Under the pieces are notes generated by a model. That model did not search any database. It saw nothing but the letters and a program-made list of their open reading frames with translations, and had not been told where the DNA came from. From Anaerolineales bacterium (GTDB taxonomy: Bacteria > Chloroflexota > Anaerolineae > Anaerolineales > Villigracilaceae), in assembly GCA_030680155.1 (NCBI GenBank), contig JAUXWL010000153.1:1-32000 (forward strand): 32,000 nt of DNA, read 5' to 3'. A program made the position numbers and the translations under genes. Within the stretch, counting starts at the first letter, position 1. The number at the start of each line of letters is the position of its first letter. Of the stretch, positions 1 to 32,000 are shown one piece after another.

Positions 1-55
1 GTTTTTCAGGTGGAAGATCGTTCAATTGATATTGAATTTGTTCAGCAAGAGTCAT
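1..55 (-). CDS. First 18 codons of a gene running off the left edge; possibly a small DUF2281-type antitoxin-like protein (tentative)
   Basis: ATG at 55-53 on the minus strand is preceded by GGAGG (complement of 63-67) with a 5-nt spacer. The translation MTLAEQIQYQLNDLPPEK resembles the N-termini of DUF2281-type antitoxins. It is too short for a firm call. Confidence 0.35.
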   Translation of the reverse strand, partial: MTLAEQIQYQLNDLPPEK

Positions 56-91
56 GGCAACCTCCAAAAACAATTATAACGCAACGACATA

Positions 92-229
92 TCACAACTC
101 TCCCTTAAACGCCCCTCCCGATGGTCGCAGCACGGACGGCAGCAACGTCCGCCCAAAGAACGGGCGCAACTCCTCACCCGTAGCGGACTGCGACTCCCGC
201 AACGCCACCAGCCGCGCGAATATCATCAT
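92..229 (-). pseudogene. Decayed remnant of an hsdS 3' end (copy A)
   Basis: Minus-strand translation ARLVALRESQSATGEELRPFFGRTLLPSVLRPSGGAFKGEL parallels the C-terminus of the intact HsdS (ARLTSLRELQSATGEELSALLPSVLDRAFKGEL). It carries two short insertions and has no TRD upstream. Confidence 0.6.
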
Positions 230-233
230 CCGA

Positions 234-326
234 GACCCTAAGGGTTTCCTTGACTGACTCGCAATCCCGCAGGCAAGACTCTCCTGCTTGACATGACGAA
301 GGTTATCGGGACAAACCCTTAAGGTC
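234..326. repeat. About 93-bp element bounded by 14-bp inverted repeats (GACCCTAAGGGTTT / AAACCCTTAAGGTC)
   Basis: The inverted termini are read directly at 234-247 and 313-326. The same terminal motif and the same spacing recur at 10408-10501. Confidence 0.4.
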
Positions 327-327
327 T

Positions 328-429
328 TCATAGTTCTCCCTTAAACGCCCTATGCAGCACGGACGGCAGCAACGCGGACAATTCCTCCCCCGTAACGGAC
401 TGTAACTCCCGCAGCGACGCCAGCCGCAT
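328..429 (-). pseudogene. Remnant of an hsdS 3' end (copy B), last 33 codons plus stop
   Basis: The nucleotide sequence aligns by eye with 2477-2578, matching at roughly nine positions in ten. It translates in frame to MRLASLRELQSVTGEELSALLPSVLHRAFKGEL*. Homology ends exactly at the stop codon and about 100 bp upstream of it. Confidence 0.7.
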
Positions 430-482
430 TATTCTGTTCATGTATATTATGGATGTCTTGGTGCGGAATGGATTATTCATTT

Positions 483-1016
483 TTATCTTGAAAACCAGGA
501 TTTGATACTTATTCCTGTAGACTCATTTACATCAAACAGACACAACACATTTTCTCCAGTTACCTTTAGAGTGCCTGGTTGTACACTTGGGTATAGTTGT
601 AAATATTCGTTTCCATGATAGTTTCCATAAGGGTCAATAACTGGAATTATCGCGATCTTATTTGCAGGTTTAGTTTTGTCAGCAACTCCAATTTCCCAAG
701 GAACCCATTTTGAATCCATAGCATTTCTGGTTGCCAGTACTAAAAAATAATCCATATCTTCTATTTTCTGCTTGATGCGACGCGCCGTTTCTCGGTTAGT
801 AACGCTCGGCATATCCGAGTCAAGCCAATCTACGTAAACTACTATTTGACTTGAATACGCCAAGTAATTAATGAATCCTTCGACTAACTCTTTGTCTTTA
901 TGGCTATGGGATAGAAATATAGAAACTTGGGCACTTGCCTTCGAAAAAGATTTGTATGCTCTAGATTCATTAAGAAACACTCCTCGATAATTTAGTAGTT
1001 CTCTTTCGGTTAGCAT
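483..1016 (-). CDS. TIR-like domain protein (ThsB-like / TIR_2-like), 177 aa
   Basis: Contains VSIFLSHSHKDKELV (the beta-A/BB-loop-type motif of bacterial TIRs). Also contains FLVLATRNAMDSKWVPWEIGVA (the S-x-W-x3-E motif with a candidate catalytic Glu). GGGAG lies 7 nt upstream of the ATG. The region is AT-rich compared with the rest of the window. Confidence 0.7.
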   Translation of the reverse strand: MLTERELLNYRGVFLNESRAYKSFSKASAQVSIFLSHSHKDKELVEGFINYLAYSSQIVVYVDWLDSDMPSVTNRETARRIKQKIEDMDYFLVLATRNAMDSKWVPWEIGVADKTKPANKIAIIPVIDPYGNYHGNEYLQLYPSVQPGTLKVTGENVLCLFDVNESTGISIKSWFSR

Positions 1017-1038
1017 TTATCAGCTCCCATTGCTAAGC

Positions 1039-1488
1039 TTAGAAATACAAGAACAGTATTAGAGCAATAATTGCTATTACCATTCCTCCATGAAACGGAA
1101 ACAAAGTTCTAGATAGCACCGCATTTATCCAAATATTTCTTCGCCCTCGGATTTTCACATCTCGCACTAAAGAAGTATCCATTGAGAAATCTATTTTCTT
1201 TTCTTCTAGCTTTCGGACATGCTCATAAAGGGATCTCAATAGTCTCTCCTGCCAAAGGTAATATCCATCTAAAAACCAGAAAATAATGGCGGGAAACAAT
1301 GTCCATATTGCGGTTACCTTATCTTTATCCTGGAGTGCAACTACAAAAAATGCAGACACAAGCGTAATACTCCACCCCTTAATGAGAAACGAATTGTTTC
1401 CCATTCGTTCGATAGTCGATAGGATCATTTCAAGATGTTTGAATTTCTTTTCCATACCAACCTCTGACTTGGTCAATTTAGACCACAC
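1039..1488 (-). CDS. Small predicted 3-TM membrane protein (possible pore-forming effector)
   Basis: Three hydrophobic segments: WSITLVSAFFVVAL, IWTLFPAIIFWFLDGYY and C-terminal GGMVIAIIALILFLYF. An amphipathic helix (LWQERLLRSLYEHVRKLEE) follows TM2. The more likely start is M12 at 1455, which has GAGG 5 nt upstream. I recognise no family with certainty. Confidence 0.6.
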   Translation of the reverse strand: MWSKLTKSEVGMEKKFKHLEMILSTIERMGNNSFLIKGWSITLVSAFFVVALQDKDKVTAIWTLFPAIIFWFLDGYYLWQERLLRSLYEHVRKLEEKKIDFSMDTSLVRDVKIRGRRNIWINAVLSRTLFPFHGGMVIAIIALILFLYF

Positions 1489-1519
1489 TTTGTATTATAC
1501 ATATCATTTAGTGAAGACC

Positions 1520-2467
1520 TTATCTGTGTTCAAGATGAGCTATGAACCGCTTCCACAAATGTTCGGCTGCTTGTTGTTGCGTAGCCATTCTCTCCTCATG
1601 CATCCCGAAGAAGCCGACATGTAAGCGCAACTCCTCTCCGTTATCTTCCACACCAATGCTTTCATTAATCGAGCTGGTGCCAAGCCTGTTTACTCCTTCA
1701 TTGTAACAAATCGAGTTTGGACCAAAGTTATCTCCCAACCAAATACTGCACTGAGCCTTGATGTCGCCTCGCACATAGATTTTGCTTATAAATTGCAGGC
1801 TAGTCATGTCTTCAATGTCTGTTTGTATGTCTGTGTTATCTCTTTCCAGTTGTTGCAGACCTTGCTTAAAATATTTCTTGATGTACTGGAACGACTCACG
1901 TGCAAACCGATCTTTCTCCAATTGCGTAAATGTCTTCTTTCGCTTCGGCATTGGAATAGAGCCAAAAGATGCATAAGCTGATTCCTGCGTGGCAGATTGA
2001 ACATCCTGAGAAAGAGTTGATTCGGTGGATTTCCCTTTTGCCTTTTCAAGTTTTCGTTCAAGAGTATTGACAATGTTTTCGATGTCATGTTGACGAAGAT
2101 CTCTAAAACCAATAGTTTCAGGAATACCTGGTATTACGGTATCATCCAATCTGATTGGAAGAATATATTCATTAGGATCACTAAACGCACGCGCTTGTAT
2201 ATGCAAGCGCTCGAAATTTGTCCACTTTTTTCGAAGATAATATTCCGAAATAAACATCAGGCAATAGCGGGCTTGCTTTTCGTATACATCTGCTAAATCG
2301 GTTGTCAAATCCTTGCCCCATAAATCGTGTGCTTGATCTTCATCATAGAAATATGTTATCTTTTTGGCGTCAAGTAATCTAACAAATTTCTGTACAATCG
2401 CCCTGTCTTCGCCAGCAAACGATACTACCACGTCATATACAAACTGATTATCATTGTTAGTGGTCAT
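1520..2467 (-). CDS. TIR-domain protein with an uncharacterised ~150-aa C-terminal domain, 315 aa
   Basis: N-terminus reads YDVVVSFAGEDRAIVQKFV ... CLMFISEYYLRKKWTNFERLH, the classical TIR pattern including S-x2-Y-x3-W-x3-E. The strong RBS GAGGAGG abuts the hsdS stop codon (TGAGGAGGAAGTATG). Confidence 0.8.
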   Translation of the reverse strand: MTTNNDNQFVYDVVVSFAGEDRAIVQKFVRLLDAKKITYFYDEDQAHDLWGKDLTTDLADVYEKQARYCLMFISEYYLRKKWTNFERLHIQARAFSDPNEYILPIRLDDTVIPGIPETIGFRDLRQHDIENIVNTLERKLEKAKGKSTESTLSQDVQSATQESAYASFGSIPMPKRKKTFTQLEKDRFARESFQYIKKYFKQGLQQLERDNTDIQTDIEDMTSLQFISKIYVRGDIKAQCSIWLGDNFGPNSICYNEGVNRLGTSSINESIGVEDNGEELRLHVGFFGMHEERMATQQQAAEHLWKRFIAHLEHR

Positions 2468-2476
2468 ACTTCCTCC

Positions 2477-3847
2477 TCATAGTTCACCTTTAAACGCCCT
2501 ATCCAGCACGGACGGTAACAGCGCGGACAACTCCTCTCCCGTAGCGGACTGTAACTCCCGCAGCGACGTCAGCCGCGCTTGGACGCTATCGAGATACGCC
2601 ACGATTCGCCGCTGTTCGTCGAGCGGGGGAACATTTATTTTCACTTTCCGAAAATGGCTAATATTCAAATGATGGCTGGTAGTTCCTTTTTTACCTGAAA
2701 GTAACTGGTCAACCAAAACAGGGGATGACATCAATTGATACATCAGAAAATTAGGGATAATTCTAGATGTGTCTGGGCGCAACATCATCACTCTCTGACC
2801 CAAACTTAATCTATGTGCTCCATCCAGAACAGCACATCGTCCAATATCACCTTCTCGCACAAATACAATATCATCTTTTCTTGGTTCACCACGCCGAATT
2901 CTTTCCAAGAATTCTTCTTCACTTGTTTTCAACATGGTTGAATAATTCATTGTTCCCCATCCAATGTCTTGAGACCGAACACAATGAAATTGGTTGCCGT
3001 CATATCTCGGCGTTGCGTGCAAGTTATCGATTATTGCCTCACAAGACTCTTCAACTGTTCTTTGTGTAGATTTGTCAGGTAAAAAAGTCTTTGATAATAA
3101 ACTTTTCCAAAAAGCATCAATTTCATCAATGCCATCGTTCCGCAGAGACTGCGCTTTTGCAATACGGGCAGCAAGGGCTTCGACTCGCTCCACAATGCGT
3201 GGTAAATCAGACAAATAATCAGGCAAAGTTGGATAATCATTTGTAAATGGTTGCCCATCTATAAGTCGATCTTCATACCATGAAAGAAATTTTGAGATTT
3301 GAATTTGTTCCTTCAAACTTGGGAAACAAAAATTTATGTTTGATAGCCTACTCTGATTCAGGATTGATAAAGTACTAGCAGTAGGAGCGGCAGCCTGAAG
3401 TTCATCTTGTCTCGCGAACAAGCCATAATAAGCAAACTCGGGGTCTATAATTTTATTGAATTTAATACCTGTTATTTGCTGGTTTGCAGAACTTGTTTTT
3501 GATAGTATTCCAACTCTACCGATATGACCAATGCAAGTTATTAAAATCGTCTCCGAGTCAAAAGTTCTTCCTTTCTTCTCACTAATAGCCTCGTTAGTTA
3601 TGCTCTTCTTTGCAGCCGAAAGCCAGCGATTACCGCCGATATCAGCGGGTGTAAACCAATCAATATCTCCATCATAATATCGGCGTTCCTGTGATGGTGG
3701 GGTAGTGCCCGTTGATATTCTTTCGGCAATATCACCAAGTTTTGCAATTTTCCAATTTGACTTATATGAAGTCGCCAATTTAACAGCAACCATCATCGAA
3801 TTGCTAGAAAGCCATCTGTGACGGTCAGGTGCCGAATTGAAATTCAT
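2477..3847 (-). CDS. hsdS: Type I restriction-modification specificity subunit HsdS
   Basis: Two variable target-recognition regions are separated by a central conserved helix (LPRIVERVEALAARIAKAQSLR). The C-terminal conserved helix is QRRIVAYLDSVQARLTSLRELQSATGEEL. There is a 4-bp ATGA overlap with hsdM. Confidence 0.9.
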   Translation of the reverse strand: MNFNSAPDRHRWLSSNSMMVAVKLATSYKSNWKIAKLGDIAERISTGTTPPSQERRYYDGDIDWFTPADIGGNRWLSAAKKSITNEAISEKKGRTFDSETILITCIGHIGRVGILSKTSSANQQITGIKFNKIIDPEFAYYGLFARQDELQAAAPTASTLSILNQSRLSNINFCFPSLKEQIQISKFLSWYEDRLIDGQPFTNDYPTLPDYLSDLPRIVERVEALAARIAKAQSLRNDGIDEIDAFWKSLLSKTFLPDKSTQRTVEESCEAIIDNLHATPRYDGNQFHCVRSQDIGWGTMNYSTMLKTSEEEFLERIRRGEPRKDDIVFVREGDIGRCAVLDGAHRLSLGQRVMMLRPDTSRIIPNFLMYQLMSSPVLVDQLLSGKKGTTSHHLNISHFRKVKINVPPLDEQRRIVAYLDSVQARLTSLRELQSATGEELSALLPSVLDRAFKGEL

Positions 3848-5412
3848 TTTTCCGCCAAAAATTGTTTTATCTCTTCCATAATCAATGAAATCTGCTTCTC
3901 TTTGTTAAGAATGCTCTCCGCCAGTTCATGCGGTGGCAGGTGTGCTAAATCCTCTTTGCCGTTTGGATTCTTGACATCGAGATTGACCGAGAGAAGATTT
4001 TTATTCTCATCATATTTCAAAACATCGCCAACACGCACTCTCCACGCATGTTCGCTTTCCACACGGGCGTCCCACCATTCGATCAACGGCGCAAACTCTT
4101 CGAACTGCATCGGGCGCGTCTTGGAGTAGGTCTTCTGCCCTTCGGGAAGAGTATGCTCATAGAACCAAATATCAGTTGTCGGTTGGGAGCGAGCGAAGAA
4201 AAGCAAATTGGTCTGAATCGAAGTATAAGGCGAGAAGACTCCGTTTGGCAGGCGGACAATCGTATGCAGGTCAAAATTCCGCAGCAGTTGTTCCTTGATC
4301 CGCGCCGAAACGCCGTCGCCGAATAAAAATCCGTTGGGCACCACCACGCCGCAGCGTCCGCCGTGTTTCAGCGAGCGCATCACGAACTGCATGAACAGCA
4401 GCGCGGTCTCGCTGGCGCGCAGCGACTCGGGGAAGTTCAACTGAATGCCCGCCTCCTCCTCGCCGCCGAAGGGCGGGTTGGTCACGATCACATCAAAGCG
4501 GTCTTTCTCCCCGATCTCGTTCAGCGGATTCTTCAACGCGTTATCGCGGCGGATGTTCGGATTCTCGACGCCGTGCAGCAGCAGGTTCATCGTCCCGAGC
4601 AAATACGGCAGCGGCTTCTTCTCCACGCCGTACAACGTCTCGCTCTGCAACTTGATCTGGTCTTTGGAATTCTTCGCCAGCGGTTTGAGATATTCATACG
4701 CCTCGACTAAAAATCCGCCCGTGCCGCACGCGGGATCAAGAACGGTCTCTCCCAGCCGCGGCTTGGTTCTGTCTACGATCAGTTTTACTACGGGACGGGG
4801 TGTGTAGAACTCCCCGCTATCGCCCGCCGCGTCGCGCATCTCCTTCAGCATCGACTCATACAAATGCGCCAGCGTAAAAATCTCATCCTTCGACTGAAAG
4901 TGGATTCCATCCACCAGGTTGACCACGTCCCGCAGCAGATACCCCGAGAGCATACGGCTGTACGTCTCCTTGAAAACCTCCGCCACCTTCAACCGTTCAT
5001 CCGACCCCGAAAGACCGCGCAGCCCAGGCAGCAAATCATTATTGACGAACTTGATCAAATCCTCACCTGTCGCCCCTTCATTCTCATTCGACGCCCAGTC
5101 CCGCCAGCGATACGGCGGCGGAATGATCGGCTTATACTTCTGCCGCGTCGCCTTCGCATCCTCCTCCCGACGAATTTCCAGATCGTCATAACACTTCAAA
5201 AACAAAATCCACGACAACTGCGGCAACCGATCCAAATCCCCATTCAACCCAGCATCCTTCCGCATAATATCCCGCGATGATTTGATAAGCGAAGAGAGCG
5301 ATGCTTTGGTATTGTGTCGCACTTTCTCCCCTAAATTCCTGCTCTTGGAATTTGGGGGAGATGTCCGAAGGACAGAGGGGGCTGGGTTTGAGTTCTTCTT
5401 GGTTTTAGGCAT
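3844..5412 (-). CDS. hsdM: Type I restriction-modification N6-adenine DNA methyltransferase HsdM
   Basis: Motif I is VLDPACGTGGFLV and motif IV is TNPPFGG. The N-terminal region is HsdM_N-like (DIMRKDAGLNGDLDRLPQLSWILFLK). Confidence 0.95.
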   Translation of the reverse strand: MPKTKKNSNPAPSVLRTSPPNSKSRNLGEKVRHNTKASLSSLIKSSRDIMRKDAGLNGDLDRLPQLSWILFLKCYDDLEIRREEDAKATRQKYKPIIPPPYRWRDWASNENEGATGEDLIKFVNNDLLPGLRGLSGSDERLKVAEVFKETYSRMLSGYLLRDVVNLVDGIHFQSKDEIFTLAHLYESMLKEMRDAAGDSGEFYTPRPVVKLIVDRTKPRLGETVLDPACGTGGFLVEAYEYLKPLAKNSKDQIKLQSETLYGVEKKPLPYLLGTMNLLLHGVENPNIRRDNALKNPLNEIGEKDRFDVIVTNPPFGGEEEAGIQLNFPESLRASETALLFMQFVMRSLKHGGRCGVVVPNGFLFGDGVSARIKEQLLRNFDLHTIVRLPNGVFSPYTSIQTNLLFFARSQPTTDIWFYEHTLPEGQKTYSKTRPMQFEEFAPLIEWWDARVESEHAWRVRVGDVLKYDENKNLLSVNLDVKNPNGKEDLAHLPPHELAESILNKEKQISLIMEEIKQFLAEK

Positions 5413-5440
5413 AATTGTTCCGGCAAAGCAAGATGTGTTG

Positions 5441-5923
5441 TTACGTAAATAAGATTACTGCGAAAATAATTGATAGTATTAGAAAAACAATGGATAACGT
5501 GATTAAGAATCCAGATAATAAAGTAGAACTTGATAATCTATCAATACCTTTTAGCGTCTTTTGTTTTTTTGAATGATACACATCTGTATCAGTTTTAAAG
5601 TCTTCCTGCTCAATTCTTATAAGAGCTTTTTCAAATTCCCTAACCCATATCATATTCCTTTTGTGGTGTGCATACATAATAAACAAAAAGATTGAAATGA
5701 CTAGAGCCGCAAAGAAATATAGAACGAGATTCTCCTTTATGTTCTGAATACTATCTAATTTCAAACCCAAAACACCAGTGACTAGCAAGAGCGATAGGGC
5801 TGGGATATTCCAAGACGCACTCGTATGCCATCGCAGCATTTCCCAATACTGTTTGTATCGTTCGAGAGAAATTTGTGTGTCAGGCGTCAGTATTTTCTTT
5901 TGTGGTACGCTTTTTTGAGGCAT
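5441..5923 (-). CDS. Small predicted 3-TM membrane protein inserted between hsdR and hsdM
   Basis: Hydrophobic segments are PALSLLLVTGVLGL, LVLYFFAALVISIFLFIMY and C-terminal LLSGFLITLSIVFLILSIIFAVILF. The helix/TM/TM/amphipathic helix/TM layout matches the ORF at 1039-1488. The gene is very AT-rich, with gaps of 11 and 28 nt to its neighbours. Confidence 0.6.
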   Translation of the reverse strand: MPQKSVPQKKILTPDTQISLERYKQYWEMLRWHTSASWNIPALSLLLVTGVLGLKLDSIQNIKENLVLYFFAALVISIFLFIMYAHHKRNMIWVREFEKALIRIEQEDFKTDTDVYHSKKQKTLKGIDRLSSSTLLSGFLITLSIVFLILSIIFAVILFT

Positions 5924-5934
5924 ATTATTTCATC

Positions 5935-8277
5935 CTACTCATACAAAAACTTCTGCAATTCATCCACAGCCTGTAACATCTTCTCCGCCCCGCCGAACAA
6001 CTGATAAATCTCATACGTCGAGCCATAGCGGTCAAACGGTGAAACCTGTAACACACGCGGCAACTGGTCAAACTCCCCAACTCCATAATCCGCATACTTC
6101 TCCAGCAAGGTCTCCAAAATATCCCTTGCCGCAGGCGTAAACGTATTGAAGAAATTGGCTTTCTTCTGGCGCAGTTTCTCAGCGCGCTCGCGGCGCGTCA
6201 CCAGCGGGGCGTTATATGCCACATGCAAAATCAAATCCAACGCATCGGCATCTTCCTGATGAGTGACACGTGCAAGATGGTCTGGGTCAATGCCACGCGA
6301 GCGTAACTGGTTCAATATCTCAATCCGCTGTTCGGCTTTTGACCAACTTTGCTTCAAATGCTCAGCCGTCAAATTCAAACGGCGAATGTTTTGGGTGACA
6401 TAATCCGTAAACTCTACGGTTTTGAGAATATGTCCATCAGGGTCGAGTTCGAACGCCTGCTCGCCTGCAATGTACACCTGCACATTGTCAAGATAATATT
6501 TGCGCGGCAATTCGCCCAAACGTAATTGAATATCTCGAATTGCCTGTTCATCCGTTGTCTCAATTTCGGGCTCCAGCGTCCCTTCTTCGCTGTCTTCCAC
6601 CTTCGTCTCGTTCCCATCCTTATCAATGACGGATTTCGTCACACGTACAGGGTCGCCGTCGAATGCGGAATCATAGAACAATTGCGTTGCGCCTACATAA
6701 TCAATGATCGTGAACCAGAACTTGTTATGCTCCTCCGAAACCCGCGTCCCGCGCCCGATGATCTGCTTGAAATCAACGATTGAATTAATCGGCTTGAACA
6801 GAACGATATTGCGGCAGGTTGGCGCATCCACACCTGTGGTCAGCATCTGGGAAGTGGTGAGAATAACAGGCGTTTCTTTCTCAGGATCTTGGAAATTATC
6901 CAAGTGTCCGCGTCCAACAGCTTGTTCATCACTGACAACTCGTGCCACATAATGCACGTGAATTTTCGATAAATCGGCATTCAGGTTATTTAATGCCTTG
7001 CGCATGTCTAAAGCGTGTTCCTGATCTACACAGAAGACAATCGTCTTATCAAAGCGGTTGGTGCGTTTCAGATATTCCGTCAGATGCTTTGCAACTACTT
7101 CTGTGCGTGAAAGCAAAGACACCAGCCGCTCGAAGTCTTTTGTCCCATACAGATCAGGCGGAATCTCACGCCCGAAACGGTCAAGCACACCAGGATCAAT
7201 TTGCAAGCCGCTCGCATCAACATCAGGAATCACGCGGTATACGCGATATGGTGCAAGAAAACCATCTTCAATGCCCTGCCGCAGGCTGTAGGTGTAGATC
7301 GGCTCGCCAAAGTAGTTATATGTATCTACATTGTCATCCCGCTTGGGAGTCGCTGTCATGCCGATTTGGGCAGCAGAGTTGAAGTAATCCAAAATCTTGC
7401 GCCAACTGCCCGCTTCATTTGCTGAGCCGCGATGGCATTCGTCCACGATGACCAGATCAAAGAAGTCACGCGGATATTTTTCATACAGATTTTCACCTGT
7501 GACTGGGTTCGCCAACGATTGATACAGAGCAAAATACACTTCACGGCTTTTAACTGCCTTGCCCTGAATTTTGTGCAACGCCTGCCCCATTGGGGAGAAG
7601 GTGCGATCTTTTGCCTGATCAATCAGCACATTGCGGTCAGCCAGATACAAAATGCGATTCTTGCGTTTGGATTTCCACAATCGCCATGCAATTTGAAATG
7701 CAACAAAGGTCTTGCCCGTTCCTGTTGCCATCGTGAGCAGGATGCGGTTTTGTCCTTCCAATACGGCATTTACCGTTTTGTTGATCGCCACTTGCTGGTA
7801 ATAGCGTGGCGACTTCCCGCCCACTTCTTCCCAATATTGAGACAATGAATCAGTTTCATCTTTTTTATCTTCAAACTTGAACGTACCTTTCAATCTCCCC
7901 CACAATTCATCAGGGGAAGGAAATGCATCGAGGTCTCTTTCGATGCCCGTGATGAAATCATGTTCAATGATCCCCTTGCCGTTGCTGGCATAAGCGAATT
8001 TCAACCCCATCATTTCCGCGTATTGAATTGCCTGTTGAAGACCTTTTGCAGGATGGGCATATTCCGCTTTCGCCTCCACCACCGCAATTGGGATGTTCTG
8101 CCGAATGAATAACGTGTAATCAGGGCGCAAGCCTTCCTTGCGGGTGTGCCTGTCGCCAATGGGCACGATTCGTCCGGGCGTCAAGACCATCTGTTCAGTG
8201 ATGTGATCATCTTCCCAACCAGCGGCATGTAATTTCGGGACTATGTACGTTCTGCAAGTATCGGCTTCTGTTGGCAT
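5935..8277 (-). CDS. hsdR: Type I restriction enzyme R subunit HsdR (EcoEI-like C-terminus)
   Basis: N-terminal nuclease region includes IAVVEAKA. Helicase motifs are PRYYQQVAI, MATGTGKT, VIVDECHRG and GMTATPKR. The C-terminus is EcoEI_R_C-like. The ORF track starts at a TTG at 8298; I prefer the ATG at 8277 (MPTEADTCR...) with GGGAG 4 nt upstream. Confidence 0.9.
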   Translation of the reverse strand: MPTEADTCRTYIVPKLHAAGWEDDHITEQMVLTPGRIVPIGDRHTRKEGLRPDYTLFIRQNIPIAVVEAKAEYAHPAKGLQQAIQYAEMMGLKFAYASNGKGIIEHDFITGIERDLDAFPSPDELWGRLKGTFKFEDKKDETDSLSQYWEEVGGKSPRYYQQVAINKTVNAVLEGQNRILLTMATGTGKTFVAFQIAWRLWKSKRKNRILYLADRNVLIDQAKDRTFSPMGQALHKIQGKAVKSREVYFALYQSLANPVTGENLYEKYPRDFFDLVIVDECHRGSANEAGSWRKILDYFNSAAQIGMTATPKRDDNVDTYNYFGEPIYTYSLRQGIEDGFLAPYRVYRVIPDVDASGLQIDPGVLDRFGREIPPDLYGTKDFERLVSLLSRTEVVAKHLTEYLKRTNRFDKTIVFCVDQEHALDMRKALNNLNADLSKIHVHYVARVVSDEQAVGRGHLDNFQDPEKETPVILTTSQMLTTGVDAPTCRNIVLFKPINSIVDFKQIIGRGTRVSEEHNKFWFTIIDYVGATQLFYDSAFDGDPVRVTKSVIDKDGNETKVEDSEEGTLEPEIETTDEQAIRDIQLRLGELPRKYYLDNVQVYIAGEQAFELDPDGHILKTVEFTDYVTQNIRRLNLTAEHLKQSWSKAEQRIEILNQLRSRGIDPDHLARVTHQEDADALDLILHVAYNAPLVTRRERAEKLRQKKANFFNTFTPAARDILETLLEKYADYGVGEFDQLPRVLQVSPFDRYGSTYEIYQLFGGAEKMLQAVDELQKFLYE

Positions 8278-8372
8278 GGGTCTCCCAATTCCCCTCAATT
8301 TTACCCGAACATTTCCCGCCTCCCCGTCAGGGCTCTGTAAGGGCTTGTTCAGCCCCCGCCTGTTCGTTCCCT

Positions 8373-8401
8373 TGTATAATCGGCGGGGTTACTATTTGCA
8401 A
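8373..8401 (-). promoter_or_regulatory. Candidate sigma70-type promoter for the hsdR operon
   Basis: The minus strand reads TTGCAA-N17-TATACA (-35 at 8396-8401, -10 at 8373-8378). It overlaps a plus-strand TATAAT at 8375-8380 that could serve the divergent pcs-like gene. Confidence 0.3.
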
Positions 8402-8427
8402 TACTTCAAACCGATAGAGGACTTTCG

Positions 8428-9141
8428 ATGACCGACCAAAAACCGAACTTTTTGCGTGTGACCGCCGCCTGGGGCGTGCATCTTTTCACTGCCACGGGCG
8501 CGATCTGGGGCTTGCTGGCGATCCTCGCCATTTTCGAAGAAGACTACCGCATGATGATCGTGTGGATGATCGTCGCCATGCTGGTGGACGGCTTCGACGG
8601 CATGTTGGCGCGCTGGGCGGACGTGAAAAAATACGCGAGCGGTCTCGACGGCGCACTGCTCGACAACATTCTGGATTATCTCAACTACGTGCTGGTGCCC
8701 GTCATCTTCATCGTCAAAACCGACTATCTACCTGCGCCTGTCAAATTCTTCACCGCATGTCTGATCTTGCTCACTTCGGCGTATCAATTCACGCAGACCG
8801 ATGCCAAGACCGACGACCACCACTTCAAGGGCTTCCCGTCCTATTGGAATGTCGCCGCCTTGTACATGCTGTTGATGAACCTGCCGCCGTGGGTCAACTT
8901 TGGCTTTCTGATGTTGTTCAACATCATGGTCTTCATCCCCGTCAAATACATTTACCCGAGCCGTAATAATACCCTGCGCGGATTAACTCTCGTGCTTACT
9001 TATCTTTATGGAGCCATCGGTGTGTGGGGCTTGCTGCAATATCCCAATCATCCCCAATGGTTTCTTTGGGCTTCGCTCGCTTATGTGATTTATTATCTTG
9101 CGCTCAGTTTGATACCCAAACATAACGCCCATGCGCATTGA
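8428..9141 (+). CDS. pcs: Phosphatidylcholine synthase-like CDP-alcohol phosphatidyltransferase
   Basis: The CDP-alcohol motif is DGFDGMLARWADVKKYASGLDGALLDNILD. There is overall colinear similarity to rhizobial Pcs as I recall it: VHLFTATG, KTDDHHFKGFPSYWN and FIPVKYIYPSR. An AGAGGA RBS precedes the start. Confidence 0.75.
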   Translation: MTDQKPNFLRVTAAWGVHLFTATGAIWGLLAILAIFEEDYRMMIVWMIVAMLVDGFDGMLARWADVKKYASGLDGALLDNILDYLNYVLVPVIFIVKTDYLPAPVKFFTACLILLTSAYQFTQTDAKTDDHHFKGFPSYWNVAALYMLLMNLPPWVNFGFLMLFNIMVFIPVKYIYPSRNNTLRGLTLVLTYLYGAIGVWGLLQYPNHPQWFLWASLAYVIYYLALSLIPKHNAHAH

Positions 9142-9559
9142 TCTCGTCACCCAGGCGGATGTTGAACTCTATCAGGCGTTCCAGCGCCTTGTCCCACAGT
9201 TGACGAATAACAACCCGCCTCCTTCCCTCGACGAGTTGACTGCTCTCGTCCATGAGGCATCGTCCACGCTGATGATTGCTCGTGATGATTCTGGCGTCAT
9301 CGTCGGCGCATTGACCCTGGCGGTCTACCGTGTGCCGACCGGCATCCGCTCGATCATCGAAGATGTGGTCGTGGACATCTCCGTCCGCGGGCAGGGCGTC
9401 GGTGAAGAATTGATGCTCCGTGCGATTGAGATCGCCCGTGAAAAAGGCGCGGCGAATATCTCACTGACATCCAACCCCATGCGGGTGGCGGCGAATAAAT
9501 TGTATTTGCGGGTGGGGTTTCAAAAACGGGACACAAACGCCTATCAATTAAAACTATAA
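9131..9559 (+). CDS. GNAT family N-acetyltransferase
   Basis: The acetyl-CoA binding motif is VVVDISVRGQGVGEELM, with YLRVGFQ at the C-terminus. It overlaps the upstream gene by 11 nt. Confidence 0.8.
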   Translation: MRIDLVTQADVELYQAFQRLVPQLTNNNPPPSLDELTALVHEASSTLMIARDDSGVIVGALTLAVYRVPTGIRSIIEDVVVDISVRGQGVGEELMLRAIEIAREKGAANISLTSNPMRVAANKLYLRVGFQKRDTNAYQLKL

Positions 9560-9664
9560 AAAAGAGAGCCGGCAAACGCTGGGGTGACACCACAAAGGGA
9601 CACAAAGGACCTTTTCATTATTTAACCTTCGTGTCCGTTGAGTTTAAATCTTTTTGCAGTAGAG

Positions 9665-10339
9665 TCAGATATTAACCAGGAATGTTTCGCTGGCTTTGCT
9701 CAAATCGGAATATTCGCCCCGATACTCTTCTGGGAGGATTTTTGCAATGCGGTACATCATCTCGTCCACGATCTGTTGGCGGATCTCGGCAGTGACTTTC
9801 ACACCCTCCACATTGATCTTGAACGGCTCGCCAACCCGCAGATGAAAATCGGTGCGCTTGAAGGATTTCAGGTTCTTGAGGAAAACTTCACCTCCCCAAT
9901 GAACCACGGGGACGATGGGCGCGCCTGAACGTAGCGCAAGCATAACCGTCCCTGGCAGGGCGCGGCGCAGCCGCCCTGTTTTATTGCGCGTACCTTCGGG
10001 GGCGATGCCAAAAATGCTGCCCTGCTCGATGGCTCTCAACGCGCGTTTGAGGGAGCTGATATCCGCTTCACCACGATGGACGGGGATGATGTCCCATGCC
10101 CAGAAGACCCAGTGCAGCAGTAAATTATCGAAGGCCTCCGCTTTTGCCCAGCCTGTGATCTTGCGCGGTTGCAGCAGCGTGGCAAGGACGGGTACTTCGA
10201 TCTGTCCGGTGTGATTGGCGATGACGATCAACGGTCCCTGCGCGGGGATTTTATCTACGTCAGGTGCGTCCAGCCGCAGGGTGAGGCGGAAATAAAAGCG
10301 AAGGATGAAGGTGATTAACCAGAGGGAGAAAGTTTTCAT
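9665..10339 (-). CDS. plsC: 1-acyl-sn-glycerol-3-phosphate (lysophospholipid) acyltransferase
   Basis: The NHxxxxE/D-type block is ANHTGQIEVP and the PEGTR block is IAPEGTRNKTG. There is an N-terminal hydrophobic anchor. Confidence 0.8.
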   Translation of the reverse strand: MKTFSLWLITFILRFYFRLTLRLDAPDVDKIPAQGPLIVIANHTGQIEVPVLATLLQPRKITGWAKAEAFDNLLLHWVFWAWDIIPVHRGEADISSLKRALRAIEQGSIFGIAPEGTRNKTGRLRRALPGTVMLALRSGAPIVPVVHWGGEVFLKNLKSFKRTDFHLRVGEPFKINVEGVKVTAEIRQQIVDEMMYRIAKILPEEYRGEYSDLSKASETFLVNI

Positions 10340-10377
10340 GAAGACTTGGTTTGATATATAAAAAGATAAAAATGCAC

Positions 10378-10584
10378 TTAGAGACTGTTTCTTAACTCGT
10401 AGGCAAAGACCCTAAAGGTTTCCCTCGCTGGCCAAATTATCTTGTCGAACAGCGTATTTTGCCAGCAAAGTACCCAATCTGACAGAAAAACCTTTAGGGT
10501 CTGGGAGTTCACCCCAAATTATTGAGATGATACCTGTTTTGCGGCAAAAACCTTTAGGGTCTGACTTAAGAAACGCTCTCTTAG
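10378..10584. repeat. Compound inverted-repeat element in the dagK-plsC spacer
   Basis: GACCCTAAAGGTTT at 10408-10421 has inverted copies AAACCTTTAGGGTC at 10488-10501 and 10548-10561. The outer inverted pair is CTTAGAGACTGTTTCTTAA (10378-10396) and TTAAGAAACGCTCTCTTAG (10566-10584). Confidence 0.5.
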
Positions 10585-11519
10585 GCGTGGATGATTTCCA
10601 ATTCTTGTGGGAGCAGTTCAAGGGTCAGGTGAGAGCCGTCGAGGCAGATAAACTCGCCGTCGGCATGTGCGGGAAAGGTCACATCCAGGGATTTGATCGA
10701 AACCGTTCTGGCGCGTTTCATTTGAATCTCGGGCAATCCCGCCTGTGTCCCTTTGATGAAATGGGGGATCATTTGCAGGATGCGCCCCTTGGAAGCGGTT
10801 TCGGCGATGCAGAGGTCGAACAATCCATCATCCGCCTGGGAGTCGGGAGCCATTTGAAAGCCGCCGCCCATGCGCCTGCCGTTCATCACAGAGATCATCA
10901 GCGAGCGTTGCTTGATCGTCTCGCTGCCATCCAAAACGATCTCCACCTGCGCGGGATTGTAATAGAGGAAGACGGTTTTGATGACGCCGATCAGATAGGC
11001 CGGCAAACCGCGCGCCCAGCGGACTTTGACGGCTTCGTGACCCACCGCGGCATCGAACCCGACGCCAATGCCATTGCCAAAGTATCGTCCTTCGGGATAG
11101 TCGCCGCCCTTCACCAGTCCGATGTCAATTTTCCTGCGCTTGTTTTCCTTCAAGGCTTTCAAGCCGTCGGTCAAATTAGTGGGGATGCCCGTGCCGCCCG
11201 CAAAATCGTTGCCTGTGCCGATACCCAACACCGCGAATGCCGCGCTGTTGAAGCCCGCCATTTTTGCGCGCATGATGCCGTTGATGGCTTCGTTCACCGT
11301 GCCGTCTCCGCTGGCGCACACGATCACATCATACCCATCGCGCGCCGCGCCTTCCGCCAGTTCGGCGGCGTGCCAGATGCGTTCGGTCTGCACAAGTATA
11401 AAATCCAACCCGCTTTCTCTTAGGTTGGATTCAATTTGGGGGATGGATTTTGCGCCAAGTCCGCGCCCCGAGGTTGGGTTTACGATCACATAGTATTTCA
11501 TGCCAGCTCCCAGTTTCAA
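10581..11519 (-). CDS. Diacylglycerol kinase-family lipid kinase (YegS/BmrU-like)
   Basis: Contains NPTSGRG, CASGDGTVNEAINGI and the GTGNDFA motif of the DAGK catalytic domain. Confidence 0.85.
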   Translation of the reverse strand: MKLGAGMKYYVIVNPTSGRGLGAKSIPQIESNLRESGLDFILVQTERIWHAAELAEGAARDGYDVIVCASGDGTVNEAINGIMRAKMAGFNSAAFAVLGIGTGNDFAGGTGIPTNLTDGLKALKENKRRKIDIGLVKGGDYPEGRYFGNGIGVGFDAAVGHEAVKVRWARGLPAYLIGVIKTVFLYYNPAQVEIVLDGSETIKQRSLMISVMNGRRMGGGFQMAPDSQADDGLFDLCIAETASKGRILQMIPHFIKGTQAGLPEIQMKRARTVSIKSLDVTFPAHADGEFICLDGSHLTLELLPQELEIIHA

Positions 11520-11534
11520 AGTGGGGCGAGTGTA

Positions 11535-12119
11535 TCACAGGGGCGGTTTATATTTCAAGTAATCTTCCGGGGTATCCACGTCTTGCAGGATGGAGGGGGT
11601 GTCGCGGTTCAAATAGTGGATTTTATCCTTGTGCCTGTTCAAGAAATCACGCATGGTTTCAGGTTCATGCATGAGCAGGATCTCATCCCAAAGCGCCCGC
11701 GCCACCAGCCACGGATGTCCTCTGTGCATTTGATAACTCGGCACAACAAGCCTGGATTTTGTTTTCAGGAACGCGTCGCAGACACTCCGCACGCTGCCTC
11801 TCTCGATTTGGGGCTGGTCGCCGAGACAAATGAGCGCGGCGCTCGCCTCTCGCATTTTCGCCGCCAACCCTAATTGGATGGAATGCAGCATTTCGCTCTT
11901 TTTGTAATCTTCATTGTAGACTGTCTGGACGGTTTGCCCGATTAGCCGTTCCACCTGCTCCCGCGCTCCGCCCGTGACAACGAGAATATCCTTGATGCCC
12001 GCTGTTTGGAGTGTGGAAATAACGGTTTGCAATACCGTGCTTCTGCCCCAAGGCATCAGCATTTTCGGTTCGCCCATTCGCTTGGATTCGCCTGCGGCGA
12101 GAACAATGGCTGTGATCAT
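11535..12119 (-). CDS. mocA: MobA/MocA-like molybdenum cofactor nucleotidyltransferase
   Basis: N-terminal AIVLAAGESKRMGEPKMLMPWG and internal LGDQP motifs are typical of MocA/MobA-like NTP transferases. Confidence 0.7.
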   Translation of the reverse strand: MITAIVLAAGESKRMGEPKMLMPWGRSTVLQTVISTLQTAGIKDILVVTGGAREQVERLIGQTVQTVYNEDYKKSEMLHSIQLGLAAKMREASAALICLGDQPQIERGSVRSVCDAFLKTKSRLVVPSYQMHRGHPWLVARALWDEILLMHEPETMRDFLNRHKDKIHYLNRDTPSILQDVDTPEDYLKYKPPL

Positions 12120-12128
12120 GGTGTATTC

Positions 12129-13538
12129 CTAATTTTTTTCAATATTGATCAATCTTTGATAATCTTCAGGCCTGTCAACGTCCATTAATAAGATGTCGTC
12201 GTGCCAAGGGATATATTCTACTTTGTATTTTGAGAAGATGGCGCGTCCGCCGATATCACCTGTCAGTTGCAGGAGGTCCGGGAAGGCAGCCTTATCGAAC
12301 AGCACAGGGTTGGCGCGGCGTTCTTCGAGTACGAGCGGCGCGAGGATGGGGGGCAGGCTGCGAGTGTGTGCATCAGCCAGGGCGCGGATAACTTCTGCAG
12401 GGATTTGTGGCTGGTCTGCGAGAAGAAAGACTGCCGCCCCCGCCCGGCCTCCCCCGGAAGTTGAGGAGGAGTTGAGGAATTGGATCCCCGCCTTGATTGA
12501 AGTACTCTGCCCTTGCTTGTACTCCGCGTTGTGGACGATGGTGACGGGCAGGCCTTGCAGGGCAGATTCAACGTCAGCGTGGTGAGAGCCGGTAACGACC
12601 ACAACAGGCTCAAGTCCAGATTGAAGCGCGGTTTCGGCGACCTGTCTCACGAAGGGCTTGCCTTTCCAATCCAGCAATTGTTTGGGTGACCCGTACCGGG
12701 TCGCTTCTCCTGCGGCGAGGATGATGCCTGCGACACGCTCAAAGGTCTTGAAGTTTTCAGGTTTTCGGAGGGAGCCGAGCAGGACTGCATCAAAATGGTG
12801 CAGCAGGGATTTTGCCATGCCGCCGCCGATGGCTTGTAGTTCGGGCGTGTCGGCTCCGTTGAGCAGGGCCATGCGCTTTGCCTGTGGCGGGATGTTCTTC
12901 TGCCCGCCCTGTGGATGAGACAGGGTGGTGACGATGGCTTGCGGCGTGATTGGCGCGCCGAGCGGAAGACCGCTGAGTTGCGCGTAGCTCTCGGCACGGT
13001 GGACATGGTCTTCATGCAAGGGTTTGCCGAGTGCGCTTAAACCAGTGATGTGAAGGACGGTGTTGGTGAAATGGGGGATTGGCGGTTCGTGTGCAGCGGG
13101 AGCCTTTAGCGGCTTTTGACGGGAACCGTCCGCTTCAATGAGCAGCGGGAGGTTTCGCGTTTTTGTGTTTTCGTGTAGCCAATCAAGGACGCTTTCGCTG
13201 ACGGGTTTTGTCCTGTCTCCTTCGATCTCGCCTGTGACCAGCGTAATGCCTTCCGGTGGGATGCTGTGCAGGTCGCTTATGTCTCTGGCGATGATGTGAT
13301 GGTCTGCCAGCGGAATCTGCCAGATGCCAAGGTGGGTGGTGGCTGTGACAAACAGCGACTGGCCTTTAGCGGTTGGCAGTTCCCGCGCGAGTTGGAAGAG
13401 GGCCGTGGTTTTGCCTCCCGCTCCGACGAGGCTGATAACGGGTTGGGTTTCAGTCGGCTGGTCAAGCCGCAGGGCGCGCAGAAGATTCATGGGAGGGATT
13501 GTAATGCAGATGGAGATGACCTCAGAGGTCTGGGTCAA
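12129..13538 (-). CDS. Fusion of a YqeC-family selenium-dependent hydroxylase accessory domain with a MocA-like nucleotidyltransferase domain
   Basis: The N-terminal half has the P-loop-like [20 protein letters not shown] and FVTATTHL (YqeC family). The C-terminal half has [23 protein letters not shown] and LADQP (MocA-like). An alternative start is M17 at 13490. Confidence 0.7.
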
Positions 13539-13753
13539 GAAATTAACGTCAAATACAAATCTTCCACCTTCTTCCTCGCCCAGGGAGTCTTCCGCAAAAA
13601 TTTCAGGCTGGATTTGATGCTCGGGTTATCCGTAAAGCATTTGATGGGGATGCGCGCGCTTAATTCCTCCCAGCCGTATTCTTCCACAAGGCGGGCGAGG
13701 AGCATTTCAAGTGTGATGCCGTGCAAGGGGTCGTTGGATTGGGTGGGAGGCAT
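13535..13753 (-). CDS. DUF2132 (VF530-like) small protein
   Basis: The sequence is [58 protein letters not shown] start it at MPPTQ (13753), because the longer track ORF runs into a repeat element. Confidence 0.65.
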
Positions 13754-13785
13754 GGGGTAGAGGGCGGTCTGGGTAGATTGTAACG

Positions 13786-13980
13786 CAGCAATTCCAAATC
13801 TAAAATTGTGTAGAAGGCAAAGATGCCAAACCTTAACGCAAAGACGCAAGGCCGCAAGGCATTTTTAGGATTGCCCCTGCGCCAGATGGTACTCTTGCCG
13901 ATTCCGTCGAGGAAAGGTCAAAATCTTAGCGTCTTGGCGGCTTTGCGTTGAGATTGTTAGATTCAGATTTGGAATTGCTG
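13786..13980. mobile_element. MITE-like non-autonomous element, 195 bp, with 16-bp perfect terminal inverted repeats and a 9-bp flanking direct repeat
   Basis: CAGCAATTCCAAATCT (13786-13801) is the exact reverse complement of AGATTTGGAATTGCTG (13965-13980). ATTGTAACG flanks both ends (13777-13785 and 13981-13989). The interior is also self-complementary and has no ORF. Confidence 0.55.
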
Positions 13981-14090
13981 ATTGTAACGCAGGTCCCTTG
14001 TAAAAATCGATTGGGTGTGTTTTATTTCAGTTGAAATGCACCCAAATCCATTTCGCCGTGAAATCGTATCATCTCAAAAAGAAGTGGGAA

Positions 14091-14166
14091 CGTCCCGAAG
14101 GTTGAGCGGCTCAACCATGTTTTTCAAGGAAACCCTTCGACAGGCTCAGGACAAGCCTTCGGGACG
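14091..14166. repeat. Compound hairpin repeat carrying the CCTTCGACAGGCTCAGGA motif
   Basis: The outer stem is CGTCCCGAAGG (14091-14101) with CCTTCGGGACG (14156-14166). The inner hairpin GGTTGAGC/GCTCAACC sits at 14100-14117. The motif at 14134-14151 recurs at 24834-24850 and 24856-24874, and the outer stem sequence recurs at 24973-25002. Confidence 0.6.
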
Positions 14167-14234
14167 GTGTATTGCCGTCCCCAGGTTATTGAGAAGATAA
14201 GGAAATTCAGTAAACCACGAATTTGCTCCGGAGT

Positions 14235-14284
14235 GCGGACTTCAGTCCGCTTTGTCTCTGCAAAAATGCAGACTAAAGTCTGCA
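14235..14284. repeat. Two tandem short hairpins (GCGGACTTCAGTCCGC and TGCAGACTAAAGTCTGCA)
   Basis: Both are read directly at 14235-14250 and 14267-14284. They are related palindromes upstream of the response-regulator gene. Confidence 0.5.
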
Positions 14285-14419
14285 TTCCGCTTAATCTGTG
14301 ATTTACTGAAATTGCATAAAATTGGACACTTTTGCAACGAATTCGCCCTCTGGGAATCGAATGAAGGACGTATAATATGCATGGGTTTTATTTTTTATAG
14401 TCAACCGAAGGGTAAAGGC

Positions 14420-15316
14420 ATGGATAAACCGATTGCATTGATCGTCGAAGATGACCGCGATATCCTGGCATTATTCCGCCATGTGTTGGATATTGCGGGA
14501 TATCAAACAGAGATTGTTATGAACGGCATGGACGCCATGGATCGGCTGCAGGAGATTAAACCCAACATTGTCCTGCTCGACCTGCAGTTGCCAGGACTCT
14601 CAGGGGTGGAAATTTTGAAACGCATGCGCGACGACACCCGCCTGAAAAGCGTCCCTGTGGTGGTGATCACTGCATACGCGCCGTATGCCGATGCCCTCCC
14701 TGTGGAGCCAGACTTGCTCCTGCTCAAACCTGTGGATATTCACCAACTGAGCAACCTTGTCCAGCGCCTGCAAGCCACCCAGGGAGCCATGAACGAGCCG
14801 ACCCATGATAAGGTCACAGGCTTATACACCAAATCCTTTTTCACAGTGCGCCTCGCCTTTTCATTGGAGCGCATCAAGCAAAGTCCGTTTCGGCGGTTTG
14901 GGGTGCTGTTCGCTGAATTAACCCCGCTGGCGGATGTCAAAAAGCAATTGGATGTGGAGGAGCAGAACGCCTTTTTCCGCAAACTGGCGGACCAGTTCCG
15001 TGTGACGCTTCGCCCCACCGACACGATTGCATGGTCGTCCTACGATGGGGTTTTCCTTACGCTGATAGAGGATATCCCCTCCCCGGAAGCGCCGCTCAAG
15101 ATCGTCGGGCGTGTGCGTGATGGGATGAAACGCTTTGTTGAAAATCATAACCAGGGATTGGGGCTGCGCGTGAATTTGGGTGTGCTGATCTGCGATGATG
15201 TCTATGACGGCATCCAACCCATCATGAAGGATGTGGAGCGTGCCCGCGCCCAATTGCAGGCCGGGTTATATACCAATCCCTCCATTTTTGATCGTGAGAT
15301 GCTCGCGCGGCATTAA
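14420..15316 (+). CDS. Response regulator with receiver domain and a degenerate GGDEF-like domain
   Basis: The receiver domain shows IALIVEDD, VLLDLQLPG and PVVVITA. The C-terminal domain shows DKVTGLYTKSFF but has SYDGVF in place of GGDEF/GGEEF. I place the start at MDKP (14420), which has a GAAGGGTAAAGG RBS region; the track ORF begins at 14252. Confidence 0.8.
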   Translation: MDKPIALIVEDDRDILALFRHVLDIAGYQTEIVMNGMDAMDRLQEIKPNIVLLDLQLPGLSGVEILKRMRDDTRLKSVPVVVITAYAPYADALPVEPDLLLLKPVDIHQLSNLVQRLQATQGAMNEPTHDKVTGLYTKSFFTVRLAFSLERIKQSPFRRFGVLFAELTPLADVKKQLDVEEQNAFFRKLADQFRVTLRPTDTIAWSSYDGVFLTLIEDIPSPEAPLKIVGRVRDGMKRFVENHNQGLGLRVNLGVLICDDVYDGIQPIMKDVERARAQLQAGLYTNPSIFDREMLARH

Positions 15317-15348
15317 TTGAAATAAATTTGTGACCGCGCTGGGTATGG

Positions 15349-16158
15349 TCATTCCCACTCCCGTAATTTCACCAGCACAGCCTCCAATACACCGCCCCCC
15401 ACTGCAAGCGCCTTATCCGAAACAAGGGAGCAGACACTGGCGTCGTTGTGCGGGTCAATATCGCCGATCTTCATGTCCTTGGTCACTTCCACGCGGGGGT
15501 GCATCAGTCCGCGCAACACGCCGTCGAACGGGCTGAGCACTGGCTTCTTGTGGACTACTGCGATCTTTTCCCCTTCCGTACAATATTCCCCGATTTTCTT
15601 GAGCGGATTTACAAACCCATTTGCGGGCGCGCGCAGAACACGGCGCGGGTCGCCTTCGGGCTGTCCGCTGTCGGCTTGGGCGCTGCCCTCCCAATAGACC
15701 CTGCCGAGGGTGTGACTGCGGCGGGTTTCTATCACAGCATGGCAATTCTCCCCTGCGGAGAAACCAGGTCCCAGTCCGATGTGAAGCGGGAGTTGAATCG
15801 GCAGCGATTCGGGTTTCGTCTTCATGAGTCGCGCGTCCACCAAAAAAGTGGATTGCGGACTCGTCAAAAATTGATTGCGGAGGACATCTGCATTCGGGTC
15901 AACCAGCACGGGAATTTCCCCCGCCTCCAACGTGACTTGTAACTGGTCTGCCGATACAAGCCTTGAGGTTACATCCTCAACGGTGTGCTCCCTCTCGTAC
16001 ACCGCCTCCGAAAAGCAGACGCTGCGCCGTACCGAGGTAGGGGACGCAAGTTCGAGGATGACAACGGGAAAGCCAACGTGATGCAGGCGAAGTGCCGCCC
16101 CGGTTGCGAGGTCGCCTCCGCCGCGGATGAAAATAAGGGGTGGGTTATTGATAGCCAT
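15349..16158 (-). CDS. yqeB: YqeB/EF2563-family selenium-dependent molybdenum hydroxylase system protein
   Basis: The N-terminus LIFIRGGGDLATGAALRLHHVGFPVVILELASPTSVRRSVCFSEAVY matches my recollection of the family signature. The length of about 270 aa is typical. Confidence 0.75.
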   Translation of the reverse strand: MAINNPPLIFIRGGGDLATGAALRLHHVGFPVVILELASPTSVRRSVCFSEAVYEREHTVEDVTSRLVSADQLQVTLEAGEIPVLVDPNADVLRNQFLTSPQSTFLVDARLMKTKPESLPIQLPLHIGLGPGFSAGENCHAVIETRRSHTLGRVYWEGSAQADSGQPEGDPRRVLRAPANGFVNPLKKIGEYCTEGEKIAVVHKKPVLSPFDGVLRGLMHPRVEVTKDMKIGDIDPHNDASVCSLVSDKALAVGGGVLEAVLVKLREWE

Positions 16159-16864
16159 TCGAGGCCTCGTTGATGCTGGTGTGGGTGTGGAGCATATGAC
16201 TGAACGAATAAAGCAAAAGGTAAACGAACAGGAAGAAGAAGGTGTAGAGCGCGGTGAAGGCCGCCAGGCGCATGGACGGGTCGATGACGAGTCCCAGAAT
16301 TTCCATGGCTGTTTCCGTTGGGCTTTGCAGGATATCCCATGAGTTCAGGCGCACGAAGCGCCCAATATAAATGCCAAAACTGCTCATCCCTGAAATGACG
16401 AAAACAAAGAACCAGCCCGAAACGCGCCCGAAGTTCCGCAGGACGATATCCTGCATGAGATAGAGTGAGATCACTCCCAGCAGCATCCCCGTCCACGAGC
16501 ACCAGACCACGATAATGACATCATACCAAAGAGGCGCGCCGACCCCGCCCGAACGTGCCAGGTCTTGCAAGTCTGTGAGCATATACGGAGCATTTGGGAA
16601 GAAGACCAGCCAAAGGATCGCAATGATCGGGATGGTGATGTACACCCAGATGCGCTTCCACGAAATGCTATAGGCAAAATAAGCGAGGATGAAGGGTATC
16701 CACGCGAGGAAGAGATTCCAGATCAGGCCTGTGTGGCGGATCGAATCGGTGTATGCCACCCGCGCCGCCACCAGCAAGATGCAGACGAGGCAGGCGATGT
16801 TCAGTAAAACGAAAACAGCGATGTTGTAGCGGTGACGGTTGATGAAATTCTTAATGGCGTTCAT
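16145..16864 (-). CDS. Polytopic membrane protein, DUF1361-like
   Basis: There are about six hydrophobic segments. The motif WNLFLAWIPF is as I recall for DUF1361. It overlaps both neighbours by a few nt, so it is part of the operon. Confidence 0.55.
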   Translation of the reverse strand: MNAIKNFINRHRYNIAVFVLLNIACLVCILLVAARVAYTDSIRHTGLIWNLFLAWIPFILAYFAYSISWKRIWVYITIPIIAILWLVFFPNAPYMLTDLQDLARSGGVGAPLWYDVIIVVWCSWTGMLLGVISLYLMQDIVLRNFGRVSGWFFVFVISGMSSFGIYIGRFVRLNSWDILQSPTETAMEILGLVIDPSMRLAAFTALYTFFFLFVYLLLYSFSHMLHTHTSINEASNGYQ

Positions 16865-17736
16865 CTTGATAAAAACTCCAGTACTATCGGGTTCACGACA
16901 TCGGGTTTTTCATAATGCGGAATGTGCCCGCAATTTGGGATGGCGTGAAATTCTGCGTGAGGCAGGGTTTGCAAAACGAGGGTGTGGTCTTCAAAAGGAG
17001 TGGTGGCGTCGTTCTCGCCCCAAAAGAGCAGGGTTGGTTTTTTCAGGCTGCCAATTTTTGCATACGTACCCATGAACGAATCCAGCATTCCGTTTCGCAT
17101 GGTCGAAAGGATCGCGCGCTTGAAACCCTGATACTGCATCTGGATCTTGTATTTCTCCTGAAACACTTCCACCAGATCCGGGTCGAATAGATCAGCCGCA
17201 ATACCCTTGACCATGCTCCCGCTTCCGAACAGACCGAGGAGCAGTTCGCCAAGAATGGGCATTTTCACCATCTTGAGCAGGGGCGGCAATTCCACACGCC
17301 GCGCGCCAGACGGGTCGATCAGCACATGCTTGCGGACGTAGCGCGGATATTTCTCGATGAAGGCGGCAGTCACGGGTCCGCCCATCGAAAGCCCGACCAG
17401 GTCCACTTTTTGCATGTCGAACGCATCCAGTAGTTCCTTGAGTTGTTTGACGAACAGGTGAATATCATAGCGCAGATTGGGCTTGTCTGAAAACCCGCGT
17501 CCGATCAGATCATATCGCAGAACCCGAAACCCTGAGTTTTCCAGAAACTTGAAGGTTGGGTCAAAGATGAATGAAGGTACGGAAAAACCATGCACCAATA
17601 CAACCGGGATGCCATCCTGTTGTCCGCTGAGTTGATAGTGAGTGACTCCGTCCGTCAGCGCAAGGAACGATCCGCCCGGCGATTTGCGGGTGAATTCGTT
17701 CAGTTCTTTGGTTTCATCAAAAAAGGGGAAGGACAT
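16861..17736 (-). CDS. Alpha/beta-fold hydrolase
   Basis: The oxyanion region is VVLVHGF and the nucleophile elbow is GLSMGG. The C-terminal motif CGHIPHYE holds the catalytic His. Confidence 0.85.
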   Translation of the reverse strand: MSFPFFDETKELNEFTRKSPGGSFLALTDGVTHYQLSGQQDGIPVVLVHGFSVPSFIFDPTFKFLENSGFRVLRYDLIGRGFSDKPNLRYDIHLFVKQLKELLDAFDMQKVDLVGLSMGGPVTAAFIEKYPRYVRKHVLIDPSGARRVELPPLLKMVKMPILGELLLGLFGSGSMVKGIAADLFDPDLVEVFQEKYKIQMQYQGFKRAILSTMRNGMLDSFMGTYAKIGSLKKPTLLFWGENDATTPFEDHTLVLQTLPHAEFHAIPNCGHIPHYEKPDVVNPIVLEFLSR

Positions 17737-17743
17737 TTACTTT

Positions 17744-17771
17744 TGCAGGGGCATGATATATCATGCCCCTG
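17744..17771. repeat. Perfect 28-nt palindrome between the hydrolase and Mo-subunit genes
   Basis: The sequence is GCAGGGGCATGATAT|ATCATGCCCCTGC. No U-tract follows on the transcribed (minus) strand. Confidence 0.6.
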
Positions 17772-17778
17772 CTACAGG

Positions 17779-19977
17779 TTAATTTATTTTTCCAAGCGCT
17801 CGCAGCACGCGCTCTGGCGTGAATGGGAATTCGTTGATCCATACCCCTGTCGCATCATGGATGGCAGCCGCGATGACGGGAGCCACCGGCAGGTACGGAA
17901 GTTCGCCTACGCCGCGCGCGCCCCACGGTCCATTCGGGTCTGGGACTTCGACCAGTACCGATTCCACTTTTTCAGGAATATCCCAAATCGTGGGAATCAG
18001 ATAGGTGCTCAACTGGTCGGTGAGAACTTTGCCGTCTTTGGTCTTGTACTCTTCCATCATGGCGTAACCAAACGCCTGTACAATTGCGCCTTCGATTTGT
18101 CCGACGACAAGTTCCGGGTTGATGGCTTTGCCAACATCATCCGCAGACGTGATGCGGATCACGCGCACATGTCCCGTCTCTGTATCCACTTCCACTTCGG
18201 CGGCTTGCGCCACATATGCATATTGGAAATTGGGCGTCGAGTAGCCCGTTTCCTTGTCCATGGGCGTGGTGCGCGGGGCAAGATACTGAAATTCGGCAAT
18301 GGCAGGGCGTTCTTCGGCGTTCCATTTTGCCAGCGCCAGTTCCGCCGCCCCCTTGACGGAGTTGCCAGCCATAAACGTCAGGCGCGAAGCGGAGGCAGAG
18401 CCTGGATTCCCCTGTGTCGCAGAGTCGGAGGAGCGTACCTCGATCATGTTCTCAGGGACACCCAATACCTGGGATGCCATCTGCACAATAACTGTGTGCA
18501 GTCCCTGACCCACTTCCGCGCCTGCCTGGTGGAGGATGATGCGCTCGATCCTGCCGTTTCCATGAATTTCCACTTTTGCCCAGCAGTTTTCCTGGTAGCC
18601 AAAAGAGAACCCCACATTCTTAAAGCCAGCCGCAAAGCCGCGTCCGCGTACAAGAGTTGCCGCGCTTTTCTTTTTACCGCTTTTTGTCTTCCGCTCTTTT
18701 TTCCATTCAAATTTATCTCGCGCCGCTTCGATGCATTGGACAACGCTCACGGGTCCCGGTGCGGGTGTCCCAACGCCGAGGGTGTCGCCATCACGTAACG
18801 CATTCTTTAAGCGCATCTCAACCGGGTCCATGCCCAGTTTTTCAGCAAGTTTATTGATCTGGCTTTCCGCCATGAAGAGGGCTTGCGGCGCGCCAAACCC
18901 ACGGAAGGCTGCGCCGGGCAGGTTGTTGGTGTACACGCCGTACACATCTGTTTTTACATTGGGGATGAAATACGGTCCCGTCGAGGTGATGGCGCTGTTG
19001 CCAAGCACTTTGTTGGAGGTGTACATGTACGCGCCGCCGTCGCCGATGATCTCGTTTTCCACAGCGACGATTTTGCCGTCCTTGGTTGCGCCCCATTTGG
19101 CGCGCAAGATAACCGCATGGCGTTTTCCATGTCCAATGATCGACTCGCGACGCGACCAAATAGTCTTCACGGGTCGTTTCAAATTCCATGCCGCCAGCAC
19201 GAGGACAATCTGTATCGAGAGGTCTTCGCGTCCGCCGAATGCGCCGCCGATGGCCGGGTAGATCACGCGGATCTGTTCCTCTTCCATGCCCATCGCGTGG
19301 GCAATGGTCTTGCGGTCTGCGTGTGTCCACTGACCTGCGCTGACGATGGCAATGCGCCCTTCTTCGTCGATGTACGCCAGTCCCGCTTCGGGCTGGAGAT
19401 AGGCATGTTCCTGCACTGGAGTATGGTACTCGCCTTCAACGATCACATCCGCATTTGCGAATCCATCCTCGATGTTCCCTTTGCGGATTTTGTAATGGAC
19501 GCAGATATTCGAGTCACCCCTGTCTGGATGTAGGATCGGCGCTCCGGGCTGCATGGCAGTGATCGGGTCGGTCAGAGGCGGAAGGTCTTCGTAGTCCACC
19601 TCGATCAATTTCAGCGCCGCATCCGCCTGGACCTCAGACTCTGCCACTACGACTGCGACCTGGTCGCCCACGAAACGGACGATGTCGGTATGCGGCTTGC
19701 TGGCGCCCGGACCGCACAGCACTGGCTGATCCGGGATTTGCAAGCCGTATTCGTTGACGGGGATGTCCTTCGCTGTGTACACTGCCGCAACGCCGGGCGC
19801 TGCCAGCGCTTTTTCGGTGCGAATATCTTTTACGCGCGCGTGAACTCTCTCGGCAAACAGTGTTTTCAAATACAACATACCGGGCATGGCAAGGTCGCCG
19901 GAGTAATTTGCTGCGCCCGTGACCTTGTCTCTCGCATCGATGCGCTTGTGTGATTTTCCGATGGAATGGTCAGTCAT
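17779..19977 (-). CDS. Xanthine dehydrogenase/aldehyde oxidase-family molybdopterin-binding large subunit
   Basis: It is 732 aa with the a/b-hammerhead and MoCo-binding regions. Motifs seen are GGAFGGRED, FRGFGAPQ and GELPYLPVAP. Confidence 0.9.
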   Translation of the reverse strand: MTDHSIGKSHKRIDARDKVTGAANYSGDLAMPGMLYLKTLFAERVHARVKDIRTEKALAAPGVAAVYTAKDIPVNEYGLQIPDQPVLCGPGASKPHTDIVRFVGDQVAVVVAESEVQADAALKLIEVDYEDLPPLTDPITAMQPGAPILHPDRGDSNICVHYKIRKGNIEDGFANADVIVEGEYHTPVQEHAYLQPEAGLAYIDEEGRIAIVSAGQWTHADRKTIAHAMGMEEEQIRVIYPAIGGAFGGREDLSIQIVLVLAAWNLKRPVKTIWSRRESIIGHGKRHAVILRAKWGATKDGKIVAVENEIIGDGGAYMYTSNKVLGNSAITSTGPYFIPNVKTDVYGVYTNNLPGAAFRGFGAPQALFMAESQINKLAEKLGMDPVEMRLKNALRDGDTLGVGTPAPGPVSVVQCIEAARDKFEWKKERKTKSGKKKSAATLVRGRGFAAGFKNVGFSFGYQENCWAKVEIHGNGRIERIILHQAGAEVGQGLHTVIVQMASQVLGVPENMIEVRSSDSATQGNPGSASASRLTFMAGNSVKGAAELALAKWNAEERPAIAEFQYLAPRTTPMDKETGYSTPNFQYAYVAQAAEVEVDTETGHVRVIRITSADDVGKAINPELVVGQIEGAIVQAFGYAMMEEYKTKDGKVLTDQLSTYLIPTIWDIPEKVESVLVEVPDPNGPWGARGVGELPYLPVAPVIAAAIHDATGVWINEFPFTPERVLRALGKIN

Positions 19978-19983
19978 GGTTTC

Positions 19984-20403
19984 CTATCGTTTGTATCGTT
20001 TTACTTTGATATTGGGGGCTGGCACATCGAGCGGGCCGTAGCGGGAGGGCCCAGTGATACGGTAAACGATGGCATAGGCAACGGAAGTAATGCCGCCCAG
20101 CATAATCATGTAAAACAGACCTGCGGCCAAATATCCGTAGAAATTTCTCACTGATGCGATCGGGCTGAGAAGCGCCATAATTCCACTGGATCTGTAAAAG
20201 AAATCAGGGAACTGCGGCGTGCCGAGTAATTGGTAGGGAATAGCCCAGTTGTTTTCGATGCCGTAGTTGATGGTCTCGTATCCGGCGGCGAAAGAGATAA
20301 CCGGAATGATAATCATCATCAGGCATCCGATACCGCGCCAGATGACATGGGGTCCATCTGATTTTGGAAGTTCTTTTTTTCGAACTCTAGAATATTTTCC
20401 CAT
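19984..20403 (-). CDS. Small 2-TM membrane protein embedded in the hydroxylase operon
   Basis: It has a basic N-terminus and two hydrophobic helices (GCLMMIIIPVISFAAGY and LAAGLFYMIMLGGITSVAYAIVY). The gaps to both flanking hydroxylase subunit genes are only 6-7 nt. Confidence 0.6.
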   Translation of the reverse strand: MGKYSRVRKKELPKSDGPHVIWRGIGCLMMIIIPVISFAAGYETINYGIENNWAIPYQLLGTPQFPDFFYRSSGIMALLSPIASVRNFYGYLAAGLFYMIMLGGITSVAYAIVYRITGPSRYGPLDVPAPNIKVKRYKR

Positions 20404-20410
20404 GTGGACC

Positions 20411-21820
20411 TCAGGTGGTTGATTTTGCGGCGTCTTCGATCGCTTTCACGATCTTGTAATAGCCGGTACAACGGCAGAGATTGCCGGTAATGGCTTGTTC
20501 GATCTCATTGCGGGTGGGGTTAGGCTGTTCTTCCAGCAGCTTTGCGCCAGACATCAGAAAACCGGGTGTGCAATATCCGCATTGGACAGCGCCATGTTCC
20601 ACGAAGGCTTCCTGTACTGGGTGAAGTTGTGCGCCGTTTGCCAATCCTTCCACCGTGGCGATGTCGGCGCCATGTGCGCGGGGGGCAGGCACCAGGCAGG
20701 ACATGACGGCTTGTCCGTCGAGGAAGACGGTACATGCGCCGCATTCGCCCTCGGCACAGCCTTCCTTCGTGCCAGTCAGCATACCTTCTTCACGGAGCAG
20801 ACGCAGGAGCGTCTTGCTGTGTCCGCTGGTGAAGGAGTATTTTTTACCGTTGATGGTTGTTTCAATCGGGGATTCGGGGAATGTTCCGGCTGTCTGCTGT
20901 CCATTACCTGCTGTCATTTCGTTCACCAGCAGGATCGGTTTCTTCGGCATGCCTGCTTCCTCGTTGCCGTCACGGATGGCGGTCAGTCCGCGTTGGGTGA
21001 CGACGCGCACCATCTCGCGGCGATAACTTGCCGAGCCGCGTACATCGTCAATCGGGGTGGCGGATTCCACAGCGAGTTCGGCGGCTTGGGCAATGTTCTC
21101 GTCCGTCAACTTTTTATTAGTGAGGAATGCTTCCGCTTTTTCAGCGTGAGTGATGATGGGGGTCACCGCTCCCAGTGTGATGGATGCCGATTTAACGGCA
21201 TCAGCTTCGAGATTAAGAATGACCGCCACGTTCACGAGCGAGATCGCCTGTACACGGCGCAACGCCAGTTTGATGAACGTCCCGCGCTGCGTGGTTGTCA
21301 TCGCAGGGAAGGAAATACTCACCAGCATTTCGTCCGCCTGCATCACGCTCTTGCGGACGCCCGTATAAAACTCTTTCAATGGGACGATGCGCTCGCCGCG
21401 TTTGGAAAGCAGTGTGACGCTTGCATCGAGCGCCATCAGCGGGGTGATGGTGTCGTTGGCAGGTGAGGCGGTGATGAGGTTGCCCGCGACCGTACCGCGA
21501 TTGCGGATCTGCGGCGCGCCCACTTCCCATGCGGCGCGCGCCAATGGATAGGCCCGTTTGCGGATGAGTTCGGACGCCGCGCAGTCGTTATGGGTGACCA
21601 GCGCGCCGAGGTGGATGACATCATCTTCGTCAATTATGATCTGATCAAGTTGGGGGATTCGTGTGACGTCGATGAGCGTGTCCAAATCCTTGCGGACGCC
21701 GCGTTCGAGTTCGAGAATGAGGTCTGTGCCACCCGCGACAACACGGGCGTGCTCCCGTTTTTCTGCAAGGATTTTTATGACTTCATCAGTGGATGTTGCG
21801 TTGATATATTTGTGCCACAT
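20411..21820 (-). CDS. Fused FAD-binding (CoxM/XdhB-like) and [2Fe-2S] (CoxS/XdhC-type ferredoxin) subunit of the molybdenum hydroxylase
   Basis: The N-terminal FAD_binding_5-like region shows VVAGGTDL and IRNRGTVAGNL. The C-terminal part shows CAEGECGACTV and CGYCTPG ... CRCTGY, the two cluster-binding motifs. Confidence 0.9.
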   Translation of the reverse strand: MWHKYINATSTDEVIKILAEKREHARVVAGGTDLILELERGVRKDLDTLIDVTRIPQLDQIIIDEDDVIHLGALVTHNDCAASELIRKRAYPLARAAWEVGAPQIRNRGTVAGNLITASPANDTITPLMALDASVTLLSKRGERIVPLKEFYTGVRKSVMQADEMLVSISFPAMTTTQRGTFIKLALRRVQAISLVNVAVILNLEADAVKSASITLGAVTPIITHAEKAEAFLTNKKLTDENIAQAAELAVESATPIDDVRGSASYRREMVRVVTQRGLTAIRDGNEEAGMPKKPILLVNEMTAGNGQQTAGTFPESPIETTINGKKYSFTSGHSKTLLRLLREEGMLTGTKEGCAEGECGACTVFLDGQAVMSCLVPAPRAHGADIATVEGLANGAQLHPVQEAFVEHGAVQCGYCTPGFLMSGAKLLEEQPNPTRNEIEQAITGNLCRCTGYYKIVKAIEDAAKSTT

Positions 21821-21830
21821 GTTAATATCC

Positions 21831-21858
21831 GTAGGGACACGGCATGCCGTGTCCCTAC
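21831..21858. repeat. Perfect palindromic hairpin (GTAGGGACACGGC AT GCCGTGTCCCTAC)
   Basis: Read directly. It lies between the stop of 21866-22387 and the start of the FAD/FeS gene. Confidence 0.6.
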
Positions 21859-21865
21859 CTGAAAA

Positions 21866-22387
21866 TTATTGACTTCCTGTTACCACCTCAGAGCGGCGTT
21901 CGAATGTTTCAACCGCGAGGCGGGCCAGAGTGGTGAGGTTTCGGATGGCGGCAGGCAAAGCCTCTTCATCGCCCATGCTGATTTCCACGTTGTGCAGCGC
22001 GCTGCCGACCTGGTCGCCAAGGTCAAAGAAAGCGGCGTCGAATTGATAGATCGCTTCGAGTTCCTTCTCGTTGATCTTCACGGCATCGAACAAGCCAGAG
22101 TAGCCGCGTGCGGCGGTGCTGATCTTGTCAATGAAGGTCCGCAGGGCGAGTGCGGCTTTTTCCATGTCGTCCACGTACTTGATCATGCCGCTGCTGACGA
22201 GTTCCACCTGCAATTCGGATGCGCGTTTCCAGTGTTCCTCGAAGCGGCGCGCCACGGTTTCGCGCAGGATCTTGTCTGCATCGCGGCGGTTCTGCCGCTC
22301 CACGTACCCGCTGAAGCCGGGGATGTACGATGCCAGCTTCTTGAACGGGTCCACCTGACTGCTTACTTTTTCAAAAAAGTCACTCAT
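21866..22387 (-). CDS. Hypothetical all-helical protein
   Basis: The 173-aa ORF has normal codon usage and charged helical character. I recognise no motif. Confidence 0.55.
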   Translation of the reverse strand: MSDFFEKVSSQVDPFKKLASYIPGFSGYVERQNRRDADKILRETVARRFEEHWKRASELQVELVSSGMIKYVDDMEKAALALRTFIDKISTAARGYSGLFDAVKINEKELEAIYQFDAAFFDLGDQVGSALHNVEISMGDEEALPAAIRNLTTLARLAVETFERRSEVVTGSQ

Positions 22388-22501
22388 TTGAGCCTCCTGC
22401 CGTAATGTACGAACATGTGATTAAATCGTTTCGCGGCATGGCAATTATATCGTTTAATCCCAGTTATAATCAAGTTATCATTAATTGCTTAGGAGCTTTG
22501 T

Positions 22502-23920
22502 ATGTCTACCCCCGTTAAAGAATTGCTTGACCTTGTAGAAAATAGCCTTGCAGTTGAAGGTTCAACTGTAAAAGTGCTGGATGCGGATAAATTCAGGAAG
22601 AACGTCGGTAAATTAGTGGAACGTTCTGCGCTCGGCTCAGACTCAACTGTGGGCTGGTCCCGTTATCTCGTCAGATGCGCCGCCCTGGAATTGGGCGTCG
22701 TCCCCGCCTCCATCCACGACCTGTACATGGCGCGCGGACGCGGGGATGCGCCGATGACCTTCACCATTCCCGCCTTCAACCTGCGGGCGCTGTCTCACCA
22801 CGCTGCACGCGCCATGTTCCGCGCTGCAAATAAAATAAATGCAGGCGCTTTCATCTTTGAAATTGCCCGTTCTGAAATCGGTTACACCGCCCAACGTCCC
22901 GCCGAATATGCCACGAATATCCTCGCTGCCGCCATCGCCGAGGGATTTGTCGGCCCTGTGTTTATTCAGGGCGATCATTTTCAGGTCTCTGCCAAACGTT
23001 ACATGGCGGACGCCGAAGCGGAATTGCAAGCCGTGCGTGACCTTTCCATTGAAGCGATGGCAGCCGGTTTCTATAATATTGACGTGGATACCTCTACACT
23101 TGTAGATATCCACCTGCCGACCGTGGAAGAACAACAGGCGCTGAATAGCAAACTTTCCGCTGAACTTTCCACCTTCATCCGCAACAACGAACCTGCTGGC
23201 GTGACGGTGTCGATTGGCGGCGAGATCGGCGAAGTAGGCACCAACAACTCCACCGAACCTGAATTGCGCGCCTACATGGATGCCTACACTGTCCAAATGA
23301 AGGAACTTTCCCCGGGCAAACCCGGCTTGAGCAAGATTAGTGTGTTGACGGGCACTTCCCACGGCGGTACAGTCCTGCCGGATGGCTCGATTGCCGAAGT
23401 GAATATTGCCTTCGATGTGCTGCGTGACCTCAGCCGTGTTTCCCGCAAGGAATACGGCATGGGCGGAACCGTCCAGCATGGCGCATCCACTGTGCCGGAA
23501 GAGAATTTCAATAAATTTGTGCAGCATGAAGCAATCGAAGTTCATCTTGCCACGAATTTTGCGACCATGTTCTTTGATAACATCCCCGATGATTTCCGCG
23601 AAGAGATGTATGCCTGGTTGGACGTCAACTCCGCCGCAGACCGCAAGCCCGGCATGACGGACGAACAGTTCTATTACAAGGTTCGCAAGAATGCGATTGG
23701 TCCGTTCAAAGCCAGGGCGTATGCCCTGCCCGAATCTGCCCATGCGAAACTTGGCGCGGCTTGGGAGGCACAGTTCGATAAACTGTTCAACCTGCTAGGC
23801 GTGAAGGACACGAAGCAATACACCGATAAATTCATCCATGCGGTGAAGGTTCAGCCGTCTCTGGCGGATTACGTGAAGGACGACGTCGCCGCTGAAGATG
23901 TGAGCGACCTGGCGGACTAA
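22502..23920 (+). CDS. Class II (metal-dependent) fructose/ketose-bisphosphate aldolase-family protein, long form
   Basis: Family blocks present are FIQGDHF, GGEIGEVG, TGTSHGG and VQHGAST. An AGGAG RBS lies 6 nt upstream. A TATAAT at 22465-22470 is a possible -10. Confidence 0.75.
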   Translation: MSTPVKELLDLVENSLAVEGSTVKVLDADKFRKNVGKLVERSALGSDSTVGWSRYLVRCAALELGVVPASIHDLYMARGRGDAPMTFTIPAFNLRALSHHAARAMFRAANKINAGAFIFEIARSEIGYTAQRPAEYATNILAAAIAEGFVGPVFIQGDHFQVSAKRYMADAEAELQAVRDLSIEAMAAGFYNIDVDTSTLVDIHLPTVEEQQALNSKLSAELSTFIRNNEPAGVTVSIGGEIGEVGTNNSTEPELRAYMDAYTVQMKELSPGKPGLSKISVLTGTSHGGTVLPDGSIAEVNIAFDVLRDLSRVSRKEYGMGGTVQHGASTVPEENFNKFVQHEAIEVHLATNFATMFFDNIPDDFREEMYAWLDVNSAADRKPGMTDEQFYYKVRKNAIGPFKARAYALPESAHAKLGAAWEAQFDKLFNLLGVKDTKQYTDKFIHAVKVQPSLADYVKDDVAAEDVSDLAD

Positions 23921-23937
23921 AGTCAGCGTACTTCGAG

Positions 23938-24432
23938 ATGCCTGTCTCAGATCAAGGTATAACGAAAGACCGATATATGCTCATCCCCCGCACGGCGATT
24001 TTTGTCCGTCGCGGGGATGAGTATTTGTTAATGAAGGGTGCGCCCACAAAACGCCTGTGGGCGGGAAAATACAACGGGCTTGGCGGCCATGTGGAGCGCG
24101 GGGAAGACCTCATCTCTGCCGCACGGCGCGAACTGCTTGAAGAGGCAGGCGTCACTGCCGATCTTTGGCTGTGCGGCACGGTGATCGTGGATACCGGGGA
24201 TATCGGCGTCCTCTTGTTTGTGGTGTGCGGAGAAAATGTGCGGGGGGAGATAAAGACTTCGCGGGAGGGAACAGCCGAATGGGTCCAGAAAGAGGCGTTG
24301 GATCATCTTCCGGTTGTGGAGGATCTGCCGATCCTGCTCGGACAAATCCATCAAATGAAATTTGGCGATCCGCCTTTTTCGGCGCGGTCTTTTTATGAAA
24401 ACGAAAAACTAAAGATATTATTTGCTGAATGA
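23938..24432 (+). CDS. NUDIX hydrolase
   Basis: The NUDIX box is GGHVERGEDLISAARRELLEEAGV. An alternative start is M14 at 23977. Confidence 0.85.
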   Translation: MPVSDQGITKDRYMLIPRTAIFVRRGDEYLLMKGAPTKRLWAGKYNGLGGHVERGEDLISAARRELLEEAGVTADLWLCGTVIVDTGDIGVLLFVVCGENVRGEIKTSREGTAEWVQKEALDHLPVVEDLPILLGQIHQMKFGDPPFSARSFYENEKLKILFAE

Positions 24433-24435
24433 AAA

Positions 24436-24464
24436 AGCCGCCCTTGCAAAAGGCGGCTTTTTTT
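24436..24464 (+). terminator. Rho-independent terminator of the NUDIX gene
   Basis: The stem AGCCGCC/GGCGGCT has an 8-9-nt loop and is followed by T7 (24458-24464). It lies immediately after the stop codon. Confidence 0.8.
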
Positions 24465-25010
24465 GTGTGCGCCCAGTATGGGCGTTGGCTAGTGCCCAAA
24501 CAACCTAAAAGTGGAGGGGCAAAAGCGGCTGAAGTTCGCCGCTTTTGCCCTACATCCTCATGTTGTTTGGGTACTAGAGGGTGAAAGACCCTTATGGACG
24601 CCTTCGGCGGATTGCACCAACCATTAGCGGAAGGCAAGGGCGTTGTCGTGAGGCAAGGTCTGGACGCTACGCAGAGCCGGAAGCAAACCTGCGGTTCGAG
24701 GAACACAAAGCATGTATGAGGCTATCCAAGTCAGGCGGGTTGGCACAAGACAATGAAGCCTAATGCAATCAAGGACTTGGGGAGTAAACAAGCCGAACGC
24801 GCAGAGAATGCCAACGTTCTTACCCTTCGACAGGATCAGGGATCACCTTCGACAGGCTCAGGGACCACCTGGGGAGACCTGTTACCAAGCCGTAAGGCAA
24901 CCCTGCTTGCGAAAGCAGGCTGAGGTAACAGGGGTCAGCAGAAGCCATAGTACCGGGGGATAATCATTGCACAACGTCCCGAAGGATCGCCTTCGGGACG
25001 TTCACTTCCC
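24465..25010 (+). mobile_element. ORF-less 5' fragment (domains I-III) of a class-C-like group II intron
   Basis: It starts GTGTGCGCCCAGTATGGGCG directly after the terminator T-tract. Several segments are colinear with the Oceanobacillus iheyensis IIC ribozyme as I recall it: TAGAGGGTGAAAGACCC, GCAAACCTGCGGTTCGAGGAACAC, ATGAGGCTA, TTCTTACCC and GGGGTCAGCAGAAGCCATAGTACC. It is rich in GNRA and UUCG loops. I found no domain V/VI and no RT ORF. Confidence 0.65.
24973..25002. repeat. 13-bp perfect hairpin AACGTCCCGAAGG-ATCG-CCTTCGGGACGTT
   Basis: Read directly. It has the same stem sequence as the outer stem at 14091-14166. It sits 28 nt past the stop of the minus-strand gene 25031-25786, so it may act as that gene's transcript-end hairpin, although there is no U-tract. 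Confidence 0.55.
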
Positions 25011-25030
25011 AACCGTGACTGTCACCAGCT

Positions 25031-25786
25031 TTACGACGCGGTTTCGAGGGTCAGACTCAGCCCTGCCTGGAGTTCTTCCAGCGCTGGGTCGAAGATTTTG
25101 ACCAAGGTAATATCGGGGAATCTCGCCCGCCCCTCCTCTGCGATCCATACGCTTTCCTGATACTCGCCCCATTGCAGGTTGACGCGCAAAGGAAACCGGG
25201 CGGATACCGCTGGCGCATTGAGCGTCACGGCGAGGGTCAGGTATGCGGCCAGGGCATTGTCGAGATCGTCCGAGAGGGTGCAATCCAGCGCGAGAGTGTA
25301 GGTTCCCTCGTCCGCTGTGATTTCTTCGCGCAATAACGTGAACCACGGTTCTTCGATCATCGGGTCGGCGCGATACGCCAGTTCGGGCGGAGAGAAGACG
25401 GCTTGGATCTGTTCGAGTGACCGCTGTAACGTGGCGCGCCAGTTCTCTCCCAACGTTTGCACCACGGGCGCCGAGGGCTGACGGGCGAGGAAATCGAGTT
25501 GCGTTTCCGGGTCTGGCAGGGGCAGCATTGTGCCAGCGCGTTCGGCTTCCACGGCTTCGAGCGCGTCGAGAAATGCCTGCCTTAATTCGGGCTTCCCGAG
25601 CAGTTGTCGGTGAAAGTCCGGGTATTGGCGGGGCAGGTTTTCGCCGTTCAGTGTCCCACTGAGGATTAAGGATATCATGTCACTTTCCATGAACGAAATG
25701 GAATCGTTCCGGGCGTCGAGCGCCGCGAGGTGTTCAGCCAGCTTTTTCAGCGCAGCTGACTTTCGGGGATTTACATTCTCATTCAT
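25031..25786 (-). CDS. Hypothetical protein co-transcribed with the sigma factor (possible anti-sigma or regulatory partner)
   Basis: The 251-aa acidic protein overlaps the sigma gene stop by 8 nt. It has no TM segment, no zinc-finger motif and no recognisable family. Confidence 0.6.
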   Translation of the reverse strand: MNENVNPRKSAALKKLAEHLAALDARNDSISFMESDMISLILSGTLNGENLPRQYPDFHRQLLGKPELRQAFLDALEAVEAERAGTMLPLPDPETQLDFLARQPSAPVVQTLGENWRATLQRSLEQIQAVFSPPELAYRADPMIEEPWFTLLREEITADEGTYTLALDCTLSDDLDNALAAYLTLAVTLNAPAVSARFPLRVNLQWGEYQESVWIAEEGRARFPDITLVKIFDPALEELQAGLSLTLETAS

Positions 25787-26618
25787 ATAGGTTATCCCTG
25801 ATTGTACTCAAAACCTTCCGCAGGTCTGCCAGCGCGTTGAAGTGCAAACTGTAGACGGCGCCCACGCTTTTGCCCAGTTTTTGGGCGATCTCCTCCACTT
25901 CCAGTTCGTCGAAGTAGAGCATCTGGATCACGCTGCGACGCGCTTCGGAGAGTTGCGCCAGGACGGAAGCCAGGTCGTCGCCAAGTTCCTTGTGCAGGAA
26001 TTGCGCCTCCAGCAGGAGGTCGTTGGGATTCGTCAGGTCGTCCTCCAGTTCGACTTGTTTCTCCTGCGGCACGACGGATTTCTTCATGGAGTTGTGGATG
26101 AATTTGCGGCAGGCGTTCTGGACGAGGATGTGCGCCCACGGGTCGAAGTCGGTATCGTAGGGGAAGTGGGCATTGAGCAGGTGGATCGCCGCCTCGTGCG
26201 CGCATTCGACCGCGAGATCGCGGGTGTGGTCGTCGGCGGTGAAGTTCTTTCTGAGGAAGAAGTTGTATGTCCAGGTCTGCATGCGGGCGTAGAGCGGAGC
26301 CCAGGCATCGGGGTCGCGTTCGATCTGGAGTTGGTGAAGGTAAGCATGGAGGGAGGAAAAACCGTCGGCGACGCGCCAGGCATAGGCGTGGATGCGATCC
26401 GCCTGCCCCTCTGTAAAGGCGTGAATCCGTCCCCGGTCCAGGTTGGCAAGGAGGACCGGCTTGATTCGGCGCGCCAATTCTTCGCCTCTGGCTTCCGCCA
26501 ATGCCTTCAGCGCTTCCTCCAATTTGGGTCGAATGTCTTTGGCTTCCACGTTCACTTTGTTCTCCGGGGGGCGGGGATGTGTCGGGCTGATTATATGGTC
26601 ATTGCGCGGGGTTGGCAA
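25779..26618 (-). CDS. Sigma-70-family RNA polymerase sigma factor with an N-terminal extension
   Basis: Region 2-like sequence is DPWAHILVQNACRKF. The region 4 HTH is ARRSVIQMLYFDELEVEEIAQKLGKSVGAVYSLHFNALADLRKVL. About 100 extra residues lie N-terminal of these. Confidence 0.8.
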   Translation of the reverse strand: MPTPRNDHIISPTHPRPPENKVNVEAKDIRPKLEEALKALAEARGEELARRIKPVLLANLDRGRIHAFTEGQADRIHAYAWRVADGFSSLHAYLHQLQIERDPDAWAPLYARMQTWTYNFFLRKNFTADDHTRDLAVECAHEAAIHLLNAHFPYDTDFDPWAHILVQNACRKFIHNSMKKSVVPQEKQVELEDDLTNPNDLLLEAQFLHKELGDDLASVLAQLSEARRSVIQMLYFDELEVEEIAQKLGKSVGAVYSLHFNALADLRKVLSTIRDNLYE

Positions 26619-27134
26619 CTGAAACGGGCGCGTTGAATTTTTCCAAAATCAGCGCGTCGAAAATGGAAGAAAATCGAACCGTACTTGCATATATGTAGTA
26701 GATGAGTACCGCCGTGTAGGGGATCGGCAGCACTGGGGGGATAGAAACGGGGTTACATTCATCGCCTGCCCGCCGGACACCTTCAGGGGAACGCGGGCAG
26801 GCCGTGCGTAACGCGGGATTTATCCTTGTTTCATTTGCTGACGCGCGCCCAGACCATGCCCATTTTGGTGACAAAACGCGCTCGTGAACTCAACCTCGGT
26901 TGGTCGTGGGGCTGAGAGACTCTCCCCCCAATGTTTGAGAAGATACAAAAAATAGAAGTAAAACTCGAATCGTATGATAGCGACAAAAAACTTGTTCATG
27001 GTTTGGTAGATGAATTTTTCAAAAAAATGCCAAACCCTGCAACTGCAAATAAGGTGTTGGAGTACGAGATTAATTACGCATGAGAGTCGACATGATGGTA
27101 AAAGCGCAAAGGGTGCTTTTGTTACTTCAAAAAA

Positions 27135-27176
27135 CGAAAAAGGTCACGGAGATGCGCGTCATCTCCGTGACCTTTT
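27135..27176 (-). terminator. Bidirectional-looking rho-independent terminator downstream of rtcB
   Basis: The 13-bp stem is GGTCACGGAGATG (27141-27153) with CATCTCCGTGACC (27159-27171). It is flanked by an A-run and a T-run. On the minus strand it is followed by TTTTTCGTTTTTT. Confidence 0.75.
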
Positions 27177-27178
27177 TC

Positions 27179-28600
27179 CTAAGTATCCCCCGCCTCATCC
27201 GCCATGCGGACGATGCGCGGGGTGAACTTGCCGATCACATCCACCAGATCGCGCTGGGCGGTGATGACCTCATCGATTGCTTTGTATGCCTGCGGCGACT
27301 CATCGATGCCGCCGCCGAGCAGGGTAACGCCGCGCTCTTTGAGATAGTCGTCCCGTTCGCGCCTGCTGATGGAATTGAGCGCAGCCTTGCGACTCATTTT
27401 GCGACCCGCCCCATGTGAAGCGGATTCAAGCGACTCGCTCACGCCTCTTCCTCTAACGACGTAGCCTGCATCTCCCATCGAGCCGGGGATTACGCCGAGA
27501 ACGCCTCTGCCTGCGGGTGTGGCGCCCTTCCTGTGGATGATGACTTCGCGCCCGTCAGGGAGTTGTTCGCGCCATGCGAAGTTATGGTGATTTTCAACCG
27601 CCGCTACTTCTTTCAATCCAACCGCCGCTGCGACACGTTTGTGGATGATGTAATGATTTGCTGATGCAAATCTTCCCGCCAGTTCCATCGAGAGCCAGTA
27701 TTCCTGACCGTCTTCCGAATCCAGTGAAAGCCATGCGAGGTGACGGACGCTCTTATCGAGGTCGGGATGCTTCTCCATCGCCAGTTTGCTAAAGCGATCT
27801 GCGATCCGTGCGCCGACTCCGCGGGAGCCGCTGTGCGAGAGCAGGGCAAGATACTCGCCAGTCTTCAAGCCAAACAGCGGCTCGTGCAGTCTGAACGAAC
27901 CCCATTCAACGAAGTGGTTGCCCGTGCCGCTCGTGCCGAGTTGATTCATGGCAGTGTCTTTGAGTGTCTTGAGTTGGCGGGTGGCGTACCACGCATCATC
28001 ATCCAACACGGGATGCTGGGCTTTCTTACTGCCTGTCCACTTTGATCCCATGCCGAAGGCGGTTTCGTCCCATAGGGCGTTCTCGAACATGCCCTTCTTC
28101 TGTCCGATGAGGATCGGCGAGACTTCATACAGCGAGAGGCGCATACGGCAGGCAATGTCCACGCCGACAGCGTAGGGGATGACGACGTTCTCCGTCGCCA
28201 GCACACCGCCGATGGGCAGTCCGTAGCCGACGTGGGCATCGGGCATCAGCGCGCCGGTGACGGTCACGGGCAGGCGCATGGCGTTTTCCATTTGCTGGAT
28301 TGCGCCTTGTTCGATGTGATCCGCCCCCCAGATGGGGAAGGGCAGCGGCGACTCGCGCAGGTCTTCAGCGCTGGGTTCGTCGTTTTGGTTCTTGCGCAGA
28401 ATCTCGCGGGCGAGGTCCGCGAGCAAGGCGTCGGCGAGGAAACTGCCTGGGTTCTGGCGAACCGCTTCGAGCGCGGCTAGAGCCGCGTCGCGTTCCATGC
28501 CGTCCGCGATCATTTTGTTTCCAGCGTCTTTGGCGAGACCGATGCTTTTTCCGTCCTGCCAGTTGTTGAGTTTTAGGATCTTTCCTGTGATGATGTCCAT
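27179..28600 (-). CDS. rtcB: RNA-splicing/repair ligase RtcB
   Basis: Motifs are LMPDAHVGYG, GTSGTGNHFVEW, LLSHSGSRGVG and VENHHNF. I start it at MDIITGK (28600), which has an AAGGAAAAAA RBS; the track ORF extends to 28804 through a hairpin and the upstream gene. Confidence 0.9.
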   Translation of the reverse strand: MDIITGKILKLNNWQDGKSIGLAKDAGNKMIADGMERDAALAALEAVRQNPGSFLADALLADLAREILRKNQNDEPSAEDLRESPLPFPIWGADHIEQGAIQQMENAMRLPVTVTGALMPDAHVGYGLPIGGVLATENVVIPYAVGVDIACRMRLSLYEVSPILIGQKKGMFENALWDETAFGMGSKWTGSKKAQHPVLDDDAWYATRQLKTLKDTAMNQLGTSGTGNHFVEWGSFRLHEPLFGLKTGEYLALLSHSGSRGVGARIADRFSKLAMEKHPDLDKSVRHLAWLSLDSEDGQEYWLSMELAGRFASANHYIIHKRVAAAVGLKEVAAVENHHNFAWREQLPDGREVIIHRKGATPAGRGVLGVIPGSMGDAGYVVRGRGVSESLESASHGAGRKMSRKAALNSISRRERDDYLKERGVTLLGGGIDESPQAYKAIDEVITAQRDLVDVIGKFTPRIVRMADEAGDT

Positions 28601-28616
28601 GATTTTTTCCTTGATC

Positions 28617-28668
28617 GTACCGCAAAGTTCACTTTGCGAATACGAACGCAAGGTGAACCTTGCGGTAC
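28617..28668 (-). repeat. 52-nt hairpin element (GTACCGCAAGGTTCACCTTGC...GCGGTAC) between the NTF2-like gene and rtcB
   Basis: The 16-nt arms at 28617-28632 and 28653-28668 have one mismatch. On the minus strand its first 21 nt are nearly identical to those of the hairpin at 29399-29451. Confidence 0.6.
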
Positions 28669-29093
28669 TAAATTGGGTCGGGCGGGTTGCAAGCCTCGTC
28701 ATACTTAATTGTAGTGAAAATTTCGGCTTGCAACACCCAATTGTTTTGTTGTGTTCGCTGCCATTTGGCGGCATAGACACCCGAGGCGTGGACGAGTGCG
28801 CCATTTATGGAATACTCGCCCTGCCAGTCCCCAAGTTCTTCGGCGATGCCCCAGGCTTCGTTGGTGGTGATCTCGCGCGGGGTTCGACGATAGACGGCGG
28901 TCGGGTCGGATTTGAAAAGCTCTGCCCAGCGTGTTTCTTCCGCGTCGCCTCCGTGGAACTGGTCGCTGCGCCCTGTGATGAGGTGATAGCTCGGCGCGAG
29001 CAGCGGGCGGATGCGCTTAGAGTCTTTCTCTGCGATGGCGCGGTTGAAGGCTTCGCGTGCGGCGCGGATCAGGTCGGATGTAGTTTGGGTCAT
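28668..29093 (-). CDS. NTF2-like (SnoaL/DUF4440-type) protein
   Basis: The 141-aa protein begins AAREAFNRAIAEKD and has a W/Y-rich C-terminal sheet region, typical of NTF2-fold proteins. This is a fold-level call only. Confidence 0.6.
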   Translation of the reverse strand: MTQTTSDLIRAAREAFNRAIAEKDSKRIRPLLAPSYHLITGRSDQFHGGDAEETRWAELFKSDPTAVYRRTPREITTNEAWGIAEELGDWQGEYSINGALVHASGVYAAKWQRTQQNNWVLQAEIFTTIKYDEACNPPDPI

Positions 29094-29112
29094 GAGGTTT
29101 TCCTTTCGTTCA

Positions 29113-29227
29113 TTTCGTCATTGCCTATACCGTGTGCAGGCACGCGTGCGAGGGTGAAACCCGAAGCAATCTTATGATTAAGCTAGGGATTGCTTCGTCG
29201 GGCTGTCGCCCTCCTCGCAATGACGAA
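29113..29227. repeat. REP-like nested inverted repeat in the 5' leader of the NTF2-like/rtcB operon
   Basis: The outer arms are TTCGTCATTGC (29113-29123) and GCAATGACGAA (29217-29227). The inner arms are CGAAGCAATC (29162-29171) and GATTGCTTCG (29188-29197). Confidence 0.55.
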
Positions 29228-29234
29228 GAAAGAC

Positions 29235-29268
29235 AATAAAAAACACGGCGCGGGGTGCGCCGTGTTTG
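29235..29268 (-). terminator. Intrinsic terminator inside the operon leader (minus strand)
   Basis: The 11-bp stem is AAACACGGCGC (29241-29251) with GCGCCGTGTTT (29257-29267) and a 5-nt loop. On the minus strand the stem runs into TTTTTTATTG. Confidence 0.55.
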
Positions 29269-29398
29269 GAAAGACACAGGAATTGAAGCCGTAGTTAAAC
29301 GGTCAAGTGACGCACTTCGAGGGAATAAGTTGTTCGGTTGGATTTTTTACGTAGAAGATACAAAGACATTTGAAGTGCGCTCCTTTCTTTTGAAATTT

Positions 29399-29451
29399 TG
29401 TACCGCGATATTTATGTCGCTTTTTGAAATGGCAAGATAAATCTTGCGGTA
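29399..29451 (-). repeat. 53-nt hairpin element (GTACCGCAAGATTTATCTTGC...GCGGTAC) at the predicted 5' end of the leader transcript
   Basis: The arms lie at 29399-29414 and 29436-29451. It is a sequence relative of the hairpin at 28617-28668. Confidence 0.55.
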
Positions 29452-29459
29452 CGTAGTTG

Positions 29460-29489
29460 CAGTTTACATGAGAGATGGATTACTTGTCA
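29460..29489 (-). promoter_or_regulatory. Candidate sigma70-type promoter (TTGACA-N18-TAAACT) driving the leader and the NTF2-like/rtcB operon
   Basis: On the minus strand the -35 TTGACA is at 29484-29489 and the -10 TAAACT at 29460-29465. The predicted start falls at the base of the 29399-29451 hairpin. Confidence 0.45.
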
Positions 29490-29589
29490 AGGAAAGCGCG
29501 TCACCGATTTCAAGCCACATCAATTCGCGGACGTTCGTCACCGTGCCGAAAAGGATAATGGGGCTACAATTAACCGGTATGGAGGCTTC

Positions 29590-31281
29590 ATGAAATCAAC
29601 AGTTCTGCGCATGCGTTATTGGCGCATCGTTCTCTTTTTCGCCCGCGTCACGGCGAGCATTGTGTTTTGGGATATTTTCCTGCGGCGGATCGGTCTGGCT
29701 TTTCTGGCAAAAGGCAATCGTCCACAGCGTTTACGTCAGATCGCTGTCCGCTTTCGCGCGTTGGCGATTCGTCTTGGCGGCGTGATGATCAAAGTCGGGC
29801 AGTTTTTGTCTGCGCGGCTGGATGTGCTTCCTCCTGAGATCACCGATGAACTGGCAGGCTTGCAGGATGAAGTTCCGCCAGTGGACTATGAACCCATCCG
29901 CCTCCAAACCGAACTCGAGCTTGGTACTGTCATCGAGGAGCTTTTTCTCACCTTTGAGAAAGTCCCCGTCGCCGCCGCCTCGCTGGGACAAGTCCATCGC
30001 GCGCGATTGTTTCCGCATGATGCAGAGGCATCTGGTTTCGACAATGTCGTGGTGAAGATCCTGCGCCCGAATATCGAGCAGGTCGTCGAAGTGGATATGT
30101 CCGCGATTCGAGTGGTGGGCGGCTGGCTCAAGCGATACAAACCCGTCAGTGACCGGGCAGATGTCCCTGCCATTGTCGAGGAATTTGCGGCAACCATCCG
30201 CGAGGAACTGGATTATCTGTCAGAGGGGAAAAATGCCGAGGTGTTTGGAGCCGACTTCAAGGACGATGGAGGCGTACACGTCCCGCGCGTGGTGTGGACT
30301 CGCACTACGCGCCGCGTGCTAACGCTGGAGGATGTCACCGCCATCAAGATCACCGATTACGATGCCATCACCGCCGCAGGCGTCAGCCGCGCCGTCGTGG
30401 CGGACCGCCTGCTGGCAACCTATTTGAAGCAGATTTTCGAGGATGGCTTTTTCCACGCCGACCCGCATCCTGGAAATTTATTCGTCCTGCCGTTGCCTGA
30501 AAAAGAGGAAGACGGTTCGACTAAATTCCGCCTGACGTTCATTGATTTTGGCATGGTCGGGCGCATGCCTGACCGGCTTGTGGAAGGCCTGCGCGAGGCG
30601 GTGATTTCTGTCGGTTTGCAGGATGCGCCGCGATTGATCAAAGCCTATCAGACCCTGGGGGTTTTGCTCCCGAGCGCGAACACAAAATTGCTGGAGGAAG
30701 CCAGCACGCAGGTCTTTGACCGCTTCTGGGGCATGAGCATGAATGAACTGCGCAGCATCCGCCACGATGAGATGATGAAATTCGGTTTGCAGTTTCGGGA
30801 ATTGCTTTTGTCCATGCCGTTTCAGCTGCCTGAAAACCTATTGTTGCTTGGTCGGACTCTCGGCATCCTTTCAGGCATGTGTACGGGGCTGAATGCAGAC
30901 TTTAACCTGTGGCTGCAAATTGCGCCTTATGCGAAGAAGCTCACAGAGGGTGAAAACGGCTCGGCTTTCGATGTCTTTTTGAATGAAGCGGGGGATTTTC
31001 TCAAAACCCTGCTTGCCATTCCCGGCAGGACGGAGCGCGTACTTGGACGCATCGAGCGCGGTCAGTTGAATGTGGAGATGCCGCTGGTTAACCTTCAGAT
31101 CAGTTATTTGGAAAAGTCTGTCAATCGGCTAACGGGCGGGATATTCTTTCTTGGTTTGCTGATCGCCGGGGCGATTTTGTATGACAGTCAAACTCTTCTG
31201 GCACAGGGACTATTCGGTGGGGCAGGCGTGGCGCTGTTTTATACCCTCTTCCTTGCGCGCGGGCGGCGTCCGTTTCACTAA
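29590..31281 (+). CDS. ABC1/UbiB/AarF-family atypical protein kinase with C-terminal TM helices
   Basis: Contains AAASLGQVHRA, VVKILRP and FFHADPHPGNLF. The C-terminus has hydrophobic segments. A GGAGG RBS lies 4 nt upstream. Confidence 0.9.
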   Translation: MKSTVLRMRYWRIVLFFARVTASIVFWDIFLRRIGLAFLAKGNRPQRLRQIAVRFRALAIRLGGVMIKVGQFLSARLDVLPPEITDELAGLQDEVPPVDYEPIRLQTELELGTVIEELFLTFEKVPVAAASLGQVHRARLFPHDAEASGFDNVVVKILRPNIEQVVEVDMSAIRVVGGWLKRYKPVSDRADVPAIVEEFAATIREELDYLSEGKNAEVFGADFKDDGGVHVPRVVWTRTTRRVLTLEDVTAIKITDYDAITAAGVSRAVVADRLLATYLKQIFEDGFFHADPHPGNLFVLPLPEKEEDGSTKFRLTFIDFGMVGRMPDRLVEGLREAVISVGLQDAPRLIKAYQTLGVLLPSANTKLLEEASTQVFDRFWGMSMNELRSIRHDEMMKFGLQFRELLLSMPFQLPENLLLLGRTLGILSGMCTGLNADFNLWLQIAPYAKKLTEGENGSAFDVFLNEAGDFLKTLLAIPGRTERVLGRIERGQLNVEMPLVNLQISYLEKSVNRLTGGIFFLGLLIAGAILYDSQTLLAQGLFGGAGVALFYTLFLARGRRPFH

Positions 31282-31283
31282 TC

Positions 31284-31380
31284 AGTAGATCACGAAAGCC
31301 TCGCGTACTGCGCAGCGTGCGCTCTCTAGCGCAAATCAGGCGGTAGAGACCGCCAATTACGCGCTTTCGTGAAGTACTGA
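31284..31380. repeat. About 97-bp imperfect inverted-repeat element downstream of the ABC1 kinase gene
   Basis: The arms are CAGTAGATCACGAAAGC (31284-31300) and GCTTTCGTGAAGTACTG (31364-31380) with two mismatches. The inner hairpin is GGCGGT/ACCGCC. Confidence 0.45.
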
Positions 31381-31421
31381 TAATCAATCGGCGTCCAAAA
31401 TCCCCAGACTTTGGACTGTTC

Positions 31422-31451
31422 AAAAAACTCCAACGTCAGGAGACGTTGGAG
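31422..31451 (-). terminator. Rho-independent terminator of the small minus-strand gene 31461-31676
   Basis: The 10-bp stem is CTCCAACGTC (31428-31437) with GACGTTGGAG (31442-31451) and an AGGA loop. On the minus strand it is followed by TTTTTTG. Confidence 0.65.
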
Positions 31452-31460
31452 TCCGTTTAT

Positions 31461-31676
31461 CTATGAAGATTTTTCTTCCGTCTTCTTGATGGCGGCATCG
31501 ATCAGGCTGCGAAACGCGAGAAGCATTTCCTTGCGCGCAGTGTGGCGATGCTCCAAAAAGCCGGGCGGCAGGATGGTCTCCATGCTTTTGCGCATTTCCT
31601 GCCGCGCAGCCTTCATGTGTTCCAACACTTCGGGTGGAAGTTTATCTCTCATGGACTTGCGTTTTTCTTCGCTCAT
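31461..31676 (-). CDS. Small hypothetical protein with an internal duplication
   Basis: The 71-aa protein contains PPEVLEHMKAARQEMRKSME followed by PPGFLEHRHTARKEMLLAFRS. Its own terminator lies downstream. Confidence 0.5.
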   Translation of the reverse strand: MSEEKRKSMRDKLPPEVLEHMKAARQEMRKSMETILPPGFLEHRHTARKEMLLAFRSLIDAAIKKTEEKSS

Positions 31677-31722
31677 GGGTTACTCCTTGTTCTACCTAAA
31701 TTATAGCGCCGCGTTCCGACTC

Positions 31723-32000
31723 TTACTTGCCCTTCTTCTCCATCTTCGCCCAGGCGTCCTTGAGATTCACTGTCAAATTGAACACAGGCTTTTTGGGAGT
31801 CGCGTCTTTGTCCACACAAAAGTAGCCGAGGCGCTCAAACTGGAAGCGCGAACCAACTTCAGGCGTAGCGAGAAGCGGCTCTACATATCCCGTGAGAATC
31901 TCCAGTGATTTGGGATTCAAGCAGTTGAGGAATCCTTCGTCTCCCTCTTCGGGGTCTTCCTTGGTGAAAAGGCGGTCATACATGCGGATTTCCACTTCCT
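31723..32000 (-). CDS. glnS: Glutaminyl-tRNA synthetase, C-terminal end (partial, continues off the right edge)
   Basis: The sequence RFQFERLGYFCVDKDATPKKPVFNLTVNLKDAWAK is colinear with the E. coli GlnRS C-terminus as I recall it (RFQFEREGYFCLD...PVFNRTVGLRDTWAK). Confidence 0.8.
   Translation of the reverse strand, partial: EVEIRMYDRLFTKEDPEEGDEGFLNCLNPKSLEILTGYVEPLLATPEVGSRFQFERLGYFCVDKDATPKKPVFNLTVNLKDAWAKMEKKGK

Follow-up and report, generated by a model that had tools for sequence, protein, structure and literature searches.

Gene content at the start of the window

Three genes on the minus strand occupy the 3' end of a type I restriction-modification (R-M) operon near the start of the window, by which we mean the whole stretch of 32,000 nucleotides from an Anaerolineales bacterium that was analysed. 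Three related repeats accompany them. In the direction of the minus strand, the features are:

5935..8298, minus strand: putative hsdR, a 787-aa ORF assigned by position, size and phmmer matches to hsdR-like ORFs in loci L012 and L044
3844..5412, minus strand: hsdM, assigned by position and by homology to hsdM genes in other loci
2477..3847, minus strand: hsdS, type I R-M specificity subunit (Pfam Methylase_S in two stretches, 1.4e-39)
2474..2576, minus strand: repeat copy 1, the true 3' end of hsdS itself, spanning its final 33 codons and the stop codon
2467..1520, minus strand: thsB-1 (gene A), TIR protein of 315 aa
1455..1039, minus strand: thsF (gene B), three-helix membrane protein of 138 aa
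1016..483, minus strand: thsB-2 (gene C), ThsB-type TIR protein of 177 aa
325..427, minus strand: repeat copy 2, a remnant of the hsdS 3' end (89% identical) directly after the cassette
113..215, minus strand: repeat copy 3, a further remnant of the hsdS 3' end that has diverged more strongly (60%)

The gaps within the trio are 64 nt (gene A to gene B) and 22 nt (gene B to gene C). Gene A starts 9 nt beyond the hsdS stop codon (2479..2477), and the junction reads TGAGGAGGAAGTATG. A preliminary description of this DNA had reported three co-oriented genes with this spacing behind hsdS and the same junction, and both readings hold. It had also tied the cassette to hsdS. Physically the two are indeed coupled, by the 9-nt gap and the common strand, and no terminator-like site was found on the minus strand in the interval between hsdS and gene A, in a promoter and terminator scan whose sites overall did not exceed those in shuffled sequence. 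We infer that the cassette is probably transcribed together with the type I R-M operon.

The phmmer matches of hsdM are N6_Mtase/HsdM-type genes in L012, L024, L044, L068 and L069, and the orthologous position on contig L096 carries HsdM_N/N6_Mtase. Within positions 1-8,300 the only ORFs of at least 150 aa besides the cassette trio are hsdS, hsdM, hsdR and an ORF of 160 aa (5923..5441); apart from the trio, the region is made up of hsdS, hsdM, hsdR and short hsdS remnants. The 160-aa ORF was considered as a relative of ThsF and rejected: hhalign gave a probability of 3.6%, BLASTP showed no significant match, and plasmids yielded no homologues. GC content is 0.37-0.42 over 500-3500 versus 0.52-0.60 across most of the window, which together with the recurrence of 2474-2576 at 325-427 and 113-215 agrees with the earlier picture of an AT-rich insert flanked by hsdS-end repeats.

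The start of gene B required a decision. The ORF listing placed it at a GTG (1488), giving 149 aa. Because the homologues are 136-139 aa long, an ATG at 1455 is preceded by GAGG 5 nt upstream, and an independent gene call on an identical contig yields 138 aa, we define gene B as 1455..1039. The alignment and the AF2 model were made with 1039-1458, i.e. with one extra N-terminal residue.

The trio is not confined to this contig. An independent contig, L095, carries the same three genes with 100% identity to window positions 398-2519, and the pair of gene A followed by gene B is also present in a 76%-identical relative. On the related contigs L087-L092 an orthologue of gene A lies right before ThsF with a 26-nt gap. 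In the longer stretch examined for the P0001 contigs, hsdM-hsdS lies on the same strand about 7.6 kb upstream.

The small membrane protein and the ThsF family

ThsF is an experimentally validated effector that is activated by 3'cADPR in type V Thoeris. In this system 3'cADPR is made upon infection and is toxic, the effector has three TM helices, and an AF3 model shows a ThsF heptamer with positive pockets (Yirmiya et al., Dec 2025, bioRxiv 10.64898/2025.12.03.692087). In Table S2 of the same work, the TIR of B. thuringiensis DAR 81934 together with the gene that follows it is entered as a type V system positive for defence. We located the corresponding ThsF (L093:3773-4195, 141 aa) 14 nt downstream of a TIR that is 100% identical to the B. 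thuringiensis protein. Gene B aligns with this validated ThsF over its full length (BLASTP, 43% identity, E 2e-36), and comparison of the gene B family profile with it gave an hhalign probability of 100% (E 5e-47). Furthermore, both gene B (1e-44) and the validated ThsF (1.8e-48) match the PADLOC model PDC-M50A; the companion model PDC-M50B is matched by the typical downstream partner TIRs (1e-46 to 1e-65).

Pfam is of little help in recognising this family. Gene B has no match at E<=1 to PF10028 (DUF2270), the model after which Yirmiya et al. label the effector, and among 25 homologues eight reach it below threshold, with about 14-16 bits against a cutoff of 25 and over profile positions 23-83 of 184, that is TM1-TM2 only. 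The precomputed Pfam annotation of the validated ThsF contains no match either. Since neither gene B nor the validated protein matches, the DUF2270 label cannot be used as a membership criterion at HMMER sensitivity. Reaching a bona fide DUF2270 protein through plasmid matches of a type V TIR did not work, as the first loci had SIR2 or Macro neighbours; ThsF-family genes are present at the plasmid loci L084 and L085. A kinship of gene B with SLATT proteins, suggested in the preliminary description, finds no backing: there is no Pfam SLATT match, and DUF4231 is touched by one homologue in 25 (E 0.61). Thus, the family is missed by Pfam at threshold and is represented in PADLOC v2 solely as the candidate PDC-M50, and a dedicated ThsF profile could improve the annotation of such loci.

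The family is very large, with 5,622 representative clusters at 50% identity from many bacterial phyla and some archaeal MAG contigs, and at least 576 genomic loci encode a ThsF relative. We analysed the neighbourhoods of 80 of these loci. A same-strand TIR gene was found within 3 kb at 61 of the 80, with a TIR directly downstream of ThsF at 50, directly upstream at 8, and two or more TIRs at 20; at 13 loci with complete flanks no same-strand TIR gene was detectable within this distance. Type I hsd genes lie within 7 kb at only 5/80. The trio is found again elsewhere, mostly with no type I R-M close by. In the part of Table S1 that we compared (Yirmiya et al.), TIRs labelled 'DUF2270 - Type V' have their best matches among the TIR genes of ThsF loci (34-85% identity), and most of the ThsF-locus TIRs that best match these domains directly adjoin the ThsF gene. 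Two of the entries there, IMG genes 2517867516 and 2517867518, both carry this label, and their consecutive numbering suggests that they flank a single effector gene, a sandwich as in the window.

The preliminary description had given the middle gene three hydrophobic helices and one amphipathic helix, and the predicted structure of the 138-aa protein agrees. The AF2 model, built with 25 homologues (pLDDT 91.6), contains helices at 2-44, 54-83 and 119-138 plus short elements, and fits a topology of three hydrophobic helices with an N-terminal amphipathic helix. On the Kyte-Doolittle scale (19-residue window) the first and third helices alone exceed 1.6 and the second is weakly supported. Conserved motifs are KHLE (6), IKGW (25), FWFLDGYY (59), QERLLRSLY (69) and IDFSMDT (88). 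The conserved K, R, E and D residues on the predicted cytoplasmic face would be compatible with positively charged pockets between protomers. A Foldseek search of the PDB with the model returned no match with E below 1, and neither Pfam nor this search recognised a ligand-binding domain in ThsF.

The lack of such a domain, together with the fact that TIR domains deplete NAD+ as effectors in CBASS, Pycsar, TIR-pAgo and AVAST contexts, would suit a division of labour in which the TIR proteins do the killing as NADase effectors, leaving the membrane protein a role in sensing, anchoring or immunity. We regard this as highly improbable. In the homologous validated system 3'cADPR added to the medium is toxic to cells carrying the system, and Tad1, a 3'cADPR sponge, lowers defence (Yirmiya et al.). 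Moreover, the TM module comes after a nucleotide sensor in SLOG-ThsF fusions: in P0131 a SLOG domain (LD_cluster2) is fused to the ThsF module as a Rosetta-stone fusion, and P0136 shows a SLOG-ThsF architecture by eye, with no Pfam match.

The two TIR proteins and the identity of the system

Judged by their sequences, gene A and gene C encode TIR-domain proteins, with matches far above chance. Gene A has an N-terminal TIR_2 domain (residues 13-127, Pfam 2.4e-14), and residues 139-313 match the PADLOC ThsB model PDLC00420 (1.9e-26). The precomputed annotation assigns this C-terminal domain (about 139-313) to Pfam Y4lF, with PF13676:TIR_2 and PF27176:Y4lF on the identical L095 protein and on the L087 and L096 orthologues. 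A PDB sequence search with gene A gave TIR matches only, to residues 9-118, and none for the C-terminal domain; a structure predicted from its single sequence was unusable (pLDDT 34). Gene C matches Pfam TIR_2 (3.9e-12), ThsB_TIR (1.1e-6) and the PADLOC ThsB model PDLC00436 (1.8e-51). It is 50% identical to TIR1 of the type III Thoeris of P. aeruginosa L0872 and 36% identical to the type V TIR of Bacillus sp. 1NLA3E, its nearest solved structure by sequence is 8BTN (E 4.9e-19), and among the TIRs it shares a clade with one from type V that reportedly makes 3'cADPR. Neither protein matches PDC-M50B, the commonest partner TIR family, in PADLOC.

The Glu of the W-x3-E block is E86 in gene A and E108 in gene C, a conserved column that the literature describes as the catalytic Glu of TIR domains. 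This Glu and the beta-A Ser (S16 in gene A) are the only invariant columns in an alignment of both window TIRs with seven TIR domains of Thoeris systems, which come from the part of Table S1 compared and cover types I, III, IV and V and a tested '4TM SLOG' operon. The TIR hallmarks and catalytic Glu that had been read from both outer genes are thus confirmed. A TIR resembling gene A is absent from the compared part of this table (Yirmiya et al.), and the literature collection searched contained nothing relevant on PDC-M50, 8xMP, ThcB4 and Y4lF.

Taken together, we conclude with considerable confidence that thsB-1, thsF and thsB-2 make up a type V Thoeris system against phages, placed at the tail of a type I R-M operon. 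Its effector is homologous to the validated ThsF and has three membrane-spanning helices in the AF2 model. A same-strand ThsB TIR adjoins thsF twice, 64 nt upstream and 22 nt downstream, and both TIRs retain the putative catalytic Glu. Of the PADLOC candidate PDC-M50, part A is matched and part B is not. A domain scan found no SIR2, SLOG or Macro domain in the three cassette proteins or in the 160-aa ORF; the SIR2-SLOG ThsA or Macro-TM effector of Thoeris types I and II is therefore missing from the cassette proteins, and gene B is not the SLATT effector of type VII. The preliminary description was right to propose Thoeris-like TIR signalling to a bare membrane effector. Its claim to novelty falls along with the SLATT link, since gene B is a ThsF homologue with a PDC-M50A match and the trio matches a named system: the arrangement is already described as type V Thoeris, here with two ThsB genes on a type I R-M operon.

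Whether gene A belongs to this system deserves separate consideration. The locus might consist of two units, with thsF and thsB-2 as a minimal type V pair and gene A as a separate single-gene TIR defence merely placed beside it, such as an effector that depletes NAD+ and carries a sensor domain of its own. Its TIR part matches the PADLOC single-gene candidate PDC-S66 (9.3e-15), and gene A could act alone because a TIR-Y4lF paralogue on L096 (4936-5886) has no adjoining ThsF. Also, the usual order is ThsF then TIR, as the above counts for directly downstream and directly upstream TIRs illustrate. Against this, the orthologue directly precedes ThsF in L087-L092, the trio is intact on L095, and the validated B. 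thuringiensis system itself has the order TIR then ThsF. In addition, the C-terminal domain of gene A matches a PADLOC ThsB model, and several ThsB genes per locus are a reported feature of Thoeris. We therefore consider two separate units unlikely and treat the three genes as one type V system.

Compared with the type V system of B. thuringiensis DAR 81934, the window cassette shares a full-length homologous effector, a small three-helix membrane protein without a separate sensor domain that adjoins ThsB-type TIR genes in which the catalytic Glu is retained, and a location among other defence genes. It differs in having two ThsBs around ThsF, of which one ends in a Y4lF-type domain, in TIRs that fall in other clades than the B. 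thuringiensis TIR, and in sitting directly behind hsdS; its nearest homologues point to a probable origin in Chloroflexota/Anaerolineae. Where PDC-M50 of PADLOC-DB v2 pairs a small TM protein (A) with a TIR (B), the window TIRs match generic ThsB models instead of B. With types I and II (ThsA SIR2-SLOG, or Macro-TM ThsC) the cassette has in common TIR signal generators of the ThsB type, of which a locus often has several, and presumably the abortive-infection logic, whereas its effector is a bare membrane protein. The link to type III (several TIRs and SLOG) is gene C with its identity to TIR1, and the type III-resembling loci L048, L054 and L060-L062 include a ThsF gene, in the order gene C-like TIR, TIR of about 380-400 aa, putative SLOG-like ORF of 206-243 aa, TIR of about 160-185 aa, ThsF; the window cassette, however, has no SLOG protein. 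Type VII (TIR and the SLATT effector ThsH) likewise combines a TIR with a small membrane effector and a cADPR-type signal, but gene B belongs to another effector family without SLATT homology. In PrrC-EcoprrI, a type Ic R-M operon contains the gene of an abortive-infection nuclease, PrrC, and the R-M enzyme physically masks this effector. The cassette resembles it as a presumed abortive-infection module that shares its strand with a type I hsd operon and lies within or behind it; unlike there, the connection between Hsd and Thoeris is one of gene order.

In the mechanism that we propose, one or both TIR proteins would detect a phage cue on infection. Sensing is likely to lie with the C-terminal parts, a Y4lF-type domain in ThsB-1 and a short stretch in ThsB-2, and two ThsBs would probably widen the range of phages sensed. 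Using E86 and E108, the TIRs would convert NAD+ to a cyclic ADP-ribose isomer, most likely 3'cADPR. This signal may bind the cytoplasmic face of ThsF, formed by the N-terminal amphipathic helix with KHLE...R, the QERxxRxLY helix and the DFSMDT loop. ThsF would then act as a homo-oligomeric ring of three-TM protomers that disrupts the membrane, leading to growth arrest or cell death before the phage cycle is completed. Our analysis supplies the homology of the three proteins, their conserved residues, the fold of the monomer and the association in genomes. Defence, infection-dependent 3'cADPR synthesis and 3'cADPR-induced toxicity were demonstrated by others in homologues, by analogy with which they would apply here. 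The identity of the signal in the window system, the role of each ThsB, and the oligomer with its pocket are what we infer from these. Exogenous 3'cADPR failed to trigger one of the two type V systems tested (Yirmiya et al.), and for this reason the 3'cADPR signal cannot be transferred with certainty to the window system.

The hsdS-end repeats

Repeat-family detection, blastn and alignment all contributed to the definition of the hsdS-end repeats. Copy 2 is the tail of a 50-aa ORF (480..328). Copy 3, into which 15 and 9 nt are inserted in frame, forms the end of a 79-aa ORF (331..92). Since the identity of L095 to the window covers 398-2519, the break points of that assembly fall within the two repeats on either side of the cassette. 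Beyond the window, 216 copies were found on 80 metagenome contigs in same-orientation arrays, with a full-length hsdS at the array head only. The cargo between the repeats is very diverse; part of it matches defence-gene models, and many cassettes are unannotated. The repeats are absent from the other hsd-linked ThsF loci examined (L044, L012, L069 and L024), hence the arrays are lineage-specific and not general to hsd-linked Thoeris.

These arrays are apparently a widespread, undescribed way of stacking defence genes behind restriction operons. A more specific reading, which we put forward only tentatively as the less probable case, is an undescribed cassette-collecting platform. Here, in this environmental lineage, the conserved last 30-55 codons of hsdS would serve as a portable homology arm, repeated homologous recombination would stack the diverse and partly defence-related cargo, and the Thoeris cassette would be one unit. 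The result would be a polar same-orientation array behind an intact hsdS (hsdS, cargo, repeat, cargo, repeat), with the cargo probably expressed from the hsd operon. Such a platform would be similar to an integron in outcome but would work by another mechanism, because the repeat shows no attC-like folding (z-scores +0.8 and +0.9) and no integrase lies nearby. If it is real, such a platform would account for the movement of type V Thoeris and similar modules from one type I R-M locus to another.

The cassette itself adds a two-ThsB variant with a TIR-Y4lF sensor to type V Thoeris, which is of modest value. If the repeats hold up, they would outweigh it in importance: they would mean that type I R-M loci collect and swap defence genes in a new way, through recombination, and their arrays would be a practical hunting ground for new ones.

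Gene organization behind hsdS

The minus strand holds every gene in the leftmost 8.3 kb. The ORF listing, with the start of gene B revised as described below, gave the following features:

8298..5935, minus strand: hsdR, first in transcription order
5923..5441, minus strand: predicted membrane ORF of 160 aa, between hsdR and hsdM
5412..3844, minus strand: hsdM
3847..2477, minus strand: hsdS
2467..1520, minus strand: gene A (thsB-1), 315 aa
1455..1039, minus strand: gene B (thsF), 138 aa, between gene A and gene C
1016..483, minus strand: gene C (thsB-2), 177 aa
480..328 and 331..92, minus strand: two short ORFs ending in hsdS-like C-termini
1-55, minus strand: another gene, starting at 55 and continuing past the left edge

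Between the hsdS stop and the start of gene A lie 9 nt (junction sequence TGAGGAGGAAGTATG). A scan for a terminator-like site on the minus strand between these genes, which carries little weight, revealed none. The cassette and hsdS have a GC content of 0.37-0.42, compared to 0.52-0.60 for most of the window, and housekeeping genes, such as those for lipid metabolism and molybdopterin dehydrogenases, are found past 8.4 kb.

In the ORF listing gene B begins at a GTG at 1488. Since its homologues are 136-139 aa long, an ATG at 1455 is preceded by GAGG 5 nt upstream, and an independent gene call on a contig with the identical cassette (L095) gives 138 aa, we conclude that the real start is the ATG at 1455, giving 138 aa. 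Consequently, the intergenic gaps measure 64 nt (A-B) and 22 nt (B-C), in agreement with the 22-64 nt of the preliminary description. The ORFs, the junction and the TIR profile matches likewise confirm the three-gene cassette behind hsdS.

The 160-aa ORF showed a weak, full-length, sub-threshold Pfam match to 8xMP (E 3.9e-4; 20.7 bits, where the cutoff is 30). PADLOC and NCBIfam profile searches gave no match, a plasmid homologue was looked for and not found, and its similarity to ThsF was not significant.

Identity of the three cassette proteins

Thoeris types V-XI were defined in December 2025, type V comprising a TIR protein and a three-TM 'DUF2270' effector, ThsF (Yirmiya et al., bioRxiv 10.64898/2025.12.03.692087). 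We recovered the type V TIR of B. thuringiensis DAR 81934 at 100% identity (P0271) together with its contig, on which a 141-aa gene lies 14 nt downstream of the TIR gene. Gene B is 43% identical to this 141-aa ThsF over the full length (E 2e-36), and the gene B family profile matches it with a probability of 100% (E 5e-47). Judged by these sequence comparisons, the middle protein of the window is ThsF.

Profile searches with gene B yielded no at-threshold Pfam match and no NCBIfam match; PADLOC PDC-M50A was matched at 1e-44. The validated DAR 81934 ThsF also matches PDC-M50A (1.8e-48) and the usual ThsF partner TIRs match PDC-M50B. Therefore, the PADLOC candidate PDC-M50 of 2023 is the same kind of module as type V Thoeris. 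The Pfam DUF2270 label could not be reproduced by HMMER, which gave sub-threshold matches in only 8 of 25 homologues, in the TM1-TM2 region, and precomputed annotation shows no Pfam match for the validated ThsF. The AF2 monomer of ThsF was confident (pLDDT 91.6, pTM 0.82); a structural relative in the PDB was not found. This kind of cassette is already known, in the literature searched from one preprint (Yirmiya et al.) and in PADLOC only as a candidate. Of the earlier proposal of an undescribed Thoeris-like module, the function in TIR signalling is retained, while the novelty is lost, since the middle protein is a ThsF of type V Thoeris.

Both outer genes had been described as TIR genes carrying the Glu of an S-x-W-x3-E block, and this holds. 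Gene A matches Pfam TIR_2 at residues 13-127 (2.4e-14). Residues 139-313, the C-terminal half, align with the end portion of a PADLOC ThsB model (1.9e-26); in public assemblies the identical protein and its orthologues carry the Pfam Y4lF annotation in this half. Gene C matches TIR_2 (3.9e-12), ThsB_TIR (1.1e-6) and PADLOC ThsB (1.8e-51); with TIR1 of the type III Thoeris system from P. aeruginosa it shares 50% identity, and with the type V TIR from Bacillus sp. 1NLA3E 36%. By sequence, 8BTN is its nearest solved relative. We aligned both proteins with seven TIR domains listed in Table S1 of Yirmiya et al., which represent Thoeris types I, III, IV and V as well as a '4TM SLOG' operon that had been tested. 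The nine sequences share just two invariant positions, the Ser of beta-A and the W-x3-E Glu (S16 and E86 in gene A, S36 and E108 in gene C).

Homology, conserved residues and genomic context in the window best support a type V Thoeris system with two ThsB sensors. In the main rival reading, gene A acts independently as a single-gene TIR defence; it matches PADLOC PDC-S66, and the related contig L096 carries a TIR-Y4lF paralogue without adjacent ThsF. However, the A-then-B pair is kept in related contigs and the whole trio on L095.

The DAR 81934 system confers phage defence with infection-dependent 3'cADPR; added 3'cADPR is toxic, the Tad1 sponge inhibits, and AF3 gives a heptameric ThsF ring with basic pockets (Yirmiya et al.). 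Assuming that signal, ThsF oligomer and phenotype carry over from this homologous system to the type V cassette of the window, phage-triggered TIRs would produce a cADPR isomer, most likely 3'cADPR, which would activate oligomeric ThsF, and the activated oligomer would breach the membrane. Of two type V systems exposed to exogenous 3'cADPR, one was unresponsive (Yirmiya et al.), so the identity of the signal in the window system is not certain.

Neighbours of ThsF and type I restriction-modification

An exhaustive profile search found 5,622 representative ThsF clusters at E<=1e-3, 744 of them at E<=1e-30. Relatives occur at no fewer than 576 loci in a species-level genome collection, and ThsF loci are spread over many bacterial phyla and some archaeal MAG contigs. 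Among 80 fetched loci, 61 have a same-strand TIR gene within 3 kb of ThsF; a TIR gene lies directly downstream in 50 and directly upstream in 8, and at least two TIR genes are present in 20 loci. Of the 19 TIR-less loci, six are truncated by contig ends; the others adjoin Macro, SLOG, DNA methylase or unrelated genes. The best matches (34-85% identity) of the 'DUF2270 - Type V' TIR domains in Table S1 were TIR genes of these loci, mostly directly adjoining ThsF. Judged from consecutive gene numbers, two of these Table S1 entries, IMG 2517867516 and 2517867518, seem to lie on either side of a single effector gene.

In natural fusions the ThsF module stands behind a nucleotide sensor. P0131 has a SLOG domain (LD_cluster2) at its N-terminus, P0136 a SLOG-ThsF architecture seen by eye, with no Pfam match, and P0176 an 8xMP domain, the family also weakly matched by the 160-aa ORF. 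Thus the module seems to serve repeatedly as output for other sensors.

In L048, L054 and L060-L062 (about 4200-7400), ThsF is part of a gene order similar to type III Thoeris. A gene C-like TIR comes first, followed by a TIR of ~380-400 aa, a 206-243-aa ORF, which we read as a putative SLOG-like protein, a TIR of ~160-185 aa and finally ThsF; L054 continues with a TIR fused to a SIR2-like domain. Several effectors may thus share one TIR set.

ThsF-family genes labelled 'hypothetical protein' adjoin TIR genes on a 5.3 kb Psychrobacter plasmid (L084, 2058-2510; PDC-M50A 1.6e-24) and a 13.5 kb Ligilactobacillus salivarius plasmid (L085, 3860-4285; PDC-M50A 1.4e-48). Type V Thoeris is thus plasmid-borne and unannotated in RefSeq-derived records.

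In 5 of the 80 loci, type I hsd genes lie on the strand of thsF at a distance of up to 7 kb. In L044 and L068 thsF directly follows hsdS, so that, as in the window, a Thoeris gene stands straight behind hsdS. The association is recurrent, not obligatory.

Repeats of the hsdS 3' end

Repeat search and blastn revealed three copies of the hsdS end in the window:

2474-2576: copy 1, the last 103 nt of hsdS
325-427: copy 2, 89% identity
113-215: copy 3, 60% identity

Copies 1 and 2 bracket the cassette exactly. Window 398-2519 is matched at 100% identity by a Logan contig of 2,122 nt, so this assembly ends inside both repeats. In L096, whose cassette is 76% identical in nucleotides, five same-orientation copies follow hsdM-hsdS (2264-2400, 3481-3610, 4784-4943, 7358-7448, 8454-8573). 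The blocks between repeats contain a 331-aa gene; a 230-aa gene and a GGACT-domain gene; TIR-Y4lF and two further ORFs; an AbiJ-like gene; and a 100-aa gene, TIR-Y4lF and ThsF. Together with those of the window, the copies number eight, and all can be aligned up to the stop codon with the reading frame kept; indels are multiples of three, and stop codons differ.

All six listed contigs with a 92%-identical ThsF (P0001; L087-L092) end ~183 nt past the ThsF stop, which points to a repeat or polymorphic site just downstream of ThsF, where the window has gene C.

A metagenome scan with a 21-nt repeat core matched >120 contigs, of which 80 were fetched (L097-L176). They carry 216 copies, with two to eight on 60 contigs, a median spacing of 564 nt and no mixed orientation. 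Of the 162 copies whose 3' part is intact, 155 retain an in-frame stop codon. The repeat forms the end of a full-length hsdS in 7 cases, always as the leading copy of an array, and none of 138 later copies has >=300 in-frame codons; the remnants comprise the last 30-55 hsdS codons and the stop. The cargo is highly diverse (183 ORFs in 138 clusters), with TIR as the commonest Pfam domain and matches to several PADLOC candidate families. Some of these ORFs, which carry domains of a housekeeping type (GAF, response regulator, ABC transporter), may belong to the adjacent chromosome and not to the cargo.

An attC-like repeat was rejected, as no attC-like or hairpin fold was found. Other hsd-linked ThsF loci (L012, L024, L044 and L069) did not contain the repeat. 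We hypothesize that the repeats are hsdS C-terminal coding remnants that serve as homology arms to stack cassettes behind hsdS. The arrays, more than the cassette itself, deserve follow-up, and could be a recombination-based platform gathering cassettes behind type I R-M operons.
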